Shown here: positions 1 through 64,000 of the stretch, in pieces
Numbering within the stretch: the stretch's first letter is position 1
Layout of the letters: each line of letters starts with the position of its first letter
Assembly (NCBI GenBank): GCA_902560815.1
Contig: CACENP010000003.1
Coordinates: 22,246 to 86,245 of the forward strand
Source: an uncultured Pelagibacteraceae bacterium
GTDB taxonomy: Bacteria; Pseudomonadota; Alphaproteobacteria; Pelagibacterales; Pelagibacteraceae
Direction: 5' to 3'
DNA: 64,000 nucleotides
The notes under the pieces: model-generated
Told to the model about the DNA's origin: nothing
Seen by the model: the letters and a program-made list of their open reading frames with translations, nothing else
Databases searched by the model: none
Program-made: the position numbers and the translations under genes

Positions 1-71
1 AAAAAATGAATTTAGTTGTGGAGATGCAAAAATAAAAATTATTAAGCCTAATTGGATAAAATAAATAAAAT

Positions 72-440
72 TTATAAAAATTTACTTAAATCAGGTTTAA
101 AATAATTTGGACCTTTCATAACTTTTCCAGATTCGTGGTAAATTGGTTTTCCATCAGAACCTAATTTGCTCATATTTGATTCTTGAACCTCATTAAAACA
201 TTTGTCTAAATTTATTCCAAACGCATGACCAGCTCCATATGCAACGTATAAAATATCTGTTAAAGCATCAGCAACCTCTAAAATATCATTATCTTTAATT
301 GCTTTTTTTAATTCTTCTAGTTCTTCATTGATTAAGCTTATTCTAAGCTCATTTATTTTATTATTACTAAGTTCAGCTTTTGTTTTAACTTCTTGTCCGA
401 AAGTTTTCATGAAGATTCCTACTTTTTCAAAATTTGTCAT
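72..440 (-). CDS. MazG-like / PRA-PH family nucleoside triphosphate pyrophosphohydrolase
   Basis: EELEEL...EVADALTDILYVAYG acidic metal-binding motifs; SNMSKLG..GK..KG C-terminal motif. Confidence 0.85.
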   Translation of the reverse strand: MTNFEKVGIFMKTFGQEVKTKAELSNNKINELRISLINEELEELKKAIKDNDILEVADALTDILYVAYGAGHAFGINLDKCFNEVQESNMSKLGSDGKPIYHESGKVMKGPNYFKPDLSKFL

Positions 441-509
441 ATTGCTCCTATTTGATTCTGGCTTAACTTAATGTATAAGAAATATAGCATTACATTCAAA
501 ATCTAAATT

Positions 510-1898
510 ATGAAATATAGAAAAGAATATGACAGTATTGGTCAAATTAACGTTCCTGTGGATAAGTATTGGGGGGCATCTACTCAAAGATCAAGTAAAT
601 ATTTTGATATTGGAGATTTTTTAGTTAGACCCATAGTCATCAAATCAATTGCTATAATAAAAAAGGCTGCAGCAACAGTAAATGAAAAAAATGGTGACCT
701 AAATAAAAAAATCAGCAAAACAATTATAAAAGCTGCGAATGAAGTTATTTCTGGAAAATTAATAAATCATTTTCCTTTAAAAGTTTGGCAAACAGGTTCT
801 GGAACACAAACAAATATGAATGTTAATGAGGTAATTGCTAATAGAGCAATTGAAATTTTAGGTGGAAAAAAAGGATCAAAAAAACCTGTTCACCCAAATG
901 ATCACGTTAATAAATCGCAATCAACTAACGATGTTTTTCCGACTGCAATGCATATGGCAATTGCAATGGAAGCAAGAGAAAAATTAATACCTAGTCTTAA
1001 TTTGCTTAATTTACAATTGAAGAAAAAATCTAAAGAGTTTAAGAAAATTGTTAAAATTGGAAGAACCCATTTGCAAGATGCTACGCCTTTAACTCTAGGT
1101 CAGGAATTCTCTGGCTATCATTTTCAACTAACAAAATGTATTGAAAGGATAAAAAAATCTTTAGAGGAAATATATTTTTTAGCTCAAGGTGGTACAGCTG
1201 TTGGGACAGGACTAAATACAAAAAAAGGATTTGATAAAAAAATAGTTTCTGAAATTAAAAAAATTACGAAACTTCCTTTTAAACCTTCTCAAAACAAGTT
1301 TGCTTCTTTAGCAGCTCATGACGCTATAGTTAATTTTTCGGGGACAATGAATACAACTGCAGTTTGTTTAATGAAAATTGCAAATGATATAAGATTTTTG
1401 GGATCAGGCCCTCGAGCTGGTTACGGAGAACTTATTTTGCCAGAAAATGAACCAGGTTCGTCAATAATGCCTGGCAAAGTAAATCCGACACAATGTGAAG
1501 CCGTAACTATGGTATGCGTAAAAGTTATTGGAAATCATAACGGTATAACGATGGCAGGTTCTCATGGTCATTTTGAATTAAATGTTTTTAAACCATTAAT
1601 CATTCATAATATTTTACAGTCAATTTATATAATGTCAGACTCTGCAAAAAGCTTTGCTAAATATTGTGTCTCAGGTTTAAAAGCTGATAAGAAAAGAATA
1701 AAAGAGTTGTTAGATAATTCATTAATGTTGGTAACAGCACTTGCTCCACATATTGGATATGATAATGCGGCTAAAATAGCAAAAAAAGCTTTAAAAAATA
1801 AAACAAAATTAAAAGATGAAGCTTTAAGGTCGGGATTAATTGGTGAAAAAGAATATGATAAAATAGTTGATCCAAAAAAAATGGTTAGTCCAAGTTAA
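510..1898 (+). CDS. fumC: class II fumarate hydratase
   Basis: [15 protein letters not shown] signature; [16 protein letters not shown]; [10 protein letters not shown]. Confidence 0.97.
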
Positions 1899-3294
1899 TT
1901 TTTTTAAATTCCTTTGAAATTATACTATTTAGTTGTTGAATATTTTTAACTTCATAAAATGTCTTTTGACTATTTTCATTTTCATCAAAATTAATATTAG
2001 ATAAAAAATAATTTCCATCATCAATATTATATTCTACTTCAAAATAAACTTTATTTAAATCTATTCTATTTTGTCTTGGAATGAGAAATTTTCTATATAA
2101 TTCATCTTGATCGGCAACATCAAATTTAATTTTTGAATTGATAATTATTTTTTGATTTTTCTCATAAATTGAGGGATCAGAAAAATTTATTTTTCCTATT
2201 TTTTTTAATTTTACACTTGATTTATTTAAACTTATTTTTTCATCTAAAAAATTAATATTTATTACTAAGTTTTCAAATAATCGATTATTAATTTCATTTA
2301 GATTTATTTTTAAATTGCCATTAAAATTTAAATCTACAGTTTTATTTGTATTATATAAATTTAAAAAAAGATTATTTAGAACTGTTTGAATACTTACTCC
2401 AGATAAAATCAAATTTAAATCAAAAAAAAATGGATCTAATTCAATATTTCCAATTAACTTTGAATGATTTATTTTTTTGCTTTTATCATCCAGAAGTTCA
2501 ATATTGTTTTTATCAAATTTATAATTTAAGTCTAAATTATTTTTTAATAATTCAATATTTGTATTTCCTATAGTAAAGTTTTGATTTTCCTTATTAAATT
2601 TATTTGAAATATTTATTTGTGGACTATTAAATTTAATATCACTGATTGAAACATAAGGATTTGAAAAATTTTTTTTCCAGTTAAATTTAAAATTTGAACC
2701 AAATAAATTACCTAAAATATTTAACTTTTTTTCTTTATTTCGTAAATTGAAATAATATTCAAAATTCTTTATTTTTGAAATTGATATTATTTCGTCTTTA
2801 TCATTTCGAAAGAAAAAATTACTATTTTTTAAAAATATTGGCTTAGTAATATTATTTTTTAAGTGACTATAAAAATTTTTTATATCAACAAATTGTAAAT
2901 CTAAATCAACTTTATTTAAATAAATACTTTTTAATTCTATTTTTTTTTTTTTATGTAAATTTTTTGAAAAAATATTAATTTTTAAATATTTTGCTTCTAA
3001 GATTTTTTCTTCAGAATCGTCTTCAAAATATATATCACATTCTTCAATTAGAAAGTGTGGAGCCGGAACCATTAAATATGTAACCCCAGAAATATTTTTT
3101 AAATTTAACTTAAAATCTTTCAATACTTTTTTTTGGATTTCTTTCTCAAAATTTTCATAATTGTAAAAAGTAGGTATTGTGAAATACAATAATAATAAAA
3201 AAACTAATATAATTAGTGATATAATTGCGCCAAAAGGATTCTTATTTTTTAATTTTGAAATTTGGTCCTCGATCTTGGAAAAGTAATTTTTCAT
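1885..3294 (-). CDS. membrane-anchored hypothetical protein, AsmA-like
   Basis: N-terminal TM helix followed by a long beta-rich Asn/Lys-rich region; family call is by architecture only. Confidence 0.5.
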
Positions 3295-3331
3295 AGTTGC
3301 CGAAAATAGGATTTACACTAAAAGTAGTAAA

Positions 3332-5362
3332 ATGTTAAATTTAGAATATTTAAAAAATCTTAATGATAAACAAAAAGAGGCTGTTTTATCTATCGATGGA
3401 CCACTTTTAATAGTAGCTGGTGCAGGATCTGGTAAAACCAAAGTACTTATTTCAAGAATTGCTCACATAATTGAAAAAAAAAATGCATATCCAAATCAAA
3501 TACTTGCAGTCACATTTACTAATAAAGCTGCAAAAGAAATGCAGAATAGAATCAGCAATATTTTAAAAAAAGGAGCGGTTGGCCTTCCATGGCTTGGCAC
3601 TTTTCATTCAGTATGTGCAAAACTTTTAAGAAAACACGCAAGAGCTGTTAATTTGAATTCAAATTTTACAATAGTTGATCAAGATGATCAAATTAAACTA
3701 ATTAAAAATATTTCAAAAGCAGAAAATATAGATACAAAAAAAATATCTCCCAAATATATTCTTTCAATAATTGATCAGTGGAAAAATAAAGGATGGTATC
3801 CAGAGGATGTAATATTAAAAAAAAGAGAAATATTAGAAAAAAGTTTTTTAAGTATATATAAAATTTACCAAACTAAATTACTTGATCTGAATGCGTGCGA
3901 TTTCAGTGATTTAATATTACACTCAGTAAAAATTTTTGAAAAAAATCCTGATATAGCTGAAATGTACTCTAAAAATTTTAAATATATTTTAGTTGATGAG
4001 TATCAAGATACAAATTTAATTCAAAGTAAATGGCTTAACTATTTAGCAAAACATAATCAAAATATTTGCTGTGTGGGTGATGATGATCAATCAATTTACA
4101 GCTGGAGAGGAGCTGAAATAAAAAATTTTTTAGAATTTGACAAAATATATGATAATACGAAAATTGTTAGACTTGAAAGAAATTATAGATCAACACAAAA
4201 TATACTATCAGTAGCATCAAAAATAATATCAAATAATGAAGCTAGAGTTGGCAAAAATCTTTTCACTGAAGGAGAAGATGGAGATTTAGTTTCATTAAAT
4301 TGTTTCAGAAATGGAAAAGATGAAGCTACAGGAGTTAGTGATGAAATTGAAAAGTTAAAAAAAAAATACTCTTTAAATAATATATCCATTTTAGTAAGAG
4401 CAATATTTCAAACAAGAGAATTTGAAGAAAGATTTTTAAAAATTGGGATACCATACAGAATCATTGGAGGCACAAAATTTTATGAACGTGCTGAAATAAA
4501 AGACTGTATCGCTTATCTTAGATCTGTAAACCAAAGTAGAGATGATTTTTCTTTTGAAAGAATTATAAACACTCCAAGAAGATCAATTGGTGAAACTACT
4601 ATTAAACAGATAAATGAATATGCAAAACAAAATGGTTTATCTTTAGAAAAATCTGCGATTTCTTTGATTCAAGAAAATAAAATAAAGCCAAAAACAAAAT
4701 TGGGGCTAAGTTCTTTATTAAATTTATTAGCAAAATGGAGAAATGATGTATTAAACAAAAAGATAGGACATATAAAATTAATACAAACTATTTTGGATGA
4801 ATCTGGTTATAGCCAAATGTTAAAAAATAAAAAAGATTTAGAAAATGAAAATAGGTTAGAAAATATAAAAGAATTAATTAATGCAATGAAAGAGTATGAT
4901 AATTTGGAAAGTTTTTTAGAACATGTTGCACTAGCAACTTCGCTAGATCAAGACTGGGAGGATAAAAAAGTTAATTTAATGACAATGCACGCATCAAAAG
5001 GATTAGAGTTTGATGTTGTTTTTTTACCTGGATGGGAGGAGGGTTTGTTTCCTCACCAAAAATCAATTGAAGAAAAAGGTCAAAAAGGATTGGAAGAAGA
5101 GAGAAGATTGGCCTATGTTGGAATTACTAGAGCAAAAAAGCAAGCAATTATATCGTTTTCAATGAATAGATTTTATCAAGGAGATTGGATTGATAGTTTG
5201 GCATCAAGATTTATTGATGAATTGCCACATGAAAATATTAAAAAAAATAACTATTTTGAAGAAAATGGAGAAGATGATTTTGATTTTAACCAAGATATAG
5301 ATTTTGAAAATGAAATTAAAAGTCCAGGATGGATAAGATATCAAAAAAAATTAAAAAGGTAA
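3332..5362 (+). CDS. uvrD: UvrD/PcrA/Rep ATP-dependent DNA helicase
   Basis: AGAGSGKT Walker A, VDEYQD, VGDDDQSIYSWRGA, TMHASKGLEF, EERRLAYVGITRA. Confidence 0.95.
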   Translation: MLNLEYLKNLNDKQKEAVLSIDGPLLIVAGAGSGKTKVLISRIAHIIEKKNAYPNQILAVTFTNKAAKEMQNRISNILKKGAVGLPWLGTFHSVCAKLLRKHARAVNLNSNFTIVDQDDQIKLIKNISKAENIDTKKISPKYILSIIDQWKNKGWYPEDVILKKREILEKSFLSIYKIYQTKLLDLNACDFSDLILHSVKIFEKNPDIAEMYSKNFKYILVDEYQDTNLIQSKWLNYLAKHNQNICCVGDDDQSIYSWRGAEIKNFLEFDKIYDNTKIVRLERNYRSTQNILSVASKIISNNEARVGKNLFTEGEDGDLVSLNCFRNGKDEATGVSDEIEKLKKKYSLNNISILVRAIFQTREFEERFLKIGIPYRIIGGTKFYERAEIKDCIAYLRSVNQSRDDFSFERIINTPRRSIGETTIKQINEYAKQNGLSLEKSAISLIQENKIKPKTKLGLSSLLNLLAKWRNDVLNKKIGHIKLIQTILDESGYSQMLKNKKDLENENRLENIKELINAMKEYDNLESFLEHVALATSLDQDWEDKKVNLMTMHASKGLEFDVVFLPGWEEGLFPHQKSIEEKGQKGLEEERRLAYVGITRAKKQAIISFSMNRFYQGDWIDSLASRFIDELPHENIKKNNYFEENGEDDFDFNQDIDFENEIKSPGWIRYQKKLKR

Positions 5363-5368
5363 TTTTAA

Positions 5369-7066
5369 ATGATGAGTTTATTGAAAAAATTAATTAATAG
5401 TAAAAATATTGATGGCTATATAGTGCCTAAAAATGACGAATTTTTTTCTGAATATGCTTTTCCGAATAGATTAAAATTTGTATCTAACTTTTCTGGTTCA
5501 GCAGGCTTAGCAATAATATTTAAAGATGAAAACTTTTTATTTGTTGATGGTAGATACATACTTCAAGCAAATATAGAATGTGGTAAGAATTTTAAAATAT
5601 TTGAAATTCCTAAAATTAGACCATTTGAAGTATTAAAAAAAAGAAAAGTTAAACCTACACTGGGATTTGATCCAAAATTATTTACTGAATTAAGCTTAAA
5701 ATCAAATTTTGGTGATAGCTGTAATTTAATGCCAATTAATAAAAACTTAATAGATGAAGTTTTTAATTTAAAAAATAATTTTAAATCAAAAGAATTTTAT
5801 TGTTTAAATGAAGTTGTTGCAGGTGAAAAAATAATCTCAAAAATAAATAAATTATCTTTAATACTTAAAAAAAAAAAAATACAAAATATATTTATCAGTG
5901 CACCTGAAAACTGTGCTTGGTTATTAAATATTAGAGGGTTTGATAATCCAAACAGTCCCATTCCAAACTGCCAAATAATTATTAATAATAAAAATATACA
6001 TTTTTTTTCAGATATTAAAAAAATAAAAAAAATTAAAAATAAAATAAATTATAAAAAAATTAAATTTTATGAATTTAAAGAATTTGTAAAAGTAATACAT
6101 GGTTTAAAAGGTGACAGTTTCTCAATTGATAAAAATAGTTGCTCAATTTTCAATAAAAATATTATTTTATCAAAGTTTAATATTTTAAATGAAATTGACC
6201 CATGCTACTCGTTGAAAGCCATAAAGAATAAAATTGAAATTCAAAATATGATTAATGCACATATTGCAGATGGCGCTGCTTTAACAAAATTTTTATATTG
6301 GATAAAAAATAAAAAAAAATTCAATTTGACAGAATTAGATGCTGAAAAAAAATTGGAAAAATTTAGAAAAAAAAATATAAACTTTTTATATCCAAGTTTT
6401 AATACTATTGCGGGCTCTGGACCTAATGGCGCTATAATTCATTATAGAGCAAATAAAAATTCTAATAGAAAAATTAACAAAAAAGATATTTTCTTATGTG
6501 ATTCTGGTGGACAATATAAATATGGAACAACGGATGTAACAAGAACCATTTGTTTTTCAAAACCCTCTACAAAAGTTAAAAATATTTTTACTAGAGTTTT
6601 AAAGGGCCATATTGCTGTTTTTAGTACTAATTTGAATAAAGTGAATACTGGAGAAAAAATAGATAAAAAAGCAAGATTTTTTTTAAAAAAAGTTAACTTA
6701 GATTATGCACACGGTACTGGCCATGGAGTTGGTTGTTTTTTAAATGTACATGAAGGCCCACAGGCTATTTCAAAATATAATAAAGTTAAAATAAAACCAG
6801 GTATGATCCTGAGTAATGAACCTGGATACTATGAAAAAAAAAAATTCGGTATTAGAATAGAAAATTTAATTTATGTAAAAAAGAATAATAATAAAATAAT
6901 TTTTAAAAATTTAACTTTAGCACCTATTGATACTGATCTAATAAATTTTAAAATGTTAAATTCTTTAGAAAAAAATTATTTATTTAATTATCATATGGAT
7001 ACTTATGCAAAAATATCAAAGTTTTTAAATTTTAATGAAAAAAAATGGCTTTTAAGTTTAATTTAA
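5369..7066 (+). CDS. pepP: Xaa-Pro aminopeptidase (M24B)
   Basis: DSGGQYKYGTTDVTRT, HGTGHGVG..LNVHEGP, SNEPGYY, GIRIEN. Confidence 0.93.
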   Translation: MMSLLKKLINSKNIDGYIVPKNDEFFSEYAFPNRLKFVSNFSGSAGLAIIFKDENFLFVDGRYILQANIECGKNFKIFEIPKIRPFEVLKKRKVKPTLGFDPKLFTELSLKSNFGDSCNLMPINKNLIDEVFNLKNNFKSKEFYCLNEVVAGEKIISKINKLSLILKKKKIQNIFISAPENCAWLLNIRGFDNPNSPIPNCQIIINNKNIHFFSDIKKIKKIKNKINYKKIKFYEFKEFVKVIHGLKGDSFSIDKNSCSIFNKNIILSKFNILNEIDPCYSLKAIKNKIEIQNMINAHIADGAALTKFLYWIKNKKKFNLTELDAEKKLEKFRKKNINFLYPSFNTIAGSGPNGAIIHYRANKNSNRKINKKDIFLCDSGGQYKYGTTDVTRTICFSKPSTKVKNIFTRVLKGHIAVFSTNLNKVNTGEKIDKKARFFLKKVNLDYAHGTGHGVGCFLNVHEGPQAISKYNKVKIKPGMILSNEPGYYEKKKFGIRIENLIYVKKNNNKIIFKNLTLAPIDTDLINFKMLNSLEKNYLFNYHMDTYAKISKFLNFNEKKWLLSLI

Positions 7067-9079
7067 AATTCTTTCCCATTCTGACTGAGTAATTACTTTT
7101 ATATTTAATTCTTTTGCTTGCTTAACTTTTTTTACAGTAGGCTTTTCACCTATTACTAAATAATCAAGTTTTTTGCTTATATTGCTAAGAATTTTTCCAG
7201 AATTTTCTTCTATTAAAGATTTTGCCTCAGCTCTACTAATATTTGAAAGTTTGCCTGTAAACATGAATGTTTTATTTACCAGTTTACCTTTTGTATTCTG
7301 TATAACATTTCTTATATTTAAAATTGAAATTAATTTTTCAACTACATTTAAATTAACCTGATCTGAAAAAAAGTTTTTTAATGATTTTATTTGAGTTTCT
7401 CCAATACCATCTAAATTTCCAAGAGTATTAAAGTTAAAATTTGTTGTTAATTCTTTGAAACTTTTTATATTTAAAAAATATTGAGATAAAAGTCTCGCAT
7501 TTTCTTGGCCAATATGTCTTATTCCTAATGAAAATATAAATTTATCTAATCCAATATTTTTTGATTTTTCAATTGATTTTCTTAAATTATTTGCAGAAAG
7601 TTCTCCCCATCCATCTAGATTTTCAATTTTTTTATAATTTAAATTAAATATATCAAATGGTAGCTTTATAAATTTTAGATCCCAAAATTTTTCAACAACC
7701 TTTTTGCCTAATCCTTCAATATTAAAGGCTTCTTTTGAAACAAAATGTTTAATTTTTTCAATTGCGATTTTTTCACATTTATAACCTTCGCTTGAACATC
7801 TTTTTACTGCATCATATTTTTTTGAGATTTTATTAAAATCTTTTATTATTTTTGAACCACATGAAGGACATTTTTTTGGAAATAAGAATTTTTTTGAATC
7901 TCTTGGTCTTTTTTTTAAATCTATTGAAAGAACATGTGGAATTACATCGCCTGCTCTTTCAACTTTAACTACATCCCCAATCCTAATATCTTTTCTAATT
8001 ATTTCTTCTTCATTGTGAAGAGTTGCATTTGAAACCATAACACCACCTATATTAACTGGTTTTATTTTAGCAACTGGAGTTAATGCACCTGTTCTTCCTA
8101 TTTGTACTTCTATATTTAATATTTTTGAAAATGAACTGTCTGCTGAAAATTTATGTGCTATAGCCCACCTAGGAGCATTAGAGACAAAACCTAATCTTTT
8201 TTGTAGATCTAAATTGTTTATTTTGTATACCAGCCCATCTACATCAAAATCTAAATCATGTCTTTTTTTTTCTAACTCCTTATGATTTTGAACTAAATTA
8301 TCAATACCACTAATAACTGTGTTAAATTCATTTACATTAAAACCCCAAAGTTTTAGAAGATTTAAAAATTCAGATTGTTTCTTAAAATTTATTTCACTAT
8401 TAAATCCGTAGGTATAAGCAATAAATTTAAGAGGAATTTTTTTTGTTTCATTTGGATCTTTTTGTCTAAGAGATCCTGATGCTGCATTTCTTGGATTTGC
8501 AAATCGATCTTTTATTTTTTCAAAATCATCTTTTCCTATGTAAACTTCACCTCTTATATCTATGTCTTTAGGAAAGTTTTTATCTTTAATATATTTTGGA
8601 ATATCTTTAATTGTTTTTAAATTTTCAGTAATTATTTCACCTGCTGTTCCATCTCCTCTTGATAAACCTAAAACAAAATTGTTATTTTTATAAGTTAAAG
8701 ATGCTGAAATACCATCTATTTTTGGCTCAACACTATATTCGATATCAAAACTTTTTTTTAAGTTTAAAAAATTAGATATTTTTTTTTCAAAATTTTTTAA
8801 ATCCTCATAATTAAATGCATTTGATAATGAAAGCATCTTTGCTCTATGTTTTGATTTAAGAAAATTTTTTGCTGGTTTGGCGCCAACTAATAAGGATGGT
8901 GATTTTTTACTTCTTAAATAAATATATTTGTGCTCTAATTCAATAATATCTTTTTTTAATTTATCATATTCTGCGTCTGATATTGTTGGACTACTTTTCT
9001 CGTAATATAATTTATTATACTCATTAATTTTTTTTATTTTTTTTAAATATGAATTTTTTATTAAATTCCTATCTTTCAT
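7058..9079 (-). CDS. ligA: NAD-dependent DNA ligase
   Basis: EPKIDG adenylation motif, RGDG, NPRNAASGSLRQ, Zn-finger CPSCGS, C-terminal BRCT. Confidence 0.97.
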   Translation of the reverse strand: MKDRNLIKNSYLKKIKKINEYNKLYYEKSSPTISDAEYDKLKKDIIELEHKYIYLRSKKSPSLLVGAKPAKNFLKSKHRAKMLSLSNAFNYEDLKNFEKKISNFLNLKKSFDIEYSVEPKIDGISASLTYKNNNFVLGLSRGDGTAGEIITENLKTIKDIPKYIKDKNFPKDIDIRGEVYIGKDDFEKIKDRFANPRNAASGSLRQKDPNETKKIPLKFIAYTYGFNSEINFKKQSEFLNLLKLWGFNVNEFNTVISGIDNLVQNHKELEKKRHDLDFDVDGLVYKINNLDLQKRLGFVSNAPRWAIAHKFSADSSFSKILNIEVQIGRTGALTPVAKIKPVNIGGVMVSNATLHNEEEIIRKDIRIGDVVKVERAGDVIPHVLSIDLKKRPRDSKKFLFPKKCPSCGSKIIKDFNKISKKYDAVKRCSSEGYKCEKIAIEKIKHFVSKEAFNIEGLGKKVVEKFWDLKFIKLPFDIFNLNYKKIENLDGWGELSANNLRKSIEKSKNIGLDKFIFSLGIRHIGQENARLLSQYFLNIKSFKELTTNFNFNTLGNLDGIGETQIKSLKNFFSDQVNLNVVEKLISILNIRNVIQNTKGKLVNKTFMFTGKLSNISRAEAKSLIEENSGKILSNISKKLDYLVIGEKPTVKKVKQAKELNIKVITQSEWERILN

Positions 9080-9920
9080 TTTTTAACAATGATTTTATTT
9101 TATCTAAAGTTGATAATTTATTTTTTTCCTTTTTTCTTTTTGAAATTTTTTTATAATTTTTATTAAATACTTTATAAGATTCTTTGTACCATTCACTTGA
9201 TTGATAATTATAACCTAGCAAACTTGCATATTTTTTTGACTCTTCTACCAGGCCAATTTTATAATGAATTTCTACTAGCCTATGCAAGGCTTCTTCCACA
9301 TAAATAGTCGTATCATATTTGTTTACAACATTTTTATATCTATTAATTGCTGGTATCCATTTTTCTCTTTCAATATAATATCTGGCTAAATACATTTCCT
9401 TTGAAGCTAAAATTTCTTGAATTAGTTCTAATTTATATTCAGCATCTAAAGCAAAATCTGAATTTGGATAATTATCCATGATAAACTTAAAATTTTGTTG
9501 TGCATCAATAATTGAGCCTAAATCTTTTTTCTCATCTGCTATCTGCTCATAGTAGCTCATTGCAAGTAAATAATAAGCATAACTTAAGCGATCATGATTA
9601 GGGTAGATGTTTATAAATCTTTTTAATTCTTCAATTGAATCTTCATAATAAGATCCATAATAATAAGAATAAGCTGACATTAATGATGATCTTGGTGCCC
9701 ATTTTGATTGAGGGTATAAAAGTTCCGCCTCATTAAATTTCTTTGCGGCCTCTAAGGGAAGTTTATTTTCTAATAATTCAAGACCCTCTTTGTATGAATC
9801 GATCATTTGAAGATCTAGATCTTTTTCTTCTATAACCGATACCTGTTTTTCAGAATTATTGTTACAATTAGTTACAAAAATTAAAGTAATTATTAAAATA
9901 AATTTAAGAAATTTACTCAT
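9069..9920 (-). CDS. bamD: outer membrane protein assembly factor BamD (ComL)
   Basis: lipoprotein-like N-terminus with Cys; TPR repeats (YPQSKWA, YAYYLLAMSYY, EEALHRLVE, NYQSSEWY). Confidence 0.92.
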   Translation of the reverse strand: MSKFLKFILIITLIFVTNCNNNSEKQVSVIEEKDLDLQMIDSYKEGLELLENKLPLEAAKKFNEAELLYPQSKWAPRSSLMSAYSYYYGSYYEDSIEELKRFINIYPNHDRLSYAYYLLAMSYYEQIADEKKDLGSIIDAQQNFKFIMDNYPNSDFALDAEYKLELIQEILASKEMYLARYYIEREKWIPAINRYKNVVNKYDTTIYVEEALHRLVEIHYKIGLVEESKKYASLLGYNYQSSEWYKESYKVFNKNYKKISKRKKEKNKLSTLDKIKSLLKNER

Positions 9921-9958
9921 TATAAACTCTTATCAGAATTTAAAAAAAATTCTAATTA

Positions 9959-10879
9959 TTATGCAATTGATTTTAATGGTAATTTATTGATGTAACTATG
10001 AGGGATAGATTTTTCGTTAATTTCAAATATTGAATAATTGCTCTTATCTTTAAACAATTGTCGTAGTAGTTGATTAGTTAAACTGTGTCCTCCTTGTGAA
10101 CATTTTATTGATCCAATTATTTTAAATCCAGCTAAATATAGATCTCCCATGCAGTCCAAAATTTTGTGATTAACAAATTCTAAATTATTTCTTAATCCTT
10201 CTTTATTTAATAATTCAGTATCTTTTACAACAAGCGCATTATTTAAACTTCCTCCTTTTGCAAAACCCATATTTCTTAAATTTTCAATATCTTCATACAA
10301 ACAAAATGTCCTTGAATTAAAAATATCTGATAAATCATTTTCGTATATATTTATTTTTCTTCTTTGGTTTCCGATAAAAGAATTATTAAACTTTATTTCA
10401 AAATCTATTTCGAGACTAACATTAGTCTTATCAATTGATATATTCTTTATTCCATCTTCAACTTCAACTTTTTTGTTAATTTTAATTAATTTAATTGGAG
10501 TTTCGCTGATATCAAAACCTACTTTTAAAAATTTATCTACAAAAACTTTTGCTGAGCCATCCATTATAGGAACTTCTTGAGAATTAATTTCAATAACTGC
10601 ATTATCTATTCCCAATCCATATAGGGCGCCCATTAAATGTTCAATCGTAGAAACTGATACACCTTGTTCATTCGATATAGTTGTGCAAAGTGTTGCATTT
10701 GAAACATTAAAAACATTAGGTATTATTATATTATTATTTTTTAGATCTACTCTCTTAAAAGTTATTCCTGTGTTAGGTCTTGAAGGCAATACTGCCATTG
10801 AAACTTTTTGACCTTTGTGAAGTCCTACACCTTCAAATATAATTTTTTCTTTTAATGTTTTTTGTTTCAGAGCTGACAT
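9959..10879 (-). CDS. lpxC: UDP-3-O-acyl-N-acetylglucosamine deacetylase
   Basis: QKTL..GVGLH, STIEHLM, HKILDCMGDL Zn ligands. Confidence 0.96.
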   Translation of the reverse strand: MSALKQKTLKEKIIFEGVGLHKGQKVSMAVLPSRPNTGITFKRVDLKNNNIIIPNVFNVSNATLCTTISNEQGVSVSTIEHLMGALYGLGIDNAVIEINSQEVPIMDGSAKVFVDKFLKVGFDISETPIKLIKINKKVEVEDGIKNISIDKTNVSLEIDFEIKFNNSFIGNQRRKINIYENDLSDIFNSRTFCLYEDIENLRNMGFAKGGSLNNALVVKDTELLNKEGLRNNLEFVNHKILDCMGDLYLAGFKIIGSIKCSQGGHSLTNQLLRQLFKDKSNYSIFEINEKSIPHSYINKLPLKSIA

Positions 10880-10943
10880 GCTCTATAAATACATCCTTAA
10901 TTATGATGAAAAAATACAACAAATATTACAAGAAAATACGAAA

Positions 10944-12110
10944 TTATCTAAAAAAGTGAAAAAATTTTTCAAAAAAGCCTTTATTTTTTGATTTTTTTTG
11001 AAGGAAATTTACTTCCTGAAATTTCCCAGACTGATTAAAATTAAATCCTGAGTCACAAATTGAAGTTGTATTTTCTTCAAAAAAACTAATTTTGCTGAAA
11101 AAATCAAATTTTTCTTCTAGATAAATGGAATTATTATTTAATATTTTAGATCCTTCTCCAATAAATATCAAAACGCAAGTATCAATATTTTTAAAAAATT
11201 TGTTAAAATATTCATCAGCTAAATTTAATTTAATAATTTCATCAACTCTGGCATGTATAACCTCGTTTGATAAATCTGAAGAATTAAAATCATTTGTTTT
11301 ATGTTCTTTTTTTACAAATGTAGTTTCTGTTTGATTCAAATTTTTTTTTATAGTCTCAGCGTCTTCTAGATTAATTTTTAAAAGTATTGAGATATCATTA
11401 GTTATATGTTTGCCCCCAACTGGTAAAATATTAAAATATAATATTCTACTTCCTTGAAAAACAGTGATTGCACTTTTTCCATAACCAATATCTAAAATAA
11501 CCTTTTTATTAAACTCATTAAATAAATTGCTATAGTTGCTTGATCTTACATAGCTCGAGGAATACAAATTATCTATTGTTAAATAGTTTTTATTAAATCC
11601 ATCTTGTAGATATTTCCAAACTTTATTTGAAAAACATATAAACTTTATTTCTAGGATTAAATAATCATAATTAATTTCTTTTTTAGGGATTTCAAAAAAT
11701 TCATTATCGTCAACAATAAATTTTTTTACTATCATGTGGATTATTTTTTGATTATGGTAATTCTTTTGAACTAAACTTTTTGCTTCATTCAATAAAGATT
11801 TAATATCATTTGGTAAATTTTTTTTGCTATCAAAATTTTTTTTTATTGAAATATTTATTGAAAACATATCTGGGGTATCAATCATTAAATTAATTTTATT
11901 TATATGCTTTTCTATTTTTTTTTCTGCAGATTTAATTAGGCCTCTAATAATTTCAGTAGAATTATTTATATCAAATTTTTTTAAATTAAAATTTGAAACA
12001 CAATCTCTTTCTGAAATAAATATATTTTTTGAAGTTTCATTATCGTATGCTCCTAATCTTATTTTTGAGGATCCAAAATCTATAAAAACATTTAAATTTT
12101 TTTCATTCAT
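10944..12110 (-). CDS. ftsA: cell division protein FtsA (divergent)
   Basis: DFGSSKI and LDIGYGKS phosphate motifs, VGGKHITNDIS, C-terminal amphipathic helix GFFEKFFHFFR, position after ftsQ. Confidence 0.85.
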   Translation of the reverse strand: MNEKNLNVFIDFGSSKIRLGAYDNETSKNIFISERDCVSNFNLKKFDINNSTEIIRGLIKSAEKKIEKHINKINLMIDTPDMFSINISIKKNFDSKKNLPNDIKSLLNEAKSLVQKNYHNQKIIHMIVKKFIVDDNEFFEIPKKEINYDYLILEIKFICFSNKVWKYLQDGFNKNYLTIDNLYSSSYVRSSNYSNLFNEFNKKVILDIGYGKSAITVFQGSRILYFNILPVGGKHITNDISILLKINLEDAETIKKNLNQTETTFVKKEHKTNDFNSSDLSNEVIHARVDEIIKLNLADEYFNKFFKNIDTCVLIFIGEGSKILNNNSIYLEEKFDFFSKISFFEENTTSICDSGFNFNQSGKFQEVNFLQKKSKNKGFFEKFFHFFR

Positions 12111-12789
12111 TAGATAAAATTAAATGATTTTTTATTCTTAAATCAATTATATTATTTTTTAAGTTTTTATTATTTAATATTCTACTAGCAATATTTATAG
12201 CTTCTTCTAAATTTTCTTTTGGAAATTTAATTGTCACATTATCTTTATTTTTTATATCTATCCTACCACTTGGATAAAAAAATATCTCTTTAATGTTATT
12301 ATAATTTATATTGGATTTATTTAAAAGTTTCTTAAAGTATACAAATTTTTCAGCAGTAAATTTTCCAAATACTAATGGTAGTTCTTCACTAATATTAAAG
12401 TTTTTAATGTTTACAAATTTGCCATTTGATCCGATAAAAAAGGATTCATTATTTTTTATCGTTTTAGCAAGAAATTCTGCTTGTTTTAATTCTAAAATAA
12501 TTTTTGAAGGGTATAGTTTAATAATACTATATTTTTCAATAAAATTATATTTTTTAATCTGGTCTATTAAAATTTTTTTATCAAGAAAAAAAATATTGGT
12601 ATTTTTTAAAAAGTCTAAATTCTCTTGTATCTCTAAATTTATTGCCTGATCTAAACCAGTAACCTCAATAGATTTTAAATTATAGAAAGATTCCTTTTTT
12701 TTTATAAATATTTGACTGTTAATAGAAGTAAGAAAAAATAGTAAAAAAAAAAGAAATAAAAAAAATTTTTTACCTGTCTTCTGATGCAT
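12103..12789 (-). CDS. ftsQ: cell division protein FtsQ/DivIB
   Basis: single TM, POTRA-like region (IEVTG, YPSKIIL), C-terminal IDLRI motif; dcw position. Confidence 0.85.
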   Translation of the reverse strand: MHQKTGKKFFLFLFFLLFFLTSINSQIFIKKKESFYNLKSIEVTGLDQAINLEIQENLDFLKNTNIFFLDKKILIDQIKKYNFIEKYSIIKLYPSKIILELKQAEFLAKTIKNNESFFIGSNGKFVNIKNFNISEELPLVFGKFTAEKFVYFKKLLNKSNINYNNIKEIFFYPSGRIDIKNKDNVTIKFPKENLEEAINIASRILNNKNLKNNIIDLRIKNHLILSNE

Positions 12790-13687
12790 CTTTTATTATC
12801 CAATCAATTAATTTTAAAAAAGAGATTTTTTTGAATCTTGCTATTTCAGGCACTAAAGAAAGTGAAGTCATTCCTGGTTGTGTATTAATTTCTAAAAGAT
12901 AAAATTTATTTTTGTAAAATTTAAAATCTGACCTTGTTACACCCCTGCATCCAATAGCTTTGTGTGCCTTAAGAGCAATGTTTAATACTTCATTCATTTT
13001 TTTATTATTTATTTTAACTGGAATAATATGCTCAGTTTTTGATTTTACATCATATTTTGCTTGATAATCATAAAATTTTCTTTTTGGGATAAGTTCTATC
13101 GCACCTAATTTTCTTTTTCCCATAATTGCAACTTGAATTTCTCTTCCGGGAATATACTTTTCTATCATCACCTCCTTATAAGGGGAAAGTTTATTCAATT
13201 TTTTAAAAAAATCTTTTTTATTGCATATATAGACTTCTACACTAGAACCCTCATTAAATGGTTTAATTACAACTGGAAAACCCAATTTAGATTTTATTTT
13301 TTTAATTAGTCCTTTTTTTTTTATTAATTTGTTAAATTTAAACTTAATATATTTAGGGGTTAAAATATTATTTTTAGAAAATACTTTTTTTGAAATCTCC
13401 TTATCAATCGCTATTGAAGAAGACAATACGCCTGAATGAGTATATTTTATTTTTTCAGACTCTAATATTGACTGTATATATCCATCTTCTCCATATCTAC
13501 CATGTAGAGCATTAAATACTACATTAGGTTTAAATGATCTTATATTTTTAATTAAATGACCGTTCGGTTCGATAATTTTGACATTATATTTTTTTTTTAT
13601 CTGATTAAAAACTCCTTTTGCTGTTTTTAAACTAATTTCTTTTTCTTTTGAAAAACCTCCTGCGAGAATTAAAATTTTTTTTTTCAT
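12770..13687 (-). CDS. ddl: D-alanine--D-alanine ligase
   Basis: GGFSKEKEISL, LHGRYGEDG, EGSS, LEINTQPGMT. Confidence 0.96.
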   Translation of the reverse strand: MKKKILILAGGFSKEKEISLKTAKGVFNQIKKKYNVKIIEPNGHLIKNIRSFKPNVVFNALHGRYGEDGYIQSILESEKIKYTHSGVLSSSIAIDKEISKKVFSKNNILTPKYIKFKFNKLIKKKGLIKKIKSKLGFPVVIKPFNEGSSVEVYICNKKDFFKKLNKLSPYKEVMIEKYIPGREIQVAIMGKRKLGAIELIPKRKFYDYQAKYDVKSKTEHIIPVKINNKKMNEVLNIALKAHKAIGCRGVTRSDFKFYKNKFYLLEINTQPGMTSLSLVPEIARFKKISFLKLIDWIIKDASEDR

Positions 13688-14596
13688 TTATTCTACTAAA
13701 ACAATTTCTAGATCTAATTTTATTCCAGTTTTATTTTTTACATTTTCTTTAACAAATTCTATTAATTTTTTCATATCTTTATAACTTGCATTATTTTTAT
13801 TTATAAAAAAGTTCGCGTGCTTGTCTGATATAATAGCATCTCCAAATTGAGTTTTATTTGGTACTGACTCCTTAATTATTTCCCAAACTTTTCTATTAGT
13901 TTGTTCTATTGGATTCTTAAAGGTGCTTCCACCAGTTTTAATTCTTGTTGGTTGAGCTTTTTCTTTTTTAGCTTTTAATTTTTTTACTTCTTGTTCTATT
14001 TTATCTCTTTTATCTTTATTTCCTTTAAAAGATGCACTTAAAAAAATTAAATCCTTTGCTAAGTTGCAAGATCTATAACCAAATATTATATCTTTCGAAG
14101 GAATTGTTAAAACTTCACCTAATCTATTGATAGCTTGTACTGAAATTAAAATATCCTTAAATTCTCTTCCAAAACATCCAGAGTTCATTCTAATACCTCC
14201 TCCTATTGTGCCAGGTATACAAGACAAGAATTCAAATCCACCTAAATTATTTTCTGCAGCAAATTCAGACAATGATTTATCCAAAACTCCGCTTCCAGCA
14301 ATTATAGTATTTTCATTTAATAGCGAAATTCTTGAAAAATTTTTACTTAGTTTTATTACTGCTCCTTTAAATATATCATCTTTAAACAAAACATTTGAAC
14401 CTGCGCCTATAACAAATATTTTCTCCTCACTTTTACATATTTTTAAGAATTCGATTAAATCATGAAGATTGTCGGGCTTAAAATAAATATTGGCATCTCC
14501 TCCAATATTAAACCAATTAAGCTTTTTGAGACTATGATTAAAATATATACTTTTACTAAATTTTTTAAATCTATTATCAAATCTTTCAATATTCAT
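13688..14596 (-). CDS. murB: UDP-N-acetylenolpyruvoylglucosamine reductase
   Basis: GAGSNVL, IPGTIGGGIRMNSG, GSTFKNP, HANFFIN. Confidence 0.96.
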   Translation of the reverse strand: MNIERFDNRFKKFSKSIYFNHSLKKLNWFNIGGDANIYFKPDNLHDLIEFLKICKSEEKIFVIGAGSNVLFKDDIFKGAVIKLSKNFSRISLLNENTIIAGSGVLDKSLSEFAAENNLGGFEFLSCIPGTIGGGIRMNSGCFGREFKDILISVQAINRLGEVLTIPSKDIIFGYRSCNLAKDLIFLSASFKGNKDKRDKIEQEVKKLKAKKEKAQPTRIKTGGSTFKNPIEQTNRKVWEIIKESVPNKTQFGDAIISDKHANFFINKNNASYKDMKKLIEFVKENVKNKTGIKLDLEIVLVE

Positions 14597-15993
14597 TACT
14601 TAATAAGTTTTGGTAAATCTCTGATCCAGTTAGAGATTGACCCAGCGCCCATGCCTATTACTATTTTATTACCATATATATTTTGTTTTACATATTTTAT
14701 AAGATCTAAGTTGTTATTAATTAATGTTAATTTAACTTTTGAATTTTTTATTATTTTTTTTGCAAAGCTATTATAAGTGAATTCTAACTTTATATTTTCA
14801 CCTGCTTTATAAATTGGACATAAAATTACAGTATCAGCTTTTTTGAATGATCTTGAAAACTCTTCATGTAAGTTTTTTACTCTAGAAATTCTGTGAGGTT
14901 GAAATATACATATGATTTCTTTATCTTTGTAAACTTCTCTAACGCCATCCAGAACTTCGGCTATCTCTGTTGGATGATGTGCATAATCATCAAAAAATGG
15001 AACATTTTGAAAAGTAAAAACTTTAGTAAATCTTCTTTGTACTCCAGAAAATTTTTCTAGTCCTTTTTTTATAATTTTAATTGGTATCCCAACTGAAAAT
15101 GCAACTGCTGCTGCTGCTGTTGAATTTCTAATATTATGTAAACCGATTAAAGGAATTTTAATATTTTTTATTAATTTTTCTTTTGAGCCTGGTAGATTAA
15201 TTTTGATATCAAATTTTGAATAGTTTTCATTTTGTAAAATGTTTAATATTTTAAAATTTGATAATTTATCTGTTCCATAAGTATTATAATTCAAGTTTCT
15301 AATTTTTTTAATAACTTGCTTATTAATTTTATCATCTAAACATATAAACGTTTTTCCAAATGAAGGAGTTTTTTCGATAAAATTAATAAAATTATTTTTT
15401 AAAATTTCTAAAGATTTATAATAATCTAAATGTTCTTTATCTATATTTGTAACGATAGAATAAGTTGGGGGTATTTTTGTAAAACTTCCATCAGATTCAT
15501 CGGACTCCAAGATACACCACTCACTTTTTCCCAGCCTTGCAGAGCCACTAAATGAATTAAGAACTCCTCCATTTATAACAGTGGGATCAATTTTTGCATG
15601 TGAAAAAATATTTGATATTAATGAAGTGGTTGTAGTTTTTCCGTGTGATCCCGCAACAACTACATTTTTCATTAAAGAAACAACATTGGCAAGCATTTCA
15701 CCTCTAGTATAAATTGGTATTTTTCTTTTTTTTGCAAACAGTACTTCTGAATTATTTTTTTTGATTGCAGATGAAATAACTAAAATAGTTGATTTATTAA
15801 TATTTTGTTTTTTATGTCCTATATAAATTTTAATATTTTTTTGTTTAACTCTATCTATATTTTTATTAGTTGAAATATCGCTTCCTTGTACTTTAAATCC
15901 TAACTCTTTCATTATAATGGCCAGGCCGCTCATTCCAATGCCACCAATTCCTACAAAATGAATTAATTCTGATTTTGCTAATTTAATTTTCAT
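14596..15993 (-). CDS. murC: UDP-N-acetylmuramate--L-alanine ligase
   Basis: HFVGIGGIGMSG, AGSHGKTTT, ESDESDG, DDYAHHPTE, FQPHR. Confidence 0.97.
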   Translation of the reverse strand: MKIKLAKSELIHFVGIGGIGMSGLAIIMKELGFKVQGSDISTNKNIDRVKQKNIKIYIGHKKQNINKSTILVISSAIKKNNSEVLFAKKRKIPIYTRGEMLANVVSLMKNVVVAGSHGKTTTTSLISNIFSHAKIDPTVINGGVLNSFSGSARLGKSEWCILESDESDGSFTKIPPTYSIVTNIDKEHLDYYKSLEILKNNFINFIEKTPSFGKTFICLDDKINKQVIKKIRNLNYNTYGTDKLSNFKILNILQNENYSKFDIKINLPGSKEKLIKNIKIPLIGLHNIRNSTAAAAVAFSVGIPIKIIKKGLEKFSGVQRRFTKVFTFQNVPFFDDYAHHPTEIAEVLDGVREVYKDKEIICIFQPHRISRVKNLHEEFSRSFKKADTVILCPIYKAGENIKLEFTYNSFAKKIIKNSKVKLTLINNNLDLIKYVKQNIYGNKIVIGMGAGSISNWIRDLPKLIK

Positions 15994-17083
15994 TGAAATA
16001 TTTTATAAGTTTTTTATTAATATTTTGCCAAGTATTATTTTCATTTAGTTTTTTAAGATTATTTTTTTTTAAAAAGTACTCATTTTTATCAACCATAATT
16101 CGATCAATTATTTTGTAAATGTCTCCAGGCATAAAGTTTTTTTCTTCCAATATCCAGCAGCAATTTAAATCAAAGTATCTTTTTGCGTTCCAAAATTGAT
16201 GGTTATCTATTGCGTGGGGAAAAGGAATTGCGATAAAAGGAATATTTAAGTGTGTTAGTTCAGCTAGAGTTGAAGCTCCCGCTCTTGTAATAGCAATATC
16301 AAAGTTATTTTCTTTACATAAAAAGTTGCTTTCAAAAAAAAATAAATTATTTCTAATATTATTTTTTTCATATTCTTGTTTATAATTTTCAATATCAAAA
16401 CCAGAAGATAATTGCTGGGTCACTTCTACCTCATATTTTGAAGCTGACTCAATAATTTCGTTTTTTAATTTTTTACTAAAAAACAATGATGCCTGACTTC
16501 CACCAATAATTAAAATTTTTAAAATTTTGCTACTTAATTCTCTGGATTTTTTATTCAAATAAAAACATTTATTTAAAAGAGGATCGATTGTAATGTTCTT
16601 ACGAGCTGACATAACTTTATTTCTTTTATTTAAGTTTTTGTCAGTATTGTTTGAAATATCTTTATCATAGCACAAAATATTATTAGAAAATTTTAATAAA
16701 ATTTTGTTTGATCTTCCAATAATAGAGTTTGGTTCAATTAAAAAAATTTTTATATTAAAAATTTTAGCCGCTAAAACAATAGGGAGAGACATATATCCTC
16801 CAGTACTAATTATAATATCAAATTTATTATAACTAAAATGTATTACTGATTTAATAAATGCGATTAACAAAAAAATTATTTTTATAGGAAAAAGGTAACC
16901 TTTTTCAGGAATTTGCTTTACCTCAAAAATTGTTTTATCTATATTTTTTGGTATGTACTTTGTTCCTCTAACATCAGTATAAAGCTTTACATCAAAATCG
17001 TTTCTTAAATGATCATATAGATTTAATGCTGGTATAACATGGCCTCCTGAGCCACCAGTACTAATTAATATTTTTTTTTTCAC
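15983..17083 (-). CDS. murG: lipid II N-acetylglucosaminyltransferase MurG
   Basis: GGSGGHVIPA, GGYMS, GGSQ, RAGASTLAE, HQFWNA. Confidence 0.94.
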   Translation of the reverse strand: MKKKILISTGGSGGHVIPALNLYDHLRNDFDVKLYTDVRGTKYIPKNIDKTIFEVKQIPEKGYLFPIKIIFLLIAFIKSVIHFSYNKFDIIISTGGYMSLPIVLAAKIFNIKIFLIEPNSIIGRSNKILLKFSNNILCYDKDISNNTDKNLNKRNKVMSARKNITIDPLLNKCFYLNKKSRELSSKILKILIIGGSQASLFFSKKLKNEIIESASKYEVEVTQQLSSGFDIENYKQEYEKNNIRNNLFFFESNFLCKENNFDIAITRAGASTLAELTHLNIPFIAIPFPHAIDNHQFWNAKRYFDLNCCWILEEKNFMPGDIYKIIDRIMVDKNEYFLKKNNLKKLNENNTWQNINKKLIKYFNEN

Positions 17084-18204
17084 TATTTTATTTTTCTTTT
17101 TGTTAAATTTAATATAATTCCCGACAATATAGATGTACTTATAATTGATGATCCTCCATAACTTAAAAAAGGCAATGTCATTCCAGTTGTTGGTAATAAC
17201 CTTATATTAACTCCAATATGAATAAAAGTTTGAAATAAAATTATTGATGCTATTCCAGCTAAAATTAATTTAACTTTGTCGTCATTTTCATCATCTATTT
17301 TTTTTAATATGTTATAAGATAATATTAGATAAATTATCATTATAGCTAAAACAATTATCACCCCAAACTCTTCAGAAATTACAGAAATAATATAGTCAGT
17401 ATGTGCTTCGGGAACATCTGATTTTAAAGTTCCTTCTCCAATTCCTTGGCCAAAAAATCCTCCATTTGAAATAGCTTCTGAAGCTCTTTCAGACTGATAA
17501 TTATTACCTGAGCTTGGATCTATAAATGAAAGTAATCTATTTTTTATATAGACAAACTTTGGAACATAAATAATTAAGTAAATTAATATTGAAAAAGTTA
17601 ATGCAAAAAATAGAAAGAAAAATAATAAATTGATTCCTGAAATAAATATTAGTGAAAACCATGTAAGTACGATTAATATAGTTTGACCTATATCAGGTTG
17701 AGAAATTAAAAATAAAATTACTGGGAAAATTAATAAAAAGCTGAATAAGTATTTAAAATAGATACTTTTTTGACTATTTAAAGTAAAAACAGTTGATATC
17801 ATTATTATCAAAAAAGGTTTTAAAATTTCTATAGGTTGAAACCTTGGAATTCCTGGTAAATCAATCCACCTTGCGGATCCTTTTACTTCTATGCCAATAA
17901 ATGGAACTAAAGCTAAAAATATAAAAAAAACTAAAAATAGATACTTGGAAATTAGAAATAACTTTTTTTGTTCAATTGCTGAGAAAGAAATTAAAATAAA
18001 AACTCCTAATAAAATAAAGAGTAAATGTTTTATAAAAAAATAATAAGTATTAGTATTTAATTTATCAGAAGCAATTATTGAAGTTGAGACTAGTGAAAAA
18101 AATAATCCAAGTGAAAAAAGAAATAATATTAAAAAAAATATAAATTTATCAATATTTTTCCACCAACCATAATAAAAATTAAATATTTTATTTAAATCAA
18201 ACAT
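17083..18204 (-). CDS. ftsW: SEDS peptidoglycan glycosyltransferase FtsW
   Basis: GSARWI, QPIEILK, QPDIG, PEAHTDYI, PTTGMTLPFLSYGGSS. Confidence 0.95.
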   Translation of the reverse strand: MFDLNKIFNFYYGWWKNIDKFIFFLILFLFSLGLFFSLVSTSIIASDKLNTNTYYFFIKHLLFILLGVFILISFSAIEQKKLFLISKYLFLVFFIFLALVPFIGIEVKGSARWIDLPGIPRFQPIEILKPFLIIMISTVFTLNSQKSIYFKYLFSFLLIFPVILFLISQPDIGQTILIVLTWFSLIFISGINLLFFFLFFALTFSILIYLIIYVPKFVYIKNRLLSFIDPSSGNNYQSERASEAISNGGFFGQGIGEGTLKSDVPEAHTDYIISVISEEFGVIIVLAIMIIYLILSYNILKKIDDENDDKVKLILAGIASIILFQTFIHIGVNIRLLPTTGMTLPFLSYGGSSIISTSILSGIILNLTKRKIK

Positions 18205-19489
18205 TTATTTTTTTTATAAATTTTGTTTTTTTGATTAAAAAGTTAAAATAATGTCCTCTTTCTTCAAAGTTCTTAAATTTGTCAAATGATGCTGCTGAGG
18301 GACTAAACAAAACATGAGAATGTTTATTTTGTTTTAATTTAATTTGATTAGCTATTTTTTTTAAAATATTTTCAAGATTATCGGTTGATATTGATAATAT
18401 TTTTTTATTTAATTTTTTTTTAAAAAAATTTATATCTTTTCCAAAAATATAACATTTAATATTTTTATAATACTTGGAAGGTAAATTAAATTCATCACCT
18501 TTTTTTGCCAATCCTCCAAGTATCCAATATATGTTTTTATAAGATTTAAGTAAATTTATACTCGAAGAAAAACTTGTAGATTTTGAATCATTTATAATAG
18601 TAATAAATTTATTCTTATAAATAACTTCTTGTCTAAATTCTAAACCTTTAAACAAATTAACTGTTTTTAAAAGCTTATATTTATTCAGTTTATATTTTTT
18701 AGCAAATTCAAATATAAAAAGTAAATTATTCAAATTATTAATATTATTAAAATAACTATTTGAAATTAATTTTTTTATACTATCATTATTTTTATTTATT
18801 TTAATAATTTTAGATAAATTTTTATATCTTTTTATTTCTCTATTTAAATATTTATTGTTTTCTATAAAAGCGTAATAATTTTTCCTTTGATTCAATATAA
18901 GTTTAAATTTAGCCTGAGTGTATCTTTGGATTGATTTGTGTCTCTCTAAATGATCTGGAGCAATGTTTAATATAAATGCATAGTCTGTTTTAAAGTATTT
19001 GCTATATTCAAGTTGATAAGATGAGACTTCAATCACAAAAACTGTAGTAGGCTTTATTTTTTTCTTAGACAAAATGGGTATCCCAATATTTCCAGCAAGA
19101 ATAACATCCTTTTTTTGATCTTTTAATATTTCAAAAAGTAATTTTGCTGTAGTTGATTTACCGTTAGTGCCTGTTATGGAAATTTTTAAATTTTTTTGAT
19201 TATTTAGATAAAAAATGTCGAGATCTGTTATTATTTTACTTCTATTTATTTTTAAATAATCTTTAAGCTTGCACCGATTTATATCAATACCGGGACTTAA
19301 AACTATATAGTCAAATTTGGTTATTTTTATTTTTTTTAATGATGTATAAAATTTATTTGGTTTTTTGTTATCATCATATATTAAAATTTTATTATATTTT
19401 TTTAAATAATTGTGTGCAGAAAATCCACTTTTTCCATATCCATAAATAAGAAATTTCTTATTTTTTAGATTATCATTCAAATTAGACAT
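18197..19489 (-). CDS. murD: UDP-N-acetylmuramoyl-L-alanine--D-glutamate ligase
   Basis: SPGI, ITGTNGKSTT, GNIG, EVSSYQL, NDSKST, SPSAASFD. Confidence 0.95.
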   Translation of the reverse strand: MSNLNDNLKNKKFLIYGYGKSGFSAHNYLKKYNKILIYDDNKKPNKFYTSLKKIKITKFDYIVLSPGIDINRCKLKDYLKINRSKIITDLDIFYLNNQKNLKISITGTNGKSTTAKLLFEILKDQKKDVILAGNIGIPILSKKKIKPTTVFVIEVSSYQLEYSKYFKTDYAFILNIAPDHLERHKSIQRYTQAKFKLILNQRKNYYAFIENNKYLNREIKRYKNLSKIIKINKNNDSIKKLISNSYFNNINNLNNLLFIFEFAKKYKLNKYKLLKTVNLFKGLEFRQEVIYKNKFITIINDSKSTSFSSSINLLKSYKNIYWILGGLAKKGDEFNLPSKYYKNIKCYIFGKDINFFKKKLNKKILSISTDNLENILKKIANQIKLKQNKHSHVLFSPSAASFDKFKNFEERGHYFNFLIKKTKFIKKINV

Positions 19490-20574
19490 TATCTTAATTT
19501 AAGAGTAGCAAGTCCTATCATCGCTAAAATAATTGATATAATCCAAAATCTAACTACAACAGTTGACTCGGCCCATCCCTTTTTTTCAAAATGATGGTGT
19601 ATTGGAGCCATTTTAAAAATTCTTTTTCCTGTTATCTTGTATGAAACTACTTGGACAATTACTGAAACTGCTTCTAAAACAAACAGACCTCCTGTTATAG
19701 CTAGAACAATTTCATGTTTTGTTATTATACCTACAGCTCCAAGAGAACCCCCCAGGGCTAATGATCCGGTGTCTCCCATAAATATTTTTGCTGGAGGTGC
19801 GTTAAACCAAAGAAAACCAATACATGCACCTATAATTGAACCACAGAACACTGCAACTTCTCCAACTCCTTGAATATATGGAATATGTAGGTATTCAGAA
19901 AATACAAGATTTCCTGTCACATAACTTATAAATGCAAAGCAGGATGCAACCAATATAACAGGAACTGTTGCGAGTCCATCTAAACCATCAGTTAAATTAA
20001 CAGCATTTGATGATCCAACAATTATAAATAGATAAAATGGAATAAAAAACCAACCAAGATTAATAACTAAATTTTTGAAAAAAGGAAAATACAAATTTTT
20101 TAATTCAGCCGAATTTACATAATAAGTTAAAATATATATTCCAATTAAAGCTATAATAATTTGAAAAATTATTTTAAATTTAAATGAAACGCCTCCAGAA
20201 CTTCCACTTTTTATTTTTTTGTAATCATCATATGCACCAAGAGCTCCTAGGCCACCAACAATTAATATTAAAAACCAATTATAAGGGTTTGATAAATCTG
20301 ACCATAATAATACTCCAGAAAAAATACCAATTAAAATTAGAATACCACCCATTGTTGGTGTTCCAATTTTTTTTACAATATGGTCCGTCGGGCCATCAGA
20401 TCTAATTGGGTTATGAATTTTTTTACTTGAAAAATAATTTATTATTGGATTTCCAATTAAAAAAACTATTAACATTGAAGTAAACATTGATAAACCAGTT
20501 CTTACTGTCAAATATCTAAAAACATTAAAGATAGGGTAGCTATCTACGAGGTTTGTAAATAGACTATACAACAT
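19489..20574 (-). CDS. mraY: phospho-N-acetylmuramoyl-pentapeptide transferase
   Basis: GTPTMGG, NAVNLTDGLDGLA, IFMGDTGS, MAPIHHHFE. Confidence 0.97.
   Translation of the reverse strand: MLYSLFTNLVDSYPIFNVFRYLTVRTGLSMFTSMLIVFLIGNPIINYFSSKKIHNPIRSDGPTDHIVKKIGTPTMGGILILIGIFSGVLLWSDLSNPYNWFLILIVGGLGALGAYDDYKKIKSGSSGGVSFKFKIIFQIIIALIGIYILTYYVNSAELKNLYFPFFKNLVINLGWFFIPFYLFIIVGSSNAVNLTDGLDGLATVPVILVASCFAFISYVTGNLVFSEYLHIPYIQGVGEVAVFCGSIIGACIGFLWFNAPPAKIFMGDTGSLALGGSLGAVGIITKHEIVLAITGGLFVLEAVSVIVQVVSYKITGKRIFKMAPIHHHFEKKGWAESTVVVRFWIISIILAMIGLATLKLR
20052..20083 (+). repeat. 32-bp segment of mraY that is copied, inverted, at 21141-21172
   Basis: aaccaagattaataactaaatttttgaaaaaa at 20052-20083 is the exact reverse complement of 21141-21172. 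Confidence 0.9.
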
Positions 20575-21097
20575 TAATTTTTCCTTTTTTTATATTTAAA
20601 GCAAGACTATTAAGACCAGTAGAATTAGAAGCTTTTATCATTAAATGATCATTATTATTTAAATCGTTTTTAATCAAATGATATATTTCGTTTTTATCTC
20701 TTAAAATTCGACCTCTTTTTTTTCTATCAATAGCATAAAAAGTTTCTTTTATGTCCCTTCCAATAACATAAACTTTTTTTATCGAAGTTTTATTGATAAT
20801 TTTAGACATTTTTTTGTGCAATTTTTTTGAAAATTTTCCAAGCTCGAGCATATCTCCTAATATTAAATATTTATTACTTTGATATTCTTTATCAAAATTT
20901 TCAATAGCAAACTTTAAAGAAAGTGGGTTAGAATTATAACTTTCATCAGTTAAATAAATTACTTTATTATTTAGCCTCACTTTTGATATGTCGCCTCGAG
21001 AAGGTGGTATTTTAAAGTTATAAAATAAATTTTCATTAATATTATTTAAATCATAAAATTCTGAAATTAAAGCTATTGATGCTAAAATATTATTCAA
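20564..21097 (-). CDS. murF: MurF C-terminal fragment (continuation of the interrupted murE-murF fusion)
   Basis: DESYNSNPLS, ILGDMLELG, MIKASNSTG; the open frame extends upstream (KNKTKSFLIKKNLHPYLNN) to the break near 21141. Confidence 0.85.
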   Translation of the reverse strand: MNNILASIALISEFYDLNNINENLFYNFKIPPSRGDISKVRLNNKVIYLTDESYNSNPLSLKFAIENFDKEYQSNKYLILGDMLELGKFSKKLHKKMSKIINKTSIKKVYVIGRDIKETFYAIDRKKRGRILRDKNEIYHLIKNDLNNNDHLMIKASNSTGLNSLALNIKKGKINVV

Positions 21098-21137
21098 ATA
21101 AGGGTGTAAATTTTTTTTAATTAAAAAACTTTTTGTT

Positions 21138-23432
21138 TTATTTTTTCAAAAATTTAGTTATTAATCTTGGTTTAATAAAAATTTTAGAATTAATTTTATT
21201 AGATATTATTTTTTTAATATATATATCCGATAAAGAATTTTTTTTGCTGAAAGAAATAACATTAATATTTTTTTTTAGTGCAATTTTTTTAATAAAATAA
21301 AAATAATCGTCATCTTGATTAAGTATAAGTTTTCCGCCTTCTGTTATATTATTAATGATTTCAGACTTTGCCTTTGCAATTCCTTCAAGACTTTTAAAAT
21401 TTTTAATGTGGGCATAAGATATATTTGTAATTATACCAAAATCTGGTTCTATTATTTTTGTCAAATAATCAATTTCACCCGCTTTATCCATTCCGGCTTC
21501 AAGAACTACAAATTTATCATTTTTTTTTACATTAAATAAACTTAATGGAACACCATATTTATTATTAAAGGAATTATTTGATTTTGTAGTTGACGCTAAT
21601 TTATTTAAACAGAATGCTAGTAAATCTTTTAAAGACGTTTTGCCTGAGCTACCGGTAATAGAAATAAAATTTGCATTTGAAATTTTTCTTACATCTTTAG
21701 ATGCATTAGTTAAAACTTTAAGCGTATTATTTATTTTAATTTTTTTTAATTTATTTAATTTTCCTAACTTATTTACTATTGCTAAAGAAGCGCCTTTTTT
21801 AATTGCTTCATCTGCATAATCATTACCATCATTTCTAGGGCCTTTAATTGCAAAAAAAACATCATTTTTTTTTATATTTTTTGAATTTATTGATGCTTTG
21901 TTAATTTTCATATCTTTGCTTAACGAGCTTAAATTACATTGTTCATGCAAGATATTTGCTTTCCAATTTTTAAATAATTTTTTATTTTTTAAATTAATTC
22001 CATTTAAAATACATTTTTTATCTGAGAAAAATTTTTTTTTACCTTTATATTCTTGATATATTTCATGACCCTTGCCAGCAACTACTAATATATCTCCTGA
22101 GCTTAAACTTTCTATTGCAACTTTTATTGCTTTTTCTCTCGAGGAAATTTCAACTAATTTATATATAGATATTTTTTTTTTTATTTGATTTCTTATTTTT
22201 TTTGGATTTTCATATCTTGGATTATCATCTGTTAAAAATATCTTATCACAATATTTATTTGCAATTCCACCCATGATAGATCTTTTTTCTTTGTCTCTAT
22301 CTCCTCCACATCCAAAAACAATTTTTATAGAGCTATGACTGAACTGTTCTTTTATACTTTCCAAAGTATGCTTTAATGCATCGGGCGTGTGAGCATAATC
22401 TAGAATTACTTTTGAGTTATTTTTTATATTGCCAATATTCTCAAGTCTTCCTTCAACAGCTTTAATTTTGCCAATTAACTCAATTATTTTGCTGAATTTA
22501 ATTTTGCTTTTACTTGCTGCTAAAGCTGCAAAAAGAAGATTTTTAACCTGAATTTTTCCAATTAAGTTTGTGTTGAATGAGTATTTTTTTTTATTAAATT
22601 CAATTTCTATTTTTTGAACATTTCCTAAATACTGATGTTTTTTTATTAATAAATTAGAATTTTTTTTTCCAATAGTTAGTGATTTTAGATTTTTCTTTAT
22701 ACAAATTTTTTTAAGTATTTTCGATTGAGAAATATCATTATCATATATTATACTTCCACCTTTTTTTGTAAGTTTATTAAATAATATTAATTTTGAATTT
22801 AAATAATCTTTATAAGTTTTATGGTAATCTAAGTGATCGCGAGATAAATTTGTAAAAATTGTTGTATCAAATTTTAATCCATTTAATCTATATTGTTTTA
22901 AACCATGGCTAGATGCTTCTAGAATAGTATTTCTTATTTTTTTTCTTTTTAATAGTGAGAGTGTTTTATGAATAGTGACAGAATCTAAAGTTGTATTATC
23001 TGTTAACTTATTATTATTATTAGTTTTTATGCCAAGAGTTCCAATTGAAGCGACCTTTAATTTTTTATTATTAAGTATTTGAAAATAGAAATTTGCTATT
23101 GAAGACTTACCATTTGTTCCGGTTACAGCAACTAAGTTAGCTGGTGTATTTTTATAATATTTTGAAGCGATTTCTGATACCAGTTTTCTAATATTTTTAT
23201 TATTAATAAATAAAATATTTTCTTTTTTTCCTTGAAAATTTAAGTCAGATACAATTGTTTTTGCACCATTATTAATCGCATTATTAATAAATTTATTTCC
23301 ATTTTTTTTTACACCTCTTATTGAAAAGAAAATATCACCCTGTTTACATTTTCTGCTATCTAAACTTAAATTATTAAATTTATGTAAATAATATTTTTTA
23401 GGTAAATTCTTAAATAATTTTCCAATGTACAT
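21138..23432 (-). CDS. murE: MurE fused to the N-terminal part of MurF; frame broken near 21141-21172
   Basis: MurE motifs VTGTNGKSS, EASSHGL, DYAHTPDAL, FGCGGDRD, DDNPR, AGKGHE; then MurF motifs ITGSSGKTS, SFNNKYGVPLS, EAGMD, AHI. Confidence 0.9.
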   Translation of the reverse strand: MYIGKLFKNLPKKYYLHKFNNLSLDSRKCKQGDIFFSIRGVKKNGNKFINNAINNGAKTIVSDLNFQGKKENILFINNKNIRKLVSEIASKYYKNTPANLVAVTGTNGKSSIANFYFQILNNKKLKVASIGTLGIKTNNNNKLTDNTTLDSVTIHKTLSLLKRKKIRNTILEASSHGLKQYRLNGLKFDTTIFTNLSRDHLDYHKTYKDYLNSKLILFNKLTKKGGSIIYDNDISQSKILKKICIKKNLKSLTIGKKNSNLLIKKHQYLGNVQKIEIEFNKKKYSFNTNLIGKIQVKNLLFAALAASKSKIKFSKIIELIGKIKAVEGRLENIGNIKNNSKVILDYAHTPDALKHTLESIKEQFSHSSIKIVFGCGGDRDKEKRSIMGGIANKYCDKIFLTDDNPRYENPKKIRNQIKKKISIYKLVEISSREKAIKVAIESLSSGDILVVAGKGHEIYQEYKGKKKFFSDKKCILNGINLKNKKLFKNWKANILHEQCNLSSLSKDMKINKASINSKNIKKNDVFFAIKGPRNDGNDYADEAIKKGASLAIVNKLGKLNKLKKIKINNTLKVLTNASKDVRKISNANFISITGSSGKTSLKDLLAFCLNKLASTTKSNNSFNNKYGVPLSLFNVKKNDKFVVLEAGMDKAGEIDYLTKIIEPDFGIITNISYAHIKNFKSLEGIAKAKSEIINNITEGGKLILNQDDDYFYFIKKIALKKNINVISFSKKNSLSDIYIKKIISNKINSKIFIKPRLITKFLKK
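21141..21172 (-). repeat. inverted 32-bp copy of mraY sequence at the murF frame break
   Basis: ttttttcaaaaatttagttattaatcttggtt is the reverse complement of 20052-20083. Confidence 0.9.
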
Positions 23433-23449
23433 TTGATAAATTTAAAATC

Positions 23450-25141
23450 TTAATATTTTGTGGCTAAAATAGGTCCAATATTTTCTATAATTTTACCTGT
23501 AACCTCAACTGTAGTCCAGCCAGCAGTATTAAATGGAGTGCCCTTATATTTAATATTTGATCCATCTCTAAAATGGTAAATATAATCTTTATTTGTTTTT
23601 GGCTCATCCAGCATTACAGCTAATACAAATTTAGGATTAGATGTGGGAAATATGGATACAAAGGTATTTATTTTTTTTTTTGAATAACTACCATCTACAC
23701 TTTTTTGTGCAGTGCCAGTTTTTCCACCAATTTCATAACCATTGACATTCGCCAGGGAAGCTGTTCCTTCTTTTGTTGTTACAATTTTCCTTAGAATAGG
23801 CAAAATTTTTTTGGATACACCATCATTTAAAATTTTTTTTTTATCATTTAAATTAGTAGTTTTTGCAATGGTAGTTGGATTAATTTTATATCCTCCATTT
23901 GTAATTATTGCATAAGCTTTGGCTAACTGAAGTAGCGTTGTTGTAATGCCGTGGCCAAAAGATGCCGTTGCAAGTGGACATTTTCCCCAACTAAATTTAA
24001 TTGGTTTACCAACTTCTTCAACATCAAAATTAATCTCATCTAAGACACCAATTTTTGATAAGAATAATTTAAATTTTTCTTCTCCTACCTGTTGACCTAT
24101 TCTTACTGAACCTATGTTTCCAGATCGAATTAAAATTTGTTCAGCTGTCAAATTTGAAGGTATCTTATTGTCGTATTCTCTTATTGGAAATCCAGCACAA
24201 GTTAATGATTTTGGCAGATCAACAAATTCTGTTTGTGGTTCAATAATCTTTTCATCAAAAGCTGCTGCTAATGTAAAAGTTTTAAAAACTGAACCAAATT
24301 CATAAACTCCTTTTGTCGCTCTATTTATAAAATTTATATCTGAAATTTCTTCTCTTTTATTTAAATTAAAATCAGGAAGTGATACTAAAGAAATTATATC
24401 ACCAGAATTTATATCCATTAATATTGCTGCACTTCCTAAATTGTTAAAGATTTCTTCAGATTTTTTTAGCTCTTCTCTTATAAGATATTGAATATCTGTA
24501 TCAACAGTAAGTTTTAAAGGTGAAAAGTTTTTTTTTAATTCTTTATCGAATGATTTTTCTATTCCTGATATTCCATTATTGTCATCATCAATTTGTCCTA
24601 TTATATGGCTAAATAAATTCTCATGAGGATATATTCTAGATATTTTTTGTTCAGTAATAATTGATTTGTCTCCTAAAAGAATCAATTCGTCCAATTTATC
24701 TTGATTAATTTTTTTTTTAATATAAAAAAATTTTTTACCATTTAAATTTTTTTTGATTTTATTAAATTGAATATTTGTTTTTTCAGGAAAAATTATTTTT
24801 AAATTAAGTAATAACTTCTCTTTATCTATAACTAACTTGGGATTTATTCCAACATTTTGAGTAATGATTGTTTTTGCAATTAAGTTGTTATTTCTATCAA
24901 TTATACTAGATCTAAATTCAGATTTGATTAAATTTTTATTCTTAATTTTTGCACTTAAGGAACCAAGAAAAATAGCTTTAGTAGAAAAAATTATTGATAC
25001 AATAACAAAAACAAAGAAAATAAATGCAATTCTATTAAATGATATATTTAAATTAGATTTTTTTGTTTGGTAGAAAAATTGATCTTCATATTCCTCAATA
25101 AACAAATTTTCTTTATTATTATTTTTCATTTTTATCTTCAT
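23450..25141 (-). CDS. ftsI: penicillin-binding protein 3 (peptidoglycan transpeptidase)
   Basis: N-terminal TM, RSSIIDRN, GSVFK (SxxK), SGN (SxN), KTGTAQK. Confidence 0.95.
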   Translation of the reverse strand: MKIKMKNNNKENLFIEEYEDQFFYQTKKSNLNISFNRIAFIFFVFVIVSIIFSTKAIFLGSLSAKIKNKNLIKSEFRSSIIDRNNNLIAKTIITQNVGINPKLVIDKEKLLLNLKIIFPEKTNIQFNKIKKNLNGKKFFYIKKKINQDKLDELILLGDKSIITEQKISRIYPHENLFSHIIGQIDDDNNGISGIEKSFDKELKKNFSPLKLTVDTDIQYLIREELKKSEEIFNNLGSAAILMDINSGDIISLVSLPDFNLNKREEISDINFINRATKGVYEFGSVFKTFTLAAAFDEKIIEPQTEFVDLPKSLTCAGFPIREYDNKIPSNLTAEQILIRSGNIGSVRIGQQVGEEKFKLFLSKIGVLDEINFDVEEVGKPIKFSWGKCPLATASFGHGITTTLLQLAKAYAIITNGGYKINPTTIAKTTNLNDKKKILNDGVSKKILPILRKIVTTKEGTASLANVNGYEIGGKTGTAQKSVDGSYSKKKINTFVSIFPTSNPKFVLAVMLDEPKTNKDYIYHFRDGSNIKYKGTPFNTAGWTTVEVTGKIIENIGPILATKY

Positions 25142-25436
25142 TTACAGCTAGTTTCTTGACTGATAATTCTTCGCTGTTAAAATTTATTTCACTAATGTCT
25201 TCTATATCAATGGGTATTAAATCATTTTCAAAATATTTTTTTTGATACTCATTTAATTTTTTAGGTGAACTTAAATAATTATGATCTAATAAAACTAATT
25301 CATACTTTTCTTTCAATAATCTAATATCTTCATTTATATTAAAAATTTTGACATCAATATCCTTTGTTGAATTTTTAATTATTGAGGTAAAAAAAATTAA
25401 AAAAACAATTAATATTGAAAAAATAGTTTTTTTCAT
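25119..25436 (-). CDS. ftsL: cell division protein FtsL
   Basis: short protein with a TM and coiled coil ending YLSSPKKL, between rsmH and ftsI. Confidence 0.75.
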   Translation of the reverse strand: MKKTIFSILIVFLIFFTSIIKNSTKDIDVKIFNINEDIRLLKEKYELVLLDHNYLSSPKKLNEYQKKYFENDLIPIDIEDISEINFNSEELSVKKLAVNEDKNEK

Positions 25437-26440
25437 ATTTTGTTGGTAAAGTTTTCTATTTCTAATAAATGGTTAAATTTTTTTGTTAACTCAGAAAAAT
25501 TCGAATTATTATTTAATTTTATGGCATATCTCAATTTTGCAGATCTAGATGCTGGGTTAATATTTATTTCACTTTTTTGTGGAATAATTGGCTTTTTATC
25601 TAATAGTTTGAATAAAATTTTTTTCTCTTTGCTTGGTGGTAAGTATCTAGAACTATTTTTATTTTCAGAGTAATTTTTTAATAAAAATTTTACAATTTTG
25701 TCCTCAATTGAATGAAAGGTTACTACCACTATTATCCCCCCTACAGGCAAAAGCTTAAAACCATTTATTAATCCATTCAATAATTCGCTAATTTCATTAT
25801 TAACAATAATTCTAAGCGCTTGAAAAACTTTGGTTGCATTATGAATTTTAGAAAAATTTTTTTTTTTAACTGAATTAATTATTTTTACCAGATCCTCTGT
25901 TTCAATATTTTTTTTTTTTCTAAATGATATAATTTTTTTAGAAATTATATTACTTTTCTTTTCTTCGCCAAATATTTTAAATATTTTTGCAAGTTCCTTC
26001 TGGCCTAATTTATTTATAACATCATCAGCTGAAATATTATTAAAACCCATTTTCATATTAAGTTTTCCTCTGCTTTCAAAAGATAAGCCTTTGGTATAGT
26101 CTTTTATTTGAGTTGTTGAATATCCTAGGTCAAAAATTATTCCTCTAAGATTATTTACATTTTTTTCTAAATTAGATATTTCGCTAAATTTTATATTTTT
26201 AAAATCAAACCTACTTTGATATTTTTTTTTAAATTGGTCTGCAATTTTTAAAGAATTATTATCTCTATCAATTGCTATAATTTTATTATTTCTATTTTCT
26301 AAGATTTTTTTTGAGTATCCACCTTGACCAAATGTACAATCAATAAATGTGCCACCATATAGAGGGGAAATTATGCTAATTACTTCATTTAGCAAAACTG
26401 GAAAATGTTTTACATCTTCAAGTTTTATGGTGGCATTCAT
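25433..26440 (-). CDS. rsmH: 16S rRNA m4C1402 methyltransferase
   Basis: HFPVLLNEV, DCTFGQGGYS, DLGYS, FQALRIIVNNE, TFHSIEDKIVK, NPASRSAKLR. Confidence 0.96.
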   Translation of the reverse strand: MNATIKLEDVKHFPVLLNEVISIISPLYGGTFIDCTFGQGGYSKKILENRNNKIIAIDRDNNSLKIADQFKKKYQSRFDFKNIKFSEISNLEKNVNNLRGIIFDLGYSTTQIKDYTKGLSFESRGKLNMKMGFNNISADDVINKLGQKELAKIFKIFGEEKKSNIISKKIISFRKKKNIETEDLVKIINSVKKKNFSKIHNATKVFQALRIIVNNEISELLNGLINGFKLLPVGGIIVVVTFHSIEDKIVKFLLKNYSENKNSSRYLPPSKEKKILFKLLDKKPIIPQKSEININPASRSAKLRYAIKLNNNSNFSELTKKFNHLLEIENFTNKI

Positions 26441-26458
26441 TTATTTTCTTGAAGACCA

Positions 26459-27880
26459 TTAATTCTTTTGTCTTCTTAAAAATGCCGGAATATCTAAGTC
26501 GTCTTCTTCCAAATTATCAGTTTCTTCAGAAACTAATGTTTCGTTTGTTAAACTATCTTCACTTTCAGAATTAAAAAGCTCAGGCGTTTCCTCTTCAATT
26601 TCAAAATTTTCTAAACCATTAGAAACTTCTGGCTCTTCAACAATTTGGTTTTCTTCAATAATTGATTGCTCTGTTACTAAATTATTTGTAAGAACTTCGT
26701 TATCGTTTTGTTCAAATTGCTCAGTCTCATTAACTGTTTCTTCCTGAATTTCATTTTCTAGTTTTAATGCTGTGGCACCTTCTGAGATTGGTGCTGACAC
26801 ATTAGCCGAAAAATTAAATGATTGATGAGAATCAGAGTTTTGAAACTCAGAATAGCCTGGATTTCTATTTTGAATTCTATGTACCATGTTAATTACTGAT
26901 TTTGATTCAGGTTGTTGACCATCAAGAGCAGTAGCAACGATAGATACTCTCATTTTTCCATCAAGTGCAGGGTCTGTTATTGCTCCAATTATTAGTTCAG
27001 CTTCTGTATCAACTTCAGACCTAACTTTATTCACTGCTTCATCAACTTCAAATAATTTTAAGTCTTTACCGCCAGTAATATTAACTAATAATCCTTTTGC
27101 GCCTTTAAGGGTATAATCATCAATTAATGGATTGCTGATTGCCATTTCTGCAGCTTTTGAAGCTCTGCCCTCACCTTCGGCTTCACCAGTTCCCATCATT
27201 GCTTTACCCATTGCACTCATAACAGTTTCAACATCTGCAAAATCTAAATTGATCAAGCCAGGTCTAACCATTAAGTCAGTGATACTTTGAACTCCATGTA
27301 ATAAAACATTATTTGATAATTCAAAAGATTCTTCAAATGTTGTTTGTTCACTCGCAATTTTAAATAGGTTTTGATTTGGAATAACAATAATAGTATCCAC
27401 ATGTTTTCTAAGTTCCTCTAGGCCATGTTGGGCTCTTCTCATTCTAGATGGTCCTTCATAAAGAAATGGGAGCGTTACAACTCCTACTGTTAAAATATTT
27501 AACTCCTTAGCTGCTCGAGCTATAACGTGTGCAGAACCTGTACCTGTTCCTCCACCCATACCAGCGGCAATAAAAACCATGTTTGAACCTTGTAAACAAT
27601 TTACAATTTCATTTAAAGACTCGTCTGCCGCTGCTTGTCCTATATCAATTTTTGCACCAGCACCTAATCCCTTGGTTAAATTTAATCCAATTTGTATTTT
27701 AGTATGTGCTTTACTAAGTTTTAAATCCTGAGCATCAGTATTAACTGCAATAAATTCTACCCCTTGCATTCCTGCATCTATCATTTCATTTATTGCATTT
27801 CCCCCTGCTCCTCCAACTCCAAGAACTAGTATTCTTGGTTTCAACTCTCTAATATCTGGTTGTTTAAAATTTATAGTCAT
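26459..27880 (-). CDS. ftsZ: cell division protein FtsZ
   Basis: [18 protein letters not shown] tubulin signature, NLDFADV, acidic linker, C-terminal [11 protein letters not shown]; strong SD (aagggag). Confidence 0.98.
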
Positions 27881-27891
27881 ATATCTCCCTT

Positions 27892-28347
27892 TTAGTTATT
27901 AAATTGTCGCTCCCATTTAAGGCTAGCTCTATGAATATTTGATTTTCTTTTCGCAGTTACCCTAAATTTTTCAAATGTTGTTGGTTCCCATATTTGGAAA
28001 GTTTTTCCTTGACCAACAAACAACATGCTATTTTTAATTTTTGCATGCTTTAATAATTTTGATGTTAATAAAATTCTACCTTCACTATCAAATTGTAGGT
28101 TTATACTTTCAGACAATATTGATGTTGCAAAATAATCTTTTTTTTCTTCAAAAGGGTTTAATGAGTCAATTGCGTTTGAGATTTTTTCAATTCTATCTTG
28201 TGGCCATGCTTCAATACATTGATTGTTAAAAGAAGGATAACAAATTACTCCATTATAACCTAAATTAGATAAGTAAGATCTAAAAGAAGCCGGCACAGAA
28301 ACCCTTCCCTTTTTGTCCAGTTTGTTTTCGTAAGTTGATAAAAACAT
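27892..28347 (-). CDS. mraZ: division/cell wall cluster transcriptional repressor MraZ
   Basis: two DxxGR repeats ([14 protein letters not shown]; FDSEGRILL), [11 protein letters not shown]. Confidence 0.95.
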
Positions 28348-28368
28348 AGCTCATATATAACCCTAATT

Positions 28369-28392
28369 TGGGTTTATATGGGATATTATGGG
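28369..28392. promoter_or_regulatory. candidate MraZ operator: three TGGG repeats at 10-bp periodicity
   Basis: TGGG at 28369, 28379 and 28389 (tgggtttata tgggatatta tggg), 22-45 bp upstream of the mraZ start; matches the known TGGGN 10-bp repeat pattern of MraZ boxes. Confidence 0.65.
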
Positions 28393-28494
28393 TTTTATAG
28401 CTAGTCGTCAACACTTAATATTTTACAAGTAATAACCTATTTGAAGAACAAATATGAAACGTTTCTATTGAAAATTTTTTTGATTAGATAAGGA

Positions 28495-28855
28495 GTGCCA
28501 GATAAACTATAAGCCGGGTTCTGTCATTTAAACCTATCATTTCTCTAGGCCTTAAATCACTTTAAGGCTCAAGCAACTAACCCTGATGACTAGCCAAAGA
28601 CAGCTTTTAGTTATTTCTAACAATGTCATCTCTACTCAGTCTTGCTCTCAGTGGGGTTTTCCATGCGCTGTTTGTTACCAAACAGCCGGTGTGCTCTTAC
28701 CACACCTTTTCACCCTTGCCTTGATGAGGCGGTTTATTTTCTGTGGCACTATCCCTGGGGTTGCCCCCGCCAGCCATTAACTGGCACTGTGTCTTTGTAG
28801 AGCCCGGACTTTCCTCTTTAAAACTAATTAAAGCGATAAGTCATTTATCTGGCAT
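28495..28855 (-). ncRNA. rnpB: RNase P RNA (class A)
   Basis: minus strand has GAGGAAAGTCCGGGCT near the 5' end and GACAGAACCCGGCTTAT near the 3' end; terminal P1 helix tgccagataaa/tttatctggca; locally GC-rich. Confidence 0.95.
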
Positions 28856-28901
28856 GGTCAAATTATTCATTATTTTTACTTTTTCAAGAAAAATTAACTC
28901 A

Positions 28902-29630
28902 TCAAGAAAGTTTACTCAATTTTTCCCCAATAATTAAGCATTCTCTGTCTATTTTGCCATTTACTAGCTTTTGCCTAAATCTTCTTTGGAAACTTTTAAC
29001 TAACTTAAATTTTTTATTCTTGCTCAAATTTTTAACAAAATATCCAATTTTGTTTAGATACTTTAAAAACTTTAATATTTCATTTTTAGTAATTTTTTTA
29101 TTTCTTATTTTCTTTAATTTTTTTTCATCAATCTTATGCCAAATACCAATTTTTTTATTAGCCAAATATCTCCAAGGAAATTTTTCTCCTGGGTCTTTTT
29201 TTCTTTCAAACGCAATATCTGAATGTCCTAATATATTGGATCTTTTTATCTTATATTTTTTAATTAAATATTTTGATAATTTAATTAATGAAAATATTTG
29301 CTCTTTTGAATAATTTTGATATCCAAATTCATGTCCTTTATTTGATATTTCAACTCCTATAGAATTTTTGTTTAAAGAAATATCTTTTTTCCACTTAGAT
29401 TTTCCTGCGTGCCAAGCTTCATATAATTCGGGTACCATTAAAATAATTTGACCATTTCTTTTTATAAAATAATGGCAACTTACATTTGAATTGTCATCAG
29501 TTAGTCTTTTTACAGCCTTATTTTCGCTACGCATTCCAGTGTAATGATAAACTATGTATTTTATCTTTTTTTTATTTCTTGCTGAGGTTGAAAAATTCGG
29601 TGAGTAATTTAGTGAAGTTTTTATGGTCAT
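28902..29630 (-). CDS. N-acetylmuramoyl-L-alanine amidase (Amidase_2, AmiD/AmpD-like) with C-terminal PG-binding domain
   Basis: HYTGM, VSCHY, AWHAGKS, NSIGVEI, GHSDIA..RKKDPG, FQRRFR. Confidence 0.9.
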   Translation of the reverse strand: MTIKTSLNYSPNFSTSARNKKKIKYIVYHYTGMRSENKAVKRLTDDNSNVSCHYFIKRNGQIILMVPELYEAWHAGKSKWKKDISLNKNSIGVEISNKGHEFGYQNYSKEQIFSLIKLSKYLIKKYKIKRSNILGHSDIAFERKKDPGEKFPWRYLANKKIGIWHKIDEKKLKKIRNKKITKNEILKFLKYLNKIGYFVKNLSKNKKFKLVKSFQRRFRQKLVNGKIDRECLIIGEKLSKLS

Positions 29631-29696
29631 TTTAAAGAATTATACCACAAAATATAGATTTACTTTTAATAAAGATATACATATAAAATTTGATTT

Positions 29697-30476
29697 ATGA
29701 GCAGGATTTTTAAGGTTTTAATTTTGTCATTATTTATAGCAACTTCGTCTATGGCGGGTAGCGATGGTCAAAATGAATTATCTAAAAAAACGAATGGAGA
29801 AGTCAAAGATTGTTTTGAAACAGTAAATAGAGGAATTTTTGCATTCAATCAAGCTATTGATGGATTAATCTTTGAACCTTTGGCAAAAGGATATTTATAT
29901 TTACCATCACCAATAAGAACTGGAACAAGTAATTTTGTTGGAAATTTATCAACTCTATTAACTATTCCAAACAATGTTCTTCAGGGAGATTTTCATATTG
30001 CAGGAAAAAATACTTTAAGATTTGTAGTAAATAGTACAGTTGGAGTCGTTGGAATATTTGATCCAGCATCTGCAATTGGCTTGAATAGTTATGAAAAAGA
30101 AGATTTTGGACAAACATTAGGTAGTTGGGGAGTCGGCGAAGGATGTTACGTGGTACTTCCGGTACTTGGTCCATCTACCGCAAGAGATGCTTTTGGGTCT
30201 TTGGGAAATTATATGGGTGGAGATGCCTGGTATAATGTTACGGTTAGAAATGATACTCAATACTTTTCAAATTTTGATTACTATGCATCAAAAGGTGCTG
30301 GTGGTGTAGATTTTAGAGCTAAAAATTTTGACGATATAAATAATCTAGAAGAAAATTCTATAGATTTTTATGCATCAGTAAAAAGTTTATATCTACAAGA
30401 TAGACGTAAAAGAATAGCTAATGCAAGTGGAGCAACTCAAACTCAAGACGATAGCGACTGGGAAGAAATCGAATAA
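29697..30476 (+). CDS. mlaA: MlaA/VacJ lipid asymmetry protein
   Basis: FETVNR..FAFN, RFVVNSTVG..GIFD, EDFGQTLG.WG, VLPVLGPSTARD. Confidence 0.92.
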   Translation: MSRIFKVLILSLFIATSSMAGSDGQNELSKKTNGEVKDCFETVNRGIFAFNQAIDGLIFEPLAKGYLYLPSPIRTGTSNFVGNLSTLLTIPNNVLQGDFHIAGKNTLRFVVNSTVGVVGIFDPASAIGLNSYEKEDFGQTLGSWGVGEGCYVVLPVLGPSTARDAFGSLGNYMGGDAWYNVTVRNDTQYFSNFDYYASKGAGGVDFRAKNFDDINNLEENSIDFYASVKSLYLQDRRKRIANASGATQTQDDSDWEEIE

Positions 30477-30487
30477 ATTTAAATATA

Positions 30488-31090
30488 ATGCTTGTAAAAA
30501 AAGCTATCAAGTTACTATCAATTACAATTTTAAGTTTTTTTTTAATATCTAATTCATTTTCTATTGAGCCAAAGGATTTTGTCCAACAAACAGTGGATAA
30601 GGCAGCCAAGGCTCTAGATCAAAATTTAAGCAAAGATCTAAAAATTAGTAAACTAAAAGTAATTGCTTTAAAAAGTGTTGATATCAAAGGAATTGGATTT
30701 TATTCGCTTGGAAAATATAGAAAAAATATTTCAGATCAGAAAAAAGAAGAATATTTAGAGATTTTTACTAAATATTTTTTAAAAACATTTTCAAGTAGGC
30801 TAGCTCAATATTCAGATCCAAAAATTATAGTTAATTCTCAAAAAAAATTAAATGATAAATATACAATGGTCTCAAGCACTCTTATAGCTACTAATGATAA
30901 ACCTGAAGTGAAAGTTGATTGGAGAGTTGTTACAAAAGATCCGGATAATCCTCTAATAATAGATCTTATCATTGAAGGTGTTAGTTTAGCTAAAGTTCAA
31001 AAGCAAGAATTTTATTCAATTATCCAAAGTAATGATGGAGATATTAATGCTTTGTTTAAAAATCTTAAAGAATTTGTAGAAAAAGATTAA
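30488..31090 (+). CDS. mlaC: MlaC/Ttg2D periplasmic phospholipid-binding protein
   Basis: signal peptide, SLGKY, VDWRV, IIDLIIEGVSL..QKQEF; adjacent to mlaA. Confidence 0.88.
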   Translation: MLVKKAIKLLSITILSFFLISNSFSIEPKDFVQQTVDKAAKALDQNLSKDLKISKLKVIALKSVDIKGIGFYSLGKYRKNISDQKKEEYLEIFTKYFLKTFSSRLAQYSDPKIIVNSQKKLNDKYTMVSSTLIATNDKPEVKVDWRVVTKDPDNPLIIDLIIEGVSLAKVQKQEFYSIIQSNDGDINALFKNLKEFVEKD

Positions 31091-31098
31091 ATGCTTAA

Positions 31099-31175
31099 TG
31101 GTGGGCGATCCAGGACTCGAACCTGGGACCAATACATTATGAGTGTACTGCTCTAACCAACTGAGCTAATCGCCC
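31099..31175 (-). tRNA. tRNA with CAT anticodon, most likely tRNA-Ile2 (lysidine-modified) rather than Met
   Basis: GGGCGATTAGCTCAGTTGGTTAGAGCAGTACACTCATAATGTATTGGTCCCAGGTTCGAGTCCTGGATCGCCCACCA; cloverleaf with encoded CCA; paired G1-C72 (not initiator); C4-G69 favours Ile2. Confidence 0.9.
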
Positions 31176-31190
31176 TTCGTAAATATTAAG

Positions 31191-31219
31191 TTTTTACAAC
31201 GGCTTAGTTCATTAGGCAA
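31191..31219 (-). promoter_or_regulatory. possible sigma70 promoter of the tRNA(CAT)
   Basis: TTGCCT-N17-TAAAAA on the minus strand just upstream of the tRNA. Confidence 0.4.
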
Positions 31220-31237
31220 GAACATTTGTTTTATTAA

Positions 31238-31266
31238 AGATCTGGGAGTTATATTCTCCCAGATCT
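31238..31266 (-). terminator. stem-loop downstream of the 47-aa ORF, likely intrinsic terminator
   Basis: perfect 11-bp stem AGATCTGGGAG-ttatatt-CTCCCAGATCT about 20 nt after the stop codon; U-tract is weak. Confidence 0.6.
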
Positions 31267-31287
31267 ACTTTCTATCTTTGCTCATAG

Positions 31288-31431
31288 TTACTTTCCAAAT
31301 CCACCAGCAACTAAGTTCCAAACGGCAGTAAGAGCAAAGAAGCTAAACCACCAACCAGTAGCTGGCAAAATAAAACCTAGCATAATAACCTGCTCTATAA
31401 CACCAGCTATTATATATTGTTTCAAAGTCAT
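31288..31431 (-). CDS. unannotated 47-aa hydrophobic small membrane protein
   Basis: ATG..TAA frame MTLKQYIIAGVIEQVIMLGFILPATGWWFSFFALTAVWNLVAGGFGK; SD AAAGGA just upstream of the ATG; 5' hairpin and downstream terminator; below the ORF-track cutoff. Confidence 0.7.
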   Translation of the reverse strand: MTLKQYIIAGVIEQVIMLGFILPATGWWFSFFALTAVWNLVAGGFGK

Positions 31432-31445
31432 CTTTTATCCTTTCT

Positions 31446-31464
31446 GTAAGGCTTTCTGCCTTAC
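31446..31464 (-). promoter_or_regulatory. 5' leader hairpin of the 47-aa ORF
   Basis: GTAAGGC-agaaa-GCCTTAC immediately before the SD; TATATT -10-like hexamer just upstream (31471-31476). Confidence 0.5.
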
Positions 31465-31535
31465 AAAATTAATATAAGATCAACTTGTTTAGATTTCCTG
31501 TGTAATCGAATAGGTATTTTTGGACAAAAGTTTTT

Positions 31536-33101
31536 CTAATTACCTGCCATCCAAGAAATTAATGAACTTGAATTACTTGGATTACTTAAAGCATTTAACC
31601 AAATAATAAATAAAATACTTAAAATGTAAGAAGATAAACCATATTTTCTACTTAACAATTCAAGTTTATTACTTAAATTAAGATTTGTTTTTTGTAATCG
31701 AAAAGAAATTACACTTAAAAAATTTGGAATAGTGGCATACACGTAAGAAACTAATATAATCCAATCAAGTACTGTTAAATACTCTAATTTAGGCAATTCA
31801 GAATCGATCACAAAATTGTATGCGATTAATGATAACAGACAAACTATTGTTATAGTTAATCTGGCCTCTAATTCCTTCGGATCTACCCAAACTACTGACC
31901 AACAAACCATAAGAATCAAAAGCATAGGCAGAATAACTTTGAATATATAATAGCCATGTTTTCTCTCTACTTCTAACTCAATTAACATACCGCTCCAAAA
32001 AACATCTTCATTTGTTATTCTCTTTTCATCAATATTTTCAACTTTAGCAGATATTTTTTTCCATCCGGGTATATCATCTTTAGATAAATATTCGTCTAAA
32101 GCACGAAAAGTAAATGGACTTATTTCAAAAACTCTTGTGTCCAATGAATACTCAGCGTCGACTATTCTTATTTTTAAAGCTTGTCTATCAAAAGGAAAGG
32201 ACCTTAAATTAAAATCATTTAATATTTTAAAATTATTTTTAAAATTTCTTTGTATATTTAACTGATCTTCTTCACGGCCTTCTAATTTAGAATATAAAAA
32301 AATTTTATTTATATTTTTTTCAAAATCTACATCATTTTCAACTACATCTGGAAAATCAACTCCAGCTGGATCAGGTAATATTGAGTCTTCAAAATATTTT
32401 GCGCTAGGTGAACATATATGAAAATTATAACCCCCACTGCTTTTTTTATACCATAAAGATTCATTTGCTATATCTACAATTGGGTGTACTTCGTCGTCCT
32501 GGTAAAATTTAAAATCATAACGATATTCATATGAATTTTCTATTGATGCCGTAAAAATAGATTTTTTTAAATCTATGTCTATAATCTTTAAATCTCTTAA
32601 AGAGTGATATAGAGGTCCATAACTGTCCTCGGATCTTTGCAAATTAATAATCTTTTTCTCACCCTCTGCATTGATTATATCTAGATTTAATTCTTTAACT
32701 TCATCTTCATTTTCAATATACGCCCACCAATTATCCTCAACAATTTTTGATGCATCAATGCCATTTATTTTTAAAATTACATCTCCAGACTTAAGAACTT
32801 TTGCAGTTTCATTATTAAAAGTAAAACCAACCTTAATTTTCGTACCATCGGTATAAAAAGACCATTTATTTAACTCTTCATCATATTTATACGCGGGAGA
32901 AAAACCAAAACCATTTTCTTCATAGTAAGTATAAAAATTTTTAACCATAGGAATATCGCTTTTTTCAACATCCTGATAAAATTTATTACAAGCATACCTT
33001 TCGTCTCTAATTAAATTTTTATCCTCTTCTGCAAATAACAAATTTTGTAAAAATGTTATAAAAATTAAGTTAAGCAGTAATAATTTAAACTTTTTTTTCA
33101 T
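31536..33101 (-). CDS. pentameric ligand-gated ion channel subunit with N-terminal PDZ-like domain
   Basis: signal peptide; GFGF...LKSGDVILKING PDZ-like segment; Pro-loop FNLRSFPFDRQ; IPGW; four TMs (YYIFKVILPMLL..SVVW; LEARLTITIVCLLSLIAYNF; LPKLEYLTVLD). Confidence 0.88.
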   Translation of the reverse strand: MKKKFKLLLLNLIFITFLQNLLFAEEDKNLIRDERYACNKFYQDVEKSDIPMVKNFYTYYEENGFGFSPAYKYDEELNKWSFYTDGTKIKVGFTFNNETAKVLKSGDVILKINGIDASKIVEDNWWAYIENEDEVKELNLDIINAEGEKKIINLQRSEDSYGPLYHSLRDLKIIDIDLKKSIFTASIENSYEYRYDFKFYQDDEVHPIVDIANESLWYKKSSGGYNFHICSPSAKYFEDSILPDPAGVDFPDVVENDVDFEKNINKIFLYSKLEGREEDQLNIQRNFKNNFKILNDFNLRSFPFDRQALKIRIVDAEYSLDTRVFEISPFTFRALDEYLSKDDIPGWKKISAKVENIDEKRITNEDVFWSGMLIELEVERKHGYYIFKVILPMLLILMVCWSVVWVDPKELEARLTITIVCLLSLIAYNFVIDSELPKLEYLTVLDWIILVSYVYATIPNFLSVISFRLQKTNLNLSNKLELLSRKYGLSSYILSILFIIWLNALSNPSNSSSLISWMAGN

Positions 33102-33113
33102 ATTCTCTTCTTT

Positions 33114-34319
33114 TTAATTAAAAGCAGGTCCTTTAAGAAAACCGCCAATACCTTCTAAATTATAAAAATAAATTAACATTATTAATAAAATTGTAAAATA
33201 ACTTACAGGACCTACAAACTGAGCATATCTATCAACTACACTAAGATCTCTACCTGATTTAAGTTTTCTAAGGAATGAATAAACACAGAGAATAGTTGCT
33301 GTCCCTGTATAAAAATACGACAAGAGTATAAAGCAATCTAAAAAAGTTAAGTAAGATAATTTTGGAAGATCTTCATCAATTATAAAGTTATAAGCAATTA
33401 AAGATAATAAACATACTATTGTTACATTGACTTTGGCCTCTAATTGAGAACCTCTAACCCAAAAAACTGACCAAGAAATCACAAGTATAAATAAAATTGG
33501 TAATATTATTTTAAATAAGTAGTAAGACGTTTGTCTTTTGATTGTTAAATCTAGATAAAATCCCTGATATGGTAACTTATCATTGTCAACATAATCATAG
33601 TTATAATAATCTACTTTTTCTAAATCCCAACCTGGAATCTGGATATCACCATCTGTAAAAAAAAATTTGGTTTCTTTATAAACTGGCATTGAAATAGGTT
33701 CTGGAGCTATTTCAACAAGTGTGGATGGAAATTCAGACCATAATTCAAAACTCAATACCTGAGTATCAAATGGAAAGCGTCTAAAATCAAAATTAGCAGA
33801 AAACTTTGCGCTATCTCTTAATCTTGTTCCAACCATTCCATCACTATAAATGTCAACCCAATCAGCATCTCCTCCAAGATTAACGTTTGTTTTTGATTTT
33901 TTATTGTAAAATTCTATTGTTGGATAAAACAATCTATTTGCTTTGCCCCATAATTCTATAGGATTATAAGTACATAAGTAAGTTCTTTTTCCTGTATCAT
34001 CAAACAGGTTAAATTTTTTCAAAGTCTCCGTTAATCTTTTTTCTTTCCAATCATGCCACATAGAATAAAAAGCTTCAAACTCCATTTCTTTACCATTAAT
34101 TTCAAATATTTTTTCTACAAGTAAATCAACATAAACTGTTACAGGCTCTTCAGAAATATAGTCTGGATTAGGATAATTCATAGATTCTAAAATATTATCG
34201 CATTCTTCACGACTTATATTAAAATCTGGATATTTATATATATTCATTGAATGACTTAAACTGAAAATATTTGTAAAACAAAATACAAAAAAAATATAAG
34301 TTAAAAATTTATTTTTCAT
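33114..34319 (-). CDS. pentameric ligand-gated ion channel subunit (GLIC/ELIC-like)
   Basis: signal peptide; PVTVYVDLLVEKI, FYPTIEFYN (loop A), FDFRRFPFDTQ Pro-loop, IPGWDL, KRQTSYYLFKIILP (M1), LEAKVNVTIVCLLSLIAYNF (M2), LPKLSYLTFLD. Confidence 0.92.
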   Translation of the reverse strand: MKNKFLTYIFFVFCFTNIFSLSHSMNIYKYPDFNISREECDNILESMNYPNPDYISEEPVTVYVDLLVEKIFEINGKEMEFEAFYSMWHDWKEKRLTETLKKFNLFDDTGKRTYLCTYNPIELWGKANRLFYPTIEFYNKKSKTNVNLGGDADWVDIYSDGMVGTRLRDSAKFSANFDFRRFPFDTQVLSFELWSEFPSTLVEIAPEPISMPVYKETKFFFTDGDIQIPGWDLEKVDYYNYDYVDNDKLPYQGFYLDLTIKRQTSYYLFKIILPILFILVISWSVFWVRGSQLEAKVNVTIVCLLSLIAYNFIIDEDLPKLSYLTFLDCFILLSYFYTGTATILCVYSFLRKLKSGRDLSVVDRYAQFVGPVSYFTILLIMLIYFYNLEGIGGFLKGPAFN

Positions 34320-35659
34320 ATATTAATAATTTTATTTGCAACTAGAACTCCACTATTATGTGCACCTGCAACTGTACCCCACTCTTTGGCTGTTGCTTCA
34401 CCCGCAAAATATATTCTATCTCCAACTGAGCTTCTTAAGATTTCTCTATATTTAAATGCACCTGGTTCAGCAGATGCCCATGCTCCCATAAATAATGGGT
34501 TTGATGACCAATCAACTGCATGAGATTTAATCAAATCTTTATCGATCTTATTACCAAAAATTTTCTTTAATTCACTTACACCAAAATCAACAGAGGCTTC
34601 TTCACCTGATTTTAATAATTCTTTTCCAAAGTCTCCTCCAGGATCGCACATACATAATTTAGAGTCAGATGGATTTATTGTGATACCAAAACCTTCTGGT
34701 GATTTAGCATTTTGACTATTAATTTTATAATATAAATATGAATCTTTAGCCTTTTTCTTAAATAATTTTTTAAATTTAAAAGTAAGTCGATTGTAATGAC
34801 CCATGGATATTTTAGAAAATGACTCTTGTTTCTCAGTAGATAAATCAGGTGAAAATTTAATTTGTCCAGAATTTAAAACTCCGGTAGAAACAGTTATAAT
34901 ACACTTATTTGATTTGATCTCTCCTTTGTTAGTTATAACTTTTACACCAGCTCCACTCCAATCTATTTTGTTAACTTTGGTATTGAATTGAACAGGAATA
35001 TTTTTAAACATATCAGTTATTAATGAACCATAACCTTCTTTACAATGCCATGGTGCAGACTCAGGAATTTCATAATCATAATTAAAATCTTTACATGAGT
35101 AATTTGTAAAATCTTTACCCATCTCCCACGCTCCTATAATCATGTGAAAAGTATCAAACCAATGATGATCTTGATAAGGAGCCACTTCTGATGGCGAAAC
35201 ATCTTTTCTAGTTTTTGCAATTCCAGCTTCTATGCCATCAAAAACTTTCCATATTTCACCATCATTCGAAATTCTTTTTTGTCCACTATAAAGAGCATAC
35301 ATTTCTTCTGATCTTTCTTTGTACAAATTAAAATTTGAATTTTTTTCACCGAATAACTTAAAAGGATTTGTATCTCCATTATCTAACCATAATGCACCAA
35401 GATCATAAGGTTCACCAAAGATTTCATTATCGGTATAGGCTCTTCCCCCAATTCTGTTGGATGCCTCTAAGCAAATAACTTTTTTTCCATTTTTAATTAA
35501 TTCAGATGTGGCAGCTAAACCAGCTGCTCCTGCACCTATAACAACAACATCATAATTTTGATCGGTGCTTGCTTTAATTAAGTTTGGAAATGATACTAAA
35601 GTTAATCCAGTTATTGAAAATTTTAAAAAACTTCTTCTTTTATTAAACTTTCTTTTCAT
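34316..35659 (-). CDS. Tat-exported flavin monoamine oxidase family protein
   Basis: twin-arginine signal KRRSFLK; VVIGAGAAGLAA FAD motif; LEASNRIGGR; DLGA; C-terminal FAGEAT..GTVAGAHNSG. Confidence 0.9.
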   Translation of the reverse strand: MKRKFNKRRSFLKFSITGLTLVSFPNLIKASTDQNYDVVVIGAGAAGLAATSELIKNGKKVICLEASNRIGGRAYTDNEIFGEPYDLGALWLDNGDTNPFKLFGEKNSNFNLYKERSEEMYALYSGQKRISNDGEIWKVFDGIEAGIAKTRKDVSPSEVAPYQDHHWFDTFHMIIGAWEMGKDFTNYSCKDFNYDYEIPESAPWHCKEGYGSLITDMFKNIPVQFNTKVNKIDWSGAGVKVITNKGEIKSNKCIITVSTGVLNSGQIKFSPDLSTEKQESFSKISMGHYNRLTFKFKKLFKKKAKDSYLYYKINSQNAKSPEGFGITINPSDSKLCMCDPGGDFGKELLKSGEEASVDFGVSELKKIFGNKIDKDLIKSHAVDWSSNPLFMGAWASAEPGAFKYREILRSSVGDRIYFAGEATAKEWGTVAGAHNSGVLVANKIINI

Positions 35660-36326
35660 ATTCTCTTTTTTTTTTTCTTTGGGTTTTTTTAAGTCTAGAA
35701 AACATTCTTAAAGCAACTATCCATGAAATTAAAATTAATAATAATGAAATATAATAGTTTGAACTTAAAAATAAATTATAACATCCGTGTAGAACAAAAG
35801 GCACAATGAATGCAAATAACAAATTATCTTTCTTTTTTATAAAAGAATATTTCATAAAAAAATACCCCATAAACACTCCAAAAACTGCATGTGCGGGAAT
35901 TGCCGAAAAAGATCTCCCAATTGCCATAGCCATTGATGTTGTTTCATAATAATCTGCGAGCAAATACACGTAATAAATATTCTCTAAAGTTGCAAAACCT
36001 AAAGAAACAGTAATTCCATAAACAATACCATCGATTGGTTCGTTAAAATCCTTCATCTTATAAACAAAGAAATATAAGACAGCTAATTTTAAACTTTCTT
36101 CAACTGGTGCAGCTGTTAGAAATGACGAAATAAGACCTTCACTTGCATTGGTGGAATACCATATTTCGCTTAAATAGGTATTTAGGAAGTAGGCTGGTAT
36201 TGTTATTAAAATCCCATATAAAAATACTTTTATTATTTCTTTCGTTGGTTCTTTAAATTTGTCTGAAAAAACAAATATAAAAACAATTAATAAAGATGGA
36301 AAAATTGTTACAAATAATAAATTCAT
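35643..36326 (-). CDS. PrsW-family intramembrane protease
   Basis: DKFKEP, APVEESLK (EExxK), DGIVYG..LGFATLEN (FxxxEN), PAHAVFG, LHGCYN (HxxxN); multiple TMs. Confidence 0.9.
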   Translation of the reverse strand: MNLLFVTIFPSLLIVFIFVFSDKFKEPTKEIIKVFLYGILITIPAYFLNTYLSEIWYSTNASEGLISSFLTAAPVEESLKLAVLYFFVYKMKDFNEPIDGIVYGITVSLGFATLENIYYVYLLADYYETTSMAMAIGRSFSAIPAHAVFGVFMGYFFMKYSFIKKKDNLLFAFIVPFVLHGCYNLFLSSNYYISLLLILISWIVALRMFSRLKKTQRKKKREYEKKV

Positions 36327-36787
36327 TAACTTCTTTCGATTGTTGTTTTAATTTTTAGAATTTTATTTTCTAAAGCTTCAAATGATTCAAATATTTCTTT
36401 TTTTTCAACAGCTGAAATTGCTTTACCTTTATGTCCTTCGTCACTTTTTGCAGAATTAATAACATCCATTAATTGTCCGTGAAGAATTGTAAATTTGATC
36501 AGTAATTCACTTAAATTTTCTTGATCAGTCTCAATTTTTTTTAGTTCCTTTAAAATTATATATTCATGAGCTCTCAATAAATAAGGTGTTAAACCTCTCT
36601 CTACACATGCTCTATCAATTTTAACTGCGTCTCTGTGGTCTAATTGTTGATCTAAATCTGGATCACTACATTTTCTAATAAAAGATTCGCTTTTTCCAGT
36701 GACCTCTTCAATAACATTTGATTTCAAGTCTTTTATTGCTTCTGATAAACCACGTTCAATTGAAGATATTTCTCTAATCTTAGCCAT
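36326..36787 (-). CDS. putative HTH regulator resembling phage regulatory protein CII (CP76/YmfL) family
   Basis: IEEVTGKSESFIRKCSDPD helix-turn-helix-like segment followed by a helical C-terminus (HGQL..I..ISAVEKKEI); resemblance from memory, not searched. Confidence 0.55.
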   Translation of the reverse strand: MAKIREISSIERGLSEAIKDLKSNVIEEVTGKSESFIRKCSDPDLDQQLDHRDAVKIDRACVERGLTPYLLRAHEYIILKELKKIETDQENLSELLIKFTILHGQLMDVINSAKSDEGHKGKAISAVEKKEIFESFEALENKILKIKTTIERS

Positions 36788-36816
36788 AATATAAAATAAA
36801 ATTCTAACCTAAATAT

Positions 36817-36855
36817 TGGACAAATAAAATCTAATTAAATCTGGATTTGTCCAGA
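36817..36855. promoter_or_regulatory. inverted repeats in the divergent intergenic region, candidate operator
   Basis: TGGACAAAT (36817-36825) N19 ATTTGTCCA (36845-36853), overlapping palindrome TCTGGA-N4-TCCAGA (36840-36855). Confidence 0.45.
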
Positions 36856-36925
36856 ATTTGCAGAGTTTTTTCACATACTTTTATTTCAAATCGTAATTAT
36901 CTCTTTTTTATAACGAAAGGAAAAA

Positions 36926-37219
36926 ATGAAAAAAATGAAAACATTAATAGCATCATTTGTAATATCAATTGTTGCAATCTCATCAGCATCAGCTGCTTGC
37001 TTAAGCTGGAGCTGCAGTTCCTCGAATTGGGATAACAGTTCGTTGAACTATAAAAACAGTCCCTTAAATTGGGATAATAGTAACTTGAACTGGAACAATA
37101 GTAATTTAAATTTGAATAGAAATAATGGAATTTATGATACTAACGGAAATAGTTTAGGTTATACAAGCAATGGTAATATATTCAGCGATAGCGGTTTAAG
37201 ACTTGGATATTTTGACTAA
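36926..37219 (+). CDS. secreted Asn/Ser-rich heptad-repeat protein
   Basis: signal peptide ending ASA; repeats [W/Y]xNSxLN; two C-terminal (I)(Y/F)xxxGxxLGY hairpin-like units; SD GAAAGGA. Confidence 0.8.
   Translation: MKKMKTLIASFVISIVAISSASAACLSWSCSSSNWDNSSLNYKNSPLNWDNSNLNWNNSNLNLNRNNGIYDTNGNSLGYTSNGNIFSDSGLRLGYFD
37025..37108 (+). repeat. four imperfect 21-bp tandem repeats encoding the 7-aa repeats
   Basis: aattgggataacagttcgttg / aactataaaaacagtccctta / aattgggataatagtaacttg / aactggaacaatagtaattta. Confidence 0.75.
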
Positions 37220-37227
37220 TAAATAAA

Positions 37228-37260
37228 TTAAGCCCTCGATAAATATTGAGGGCTTAAAAA
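37228..37260. terminator. terminator hairpin between convergent genes
   Basis: TTAAGCCCTC...GAGGGCTTAA stem flanked by A/T-rich tracts. Confidence 0.7.
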
Positions 37261-37283
37261 ATTAGGATAATTTATTTTAATAT

Positions 37284-37607
37284 TTATACGCCAGCTAACA
37301 TCTGGCCAAAATTTGATAGAACTCCCAACACTATTGCAATTTTTGCAAGCACTGCCCAAAATTTAGGGCCTTTATAATTGTTTGAAGATCTCCAAATCCC
37401 AACAACTGTATAAATTTGAAATGGTATTAAAAAGCCATAAAGGGCATCATCGCTCATTCCCATAATACCTACAAATAAACCAACGATCATTCCAAAAATA
37501 ATTCCTAAGCCAACACCTACACCCCAGTAAGACATTGGAAGAGAAAGCTGTCCGTTCCAGAAACGTACAAAAAAGTTTTCTTTTTTTGATTTACTTTTTC
37601 TAGCCAT
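37284..37607 (-). CDS. hypothetical membrane protein (about 3 TMs)
   Basis: FWNGQLSLPMSYWG, VGIWRSS, W..LAK motifs; hydrophobic segments. Confidence 0.75.
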   Translation of the reverse strand: MARKSKSKKENFFVRFWNGQLSLPMSYWGVGVGLGIIFGMIVGLFVGIMGMSDDALYGFLIPFQIYTVVGIWRSSNNYKGPKFWAVLAKIAIVLGVLSNFGQMLAGV

Positions 37608-37655
37608 AATAAGAAATCATACTTTATATTAGTTTTATAATAAAGAGATTATAAT

Positions 37656-37730
37656 TGGTGGGCCGTGTTGGTTACGCTCCAACTACCCCTGCAATGTCAA
37701 TGCAGTACTCTACTATTGAGCTAACGGCCC
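37656..37730 (-). tRNA. tRNA-Val(GAC) with non-canonical D- and T-loops
   Basis: GGGCCGTTAGCTCAATAGTAGAGTACTGCATTGACATTGCAGGGGTAGTTGGAGCGTAACCAACACGGCCCACCA; all four stems pair; anticodon loop TTGACAT; encoded CCA. Confidence 0.88.
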
Positions 37731-37736
37731 AAGATT

Positions 37737-39572
37737 TTAACTGTCTAAGAAACTTTTAAGTTGTTTTGATCTACTAGGATGCTTTAATTTTCTTAGAGCT
37801 TTCGCTTCAATTTGTCTTATTCTTTCTCTAGTGACTGAAAATTGTAACCCTACTTCTTCTAACGTGTGATCGGTATTCATACCAACACCAAATCTCATTC
37901 TTAAAACTCTTTCTTCTCTTGGTGTTAATGTTGACAAAATTTTTGTAGTAGCTTCACTTAGATTAGATTTTATTGCTTGTTCAAGGGGTGCTAACGCTTT
38001 TGTATCTTCTATAAAATCTCCGAGACTACTATCTTCTTCATCTCCAACAGGTTTTTCTAATGAAACAGGTTCTTTTGATATTTTTAAAACCTTTCTAACT
38101 TTATCTAATGGCATTCTTAATTTTTTTGACAATTCTTCAGGTGTTGCTTCTCTACCAAACTCACTTAGGATTAATCTTTGAGTTCTGACAATTTTATTTA
38201 TTGTCTCAATCATATGAACTGGTATTCTAATTGTTCTTGCTTGGTCAGCAATTGATCTTGTGATTGCTTGTCTAATCCACCAAGTTGCATAAGTTGAAAA
38301 TTTATATCCTCTTCGATATTCAAATTTATCAACTGCTTTCATCAATCCAATATTTCCTTCTTGAATTAAATCTAGAAATTGAAGACCTCTATTTGTATAT
38401 TTTTTAGCAATAGAAATTACCAATCTAAGGTTGGCCTCAACCATTTCTTTTTTTGCAATTCTTGATTCTTTTTCTCCTTTTTGAATTCTGCTAACTAGTT
38501 TTTTAAAATCTGTTACTGAAATTCCAAGTTTATTGCTTATCTCTATTAATCTTTCTCTGATATTTTTAAATTCATCTTTATTTTTTTGTAAAAATTTTTT
38601 CCATAAATCATTTGTTCCTAAAAACGCTTTTAAATTTGGATTTATTTCATTTCCAACATAAAACTTGATAAACTCTTCTCTAGATATTTTACTATCTAGT
38701 GCAAGTCGCAATAAATTACCTTCTAAGGAAATTATTTTTTTATTTTCTATATAATGCTTTTGCACCAATTCTTCTAAAACTGAAGGTGAAAGCTGTAAAG
38801 TCTTTATATTTTCAAGAATACCATCTACAATTTTCTGATAATTTTTTTCTTTAGAAGATGAAAAAGTCTGAGAGTTTAAAAGGCTCTGAAGTTTTTCATT
38901 TTGATATTTAATTAGCTTATTATATTCCTTTTTAAGATTACTTACAGTTTGTAGAATTTTTGGTTTAATCTCAGTTTCCATTGCCGCAAGAGTAGGATTA
39001 AATTCATCATCTGAAACTTCTGCAGTTTCTGATCTATTTTCCTCGCTTGAATCATTATCGGTTTTCTTTTGTTTGCTATTAGAACCTGTTTCTTCATCTT
39101 CAGTATAATTTGTGTCTATATCTATGATTTCTCTAACTAAAATTTCATCATTTTGGAGTTTTGTATCCCACTCAAAAAATTGTTGAGCAGTAATTGGGCT
39201 TTGGGAAAGAGCATTTAACATTACGTCTTTTCCTGCTTCAATTCTTTTTGCAATTGCGATCTCGCCTTCTCTCGATAAAAGTTCAACTCCTCCCATTTCT
39301 CTTAAATACATTCTTATTGGGTCGTCACTCTTTTCTATAGTTTTGCCTTCATCTTTTGTGGAAGATTCTTTTTTCTTTAAAGTTTTGTAATCAGATTTCT
39401 TTTCGACTAAAGAAATTTTATCATCCAGAATGTGCATAAAAGCTTGAGAAAGATTTTCTGTAGATAAATTTCTTTTTCCTAAGGATTTATTTAACTCTTC
39501 ATAAGTGATAAATCCTCTATGGATCCCACGACCCATCAATCTAGCAAATGATTTTGTAATAATTCGTTCCAC
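37737..39572 (-). CDS. rpoD: RNA polymerase sigma factor RpoD
   Basis: [60 protein letters not shown]. Confidence 0.98.
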
Positions 39573-39638
39573 AGCAATAAAGTTTGGATGTCTTATATAG
39601 TGGTAAATACAAAAAAATCCATATTTAAATTTAGTGAT

Positions 39639-41414
39639 TTAATTGATTTTTTGATATTTTTTTAATTCTCTAATTTCATTAAATGTACTTTCGTCTAAAT
39701 CTTTTGAAAATTTTGATTCTAATTTCTCTATTCTGGCTTCTAGTTCGTGATTTTTAATATCACCAATTATTTCTTCGAGCAATTCTATTGTCTTATATTC
39801 ATCATTTTCTAATTTGTTCAATATATGCTTAATTGATGCAAATTGTGTAATTTTATTCAATATTTGAGGGTCTAATGACAAATCATTTTTTGATTGTGCT
39901 TGATTATTTTGCAGCTGTTTTAGCAAACTATCATAAATAATTTTATTTTCATTTGAGAACAATTTTACGTTTTCTAGTAAATTTAAATTATTTTTAATTA
40001 GCTCTAAGTTATTTATAATTAAATACAAAAATGAAAACTCTTTAACTTCAATTGAACTCAAATTTTTTGTTTCATTAAAGTATTTTTGAGTAGATTTTAA
40101 TGATTTAGTCTTTTTATAAAAGGTTTTGTTTTTATTTTGATTTGAATTTGGAGTAAGCAGACTTATCTTTTCTAAAAAAAACTCTAAGACATATTTTTTT
40201 ATAAACTCATCTTTTATAGAATATGCTATAGATCTTATTTTCTTTTCGAATATTGCTAAAGACGATGGGTCATCTTTAGTCTCATTTTTATAGTGATTAA
40301 ATATGAAATTGTGAATAGAGATTTTTTTTTCTTTTGTAAATTCTATGAAAAAATCTTTACCATTTTTATTAACAAAGCTATCTGGATCTTCCTTGTCTGG
40401 TAGAAATAAAAATGAAATTTGCTTTTCTGGTTTTAATTCTTTTATTAAATTTTCTGCAGCTCTTAATGCCGCCTTATAACCACTTTCATCACCATCAAAG
40501 CAAATTACTAAATCATTATAAAATTGATTCAAAACTGATATTTGTCTGTCTGTAAGCGAAGTTCCTAAGTTGGCAACTACATTTTCTATCCCTTTACTTC
40601 TTAGACCAACCACATCCATATATCCTTCAACTAAATAAACATATTCAATTTTATTTGATAATTTTCTTGCATAATCCAAATTGTATAAATTTGAACCTTT
40701 TTTAAAAAAAGGAGTTTCGGGTGAATTAATATATTTTGCTAAATAATTATTTTCCTTAATTGTTCTGCCGCCTAAAGCGATTGGTTGTCCAGTAATACTA
40801 TTAATTGGAAAAATGATCCTGTCTCTAAATCTTTCTACATATACTTTTTTTTTATCATCAAAATAAAATAATCCTGTATCGATTATATTTTTTTCATCAA
40901 ACTTAGATTTTATTTTTTCATAAAAATTTGAATTAAAAGGAACAAAACCAATTTTAAAATTTAAAACATCTTCTTTAGATAATTTTCTTTTTTTTAAATA
41001 TTCTCTTGCAATATTAAAGTCTTGATTTTTTAAAAGTTCATTATGATAAAATTCTACATACATTTTAAATATTTCAGAATATTCATTCCATTTTTTTTCT
41101 CTTTCTTCATCTTTTTTAGAAAACGTATAAGGCTGCATGCCTGCTAGATTTGCTAAATACTTAACTGCTTCTCCAAATTTTAAGTTTTGAGTTTTCATAA
41201 TAAAATCAAAAATATTTCCATGCTCTGCTGTGCTGAAGCAGTGATAAAAACCCTTTTCATCATTAACAGTAAATGATGGTGTTTTTTCAGTTTTAAAAGG
41301 AGAAAGACCTACAAATTCTTTTCCTCTTTTTTTTAAATTAACTGATTTCGAAACTACAGTTGAAACTTTTAATCTAGTTTTAATTTCATCTAAATATTCT
41401 TTTGGATATTTCAT
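39639..41414 (-). CDS. dnaG: DNA primase
   Basis: N-terminal EKTPSF..YHCF region, RFRDRIIFPI, KYINSPET, VEGYMDV, FDGDESG, DPD TOPRIM. Confidence 0.96.
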   Translation of the reverse strand: MKYPKEYLDEIKTRLKVSTVVSKSVNLKKRGKEFVGLSPFKTEKTPSFTVNDEKGFYHCFSTAEHGNIFDFIMKTQNLKFGEAVKYLANLAGMQPYTFSKKDEEREKKWNEYSEIFKMYVEFYHNELLKNQDFNIAREYLKKRKLSKEDVLNFKIGFVPFNSNFYEKIKSKFDEKNIIDTGLFYFDDKKKVYVERFRDRIIFPINSITGQPIALGGRTIKENNYLAKYINSPETPFFKKGSNLYNLDYARKLSNKIEYVYLVEGYMDVVGLRSKGIENVVANLGTSLTDRQISVLNQFYNDLVICFDGDESGYKAALRAAENLIKELKPEKQISFLFLPDKEDPDSFVNKNGKDFFIEFTKEKKISIHNFIFNHYKNETKDDPSSLAIFEKKIRSIAYSIKDEFIKKYVLEFFLEKISLLTPNSNQNKNKTFYKKTKSLKSTQKYFNETKNLSSIEVKEFSFLYLIINNLELIKNNLNLLENVKLFSNENKIIYDSLLKQLQNNQAQSKNDLSLDPQILNKITQFASIKHILNKLENDEYKTIELLEEIIGDIKNHELEARIEKLESKFSKDLDESTFNEIRELKKYQKIN

Positions 41415-41423
41415 AAACTTTTA

Positions 41424-41885
41424 TTACTTTCCTAATATCTCCTTTAACAAAGATCCTGCTTTAGAAAAATCTAATGTATCTGAATAATTTTTTTTCAATT
41501 CTCCCATAACTTTTCCCATATCTTTTATTGAACTGGCCCCAACTTTTTGTGCGACTTCAGAACATAACTTCTTAGTTTCTTCTTCACTTAATTGTTTTGG
41601 CAAATATGAAGATAATATTTTATGTTCATTTTCTTCAATTTTTAATAAATCCTCTCTATTGTTTTTTTTATAAACATCAATTGATTCGGCTCTTTGCTTA
41701 ATCATTTTTTTTAAAAGAGTTTTAATATCAGAATCGTCAGTGTCTTTCTTGTTCGGCCCTGATCTATTAGATATATCAAGATCCTTTATGCCTGATAAAA
41801 TTAACCTATAAGTTGATATTTTTGATTTATCTTTAGCTTTTAAAGCTTCATTATAATCCAAATTAATTTTATTTTTGAGGTCCAT
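41424..41885 (-). CDS. yqeY: GatB/YqeY domain protein
   Basis: KQRAESI..Y....REDL...E, YLPKQLS, KDMGKVMG. Confidence 0.9.
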   Translation of the reverse strand: MDLKNKINLDYNEALKAKDKSKISTYRLILSGIKDLDISNRSGPNKKDTDDSDIKTLLKKMIKQRAESIDVYKKNNREDLLKIEENEHKILSSYLPKQLSEEETKKLCSEVAQKVGASSIKDMGKVMGELKKNYSDTLDFSKAGSLLKEILGK

Positions 41886-42008
41886 TACTTTTATCCACTG
41901 TATAGAAAAAATTGTTCAAAAGAACAAATTGTATTTTAAAAAAAATATATTAGATCTGTTGCGAAAAAATACGTTTTATTGTATTAACCTTTAACTCATG
42001 AGTTGTAA

Positions 42009-43202
42009 TTGAACAAAAAGCAAAAAGTAAACTCAAAAAAATTTTCACATTTATCATCAGGTGTTTTAGTTCTTGAAAATAAAACAATATTTAAAGGTAT
42101 TGGTATTGGATATCAAGGAACAGCCACTGGGGAAGTTTGTTTTAATACCTCTCTAACAGGATATCAGGAAATTATATCGGACCCATCTTATGCTGGGCAA
42201 ATTATCAATTTTACTTTTCCGCATATTGGAAATGTTGGTGCTAATAATGAAGACCATGAGTCTGATAAGATTTGGACTAAAGGAGTTATTTTCAACACAG
42301 AAATAACTAACCCATCAAATTATAGATCCTTAAAAAAACTAGATGCTTGGTTAAAAAAAAATAGAATTGTAGGTATAACAGGATTGGATACTAGAAGCTT
42401 AACTAATTTTATTAGAGATAAAGGAGCACCAAAAGGTACTATTTCTAATAACAACAAAGGTATTTTTAATCTTAAAAAATTAACTAACAGCTCTATTAGA
42501 TGGCCTGGATTAAATGGCTTGGATTTAGCAAAAATAGTTACAACGAAAAAACAATATATATGGAAAGGTTTCAAAACATGGAAAAAAGAGAAAGGTTTTG
42601 AAAAAAACAAAAAGAAGAAATATAAAATTATTGCAATCGACTATGGAATTAAAAAAAATATTTTAAGATATTTTTCTAATTTTAATTGTGAAGTAATTGT
42701 AGTTCCTTGTAACCTTGAGCCTGAAGATATAATTAGATTAAAACCTGATGGTATTTTTTTATCAAATGGCCCTGGTGACCCAGCAGCAACAGGAAAATAT
42801 GCAATAAATATAATTCAAAAATTAATTAAAACAAATATTCCAATATTTGGAATATGTCTTGGACATCAACTTTTAGCTTTAGCACTCAAAGCAAAAACAA
42901 AAAAAATGAAATTGGGCCACAGAGGTGCAAATCATCCGGTAAAAAATTTAATTAATAGTAAAGTTGAGATTACAAGTCAAAACCATGGATTTGAAGTAAT
43001 TAAAGAAAGCTTACCAAAAAATGTTGAAATGACTCATAAATCTTTATTTGATAATTCTGTAGAAGGAATAAAATTAAAAAATAAACCTGTTTTTTCTGTT
43101 CAATATCATCCAGAGTCAAATCCTGGCCCTCAAGATAGCCATTATTTATTTAATCAATTTATTAACTTAGTAAAAAAAAATGCCAAAAAGAAAAGATATT
43201 AA
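42009..43202 (+). CDS. carA: carbamoyl-phosphate synthase small subunit
   Basis: [41 protein letters not shown]. Confidence 0.97.
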
Positions 43203-46200
43203 AAAAATTTTAGTAGTGGGAGCTGGTCCAATAATTATTGGTCAAGCCTGTGAATTTGATTACTCTGGTACACAAGCTTGTAAAGCATTAAAAGATGAGG
43301 GTTATAAAGTAATATTAATAAACTCAAATCCTGCAACAATTATGACTGACCCTGGCGTTGCAGATAAAACTTACGTTGAACCAATAACAATAGATATTTT
43401 AGAAAAAATTTTAGTAAAAGAAAAACCAGATGCAATTTTACCAACTATGGGAGGGCAAACTGCTTTAAATTTAGCAATAAAAGCAGAAAAAGTTGGGTTG
43501 CTCAAAAAATATAAAATTGAACTAATTGGAGCAAATTCTAAAGCAATTTCTAACGCAGAAGATAGAAAAAAATTTAGAAAAAATATGAGTGATATTGGAT
43601 TAAATCTTCCAAAATCAGAAATCGTTAATAATATTAAACAGATTAAGAAATCTTTAAGTAAAGTTGGATTACCGGCAATAATAAGACCGGCATTTACTCT
43701 TGGTGGACTTGGAAGTGGTATAGCCAAAACTAAAAAAGATTTTTTCAAACGTGTAAATGAAGGTCTTGACGCATCACCAGTAAATCAAGTTTTGGTAGAA
43801 GAGTGTTTGGAAGGCTGGAAAGAATTCGAAATGGAAGTTGTTAGGGACAGAAAAGATAACTGTATCATAATATGCTCTATTGAAAATTTAGATCCTATGG
43901 GGATTCACACTGGAGACTCTATTACAATAGCACCTGCTTTAACTCTTACTGACAAAGAATATCAAGTAATGAGAAATGCCTCTATTGCATGCTTAAGAAA
44001 AATTGGAGTAGAAACTGGAGGTTCGAACGTTCAGTTTGCCATTAATCCAAAAAATGGTCGAATGGTGGTTATAGAAATGAATCCTAGAGTTTCTAGATCT
44101 TCAGCCCTTGCATCAAAAGCAACAGGATTTCCAATAGCAAAAGTGGCAGCAAAACTCGCCATTGGTTACACCCTTGATGAATTAAAAAATGAGATTACTA
44201 AAGTTACTCCCGCATCTTTTGAACCAACTATAGATTATGTGGTTACAAAAATTCCTAGATTTACTTTTGAAAAATTCTCTAGTTCACCTGCAATATTGGG
44301 AACTTCAATGAAATCAGTTGGTGAGGCAATGGCAATTGGAAGAAACTTTAAGGAGTCTCTACAAAAAGCATTAATATCTTTGGAGATTGGTTTGTCAGGT
44401 TTAGATAGAATTTTCGACTTAAATAAGAGCGATATTGAAAAGAAACTTAAGATTAATATCCCTAATAAAATTTTATTAATTGCGGAAGCAATGCGTAAAA
44501 AAATTAATTTAAAAAAAATATACAAATTGTCAAATGTAGATCCTTGGTTCTTGGAGCAAATTAAAGAGATTGTAGATGAAGAAAATAAAATTTCTAAAAA
44601 TGGTCTGCCTAAAAACTTTAATGAATTTAACAGAATTAAATCAATAGGATTCTCTGATAAGAAATTATCCCAACTAACTAATTTAAAAGAGAAAATTGTT
44701 AGAAGAAAAAGAATTGCTTTAAAAGTTTTGCCTGTATTTAAAAAAGTAGATACATGTGCTGCTGAATTTAAATCTTTCACTCCTTATATGTACTCAACAT
44801 ATCAAAGAAATTTTTCATTAAATACAGAATGTGAGGCAGATCCTTCTAAAAAAAATAAAATTATTATTCTAGGTGGTGGGCCAAATAGAATAGGTCAAGG
44901 AATTGAGTTTGATTACTGTTGTTGCCAAGCAAGTTATTCTTTAAAAGAAGCTGGATTTGAAACAATAATGATCAACTGTAATCCAGAAACTGTTTCTACT
45001 GATTATGATACAAGTGATAGATTATATTTTGAACCTTTGATTGAAGAATACGTTCACAACATAATTTTAAAAGAAAAATCAAAAGGAAATTTAATAGGGA
45101 TAATTGCACAATTTGGTGGTCAAACTCCTATTAAATTAGCAAAATTTCTTCACGATAACTCTTTACCAATAATAGGTACTCAATATTCATCAATTGATTT
45201 AGCTGAGGACAGAGACAGATTTAGAAAACTTTTAATTAAATTAAAATTAAAACAAGCAGATAGCGGAATAGCTAAAACATATAATGAAGCCATAAAAATA
45301 GCATCTGAAATTGGCTTACCGCTTGTTGTGCGGCCTTCTTATGTATTGGGAGGTAGAGCCATGGAGATAGTTCATGAAAAAAACCAACTAAAAAATTTTG
45401 TTCAAGAAGCATTTAAAGCTGCAGAAAATAATCCAATTTTAATTGATAGGTTTATTAATAATGCAATGGAAGTTGATGTTGATGCGATATCCGATGGCAA
45501 AGATGTTTTTGTTGCTGGAGTTATGCAGCATATTGAAGAAGCGGGAATTCACTCTGGAGACTCAGCCTGCTGTATACCTCCAGTAGCTATTAAAAAAGAA
45601 TTAATTGATGAAATTAATAATCAAACTAAAAAATTAGCATTAGCATTAAAAGTTAAAGGTTTTATGAACGTACAGTTTGCAATTAAAAATGATGAAATCT
45701 ACATTATTGAAGTTAATCCAAGAGCTAGCAGAACTGTACCTTTTGTTTCCAAAGCTAAAGGAATTCCTTTAGCCAAAATTGCTTCTAGAATAATGGCAGG
45801 AGAAAAATTAAAAAAATTCAATTTAAAAGATAAAAATAAAAACATTTTTGCTGTTAAAGAAGCTGTTTTCCCATTCAATAAATTTCCAAACGTTGATGTT
45901 TTGTTGGGCCCAGAAATGAAATCAACGGGAGAAGTAATGGGAATAGATAAAGATTTTGGTTTAGCGTATGCTAAAAGTCAAATTGCATCACAAAATTCTC
46001 TACCGACCAAAGGACTGGCATTTATTTCTTTAAAAGATAGGCACAAAAATGAAGGAGTAGATTTAGCAAAGCAATTAGTAAAATTAGGTTTTACATTATG
46101 CGGTACGGAAGGAACTGCAAATAGAATTATCAAAAATGGTATTAAGTGTAAAAAAATAAATAAAGTTAGCGGAGGTTCACCGCACATAATTGATGTATTA

Positions 46201-46404
46201 AATTCAAAAAAAATTGCATTAGTAATCAATACTGGAGGTGGTAAACGAGCATACCGTATACAAGACTCTACATCTTTAAGAAGGTCAACTTTGATAAATA
46301 AAGTTCCTTATTGTACAAATATGTCAACTGCTTATGCTTTTTTAGAGGCCATTAAATCATTAAAATCAAAAAAAATAGAAGTCAGATCTTTACAAGAAAT
46401 TTAA
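43180..46404 (+). CDS. carB: carbamoyl-phosphate synthase large subunit
   Basis: [17 protein letters not shown], duplicated ATP-grasp domains, [10 protein letters not shown]. Confidence 0.98.
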
Positions 46405-47066
46405 TCTTCAACTTTCCAATCAGTTTTAAATGTAACATAATTGACTTGGAGACAACGTCTTTCTTTAACAATTTCTTTTTTTTCCATACCATGCCAAGTA
46501 TTTGGGCCACTTGAAAAAAAATATCCATAATTATCTCTAAAAGGAAGAGTTTTAACTTTTTTCAATTCACTATCATAAAAATCAGTTCCCAGATCCTCAT
46601 TTTCATTAAACTTATTTACGAATAGTAAGCATGAAATAAGCTTTTCTTTAATATCGCAATGTGGTTTTAACCAAAAACCTTTTCGATCACATATAACTTC
46701 AACTCTAACATAGGATTTAGATAAATCTTTTCCGATTAGACTTGAAATTTTTTCATACGTTTTTTTATTTTGAAGTTCTTGAATAAAATTTGTTAAATTT
46801 GGAAATTTGTTAGCGTTTTCTTTTGTTATAAAACATCTAAATTTTAAAGCTTTTCCTCCATCAGAAATACCTTCTCTAAATTTTCCTTCTCCTCCATCAA
46901 TCGCCCTAGTTCCATCATAATTAAGATTGTACTCAGTTGGGTTTGCAATATCTGCATTTACAATTTCATTAACTTGACGTTCAGTTAAAGGTTCATTTAA
47001 TTCCCAATGAGTAAAAGGACTTTCAAACTTTTTAGATTTTTTTTCAATGGAGTTTAGAAATGACAT
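46401..47066 (-). CDS. 2OG-Fe(II) oxygenase family protein
   Basis: PHCD (HxD), TWHG distal His, RRCLQ 2-oxoglutarate-binding Arg. Confidence 0.8.
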
Positions 47067-48004
47067 TATGATATTTTTTTTTTGATTTCATCTGCAATTC
47101 TAGATGTTTCATTTAAACTTTTATAGTTCCAAATATCAAGTTTTTCATTTAAATTTTTTGTTATATTTAATTTGCCAAATAATTCTCTAAACATTTTAAA
47201 TCTATGATCATTCCTTTTTGCTGGTAAATCTGCAATATATATGGGTTTTCCTGTAATAGCTGCCTCCGATATCATGGAAGTAGAGTCGCAAGTTACAACA
47301 ATATATTTTGCTAAAGATAGTCCAGAGAGATAAGCTTTTTTATCTATATTAGAAATTATAAGATTTTCTTTGCCCAATAGTTCATCTGCTAAATTTATTG
47401 TTCTCTTGGGAGTTCTCATTGATGGAATTACTATAGCTTGCAAATTATTAGTACTCAAAATTTTTTTAATTTTATCAAAAATATTTATTAAATTTTGATT
47501 ATCATAATCATAGTATTTATTAGGACCTCCTAAAACTAGTAACAAATAATCTTTATTTTTTTTAAGTTTTTCTTCAAGATAGCTATTATTATTTTCAATC
47601 TCATCTAAAGTTAAGTAGTGAATGGCTCCTTTTGATGAAATAACATTTTTTCCATTTAAACTGTCATGCTCTGGGGCAATTACGAAATCAAAATTACTTA
47701 GTGAAACTTTGGGATCTTGAATATGAATATTAAAAATTTTTTTATTTGAATTTTTCTTCAAATAAATTGAGGGAATTACACTTTTTCTTCCACAGGAAAT
47801 GATTATATCAAAATCTGGAACATCAAATTTTTTAAAAACTACATTTGAGATAGGAGTTAAATTAGGAGGAATCATTTTCCAAAAACTATTTAGTTCAACT
47901 TTCTGGTGAGTAAATTCGATATCTAAAGCTTTGGCTAAACCTTCAACTTGGCTTATCATGCCATGCATTCCTTCTGTCAATAATAACCCTTTTAATTTGC
48001 TCAT
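47066..48004 (-). CDS. ELM1/GtrOC1 family protein (glycosyltransferase-like)
   Basis: GMISQVEGLA, ISCGR, HIQDP, FDFVIAPEHD, VTCDSTSMISEA. Confidence 0.88.
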   Translation of the reverse strand: MSKLKGLLLTEGMHGMISQVEGLAKALDIEFTHQKVELNSFWKMIPPNLTPISNVVFKKFDVPDFDIIISCGRKSVIPSIYLKKNSNKKIFNIHIQDPKVSLSNFDFVIAPEHDSLNGKNVISSKGAIHYLTLDEIENNNSYLEEKLKKNKDYLLLVLGGPNKYYDYDNQNLINIFDKIKKILSTNNLQAIVIPSMRTPKRTINLADELLGKENLIISNIDKKAYLSGLSLAKYIVVTCDSTSMISEAAITGKPIYIADLPAKRNDHRFKMFRELFGKLNITKNLNEKLDIWNYKSLNETSRIADEIKKKIS

Positions 48005-48025
48005 TAATTACTATATAGCTTTGAT

Positions 48026-48970
48026 ATGAATCAAAATCCAACTAAACACACAAAAGTGTTAATAATTGGATCTGGTCCAGCCGGATATACAGCTGCAGTT
48101 TATGCGGCAAGAGCAATGTTAAAACCTATTATGGTTTCTGGTATGGAACCAGGTGGACAATTAACTACCACAACTGATGTTGAAAATTATCCTGGTTTTG
48201 CAGAAGTAATCCAAGGGCCATGGCTAATGGAACAAATGCGAGACCAAGCTAAAGCCGTAGGTACAGAAATGATTGAAGATCATATCTCTTCAGTAAATTT
48301 AAAATTAAAACCTTTTGAAGCAATAGGAGATGGTGGTCAAAAATATACTGCAGATTCAATTATAATTTCAACAGGAGCTCAGGCACGATGGTTAAATATT
48401 GAATCTGAACAAAAATTTAGAGGATTTGGTGTATCAGCTTGTGCGACATGTGATGGATTTTTCTTTAAAGATAAAACTGTTGCAGTTGTAGGTGGTGGAA
48501 ATGCTGCAGTTGAAGAAGCAATGTTTCTTACAAAATTTGCATCAAAAGTTCAATTAATTCACAGAAGAGATTCTTTAAGAGCTGAAAAAATGCTTCAAAG
48601 TAAATTAATGGCTAACAAAAAAATTGAAATTATTTGGGATAGTGTTGTTGAAGAAGTTATTGGAGACAATGATCCTAAAAATGTTAAGGGATTAAAAATT
48701 AAAAATGTAAAAACGAGTAAAATTGATGAATTAAAAATTGATGGATTATTTATTGCAATTGGACACGATCCTGCAACTCAACTATTTAAAGATCAATTAG
48801 ATATGGATAAAGAGGGCTATTTAACAACAAAACCAGATTCAACAGAGACAAATATACCAGGTGTTTTTGCTGCAGGAGATGTTAAAGATAAAATATTTAG
48901 ACAAGCTGTAACTGCTGCAGGAATGGGCTGTATGGCTGCTCTTGAAGCTGAAAAATTTTTATCACACTAA
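48026..48970 (+). CDS. trxB: thioredoxin reductase
   Basis: IIGSGPAGYTAA, CATCDG, GGGNAAVEEA, AAGDV. Confidence 0.97.
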   Translation: MNQNPTKHTKVLIIGSGPAGYTAAVYAARAMLKPIMVSGMEPGGQLTTTTDVENYPGFAEVIQGPWLMEQMRDQAKAVGTEMIEDHISSVNLKLKPFEAIGDGGQKYTADSIIISTGAQARWLNIESEQKFRGFGVSACATCDGFFFKDKTVAVVGGGNAAVEEAMFLTKFASKVQLIHRRDSLRAEKMLQSKLMANKKIEIIWDSVVEEVIGDNDPKNVKGLKIKNVKTSKIDELKIDGLFIAIGHDPATQLFKDQLDMDKEGYLTTKPDSTETNIPGVFAAGDVKDKIFRQAVTAAGMGCMAALEAEKFLSH

Positions 48971-48976
48971 AAAATT

Positions 48977-49390
48977 ATGAAATTAAATTGGATTATTTTT
49001 GTAACTGGATGGATGTCATTCAGAGCAGTTGGATCAGGCTTGTTTTTATTTTGGATTTTCACTAACAATGAACGTTCTGCACCATCTGAATGGATAGTTC
49101 CTTTTGTAGGTGACTTTATTATTGGGATAACTGCTTTATTTTTAGTTTACCACATTATAAAAAAACCAAGTGCTATCTTATGGGGTCTGTTACTGTCATG
49201 GAATGCAGTTGGTCTATTTGATTTAATTGGGGCAATAGATGTCAGCTTTGCTGCTCCTTATGGACCTATACCAGAAATAGGATTTAATGCCGTAACTGTA
49301 AGATCTATTTTAAGTTTAAATACTTTGTTACAGATTTCTTCTATATACTTATTGTTTCAAAAAGACGTAAAAGAATATTTCAAGATTTAA
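48977..49390 (+). CDS. hypothetical membrane protein (about 4 TMs)
   Basis: hydrophobic ORF 6 bp downstream of trxB; W..PF.GD..IG and WN..GL.D motifs. Confidence 0.7.
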   Translation: MKLNWIIFVTGWMSFRAVGSGLFLFWIFTNNERSAPSEWIVPFVGDFIIGITALFLVYHIIKKPSAILWGLLLSWNAVGLFDLIGAIDVSFAAPYGPIPEIGFNAVTVRSILSLNTLLQISSIYLLFQKDVKEYFKI

Positions 49391-49394
49391 AATT

Positions 49395-49721
49395 ATGTGC
49401 CCAGTATGTTGGATAAGTGGATTTATAGCTGCATTATTTGGAGGATCTTTTATAGCTGTTGCAAATCATCCAATATCTTGGATTTTAACTATAATTTTCA
49501 TTTCTTACGCTTTTTATAAATTTTATGAAGCGAAGAAAAGAGGAAAAAAAATGAGCGAAGAGACAAAAGATAGAAACAAAAAAACAATATTTAGATTTAT
49601 TCAAGGTGTAGCAGTTGGTTCAATTGTTACAATAATTATTTTTTATAGTCTAACTTATAAAGAACATGAAAGAATGCATGATCTCTTAGAGAAACACGGT
49701 ATTGAAAAGCATGAACATTAA
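49395..49721 (+). CDS. hypothetical membrane protein with N-terminal CPVC and His-rich C-terminus
   Basis: MCPVCW start, about 3 TMs, tail HERMHDLLEKHGIEKHEH. Confidence 0.7.
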   Translation: MCPVCWISGFIAALFGGSFIAVANHPISWILTIIFISYAFYKFYEAKKRGKKMSEETKDRNKKTIFRFIQGVAVGSIVTIIIFYSLTYKEHERMHDLLEKHGIEKHEH

Positions 49722-49723
49722 AT

Positions 49724-50380
49724 TTAATTGATATTTAGATTAGCTATTTCGTTCGATTCAAAAACACTTTGTTGAATGTCTTCATTTGCAACTTTAATCA
49801 TTGCATTTGCAACTATTTCTGAGTGAATTGGCTTCATTTTTTTTAATGGCCCTAAAAATAAAGGAGAAAGCAATTTAAACAAAAATATACCTATTTTTTC
49901 TCCAAATCTTTTTTCTTTTCTATTACCCATTAAAAATGAAGGTCTCATTATCCCAAGTTTTGTAAAATTTAACTTTTTTAGCTCCTCTTCAACTTCGCCT
50001 TTGTATCTAAGATAAGCTCCTGAATTTTTTGGGTCTGCAAACCCTGAGGAGACATAGACAAAAGAATTAACAGCATTTGCTTTTGCAATCTGAGCAATTT
50101 CCACAGGCATATCTCTCTCAATTCTTTTATACTCGTTTTTATCAGGTGAGTTTTGTTTTGTTGTGCCAATGCAAAAAAAACAATCATCTCCTTTAATATC
50201 TTCGATATGATTTTTTAAATTATTAAAATCTGCTTTAATTATTTCTATTTTTGAGTCTTCGATTTCAGGTTCTGCACGTACAAATATTTTAATCTTATTA
50301 TAATCATTACTTTGAATTAACTTATTGAATAGATGCCTACCGATTAATCCTGATGAGCCAAATAATAAGGCTGTTTTCAT
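49724..50380 (-). CDS. NAD(P)H-binding oxidoreductase, TIP30/HTATIP2 (YraR)-like
   Basis: LFGSSGLIG, CIGTT, YLRYKGEVE, RPSFLMG.R. Confidence 0.85.
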   Translation of the reverse strand: MKTALLFGSSGLIGRHLFNKLIQSNDYNKIKIFVRAEPEIEDSKIEIIKADFNNLKNHIEDIKGDDCFFCIGTTKQNSPDKNEYKRIERDMPVEIAQIAKANAVNSFVYVSSGFADPKNSGAYLRYKGEVEEELKKLNFTKLGIMRPSFLMGNRKEKRFGEKIGIFLFKLLSPLFLGPLKKMKPIHSEIVANAMIKVANEDIQQSVFESNEIANLNIN

Positions 50381-50383
50381 TAA

Positions 50384-51584
<1,201 letters not shown>

Positions 51585-51608
51585 TTATTCTAATACGTTG
51601 TTTAATAT

Positions 51609-53780
51609 ATGGGAAATACTTATCAAGATTTAATTACAGATATTCAGAGTAAAAATCCAAAAATTAGTGGAAAACTTGAAGGAGGTAAAAAATTCAAAAT
51701 TAAATCTGATTTTAAACCTGCAGGAGATCAACCAGAAGCTATAAAAAAGTTGGTTCAAAGTGCCAATAAAGGAGAATTCAATCAAGTTCTTCTTGGAGTA
51801 ACAGGATCAGGAAAAACCTTTACTATGGCCAAGGTGATTGAGGCAACAAACAGACCGGCTTTAATTTTGGCTCCAAATAAAACACTTGCTGCTCAGCTTT
51901 ACGGTGAAATGAAAGGTTTTTTTCCTGATAATGCTGTTGAATATTTTGTCTCTTATTATGATTATTATACACCTGAAGCTTATGTCCCTAGATCAGACAC
52001 TTACATCGAAAAAGAAGCTTCAATTAATGAACAGATAGATAGAATGAGACATTCAGCTACAAGATCTCTTTTGGAAAGAGATGATGTTTTAATTGTTGCT
52101 AGTGTATCTTGCATTTACGGTCTTGGGTCAGTTGAAGCATATAGCAAGATGACTTTAACATTACAAAAAAATTATGATTACAATAGAGAACAAATAATAA
52201 AATCTTTAGTTGCTCTTCAATATAAAAGAAATGATCAAAATTTTTATAGAGGAACTTTTAGAGCTAGAGGAGAATATCTTGAAATTTTTCCTTCACATCT
52301 TGAAGATAGAGCTTGGAGATTAAGTTTATTTGGAGACAAATTAGAGAAAATTGAAGAATTTGATCCATTAACTGGAGACCAAGTTAGAGAGTTAAATTTA
52401 ATTAAAATTTATGCAAATAGTCATTATATAACTCCCAAACCAACAGTAGAACAAGCAATTATAAACATAAAAAAAGAGCTAGAAGTAACTTTAAAAAAAC
52501 ATAAGGCTGAAAATAAATTGCTTGAAGCACAAAGGTTAGAAGAAAGAACAAAATTTGATTTAGAAATGATAGAAGCAACTGGCTCGTGTGCTGGAATTGA
52601 AAATTACTCAAGATTTTTATCTGGAAGAAAACCAGGTGAACCACCTCCTACCCTTTTTGAATACTTTCCAGATAATACTTTAGTATTTGTAGATGAGTGT
52701 CATGTAACAGTCCCTCAGCTAAATGGAATGTTTAAAGGAGATAGATCAAGAAAGAGTACTCTTGCAGAATATGGATTTAGACTTCCTTCATGTATGGATA
52801 ATAGACCTCTTAAATTTGAAGAATGGGATATGATGAGAACCCAAACAGTTTTTGTTTCTGCTACTCCCGGACCTTGGGAGCTAGAGCAGACAAAAGGTAA
52901 ATTTATTGACCAGGTAATAAGACCTACCGGTCTTATAGATCCAAATGTAGAAATTAGACCTGCAAAAAATCAAGTTGATGATTTAATGCATGAATGTAAA
53001 AAAGTTGTTGAAAAGAATTTCAGAGTATTGGTAACAACATTAACAAAAAAAATGGCAGAGGATTTGACTGAGTATCTTCATGAAAATGGAATAAAGGTAA
53101 GATACTTACACTCAGACATTGATACTCTTGAAAGAATTGAAATCATGAGAGATTTAAGAATGGGAGTATTTGATGTTTTGGTTGGAATAAACCTGCTAAG
53201 AGAAGGATTAGATATACCAGAATGTGCTTTGGTTGGAATTTTAGATGCAGACAAAGAAGGTTTTTTAAGATCTGAAACTTCACTAATCCAAACTATCGGA
53301 AGAGCTGCAAGAAATGTTGAAGGAAAAGTTATTCTATATGCTGATAAAGAAACCAAGAGTATAAAAAAAGCAATCAAAGAAACGGATAGGAGAAGACAAA
53401 TACAGATTAATTATAATAAAAAAAATAATATTGATGCAAAAACAGTAAAAAAAGAAATTAGTGATATTTTAGAAAGTGTTTATGAAAAAGATTATGTAAA
53501 AGTTAGTGAAGGCTCAAACATAGGTGGAAATCTAAAAAAACACTTAAAAGCATTGAATAAAAAAATGAAAGATTCTGCATCTAATTTGGAATTTGAAGAA
53601 GCTGCAAAAATTAGAGATGAAATCAGAAAACTAGAAAGTACAGAGTTAGAAATTACTTTAAATCCAAAAATAAGACAGTACGATGTCAAAAATAAACTCT
53701 ATCCCAAGGGAAGATCAACAATGGGTATGCCTGGAACTAGAGCACAAAAAGGAAAGAAAAAGTGGAAGCAAATAAAATAA
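51609..53780 (+). CDS. uvrB: excinuclease ABC subunit B
   Basis: [47 protein letters not shown]-terminal UVR. Confidence 0.98.
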
Positions 53781-54517
53781 TAATTACCGGAGGTGCAACC
53801 AGAATTGGAGCTGCTATAGCTAAAAGGCTTGCAGGGCGAGGAGTAGAAATTGTTATACACTTTAATAAATCTAGATCTAATGCTGAAAAATTAAAAAAAG
53901 AATTATCAAAAAAACAAACTAAAGTTTATCTTGTTAAAGGAGACTTAAGCAAAGAGCCAGATGTAAATAAAATTTTGAAGTTTGCCAAATCTAAATTAAA
54001 ATATTTTGATTGCTTAATTAATAATGCTTCCTTGTTTGAAAATGATAAAATTGAAAATTTTAGCACTGCTAGTTGGGGTCGTCATTTAAGAACAAATCTT
54101 AGAACTCCTGCTTTATTATCTAAAGAATTTACAAAAAATATTAAAGGAAAAAATAACAATATAATTAATATTATTGATCAAAGAGTTTTTAAACTAACTC
54201 CATATTTTTTTTCTTATACAATAAGTAAAACTGGCCTTTATACTTTAACAAAAACCAGTGCAATGAGTTTGGCGCCAAATATAAGAGTAAATGGAATAGC
54301 ACCTGGACCAACAATAAAAAATAAAAGACAAACAGAAAAACATTTCAAGAAACAATACATGGCTACTCCGCTTAAAAAACAAGTTGATGTAGAAGAAATT
54401 TGTAACGCAGTTGAATTTTTTATAAAAAATAGGTCTATTACTGGACAAGTATTAGCTATTGATAGTGGACAAAATTTAAATTGGCAAACACCAGATATAA
54501 TGAAAGGTAAAGAGTGA
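53762..54517 (+). CDS. SDR oxidoreductase, pteridine reductase (FolM/PTR1)-like
   Basis: [24 protein letters not shown]; adjacent to folB. Confidence 0.85.
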
Positions 54518-54933
54518 AAAAAAATAATCTTAAAATAGTTAAAATAGATAGGAAAAAAAATTTATTTAACTATGAAAAAAAAGTATTAATTAAAGATTTA
54601 ATATTAGATTTAAAACTTGGGTACTTCGATTTCGAAAAACAAGACCCTCAAAAAGTAAAGTTCACGCTTGATGTAAACTATGAAGATAAGAAACCATCTA
54701 ATGATAAAGACATTAAATCAATTGTAAATTATGCTAAAATTGTAAGATTAGTTAAAAAATTAGTTAAAAATAAACATTATAACTTTCTAGAAACACTAGC
54801 TGAAGACGTTTTTGATGAACTATTTAAAGATAAAAGAATTGATAAAATTAGTCTTCAAATTGAAAAATTAGAAATAATGAAAGATTGTTCATCAGTAGGA
54901 ATTCAAATTTCTAAAAAAAGAAGTCATGATTAG
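54514..54933 (+). CDS. folB: dihydroneopterin aldolase
   Basis: [34 protein letters not shown]. Confidence 0.85.
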
Positions 54934-56761
54934 TTCTGAGTTAGGAAAAGAAGCAATTAAAAAAGAACTTCCATTAATACCTAAACTTCCTGGTGTTTAT
55001 AGGATGCTCAACTCAAAAAACGAAATATTATATGTTGGAAAAGCCAAAAATCTTCCAAACAGATTAAAAAGCTATATTGCAGAAAAAAATCATATAATAA
55101 GAACTGAAAGAATGTTGTCTCAAACTAAAAAAATTGAGATAACAACTACCTCTAATGAAAGTGAAGCCTTACTTTTAGAAGCAAATTTAATAAAAAAATT
55201 TAAACCAAAATTTAATATTCTTTTAAGAGATGATAAATCTTTTCCATTTATTTTTATTGGAAACAAAGATAAATGGCCGCAAATAAAAAGACATAGAGGC
55301 AAAAAAACTAAAGAGGGATTTTATTTTGGGCCATTTGCATCTGCGGGTTCAGCAAATTGGACAATTAAAATGATCCAAAAAATTTTTCATTTAAGAGTTT
55401 GTGATGATACTGTTTTTAAAAATAGAGAACGACCCTGTATTTTGTATCAAATAAAAAGATGTTCTGGACCATGTGTTGGTTATATTAAAAAAGAAGAATA
55501 TAAAAGTTCTGTTGAAGATGCTATTGAGTTTGTTTCAGGTAAATCAAGAAGAATACAAAAAAGTCTTTCAAATCAAATGGAAAAAGCAAGCGAAGTTCTA
55601 GACTTTGAAAAAGCAGTAATATTAAGAGATAGAATTAAAGCTTTAAATATTATTCAGTCATCTCAAAGAATTAATGAGGCAAACTTAGTAGAAGCAGATG
55701 TAATTGCTGGATACAAAGAGTCGGGTAAAACTTGTATACAAGTATTTTTTTATAGATCTAAACAGAATTGGGGTAACCAAGCCTTTTTTCCTAAACATGA
55801 TCCAGAAGAAAAATTGAGTAACATTTTAAATTCTTTTGTTTCTCAATTTTATGAAAACAAAAGTGTTCCGTCTTTAATAATTCTATCAGAAGATATTAAA
55901 GAAAAAAATTTAATTGAAAAAACACTTTCCAAAAAAGAGAGTAAACAAATTAATATTTCTGTTGCAAAAAAAGGATCAAAATTAAAAGTTATTAACCAAG
56001 CAATTAAAAATGCAAAGGATAGTTTGAATAGGAAACTTTATGAAAGTCAAAATAATAAAGAGCTATTTGATTCTGTTTCAAGAAAATTTAATCTTGAAAC
56101 AAATATAAGTCTTATTGAAGTTTATGATAATAGTCATATTCAAGGAACTAACAGTGTTGGAGCTTTAATTGCTTTTGGAGAAGAGGGTTTTATCAAAAAA
56201 AGATATAGAAAATTTAATATAAAGAAAAAAAATAATGAACAAGACGATTATGGAATGATGCGAGAAGTTCTAAGTAGAAGATTTAAAAGAGCAATTCAAG
56301 AAAAAGATAATTTTCTATCATTTCCAGATATGGTAATGATAGACGGTGGCAAAGGACAATACTCATCAGCTAGAGAAACTATGAATGAGTTAGGCTTACA
56401 TGACATACCGGTTATAGCTATTGCAAAAGGCAAATACCGAAATAGTGGTAACGAAACTTTTTTTCATAATGGTAAAGATTATAAATTTGAAAAAAATGAT
56501 CCTACTCTTTTTTTTCTTCAAAGAATCAGAGACGAATCTCACAGATTTGCAATAAGTGCACATAGAGCAAAAAGAAAAAAAGGAATAACAAAATCACTCT
56601 TAGATCAAATACAGGGTATTGGATCTATGAGAAAAAGGGCATTATTAAATCATTTTGGGTCAGCAAGAGCAGTTGAATCTGCGAGCCTAGATGAGATAAA
56701 AACAGTAGAAGGAGTTGAAGAAAAAGTTGCAAAAAAAATATATAACTTTTTTCACGAATGA
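54926..56761 (+). CDS. uvrC: excinuclease ABC subunit C
   Basis: [44 protein letters not shown], HhH. Confidence 0.97.
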
Positions 56762-57336
56762 AAATTCCAAATTATTTAACAATAGGTAGGATTATAATTG
56801 TTCCTATATTTGTTTTTACATATTACTTGCCTGGTTTCTATGGAGATGTAATACCTTTTGCGTTATTTGTTTTAGCTTCATTTACTGATTTTTTAGATGG
56901 TTTATTGGCAAGAATGTATAAGGAAGAATCTAAATTAGGAGAATTATTAGATCCAATAGCTGATAAAATTATAGTAGCAACAGCTTTAATTTTGTTAGTT
57001 ATGGATGGAACAATAAAAAATTATGAAGTAATCGCTGCAATAATAATTTTAACTAGAGAAATATTAATTTCTGGATTAAGAGAATTTTTAGCGAAAGGAA
57101 AAATTAATCTTCCTGTGTCAAGTCTAGCTAAAGCTAAAACATTTTTACAAATGATTGCAATTTCAGTTTTATTAACCGGTGAAACTGGAAATAAAATTAT
57201 TAATTTTCAAGATTATAATGCACAAACCATAGGTATAATTTTACTTTGGCTATCTGCATTTTTAACTCTATACACTGGTTATGAATATTTAAGAAAAGGT
57301 ATAGATCACGCAATATCTGAGGATGAGAAAAACTAA
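56758..57336 (+). CDS. pgsA: CDP-diacylglycerol--glycerol-3-phosphate phosphatidyltransferase
   Basis: [18 protein letters not shown]...G..LDPIADK; follows uvrC. Confidence 0.94.
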
Positions 57337-58214
57337 GCCGCTCTCTTTTTTCTAACTAACTTTTCATAACTAGAGGACAGGTCCAAGATTAAATTACAAA
57401 CTTTATAGTTATTTTCGAGGATTTTTGAAACTGGCGTTACTTCGGCTGCGGTACCAGTTAAAAAACATCCAACAAAACTTGAAAGTTCTTTTGGTGATAT
57501 TTTTCTTTCATTAACTTTAATATTTTTAGATTTTGCTATTTCAATTACAGTTCTTCTTGTTATTCCATCTAAAAAACTATCAGGTATTGGTGTATGTAAT
57601 TCTCCATTTTTATCTTTAAAAAAAATATTTGCTCCTGTTGCCTCAGCTATATTTCCTTCATGATCAAGCATTAATGAATCTGTGTATCCTTCTCTTTCTG
57701 CTTCATGCTTTGAAAGGGTACAGATCATATATAATCCCGAAGCTTTAGTATCCCAAGGTATAGTGTTAGGAGCAGGTCTTCTCCATTTAGAAATATTTAG
57801 TTTTATTCCTTCAGTTTTTAACTTTGGATCAAAATATGTTCCCCATTCCCAAGTTGTTATTGCTACATGAATTTTTGTTTTTTGTGCTGATACTGCCATC
57901 ATTTCACTTCCTCTCCAGACAAATGGTCTTACATATCCATTTTGAACATTTTGAACTGAAACAATTTTTTTAGTAGCCTGATTAATTTCTTCTTCAGAAT
58001 ATGGAATTTTAATATCCATTCTTTTTGCTGAATGAAAAAGTCTATCAGTGTGATCTTCTAATTTAAATATTTCTCCGTCGTAAACTCTTAATCCTTCAAA
58101 TACACAGCTAGCATAATGAAGCCCATGACTTAAAACATGCAATTTCACATTATTCCAATCAACTAATTCGTTGTTGTACCAGATTTTTCCTTCTCGTTGG
58201 TCGTAGGCTTTCAT
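57333..58214 (-). CDS. ilvE: branched-chain amino acid aminotransferase
   Basis: HGLHYASCVFEG, YVRP, KASGLY, EATGANIF, LDGITR, TGTAAEVTP. Confidence 0.95.
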   Translation of the reverse strand: MKAYDQREGKIWYNNELVDWNNVKLHVLSHGLHYASCVFEGLRVYDGEIFKLEDHTDRLFHSAKRMDIKIPYSEEEINQATKKIVSVQNVQNGYVRPFVWRGSEMMAVSAQKTKIHVAITTWEWGTYFDPKLKTEGIKLNISKWRRPAPNTIPWDTKASGLYMICTLSKHEAEREGYTDSLMLDHEGNIAEATGANIFFKDKNGELHTPIPDSFLDGITRRTVIEIAKSKNIKVNERKISPKELSSFVGCFLTGTAAEVTPVSKILENNYKVCNLILDLSSSYEKLVRKKRAA

Positions 58215-58291
58215 TTAGATTTAATTTTTAGATTTAATTTATTTAAAAAAATATCTTTGTATGTAGAATATGTCAATATAACTTACCAATT

Positions 58292-58735
58292 ATGAAAGAA
58301 CTTTTATATTTAAAGGATGATCAATTAAAAGAATTCATTGAAAAAATACATATGAGTTACAGAGAAACCTTCTCTGATGCTAAAAAAGTTCTAGATAAAT
58401 ATTCTATTGGAGTGGCCCACCACAAGGTCATTAATCTTATTTCTTTATATGAAGGCATAACTATATCAGAACTTTTAAAGAAACTTAAAATAACTAAACA
58501 AAGTTTAAATAGAGTTTTAAAAGATTTAATAAAACTAGAAATTATTTATTTTAAGAAAGGACAAAAAGATACAAGATTAAAACATGTATATTTAAATGAA
58601 AAAGGAATAAAATTATTTGATGAAGTTTTTAATGTACAAAAAAAAAGAATTTATAATGCGCTTATAAATTCTAGCTCAAAAGAAGTAATAAATTTTAACA
58701 ACATATTAAATAAAATAATTGATGAAAAAATTTGA
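58292..58735 (+). CDS. MarR family transcriptional regulator (PetP-like)
   Basis: ITISELL..LKITKQSLNRVLK winged HTH, DTRLKHVYL. Confidence 0.88.
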   Translation: MKELLYLKDDQLKEFIEKIHMSYRETFSDAKKVLDKYSIGVAHHKVINLISLYEGITISELLKKLKITKQSLNRVLKDLIKLEIIYFKKGQKDTRLKHVYLNEKGIKLFDEVFNVQKKRIYNALINSSSKEVINFNNILNKIIDEKI

Positions 58736-59399
58736 AGCACATATTCTAGTAGTTGATGATGATGACAGAATTAGAGATTTAGTTAAACAATATTTAAATG
58801 AAAATAATTATTTTGTTTCAACAGCAATTAATGCTGAGGATGCGCAAGAAAAAGTAAATACAATTAAATTTGATTTGATAGTTTTGGATATAATGATGCC
58901 GGGCAAAAGTGGACTAGATTTTACTGAAGAAAATAAAAATAAAATTTATACTCCAATTATTCTACTTACTGCAAAAGGAGAGGCTGATGAAAGAGTGCAT
59001 GGTTTAGAAGTTGGAGCTGATGACTATCTTTCAAAACCATTTGAACCTAAAGAACTATTGTTAAGAATAAAAAATATTTTAAATAAAACAAAATCGAAAA
59101 ATATTAAAAGATTGATAGAATTTGGAAATGTAAAAATTAATCTGAATAAACATATAATACTAAAAAATAATAAAGAGTATAAAATCAATAGCACTGAAAA
59201 AACTATTTTAGAAGCAATGATTAATTCTCCAGGCAAATCTTTTTCAAGGGAAGAAATTGGAAAAATTATAAATTTAGACAAAGAAAGATCTGTAGATGTA
59301 ATAATCACAAGGCTTAGGAAAAAAATTGAGCAAAATCCAAAAAATCCAAAATATTTACAAACTTTAAGGGGTGAAGGTTATGTTTTATGGATTGAGTAA
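58719..59399 (+). CDS. ompR: OmpR-family response regulator
   Basis: VVDDD, LDIMMPG, LLTAKG, GADDYLSKPF, RSVDV.I.RLRKKIE. Confidence 0.88.
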   Translation: MMKKFEAHILVVDDDDRIRDLVKQYLNENNYFVSTAINAEDAQEKVNTIKFDLIVLDIMMPGKSGLDFTEENKNKIYTPIILLTAKGEADERVHGLEVGADDYLSKPFEPKELLLRIKNILNKTKSKNIKRLIEFGNVKINLNKHIILKNNKEYKINSTEKTILEAMINSPGKSFSREEIGKIINLDKERSVDVIITRLRKKIEQNPKNPKYLQTLRGEGYVLWIE

Positions 59400-60699
59400 A
59401 TATCTAAAAAAAATTTTACCCAAACAATTATTTTATAGAAGTTTAATAATTGTTGCTGCACCAATTATTATTATGCAAATTACAATTTCAATTGTGTTTT
59501 TTGATAGCTTATGGATTAAAACTAATAAAGGAATGACTAAAGCTTTGGTAAACGAAATTAGTACTTTTGTAGAAGTTTATAATAATAAAAACTATGACAA
59601 AGAAGAAACTACTAATCTATTTTCTGTTTACCAAGATTTAAATATAGAATTTATTCAAGATGAAAATTTTAATTATAATTTTGATGAAAGATGGTTTAGT
59701 CCAATAGATAGAACGCTCAGAAGAGAATTAAAATCAAGATTTGGGTCTGATGAATTTTGGTTTAATACCACAAGTTATAAAGAATTGATTGATTTAAGAA
59801 TTAAATATCAATCTGGATATTTTAAATTTTTAATACCTAGAGATAGAGTAACAAGTTCATCAGCAAGAATATTTGCATTGTGGATAACATTGCCTGCCAT
59901 TCTTGTAATATTTATTGCTATACTGTTTTTAAAAAATCAAACCAGACCCATAACAAAATTAGCAGAAGCGTCTGAAAGGTTCGGTAGAGGAGAAGATGTT
60001 GAAGAATATAGGCCTTCTGGAGCATTAGAAATAAGAAAAGCAGGATTAGAATTTGACAGAATGAGAAAACGAATTCTAAGACATTTAAATCAAAGATCAG
60101 AGATGCTTTCAGGGATAAGCCATGACTTAAGAACACCCTTAACAAGAATTAAACTTCAGTTAGCGTTTATTAAAGATAAAGAAATTTCAAATAAACTCTC
60201 AAATGATGTTGATGAAATGGAAAAAATGCTTAATGAATATTTACAATTTTCTAAATCAAATTTTACAGAAAAAAGTGAAAAATTTAACTTGTCAGAACTA
60301 ATTTTATCAATTGTAAAAAAATATGAAAATGAAAATATTTTAGTTGATAAACAGAGTGAAATTTTTTTTACTGGAAGAAAAAACCTTATAAAAAGATGCC
60401 TTAACAATTTACTCGATAATGCAGTTAATTTCTCAAAAAATATTAAAGTAAAAAATCAAAAAATAAAAAGAAGTGTATTAATTTTTATAGAAGATGATGG
60501 CCCTGGTATCCCTCCTTCTGAGTATGAAAATGTATTTAAACCTTTCTATAAAGTCGATAAAAGTAGAAACCAAAAAAAGTCTAGTGTTGGCTTAGGTCTA
60601 TCTATTGCTTCAGATATTATTCGGTCACACGGGGGAGATATTGAACTTGGAAAATCTGAAATGGGAGGATTAAAAATTAAGATTTTTTTGCCCGTTTAA
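59371..60699 (+). CDS. envZ: EnvZ-like sensor histidine kinase
   Basis: 2 TMs, HAMP, SHDLRTPLTR, NLLDNA, DDGPGI, GLGLSI. Confidence 0.88.
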   Translation: MKVMFYGLSKYLKKILPKQLFYRSLIIVAAPIIIMQITISIVFFDSLWIKTNKGMTKALVNEISTFVEVYNNKNYDKEETTNLFSVYQDLNIEFIQDENFNYNFDERWFSPIDRTLRRELKSRFGSDEFWFNTTSYKELIDLRIKYQSGYFKFLIPRDRVTSSSARIFALWITLPAILVIFIAILFLKNQTRPITKLAEASERFGRGEDVEEYRPSGALEIRKAGLEFDRMRKRILRHLNQRSEMLSGISHDLRTPLTRIKLQLAFIKDKEISNKLSNDVDEMEKMLNEYLQFSKSNFTEKSEKFNLSELILSIVKKYENENILVDKQSEIFFTGRKNLIKRCLNNLLDNAVNFSKNIKVKNQKIKRSVLIFIEDDGPGIPPSEYENVFKPFYKVDKSRNQKKSSVGLGLSIASDIIRSHGGDIELGKSEMGGLKIKIFLPV

Positions 60700-60931
60700 T
60701 TTTTTTTTTCTTTTTTAATTTTTCTAATAATTCAACTTTTTTTTCTAATTTTTCTACTCTCTTATTTAAAATATCAGTTTCATCCTTGCTGGTAAGTCTC
60801 ATTTTGAATACTATTTCATCTCTTTGTGACTTTAATATATTTAAGATTTCACTACCTAAATCTTTAGAAGTCAAAAGGCCTTGTTCAAAAAGTTTAGCAA
60901 ATTTATCAATAACAAATCTAGATTTTGACAT
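60677..60931 (-). CDS. UbiK-like accessory factor (coiled coil)
   Basis: LTSKDE...L..RVEKLEK pattern; divergent from lgt, as is typical in Alphaproteobacteria. Confidence 0.65.
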   Translation of the reverse strand: MSKSRFVIDKFAKLFEQGLLTSKDLGSEILNILKSQRDEIVFKMRLTSKDETDILNKRVEKLEKKVELLEKLKKKKKIKRAKKS

Positions 60932-60968
60932 ATATTTTATTAATAATTTAAAATAATATATTTACAAT

Positions 60969-61733
60969 ATGTTTATCAATAATTTTGACCCTATTGCTCT
61001 TCACTTTTTTTCTTTAGAAATAAGATGGTACTCATTATCTTATATTTTTGGAATAATATTTGCCTGGTTATATTGTAAAAAATTTTTAATAAAAGATGAA
61101 AAAATCTTAAATCTATTTGATGATTTAATTTCATATATAATTATTGGTATAATTTTAGGTGGAAGATTAGGTTATGTAATTTTCTATAATTTTAGTTATT
61201 ACTCAAAAAACTTATTGGAAATTTTCATGATATGGGAAGGTGGTATGTCATTCCATGGAGGTTTGATTGGGGTAATTATTGCAACATATATTTTTAGTAA
61301 GAAAAATAATATAAATTCATTTTTATTCCTTGATTTAATTTCAATGTCTGCCCCTATTGGAATTTTTTTAGGAAGAGTTGCTAATTTTATAAATTCTGAA
61401 CTTTATGGAAGAGAAACTGATTTATTTTGGTCTGTGAAATTTGAAAAAATAGATAATGCTTCTAGGCACCCTTCTCAAATTTACGAAGCAATTTTTGAAG
61501 GAATAATATTGTTTATATTGTTAAATTTCATATTTAAAAAACTAATTTATAAATCTCCAGGTTTTATTTCTGCTCTATTTTTAATTTTTTATTCTTTATT
61601 TAGATTTTTTATTGAATTTACCAGAGAACCAGATTTTCAAATCGGTTACATTTTATTTAATTTAACATTTGGTCAGATTTTATGCTTTTTCTTCTTCATG
61701 TTTGGGTTAATTTTATTTTATAAAAAAAAATGA
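60969..61733 (+). CDS. lgt: prolipoprotein diacylglyceryl transferase
   Basis: IRWYSLSY, GGRLGY, GGMSFHGG, GRVANFINSELYGR, HPSQIYE. Confidence 0.96.
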   Translation: MFINNFDPIALHFFSLEIRWYSLSYIFGIIFAWLYCKKFLIKDEKILNLFDDLISYIIIGIILGGRLGYVIFYNFSYYSKNLLEIFMIWEGGMSFHGGLIGVIIATYIFSKKNNINSFLFLDLISMSAPIGIFLGRVANFINSELYGRETDLFWSVKFEKIDNASRHPSQIYEAIFEGIILFILLNFIFKKLIYKSPGFISALFLIFYSLFRFFIEFTREPDFQIGYILFNLTFGQILCFFFFMFGLILFYKKK

Positions 61734-62773
61734 ACCTAAATAAAAATTTTTTTCCACTAGACAAATTTATGCACGAAGCTTTGTATAATCGAAAAAATGG
61801 TTTTTATATGAAAAAAAATCCATTCGGAATCAAGGGCGATTTTATAACTTCTCCAAATATATCAATACTTTTTTCGGAAATGTTATCAATTTGGACAATT
61901 TCATTTTGGAAAAATATTAAAAGTCCAAAACAAATTAATCTTATAGAGCTTGGTGCTGGAAATGGACAAATGGTTTATGACATGATTAATTCATTTAAAA
62001 ATTTCCCAGAGTTTTATAAGTCTTGCAAGTTTATCATTTTAGAAAAAAGTCCTTATCTAAAAAAAATTCAAAAAAAAAAATTAAAAAATTTTAAGATTAA
62101 ATGGATAAAAAACTTAAGTGAAATTCGAGAAGGTATTAATATATTTATCGCAAATGAATTTTTTGATTCTCTTCCTGTTAAACAATTTTTTAAAATTAAT
62201 AATAAATGGATTGAACGATATGTTAAATTAGATAAAAAGAACAATAAAAGCTTCATCAATATCAATTTAGATATAAAAAAAATTGAAAAAAAGTTAGGTT
62301 TTAAAATATCAAATAATCAAAAAGTTATTGAATACTCACCTGTGGCTTTAGAATATCTTAAAAGTATTTCAAAAAAAATAAATAACAAAAAAGGTGCGCT
62401 ATTGATTATTGATTATGGATATTTAGAAAATTCAATGAAAGATACTTTAATGGCAATAAAAAAACATAAAATCACAGATCTATTTAAAGAATTTGGCAAT
62501 TCAGATATTACCTACAATCTAAACTATAAATTATTAAAAAAAATTACAAATATTTTAAAACTTAAATGCCAAGGAATAACAACGCAGAGAAATTTTTTAT
62601 TAAATCTTGGAATACAACAAAGAGCAGAAATAATATCTAGAAACTTACCTTTTTCAAGAAAAGCAGATATTTATTACCGTTTAAAAAGATTAATTGATAA
62701 AAATCAAATGGGTGATTTATTTAAAGTTATGTTAATCACAGATAAAAGAATAAATTTTAATTTAGGATTTTGA
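61730..62773 (+). CDS. SAM-dependent methyltransferase, NDUFAF7/MidA family
   Basis: GDFITSPNIS, ELGAGNG, ANEFFDSLP, IDYG, DIT, MGDLFK. Confidence 0.9.
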   Translation: MNLNKNFFPLDKFMHEALYNRKNGFYMKKNPFGIKGDFITSPNISILFSEMLSIWTISFWKNIKSPKQINLIELGAGNGQMVYDMINSFKNFPEFYKSCKFIILEKSPYLKKIQKKKLKNFKIKWIKNLSEIREGINIFIANEFFDSLPVKQFFKINNKWIERYVKLDKKNNKSFININLDIKKIEKKLGFKISNNQKVIEYSPVALEYLKSISKKINNKKGALLIIDYGYLENSMKDTLMAIKKHKITDLFKEFGNSDITYNLNYKLLKKITNILKLKCQGITTQRNFLLNLGIQQRAEIISRNLPFSRKADIYYRLKRLIDKNQMGDLFKVMLITDKRINFNLGF

Positions 62774-62774
62774 A

Positions 62775-63524
62775 TTGATTAAATCAAAAAAATTTAAAAA
62801 ATTTAATAATATAAAACATGGTTTCTTTAGCAGTAAGGGCGGTGTTTCTTCTGGAATTTATAAAAGTTTAAATTGTGGAATGGGATCAAATGATAAAATA
62901 AAAAATGTAGCCAAAAATTTAAAAATTGTTGCAAAAAAAATTGGTGTTAAGAAAAAAATAATTTTATTAAATCAGGTTCATAGTAATAAAATTTATTTTA
63001 TAAAAAAAATGTCAAAAAAAAAATTACTTGGAGATGGGTTAATAACTAATGCAAAAAATCTAGCTATTGGTATTTTAACAGCAGATTGTGTTCCAATCCT
63101 ATTATTTGATCCTAAAACAAATACTATTGGTGCACTACACGCAGGTTGGAAAGGTGCATACAAAATGATAGGAAAAAAAATGATTAATTATTTTAAAAAA
63201 AAAGGAAGTAAATTAAATAATATCATTGCTGTGCTTGGCCCATGTATTTCTCAAGAAAATTATGAAATAAAAAATGATTTTAAAGTAAATTTCTTAAAGC
63301 AAAACGCAGAAAATACGAAACATTTTAAAACAATTAAAAATAAAATTTACTTTGATTTAAGAGGCTATATTTTTAAACAACTAAAAAATGCTGGAATTCA
63401 GAACATAGAAATAATTAAAAAAGATACATTTAATCCAAAAAATAATTTTTTTAGTGCCAGGAGATCTTTAAGAAAAAAAAATAATGATTATGGTAGAAAT
63501 ATTTCAATAATTATGATTAAATAG
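62775..63524 (+). CDS. pgeF: peptidoglycan editing factor PgeF (YfiH) / purine nucleoside phosphorylase
   Basis: HGFF, SLNCG, QVHS, TADCVPI, HAGWKG, GPCI, FFSARR. Confidence 0.92.
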   Translation: MIKSKKFKKFNNIKHGFFSSKGGVSSGIYKSLNCGMGSNDKIKNVAKNLKIVAKKIGVKKKIILLNQVHSNKIYFIKKMSKKKLLGDGLITNAKNLAIGILTADCVPILLFDPKTNTIGALHAGWKGAYKMIGKKMINYFKKKGSKLNNIIAVLGPCISQENYEIKNDFKVNFLKQNAENTKHFKTIKNKIYFDLRGYIFKQLKNAGIQNIEIIKKDTFNPKNNFFSARRSLRKKNNDYGRNISIIMIK

Positions 63525-63536
63525 AGTATCTCACAA

Positions 63537-64000
63537 ATGAAGCTTCTTACAGGAAATAGTAATAAAAACCTTAGCCTTAAAATATCAAAATTTTTAAAAA
63601 CTAAATTGGTCCATTCCAGTATTAGAAAGTTTTCTGATGGCGAAATTTATATAGAAGTTAAAGAAAATATCAGAGGCAACAGTATATTTATAGTCCAATC
63701 TGTAAGTTCTCCTGCAAATGATAACCTGATGGAGCTTTTGCTTTGTATAGATGCTTTGAAAAGATCCTCGGCAAAAAATATTACTGCAGTAATACCTTAT
63801 TTTGGTTACGCAAGACAAGATAGAAAAGTAGCTCCAAGAACTTCTATATCGGCAAAGTTAGTTTCAAATTTAATAACTAAAGCTGGAGCAGATAGAGTTG
63901 TAACAGTAGACTTGCACGCAGGTCAAATACAAGGATTTTTTGATATTCCTGTTGATAACCTTTTTGCTACTCCAATTTTTTCAAGACATATAAAAAAAAA
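63537..64000 (+). CDS. prs: ribose-phosphate pyrophosphokinase (runs off the window end)
   Basis: MKLLTGNSN...FSDGEI...[35 protein letters not shown]; absent from the ORF track because there is no stop in the window. Confidence 0.95.

What the first reader, a model, noticed from the sequence alone, without database searches (positions are those of the whole stretch)
31536..36787. Five-gene operon coupling two pentameric ligand-gated ion channels with a periplasmic amine oxidase, a PrsW protease and a CII-like regulator
Seen: five minus-strand ORFs are tightly coupled. Regulator/PrsW overlap by 1 nt at 36326, PrsW/oxidase by 17 nt, oxidase/channel A by 4 nt, and channel A/channel B are 12 nt apart. 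Established: prokaryotic pLGICs are rare and patchily distributed, their physiological roles are largely unknown, and ELIC is gated by primary amines and GABA. Inference: this could be a complete bacterial chemo-electrical signalling module, with a ligand-gated channel, an exported enzyme that removes or makes the amine ligand (by analogy with synaptic monoamine oxidase), a protease making or processing a peptide input, and a dedicated regulator. Keeping this in a streamlined SAR11-like genome suggests selection. I know of no description of this combination but have not searched.
Basis: partly seen in the sequence, partly recalled or inferred. Interest (0 to 1): 0.92.

Follow-up and report, generated by a model that had tools for sequence, protein, structure and literature searches.

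The report
SAR11 ion channel–amine oxidase pair
In abundant ocean bacteria (SAR11), a relative of nerve-cell neurotransmitter-gated channels sits again and again directly behind an enzyme predicted to be exported and to oxidise amines, which likely clears the amine predicted to open the channel; this gives a testable clue to what such bacterial channels sense.

Summary
All five genes and overlaps are real, but such tight spacing is ordinary here (67% of 682 co-directional pairs are ≤12 nt apart). The block is two units in a tRNA-bounded SAR11 island, not one fixed machine. (1) Oxidase→short channel: adjacent, in this order, in all 51 loci holding both (43 of 63 informative metagenome loci; 6 of 6 genome loci), at several chromosomal sites. 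The channel keeps an ELIC-like acidic/aromatic pocket while its outer domain is swapped between cassettes by recombination. (2) CII-like regulator, protease and PDZ-bearing channel, which has a hypervariable outer face and usually no oxidase. A 31-nt repeat suggests unit 1 inserted into unit 2 here. An operator-like inverted repeat precedes cii. All five genes recur in 7 of 9 long loci, in shuffled order, but in 1 of 300 family genomes. Best reading: amine-gated channel plus exported amine-clearing flavoenzyme (0.45); ligand, substrate and expression are untested, and the enzyme may be a dehydrogenase. This scan had noted the PDZ channel/PrsW pair in SAR11 and sporadic channel/oxidase neighbours in unrelated genomes. 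I found no paper on the pair.

The parts
36817..36853 (.). Operator-like inverted repeat (TGGACAA-N23-TTGTCCA), 29 nt upstream of the cii start; likely site of the CII-like protein
   Evidence: Only site in the genome at ≤1 mismatch; expected 0.06 per window at ≤2 mismatches; both half-sites kept with variable spacer in 7 of 8 loci of this CII subtype
36326..36787 (-). CII-like transcription regulator, 153 aa
   Evidence: Pfam Phage_CP76 E 1.6e-5, phrog_101 E 1.3e-5, Atlas feature score 0.98 to a CP76 cluster
35643..36326 (-). PrsW-family intramembrane protease, 227 aa
   Evidence: PF13367 E 1.7e-36; NF033739 E 2.5e-42, below the equivalog cut-off
35643..35673 (.). 31-nt direct repeat, copy 1 (PrsW end / oxidase start)
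   Evidence: 94% identical to 33085-33115 (D4)
34316..35659 (-). Flavin amine oxidoreductase, 447 aa, with twin-arginine signal (predicted Tat export); Arg291 where polyamine oxidase and LSD2 have the flavin-side Lys
   Evidence: PF01593 E 1.3e-43; model matches LSD2 (TM 0.83) and maize polyamine oxidase (TM 0.78); RR in 50 of 50 homologues, R/H at 291 in 50 of 50; tatC in own genome
33114..34319 (-).
   Evidence: PF02931 E 6.3e-12; GLIC E 5e-27; sTeLIC E 1.5e-34; residue counts
33085..33115 (.). 31-nt direct repeat, copy 2 (start of the PDZ channel); remnant of a PrsW/PDZ-channel junction
   Evidence: the same junction sequence joins PrsW to the PDZ channel by a 17-20 nt overlap in 8 loci and to the oxidase in 5
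31536..33101 (-).
   Evidence: NF033918 E 7.7e-29; model pLDDT 77.9; folds; conservation
32619..32921 (-). PDZ domain (residues 61-161) inside the periplasmic part of the long channel
   Evidence: Z 8.9-10.4 to PDZ domains of CtpB, Deg2, Prc and 3ch8; Pfam PDZ in 4 of 14 aligned members at E ≤0.1
31238..31266 (.). Terminator-like hairpin downstream of the cassette
   Evidence: 11-pair stem; consensus match only
31099..31175 (-). tRNA-Met(CAT), downstream boundary of the island
37656..37730 (-). tRNA-Val(GAC), upstream boundary of the island, behind rpoD
   Evidence: same site in G194 and L092
36926..37219 (+). Small secreted-type ORF divergent from cii (97 aa, 21-nt tandem repeats); possible target of CII activation
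   Evidence: Pfam beta-flower E 0.004, below cut-off; other genes take this slot in relatives

Best explanation
This is a flexible SAR11 island cassette whose fixed core is a two-gene unit: a short pentameric channel likely opened by a periplasmic amine, and a flavoenzyme predicted to be exported that likely oxidises the same amine and so would end or limit the signal. Shown: the gene identities, the invariant oxidase-then-channel adjacency at several chromosomal sites, purifying selection on both, the conserved pocket, block replacement of the channel's outer domain. Inferred: amine ligand, cation selectivity, Tat export, shared substrate. In this genome the pair has likely inserted into a second, more widespread unit (CII-like regulator, protease, PDZ channel), which likely senses peptides or envelope damage through its PDZ and variable outer domains; the two units likely share one promoter under the CII-like protein. 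Each channel most likely works as its own homopentamer.
For: Close oxidase relatives (81-90% identity) lie directly upstream of a short channel in 6 of 6 genome loci, in at least four contexts. Of 80 metagenome loci of the short channel, 63 show an upstream ORF and 43 of these are the oxidase; at 90% dereplication over all 92 loci 30 clusters are oxidase-only, 1 mixed, 12 without, 7 uninformative. In all 51 loci holding both genes the oxidase is directly upstream (gap -32 to +10 nt) while PrsW, cii, DUF805 and the PDZ channel change place and strand. The 43 channel-linked oxidases form one side of the tree, apart from 7 stand-alone SAR11 oxidases (40-45%) that have no channel in the fetched flanks, and have their own conserved residues such as E119, D141, W178, H205, W427. 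Anchored on the ELIC sequence shown and the GLIC alignment: E136 = ELIC E77, Y243 and Y251 = the two loop C aromatics, W194/E196 = ELIC E131/F133 with acid and aromatic swapped; ELIC's amine-binding residues from PMC3119659 (passages). These positions are kept in 34-36 of 36 dereplicated oxidase-linked channels. dN/dS is mostly 0.05-0.2 within an outer-domain type. Second unit: cii in 20 of 37 and PrsW in 20 of 33 carrier genomes co-occur with a channel (3.9 and 3.5 expected; kin not independent); all 29 channels of the three clades near the window's have PrsW or a trypsin-like protease within 3.5 kb, none of 7 distant ones do. Insertion scar. Operator.
Against: The pair has in effect one origin: 0 of 20 channel loci fetched from other Proteobacteria have such an oxidase within the 4.6-14.5 kb fetched, so adjacency may be inheritance. 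The pocket is nearly as well kept in the 16 channels without oxidase (E136, E196, D247, Y251 in 16 of 16; Y/F243 in 12 of 16), so the channel does not need the enzyme. Oxidases 85-93% identical go with channels only 56-65% identical, and oxidase, outer-domain and pore trees reject one another, so there is no lock-and-key co-evolution (overall Mantel rho 0.50). The oxidase lacks the flavin-side Lys tied to O2 reactivity (PMC12272882 passages) and is only 20-23% identical to any solved enzyme: substrate and acceptor are unknown. Loop B differs from ELIC. The metagenome loci were found through the channel, not the oxidase, and most contigs are short.
Confidence: 0.45

Rival explanations
1. Co-travelling island genes: oxidase and channel became neighbours once and stay together as a co-regulated, co-transferred cassette, with no chemical link between enzyme and channel.
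For: One lineage only; tight spacing is the genome's norm; channel relatives without oxidase keep the pocket; other genes (MORN-type membrane protein, others) take the upstream slot in 20 of 63 loci; segment histories are incongruent.
Against: Every other island gene is shuffled around the pair, yet nothing lies between the two in 51 of 51 loci, across 48-96% oxidase identity and repeated replacement of the channel's outer domain right at the junction.
Confidence: 0.25
2. The enzyme makes the signal instead of removing it: its product (a shorter amine from a polyamine, an aldehyde, ammonium, or peroxide acting on the invariant C40/C116 pair) gates the channel, so the pair reports an amine nutrient.
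For: Nearest folds include polyamine oxidases, which release smaller amines (chemistry from general knowledge). ELIC's neighbour, a decarboxylase, was proposed to make its ligand (PMC3119659 passages). C40 and C116 are invariant in 52 of 52 short channels.
Against: Lack of the flavin-side Lys makes fast peroxide production less likely. The cysteine pair is kept without the oxidase too, as expected of a structural disulfide.
Confidence: 0.14
3. Defence or envelope-stress system: the channels depolarise the cell on phage attack or envelope damage; proteases and CII form the trigger, and the oxidase is accessory.
For: PDZ-channel outer domains are hypervariable (20-47% identity against 56-86% in the pore among near relatives); neighbours include trypsin-, caspase- and CHAT-type proteases, TerB, nuclease and restriction-modification-like genes (read from sequence); phage 186 CII is controlled by membrane proteases FtsH and RseP (PMC7708051 abstract).
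Against: No PADLOC model matches either channel, PrsW or cii. No relative of the short channel or of cii in viral contigs. A conserved small-ligand pocket and an exported oxidase fit chemical sensing better. This rival is likelier for the PDZ unit than for the oxidase pair.
Confidence: 0.1
4. One integrated five-gene machine with a heteropentameric channel built from both subunits.
For: All five recur in 7 of 9 long loci; the pore helices of both channels are identical over 13 residues (TIVCLLSLIAYNF), so co-assembly is sterically plausible.
Against: The PDZ channel is seen in only 22 of 51 oxidase loci and is missing from 2 of 9 long ones; it occurs without a short channel in most family genomes; one locus has two different PDZ channels (L110).
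Confidence: 0.06

Closest known systems
ELIC (Erwinia/Dickeya pLGIC) with its operon decarboxylase (PMC3119659)
   Same: Prokaryotic pLGIC beside a small-molecule amine enzyme; loop A Glu and both loop C aromatics kept in the short channel; L9' and F16' pore residues.
   Different: ELIC's neighbour would make an amine, here it would oxidise one and is predicted exported; loop B acid and aromatic are swapped; the pairing here is conserved over dozens of variants; Val at 6'.
sTeLIC (6FL9) and GLIC
   Same: Best sequence matches of the short channel (E 1.5e-34 and 4e-30); Pro-loop FPFD; GLIC-like E-A at the inner pore mouth.
   Different: About 20% identity; these are pH-gated; the SAR11 channel has an extra N-terminal helix with an invariant cysteine pair and a conserved aromatic pocket.
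DeCLIC (6V4A)
   Same: Bacterial pLGIC with an added periplasmic N-terminal domain; best profile match of the long channel.
   Different: Here the added domain is a PDZ fold, and the whole outer part is hypervariable.
Flavin amine oxidases LSD2, maize polyamine oxidase, NicA2, monoamine oxidases
   Same: Fold (TM 0.66-0.83), FAD motifs, aromatic residue at the cage position (W394).
   Different: 20-23% identity; twin-arginine signal; Arg/His in place of the flavin-side Lys; no cytochrome c gene seen beside it, unlike NicA2.
Phage 186 CII and its operator
   Same: CP76 family; binds an inverted repeat (PMC6593788 passages); protease-controlled (PMC7708051 abstract).
   Different: Half-sites here are 30 bp apart (three turns) against two turns; no prophage genes or integrase in the island; binding untested.
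SAR11 flexible genomic islands (PMC11796062)
   Same: tRNA-linked cassettes without canonical mobile elements.
   Different: The paper's main text has no hit for 'ion channel', 'amine oxidase' or 'PrsW'.

Membership tests
Pentameric ligand-gated ion channel (Pro-loop receptor) | Beta-sandwich outer domain followed by four membrane helices | tested here: met
   Model of the long channel aligns to GluCl, sTeLIC, GLIC at Z 22-23; short channel matches GLIC over residues 52-388
Pentameric ligand-gated ion channel (Pro-loop receptor) | Invariant Pro-loop proline (FPFD), pre-M1 Arg, M1 Pro, M2-M3 Pro | tested here: met
   Invariant columns F182-P183-F184-D185, R262, P274, P319; F302-P303-F304-D305, R380, P392, P437
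Pentameric ligand-gated ion channel (Pro-loop receptor) | Pentameric assembly and gated ion flux | not testable with these tools
   Needs expression and electrophysiology
ELIC-type amine-gated channel | Loop A Glu77 and loop C aromatics | tested here: met
   Short channel E136 (E 34, D 2 of 36), Y243 (Y 34, F 2), Y251 (36 of 36). Not kept in the PDZ channels.
ELIC-type amine-gated channel | Loop B Glu131-x-Phe133 | tested here: not met
   W194-x-E196: acid and aromatic swapped; so it may work like ELIC but is not filed as an ELIC orthologue
NCBIfam LGIC_1 subfamily (NF033918) | Score above curated cut-off of 500 | tested here: not met
   95 and 101 bits
Flavin amine oxidase family (PF01593) | Score above cut-off; GxGxxG, GGR, GA-x-W and FAGE motifs; fold | tested here: met
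   150 bits against 19.8; invariant motifs; fold
O2-using monoamine/polyamine oxidase | Flavin-side Lys (maize PAO K300) | tested here: not met
   R291 aligns to it; R 40, H 3 of 43 channel-linked; K in 1 of 120 wider homologues
O2-using monoamine/polyamine oxidase | Amine oxidation with peroxide release | not testable with these tools
   Needs enzyme assay
Tat substrate | Twin-arginine motif, hydrophobic stretch, Tat machinery in the host | tested here: met
   KRRSFLK; RR in 50 of 50; tatC in own genome. Motif consensus recalled; export itself untested.
PrsW intramembrane protease | PF13367 above cut-off, with paired Glu and two His motifs | tested here: met
   126 bits against 23.5; EE, HA-x-F and LHG seen in the sequence (motif roles recalled). 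Below the NF033739 equivalog cut-off (145 of 225).
PDZ domain | PDZ fold | tested here: met
   Residues 61-161 align to five PDZ entries at Z 8.9-10.6, rmsd 2.4-2.9; whole-chain model, domain not folded alone
Phage 186 CII (CP76) activators | Profile match above cut-off | tested here: inconclusive
   25.3 bits against 26; the G194 orthologue scores 31.1
Phage 186 CII (CP76) activators | Inverted-repeat site with half-sites two turns apart | tested here: inconclusive
   Conserved inverted repeat present, but 30 bp apart for this subtype and 23 bp for the 168-aa subtype; binding untested
Prophage or known anti-phage system | Phage genes, integrase or PADLOC system match | tested here: inconclusive
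   None among the island's ORFs; no close relatives in viral contigs; libraries hold only described systems

The most novel reading that the evidence does not exclude
SAR11 carries a bacterial counterpart of the synaptic receptor-plus-degrading-enzyme pair: an amine-gated pentameric channel with its own exported amine-clearing enzyme, whose sensing domain is exchanged between cassettes as an allelic module, placed under a domesticated phage CII regulator together with a second, PDZ-capped channel and protease. The enzyme's substrate would name the first natural ligand of a prokaryotic pLGIC.
Probability: 0.3. Interest if true: 0.9.

Novelty: new variant of a known kind. Interest (0 to 1): 0.72.

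Why it matters
The natural ligands and jobs of prokaryotic pLGICs are an open question; the chemotaxis idea (PMC549065) hardly fits SAR11, which is non-motile (recalled). A conserved enzyme partner turns the question into an assay: screen the enzyme's substrates, then test them on the channel. The loci also show outer-domain exchange in natural populations, which PMC4795631 proposed as a route to new receptors and left for future work, and give natural outer-domain variants on a near-constant pore for structure-function work.

Tried and rejected
Tight overlaps as evidence: rejected. Oxidase as a one-off passenger: my first reading after (oxidase in 2 of 35 loci), rejected, because that sample was dominated by PDZ channels. 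Channel-enzyme fusion: none among 5744 long candidates, weak evidence. Viral origin: no short-channel or cii relative in viral contigs, oxidase only at 25-39%; 120 viral matches to the operator pattern plus 10 oxidase loci carry no cii, channel or PrsW (0 of 130). Expression: no RNA holder listed; one RNA run gave only scattered short contigs, no evidence either way. Promoter scan: 30 sites against 38 expected, uninformative. Complex prediction of oxidase with the channel's outer domain was not available, so physical contact is open. The careful tree did not finish; the quick tree was used. AU tests used 5000 replicates (program advises 10000). cii has no solved relative by sequence. Rows dropped: G101 (weak PrsW match, E 3.8e-5) before the co-occurrence count; channels under 300 aa or 375 aa and oxidases under 430 aa before trees; 17 of 80 metagenome loci without an upstream ORF; 59 of 139 metagenome relatives were not returned; 20 of about 38 non-SAR11 channel places were fetched. 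Literature searches without a description of the pair: 0 papers; 0; 0; the library lacks most subscription papers. Supplements of PMC4795631 and Figure 3 of PMC549065 were not seen and may list SAR11 channels or neighbourhoods.


Full report
Observation. I call the 401-aa protein the short channel and the 521-aa protein the PDZ channel. Family matches: CP76/CII-like, PrsW, PF01593 amine oxidase, and pLGIC for both channels. The block lies between tRNA-Val(GAC) and tRNA-Met(CAT), behind rpoD; each gene is single-copy in the 1.1-Mb assembly. Record titles of the closest loci name Pelagibacteraceae. Metagenome contigs bridge two of the junctions. The spacing proves nothing: 67% of 682 co-directional ORF pairs of this genome are ≤12 nt apart.

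Distribution. In 300 family genomes, 32 match the short-channel query, 37 cii, 34 PrsW and 8 the oxidase. cii (20 of 37) and PrsW (20 of 33, one weak row dropped) share genomes with channels far more than the 3.5-3.9 expected; the oxidase does so in 1 of 8, and only G194 has all four (kin are not independent, many genomes are incomplete). So the complete set is rare. SAR11 islands tied to tRNAs and lacking mobile elements are described (PMC11796062, passages).

Unit 1: oxidase and short channel. Oxidases 81-90% identical to the window's lie directly upstream of a short channel in 6 of 6 genome loci, at tRNA-Met, tRNA-Leu(TAA) and two or more other contexts; PrsW and cii are near in 6 of 6, a PDZ channel in 4 of 6. 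Of the 80 best metagenome loci of the short channel (139 found), 63 show an upstream ORF and 43 of these are the oxidase. In all 51 loci holding both genes the oxidase is directly upstream; PrsW is seen in 38, the PDZ channel in 22, cii in 18, all five in 10; among the 9 loci with ≥4 kb upstream and ≥1.5 kb downstream, 9 have PrsW and cii and 7 have all five, in varied order and strand. The 7 more distant SAR11 oxidases (40-45%) sit beside transporters or catabolic genes without a channel in the fetched flanks and branch apart from the 43 channel-linked ones. Against generality: 20 of 63 loci have another gene upstream, and 0 of 20 channel loci fetched from other Proteobacteria have this oxidase, PrsW, trypsin or caspase nearby.

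The short channel's pocket. Counting from the FPFD aspartate and the pre-M1 arginine in the ELIC sequence printed, and from the GLIC alignment, E136 matches ELIC E77, Y243 and Y251 match the loop C aromatics, and W194/E196 match E131/F133 with the acid and aromatic exchanged. In ELIC these residues bind the amine and are needed for gating (PMC3119659, passages). They are kept in 34-36 of 36 dereplicated oxidase-linked channels, with W88 and D247; most are also kept in 16 channels without oxidase. The pore has GLIC-like E-A at its inner mouth, then V6', L9', A13', F16' (prime numbering recalled), so cation selectivity is inferred. An amine ligand is thus a reasoned inference, not a result.

Outer-domain exchange. 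Among 15 close cassettes the outer domain comes in deep allele types while the oxidase stays near-identical: window against L065, oxidase 83-97% DNA identity in bins beyond the signal region but outer domain 46-71%; window against L066, outer domain 97-100% but 3' end 75%. L066 against L104: dS 0.25 in the oxidase, 0.36 in the pore, 1.10 in the outer domain. Trees of oxidase, outer domain and pore reject one another (5000 replicates). Within a type, selection is purifying. PMC4795631 proposed such recombination as a route to new receptors (passage). It cuts both ways: the pair survives replacement right at its junction, but enzyme and sensing domain do not co-evolve one to one (Mantel rho 0.50 over 41 pairs).

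The enzyme. The model (pLDDT 80) is nearest to LSD2 and maize polyamine oxidase at 20-23% identity. The twin arginines are invariant and the genome has tatC. The flavin-side lysine is Arg or His here and through the wider subfamily; that lysine promotes reaction with O2, and some family members are cytochrome c dehydrogenases (PMC12272882, passages). 'Oxidase' may therefore be wrong in detail; substrate unknown.

Unit 2: regulator, protease, PDZ channel. Residues 61-161 of the long channel have a PDZ fold. Its outer part is hypervariable and lacks a conserved pocket. All 29 channels in the three clades near the window's have PrsW or a trypsin-like protease within 3.5 kb; 7 distant channels have none (quick tree). 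The commonest family layout is caspase-like, trypsin-like, cii, PDZ channel, without oxidase. One genome of another alphaproteobacterial family has cii 1 nt upstream of a long channel of this type. A 31-nt repeat (94%) marks both the oxidase start and the PDZ-channel start; the same sequence is the PrsW end that overlaps the PDZ channel in 8 loci and the oxidase in 5. The simplest reading is that unit 1 inserted between PrsW and the PDZ channel.

Regulation. An inverted repeat at 36817-36853 is the only such site in the genome at ≤1 mismatch, and is kept with a variable spacer in 7 of 8 loci of this CII subtype; the 168-aa subtype has a different repeat in 7 loci; the subtype divergent from PDZ channels shows none I could find. 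Phage 186 CII binds an inverted repeat two turns apart (PMC6593788, passages) and is degraded by FtsH and RseP (PMC7708051, abstract), so control of this CII by the neighbouring membrane protease is a plausible guess only.

What is known. Pelagibacter is named as a pLGIC carrier in one sentence of PMC4795631. PMC549065 lists binding-protein, Cache and antiporter-type neighbours, with no hit for oxidase, PDZ or peptidase (passages). ELIC has a decarboxylase neighbour. My searches found no description of a channel-amine oxidase pair. Earlier notes of this scan describe the PDZ channel/PrsW pair in SAR11, which I confirm, and sporadic channel/amine-oxidase neighbours in unrelated genomes that their authors judged one-off; I did not test these and do not count them as support.

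Verdict. Observation confirmed; interpretation partly supported. Best reading: amine-gated channel with an exported amine-clearing enzyme, inserted in a CII/protease/PDZ-channel cassette (0.45). Rivals: co-travelling genes 0.25, enzyme makes the signal 0.14, defence or envelope stress 0.10, one heteromeric five-gene machine 0.06. New variant of a known kind; interest 0.72, because it makes the natural ligand of a bacterial pLGIC directly testable.

Noticed in passing
window 31288-31431 (-): Unlisted 47-aa hydrophobic ORF between the PDZ channel and the terminator; 85-91% identical in 11 or more other loci at the tRNA-Met site.
   Followed up: partly
window 26459-27880: ftsZ lies between mraZ and rsmH, not behind ftsA (10944-12110); same order in G194 (names from reading the sequences).
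   Followed up: no
window 20564-23432: A 764-aa MurE-like ORF followed by a 177-aa piece; looks like an interrupted MurE-MurF fusion.
   Followed up: no
window 50384-51572: Aminotransferase-like gene in two pieces (194 and 163 aa).
   Followed up: no
L213:5976-7827 (G606): cii directly upstream of a long pLGIC in another alphaproteobacterial family, with a related inverted repeat in reverse arrangement upstream.
   Followed up: partly
L041-L056: Recurrent cassette of signal-peptide caspase-like (C14) and trypsin-like proteases with cii and a PDZ-type channel in 16 family loci, with TerB, nuclease, Sel1 and a second PrsW type nearby.
   Followed up: partly
L057-L064: Two further, distant pLGIC clades in SAR11 without protease neighbours.
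   Followed up: no
L065, L066, L067, L069, L070, L083, L105 upstream of the 168-aa cii: A different conserved inverted repeat (CCGTAGG-N16-CCTACGG).
   Followed up: partly
L072, L073, L075-L077: Stand-alone twin-arginine oxidases of the same subfamily lie beside tripartite tricarboxylate-type transporters or a creatinase/amidinotransferase-like cluster (names from reading the sequences), a possible clue to substrate.
   Followed up: no
L110: Two different PDZ channels upstream of one oxidase-short channel pair.
   Followed up: no

What the first reader, a model, noticed from the sequence alone, without database searches (positions are those of the whole stretch)
32634..32918. PDZ-like domain fused in front of the ligand-binding domain of a pLGIC
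Seen: aa ~62-156 of the 521-aa subunit contain GFGF (resembling the GLGF carboxylate-binding loop), LKSGDVILKING, and a closing LNLDIINAEGEKKIINLQR strand pair. This is the pattern of bacterial protease-type PDZ domains, and it follows the signal peptide, so it would be periplasmic. Established: periplasmic PDZ domains (DegS, HtrA, CtpA) sense exposed protein C-termini; other prokaryotic pLGICs carry different N-terminal add-ons (e.g. DeCLIC). Inference: a channel gated or modulated by peptide C-termini, which would link envelope proteolysis or stress to ion flux.
Basis: partly seen in the sequence, partly recalled or inferred. Interest (0 to 1): 0.8.

Follow-up and report, generated by a model that had tools for sequence, protein, structure and literature searches.

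The report
Protease-linked PDZ ion channel of SAR11
This ocean-bacterium gene encodes a relative of animal neurotransmitter-gated ion channels that carries a predicted peptide-binding (PDZ) domain inside its outer ligand-binding part and almost always lies next to a protease gene, so it is likely a channel that responds to protein ends exposed by proteolysis rather than to a small molecule.

Summary
The PDZ is real. It is inserted inside the ligand-binding domain, between the N-terminal helix and strand β1, not fused in front of it.

Fold: the domain model (pLDDT 88) matches only PDZ folds (Z 10.4 to CtpB), and the family profile hits RseP/HtrA PDZs (E 2e-13). The Φ-G-Φ loop is kept (G66 in 118 of 120).

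Family: it is large, marine and mostly SAR11, and patchy (10 of 151 genomes). The pore is near-invariant. The classical agonist site is not conserved, whereas the PDZ-less paralogue next door keeps one.

Neighbours: 44 of 46 genome loci have PrsW or a secreted trypsin-like protease within 3 kb. Among the 151 genomes, all 7 of those trypsins and 6 of 8 caspases sit beside this channel. A 31-nt scar suggests PrsW once overlapped this gene's start.

Best reading (0.45): a proteolysis-sensing channel in which peptide binding to the PDZ pulls β1. Binding, ligand and gating are untested. PrsW also accompanies PDZ-less channels.

Ten literature searches found no description. The scan noted the PDZ–PrsW pairing before on other genomes (three findings). 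The trypsin/caspase cassette, the lost agonist site and a conserved 47-aa microprotein are added here.

The parts
31536..33101 (-). PDZ-bearing pentameric ligand-gated channel subunit, 521 aa (P0001)
   Evidence: (ELIC E 3e-17)
33030..33101 (-). Likely signal peptide, residues 1-24
   Evidence: sequence pattern (basic start, hydrophobic core, LFA end); inferred, no predictor run
32961..33002 (-). Helix 34-47, equivalent to the N-terminal helix of animal receptors; holds C38, likely disulfide partner of C230 (32412-32414)
   Evidence: C38 118/120, C230 120/120; 108/110 and 107/110 among 50%-cluster representatives; disulfide inferred
32625..32921 (-). Inserted PDZ domain of bacterial protease type, residues 61-159
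32901..32912 (-). Carboxylate-binding loop G64-F65-G66-F67 (family consensus D-F-G-F)
   Evidence: G66 118/120, F67 114/120; compare CtpB Gly113-Ile-Gly-Ala116 (PMC3808539)
31959..32621 (-). Beta-sandwich extracellular domain, residues 161-381, with Pro-loop FPFD at 32187-32198 and a non-conserved agonist site
31584..31958 (-). Four-helix pore domain; M2 at 31797-31871 (E-2', T2', V6', L9', A13', F16')
31539..31583 (-). Conserved tail after M4 (N507, S511, W517, M518), absent from the trypsin-linked clade
31288..31431 (-). Conserved 47-aa hydrophobic microprotein that travels with the cassette
   Evidence: 28 of 179 loci, one a duplicate; 74-98% identical; 2 of 151 genomes, both with the PDZ channel
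33085..33115 (.). Copy 1 of a 31-nt direct repeat: scar of the PrsW-stop / channel-start overlap
   Evidence: 94% identical, 2558 apart; reads KRREYEKKV* here and KKREYEKKV* at the PrsW end
33114..34319 (-). PDZ-less channel subunit, 401 aa (P0002), with a conserved aromatic/acidic agonist site
34316..35659 (-). Flavin amine oxidase with a twin-arginine-like signal; partner of the PDZ-less subunit
   Evidence: PF01593 E 1e-43; directly upstream of the short channel in all 9 loci that hold it
35643..35673 (.). Copy 2 of the 31-nt repeat, at the PrsW stop
35643..36326 (-). PrsW-family intramembrane protease, catalytic motifs intact
   Evidence: (PF13367 E 2e-36)
36326..36787 (-). Phage CII-like regulator (CP76 family, below cut-off), first gene of the likely operon
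36926..37219 (+). Small secreted repeat protein with weak beta-flower matches; occasional cassette member
   Evidence: E 0.004; 4 of 41 loci
37284..37607 (-). 107-aa membrane protein of no known family ending MLAGV; candidate PrsW substrate
31099..31175 (-). tRNA-Met, island boundary
37656..37730 (-). tRNA-Val, island boundary

Best explanation
This is a pentameric ligand-gated channel subunit with a predicted PDZ domain inserted into the top of its periplasmic domain, encoded in a mobile cassette with proteases, and it likely works as a proteolysis sensor that would change its opening when the PDZ binds newly exposed protein C-termini.

Steps. (1) Shown: channel family, PDZ family, conserved pore, conserved Φ-G-Φ loop, non-conserved agonist site, protease neighbours. 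(2) Predicted: the PDZ hangs on two strands; the strand that leaves it continues as β1 (one strand, residues 157-177), whose far end is the β1-β2 loop that touches the pore in this family (recalled). (3) Inferred: PrsW, or in other clades a secreted trypsin-like protease with a caspase or CHAT protease, cuts a cassette or envelope protein. The new hydrophobic C-terminus binds the PDZ, the PDZ swings as it does in CtpB, and β1 passes the movement to the gate. (4) Inferred: the pore more likely passes cations (Glu at -2', no Pro), so opening would depolarise the cell. Whether this serves stress signalling or phage defence is open.
For: Fold.
Insertion site.
Loop: apart from the start Met, C38, G66 and F67 are the only residues ahead of β1 kept in >=90% of 120 homologues. 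Among 110 representatives at 50% clustering, G66 is kept in 90 and F/I/V/L at 67 in 106.
Selection: PDZ dN/dS is 0.12-0.64 in 16 of 16 pairs, so it is under purifying selection.
Agonist site lost: at pore identity 0.7-0.8, extracellular identity is 0.32 (3832 pairs) against 0.47 (1844 pairs) in the PDZ-less family. No residue at 312-318 reaches a third of 110 rows.
Proteases: 44 of 46 genome loci have PrsW or the trypsin within 3 kb, and 29 have PrsW within 100 bp. So do 48 of 50 metagenome contigs with >=700 bp upstream, counting PrsW alone. In an even 151-genome sample, 10 of 10 PDZ-channel genomes have one of the two. All 7 full-length trypsin orthologues and 6 of 8 caspases lie beside a PDZ channel, and none beside a PDZ-less one. 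These proteases have signal-like N-termini and intact catalytic motifs.
Junction scar in this window.
Precedent for PDZ allostery: CtpB, DegS (PMC3808539).
Against: No ligand is identified, and no binding or current was measured.
PrsW is not specific to the PDZ form: 4 of 5 genomes with only a PDZ-less channel also have PrsW within 2.6 kb, and 7 of 19 PrsW genomes show no channel.
The PDZ is the least conserved part (24% identity typical) and tolerates long insertions; 22 of 131 full-length representatives missed the family PDZ profile at E<0.01. Some members lack the loop glycine (G66 in 90 of 110), and that Gly is also needed for the fold (recalled).
The best sequence match is an RseP-type PDZ tandem, described as a size filter more than a peptide sensor (recalled).
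This window has no trypsin or caspase gene of that type.
The genomes are kin, so the counts are not independent events.
Selectivity is ambiguous: the -1' residue is Ala/Ser, which the rule in PMC549065 assigns to anion channels.
Confidence: 0.45

Rival explanations
1. The neighbouring protease cuts the channel itself (tail after M4, PDZ linkers or a loop), and cleavage opens it, as with bacterial gasdermins. The PDZ is an auto-inhibitory or modulating cap, not a receptor for a free peptide.
For: Same protease classes as gasdermin loci (caspase C14, CHAT; bioRxiv 2021.06.07.447441 passages). PrsW follows PDZ-less channels too. The main PrsW-linked clade has a conserved post-M4 tail that the trypsin clade lacks. 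DeCLIC's extra domain modulates rather than gates (PMC12664993).
Against: No cleavage motif was identified. The trypsin and caspase genes go only with PDZ forms. Two PrsW-linked members (L037, L040) lack the tail. The loop is conserved as if it binds a carboxylate.
Confidence: 0.2
2. The PDZ is a docking site that tethers a partner (protease, microprotein or 107-aa protein) by its C-terminus; gating comes from another cue such as pH, ions or lipid.
For: Scaffolding is the common PDZ role (recalled). Strongly conserved small membrane proteins travel with the cassette. GLIC-like pore residues; the agonist site is lost.
Against: The PrsW tail is predicted cytoplasmic (positive-inside inference). 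Partner C-termini are not uniform. The PDZ sits at the apex, far from membrane-bound tails.
Confidence: 0.15
3. The PDZ subunit co-assembles with the PDZ-less, likely amine-binding subunit into a heteropentamer; an amine gates it, the oxidase ends the signal, and the PDZ only tunes it.
For: Adjacent genes in this window; both types in 9 of 46 loci. M2 is identical over 13 residues. The short subunit keeps the agonist site.
Against: Three single-contig, 99%-complete genomes (G079, G085, G125) hold only a PDZ channel, and G024 only a short one. The oxidase-plus-short-channel block looks like a later 2.56-kb insertion.
Confidence: 0.1
4. The PDZ is a drifting passenger and the protease neighbours are island hitch-hikers with no functional tie.
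For: Low PDZ conservation. PrsW occurs without a channel in 7 of 19 genomes. The loci are variable islands; 10 of 45 have restriction, DISARM-like or HerA genes within the flank.
Against: dN/dS<1 in all 16 pairs. PrsW overlaps or abuts the channel start at several unrelated chromosomal sites and in a SAR86 genome. All 7 trypsins lie beside the channel.
Confidence: 0.1

Closest known systems
DeCLIC (Desulfofustis channel, PDB 6v4a, 9eva)
   Same: Bacterial pentameric channel with an extra periplasmic domain that may act on gating; Z 20.0, rmsd 3.4, 307 aligned.
   Different: DeCLIC has two jelly-roll lobes as an N-terminal domain and is calcium-sensitive (PMC12664993, PMC9897478 passages). Here one PDZ is inserted after the first helix, and proteases are neighbours.
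ELIC, GLIC, sTeLIC
   Same: Pro-loop FPFD, four-helix pore, hydrophobic gate; ELIC E 3e-17; sTeLIC Z 21.2.
   Different: No extra domain. The ELIC and sTeLIC chains align only from model residue ~160. ELIC's loop-B Glu/Phe (recalled) are not kept, and the ring of acids is at -2', not -1'.
Bacterial channels fused to PBP-I, Cache or MCP-N domains (Tasneem et al., PMC549065)
   Same: Sensor add-ons and operon partners proposed to feed ligand to the channel.
   Different: Those are small-molecule binders placed N-terminally; the paper's main text has no occurrence of PDZ.
C-terminal processing proteases CtpB/CtpA/Prc and HtrA/DegS PDZ domains
   Same: Best structural matches of the inserted domain; X-Φ-G-Φ loop; peptide binding switches the host protein (PMC3808539).
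   Different: The host is an ion channel, not a protease; a long hairpin follows the loop strand; the specificity residues vary.
Bacterial gasdermin-protease defence loci
   Same: A membrane pore gene beside caspase C14 or CHAT proteases (43 of 50 gasdermins have a protease neighbour).
   Different: Unrelated pore fold; here the proteases carry signal peptides, and the commonest partner is PrsW. No defence role is shown.

Membership tests
[quoted passage not shown] | Beta-sandwich extracellular domain followed by four transmembrane helices | tested here: met
   Model pLDDT 86; Foldseek E 1e-16 to GLIC and GABA-A; Z 22.6
[quoted passage not shown] | Pro-loop motif with acidic residue and basic residue before M1 | tested here: met
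   F302-P303-F304-D305 and R380 invariant in 120 and in 36 diverse rows
[quoted passage not shown] | Aromatic agonist box at loops A-F (typical, not universal) | tested here: not met
   Loop B and C positions unconserved in this family; kept in the PDZ-less paralogue. Loop labels recalled from ELIC and GABA-A numbering. Proton-gated members also lack a classical box (recalled), so membership stands.
[quoted passage not shown] | Five-fold assembly and ion conduction | not testable with these tools
   Only a monomer was modelled
PDZ domain | PDZ fold | tested here: met
PDZ domain | X-Φ-G-Φ carboxylate-binding loop | tested here: met
   G64-F65-G66-F67; G66 118/120, F67 114/120
PDZ domain | Pfam gathering score | tested here: inconclusive
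   18.8-19 bits against 23.2 for this protein; other members reach E 1.9e-7
PDZ domain | Binds C-terminal peptides in an open groove | not testable with these tools
DeCLIC-type multidomain channels | Jelly-roll lobes N-terminal to the ligand-binding domain | tested here: not met
   The extra domain is a PDZ and lies after the first helix
Gasdermin-protease defence systems | Gasdermin pore-forming fold | tested here: not met
   The protein has the pentameric channel fold over its whole length
Gasdermin-protease defence systems | Adjacent caspase-like or CHAT protease | tested here: inconclusive
   Present in 9 of 46 loci (6 caspase, 3 CHAT), not in this window, which has PrsW
Known anti-phage systems (PADLOC 2.0) | Match to a defence-system model, and protection from phage | tested here: inconclusive
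   0 of 7 island proteins match, apart from a generic FAD-binding hit; the library dates from 2023; protection untested

The most novel reading that the evidence does not exclude
A periplasmic protease cascade (caspase or CHAT, trypsin-like, PrsW) makes a peptide agonist that opens a neurotransmitter-receptor-type channel through its PDZ. The sensor half is swapped between strains while the pore is kept. The current depolarises the cell as a defence against phage: a protease-gated pentameric channel used in immunity by the most abundant ocean bacteria.
Probability: 0.2. Interest if true: 0.92.

Novelty: new variant of a known kind. Interest (0 to 1): 0.7.

Why it matters
The natural ligands and roles of bacterial pentameric channels are largely unknown; DeCLIC is the only one whose extra domain has been partly characterised (PMC12664993). 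This family offers a defined, testable input (peptide C-termini made by a neighbouring protease) and a defined coupling route (PDZ to β1 to gate). If true, it would be a new gating mode for the Cys-loop superfamily and a link between envelope proteolysis and membrane potential. It would also be a template for protease-sensing channels. Two cultured SAR11 strains carry it (records L008 and L022).

Tried and rejected
Complex prediction: PDZ with the last 32 residues of the 107-aa protein gave no answer (score 0.00, mark 0.32). This is neither support nor evidence against.

PrsW's own tail (E-K-K-V/I/L) as the PDZ ligand: rejected. It is predicted cytoplasmic, it is partly dictated by overlap with the next gene's MKKKF start, and it is not kept in 5 of 19 aligned PrsW.

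The 107-aa protein as a DUF805 member: not supported by pairwise comparison (E 0.012, 10 of 37 identical). No Pfam family in the Atlas.

Double-PDZ forms: none among 150 representatives; the longer members carry insertions.

Phage carriage: no relative in viral contigs with these patterns.

Outside the family: 21 of 400 other genomes of the phylum have a channel match, none reaching the PDZ part of the profile.

Other scans: the promoter scan was at chance level (33 found, 38.5 expected). Rfam gave only the two tRNAs. No RNA holder was listed. Contigs from four DNA runs cover parts of the island, but none bridges the PDZ-β1 junction among the pieces shown.

One PDZ clade: not rejected, not shown (p-AU 0.51).

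Defence enrichment: 10 of 45 loci have such genes nearby, but no baseline was measured.

Hu et al. 2020 (DeCLIC, PNAS) was not held.

Full report
OBSERVATION. The protein is a pentameric ligand-gated channel subunit: ELIC E 3e-17, Foldseek E 1e-16 to GLIC and GABA-A receptors, Pro-loop FPFD and pre-M1 Arg invariant. It lies in a 6.5-kb island between tRNA-Met and tRNA-Val. The host is SAR11-like: 34 of the first 38 related genome loci are titled Pelagibacteraceae or Pelagibacter.

THE DOMAIN IS A PDZ. Alone it scores under the Pfam cut-off (18.8 bits, E 0.002). A 34-row alignment of the region gives 19 of 34 members hitting PF00595 at E<=0.1. Its profile finds the PDZ tandem of an RseP homologue at E 2e-13, with DegP, DegQ, HtrA1, SpoIVB and animal PDZ domains below. 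The domain model has pLDDT 87.8. Foldseek found nothing at E<=0.001, but its rows from E 1.2e-3 are HtrA, CtpA, CtpB and other PDZ proteins. The wide structural search gives Z 11.5 (4l8n), 11.0 (3ch8) and 10.4 (CtpB) over 91-92 residues; the 50 rows shown are PDZ domains or proteins that carry one (by title or recalled). The loop G64-F65-G66-F67 corresponds to CtpB's Gly113-Ile-Gly-Ala116 (PMC3808539, passages).

INSERTED, NOT FUSED IN FRONT. In the full model (pLDDT 86.1), helix 34-47 precedes the PDZ and overlays the N-terminal helix of animal receptors: AChBP aligns 201 of 203 residues over model 36-381. The PDZ-less paralogue P0002 has the same Cys-bearing helix, about 16 residues before β1 against about 122 here, and its C116 aligns with C230. 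C38 and C230 are kept in 108 and 107 of 110 distant representatives, C40 and C116 in 116 and 121 of 121 short subunits. A disulfide that pins the helix is inferred. The model shows one strand from 157 to 177, so the PDZ exit runs into β1, whose far end (D177, K179 conserved) is the loop that contacts the pore in this family (recalled). This is a prediction on a monomer; I could not inspect coordinates.

FAMILY. 814 proteins at E<=0.001 among 7995 candidates scored. At 50% clustering, 131 of the best 150 are >=450 aa, and 109 of these hit the family's own PDZ profile at E<0.01; 22 do not, several with long insertions. In an even sample of 151 family genomes (own included; G061 is flagged unpublished and serves only in the denominator), 18 matched. 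Three were weak hits at E~1e-3 over the PDZ part only and were dropped. Of the other 15, 10 have the PDZ form and 5 only a PDZ-less form. It also occurs in a SAR86 and four other alphaproteobacterial single-cell genomes. It was not found in 400 other genomes of the phylum or in viral contigs. On a thinned tree (54 of 92 rows; near-copies, split genes, long branches and most outgroups left out), 34 PDZ and 11 short subunits form one marine group (97% SH-aLRT); one PDZ origin is not rejected (p-AU 0.51).

CONSERVED PORE, VARIABLE SENSOR, LOST AGONIST SITE. Pore residues E412, T416, V420, L423, A427 and F/Y430 are kept in 104-110 of 110 rows. At matched pore identity the extracellular domain is less conserved than in the short family (0.32 vs 0.47 at 0.7-0.8; 0.41 vs 0.55 at 0.8-0.9). 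The short family keeps E192, W194, E196, Y238, D247, Y251, W88 and W91 at >=90%; the matching loop-B and loop-C positions of the PDZ family vary freely (loop names recalled). PDZ dN/dS is 0.12-0.64 and pore dN/dS 0.02-0.24 over 16 pairs. Synonymous distance differs sharply between halves of some pairs (PDZ 1.73 vs pore 0.27; 1.16 vs 0.13). On 74 sequences, PDZ columns fit the extracellular-domain tree nearly as well as their own (92 log units; random-column control 72-83) and the pore tree far worse (1278). So the periplasmic half likely travels as a unit and recombines against the pore; the pore tree is information-poor, which inflates this. Selectivity is unsettled: Glu is at -2' as in GLIC (recalled), while -1' is Ala/Ser, the anion pattern in PMC549065 (passages).

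PROTEASE NEIGHBOURS. Of 46 genome loci with a PDZ channel (L088 dropped as a duplicate; two split genes counted), 29 have PrsW within 100 bp, 38 within 3 kb, 10 have a secreted trypsin-like protease within 700 bp, and 44 have one or the other within 3 kb. The two exceptions lie near contig ends. Among 76 metagenome loci, 67 had a called PDZ channel, 50 with >=700 bp upstream, and 48 of those have PrsW. The pairing recurs at unrelated chromosomal sites. In the 151 genomes, the full-length trypsin orthologue occurs 7 times, each beside a PDZ channel. Caspase C14 occurs 8 times, 6 in a caspase-trypsin-(CII)-channel block; the other two showed no channel in the stretches read. Three further loci have trypsin then a CHAT protease. 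In this window, a 31-nt repeat 2558 bases apart copies the PrsW-stop/next-start junction. The amine oxidase and short channel were therefore likely inserted into an older PrsW-channel overlap. A CII-like regulator (8 of 10 PDZ genomes), a 107-aa membrane protein and a 47-aa microprotein (2 of 151 genomes, both with the PDZ channel) complete the cassette.

AGAINST. PrsW is also within 2.6 kb of the channel in 4 of 5 genomes that have only a PDZ-less one, and 7 of 19 PrsW genomes show no channel. So PrsW is tied to this channel group, not to the PDZ as such. The PDZ is the most variable part, and G66 is replaced in 20 of 110 distant rows. No ligand emerged. The genomes are related, so the nominal tests overstate. 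Ten of 45 loci have restriction, DISARM-like or HerA genes nearby, without a baseline.

MECHANISM. I favour a proteolysis-sensing channel (0.45): a cassette protease exposes a hydrophobic C-terminus, the PDZ binds it and shifts as in CtpB, and β1 carries the shift to the gate. Rivals are direct cleavage of the channel (0.2), PDZ as a docking site (0.15), a heteropentamer with the short, likely amine-gated subunit (0.1) and hitch-hiking (0.1). The heteromer cannot be obligatory, since three closed genomes hold only the PDZ form.

WHAT IS KNOWN. Ten full-text searches (listings and abstract starts only) showed no paper on a PDZ-bearing or PrsW-linked bacterial channel. I read term-matched passages, not whole texts, of PMC549065 (add-on domains PBP-I, Cache, MCP-N; PDZ 0 occurrences), PMC4795631 (PDZ 0; terminal parts discarded on purpose; one Pelagibacter entry in its supplement, trimmed to residues 111-414), PMC12664993 and PMC9897478 (DeCLIC; PDZ 0), PMC3482391 (PrsW as site-1 protease), PMC3808539 and bioRxiv 2021.06.07.447441 (gasdermins; supplements not seen). 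Subscription papers are mostly missing, including Hu et al. 2020. One Atlas cluster already shows PF00595 on 12% of members, so databases hold the signal. Three earlier notes of this scan describe the PDZ channel and its PrsW neighbour on other genomes; they came after my own neighbourhood analysis and are not independent support. A search for the caspase-trypsin block among them found nothing.

VERDICT. A real PDZ insertion that defines a new variant of pentameric channel, with strong genomic ties to periplasmic proteolysis and an untested mechanism. Interest 0.7.

Noticed in passing
window 33114-35659 (-): Amine oxidase with a twin-arginine-like signal directly upstream of a PDZ-less channel that keeps an aromatic/acidic agonist box, in 9 of 9 genome loci that hold the oxidase. 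It may be an amine-gated channel with its own ligand-removing enzyme, like a synapse.
   Followed up: partly
window 31288-31431 (-): 47-aa hydrophobic microprotein, 74-98% identical in 28 of 179 loci, found only with the PDZ-channel cassette in the 151-genome sample; possible auxiliary subunit or PrsW substrate.
   Followed up: partly
L078-L083 (e.g. L079 4023-8618): Block of secreted caspase C14, secreted trypsin-like protease and PDZ channel, all with intact catalytic motifs; periplasmic caspases are rare in the sample (8 of 151).
   Followed up: partly
L019 9491-15092; L024 9476-16689; L027 9629-17603: PDZ channel followed by a trypsin-like protease and 1000-1480-aa CHAT proteases, two with their own canonical N-terminal PDZ.
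   Followed up: partly
window 36326-36787 (-): Phage CII-like regulator heads the operon; phage 186 CII is controlled by membrane proteases (recalled), so it could be a PrsW target.
   Followed up: no
L001, L003, L004, L110, L122, L123, L126, L131, L143, L144, L157: Tandem, divergent PDZ-channel paralogues; possible mixed pentamers or sensor arrays.
   Followed up: no
L021 7070-8696; L034 7273-8795: Channel genes split between the PDZ part and the pore part in two single-cell genomes; the L034 gene is intact in near-identical L032, so error or recent breakage.
   Followed up: no
L010 11795-14733: Terminase small subunit and DNA polymerase A genes just downstream of the cassette, suggesting a phage-derived element.
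   Followed up: no
window 21138-23432 (-): 764-aa MurE-MurF-type fusion ORF that covers only about 750 of 965 model positions and ends inside MurF; the next ORF (20564-21097) may hold the rest.
   Followed up: no
P0366, P0369 (692 aa): Distant family members with insertions of 100-170 residues in the PDZ region.
   Followed up: no
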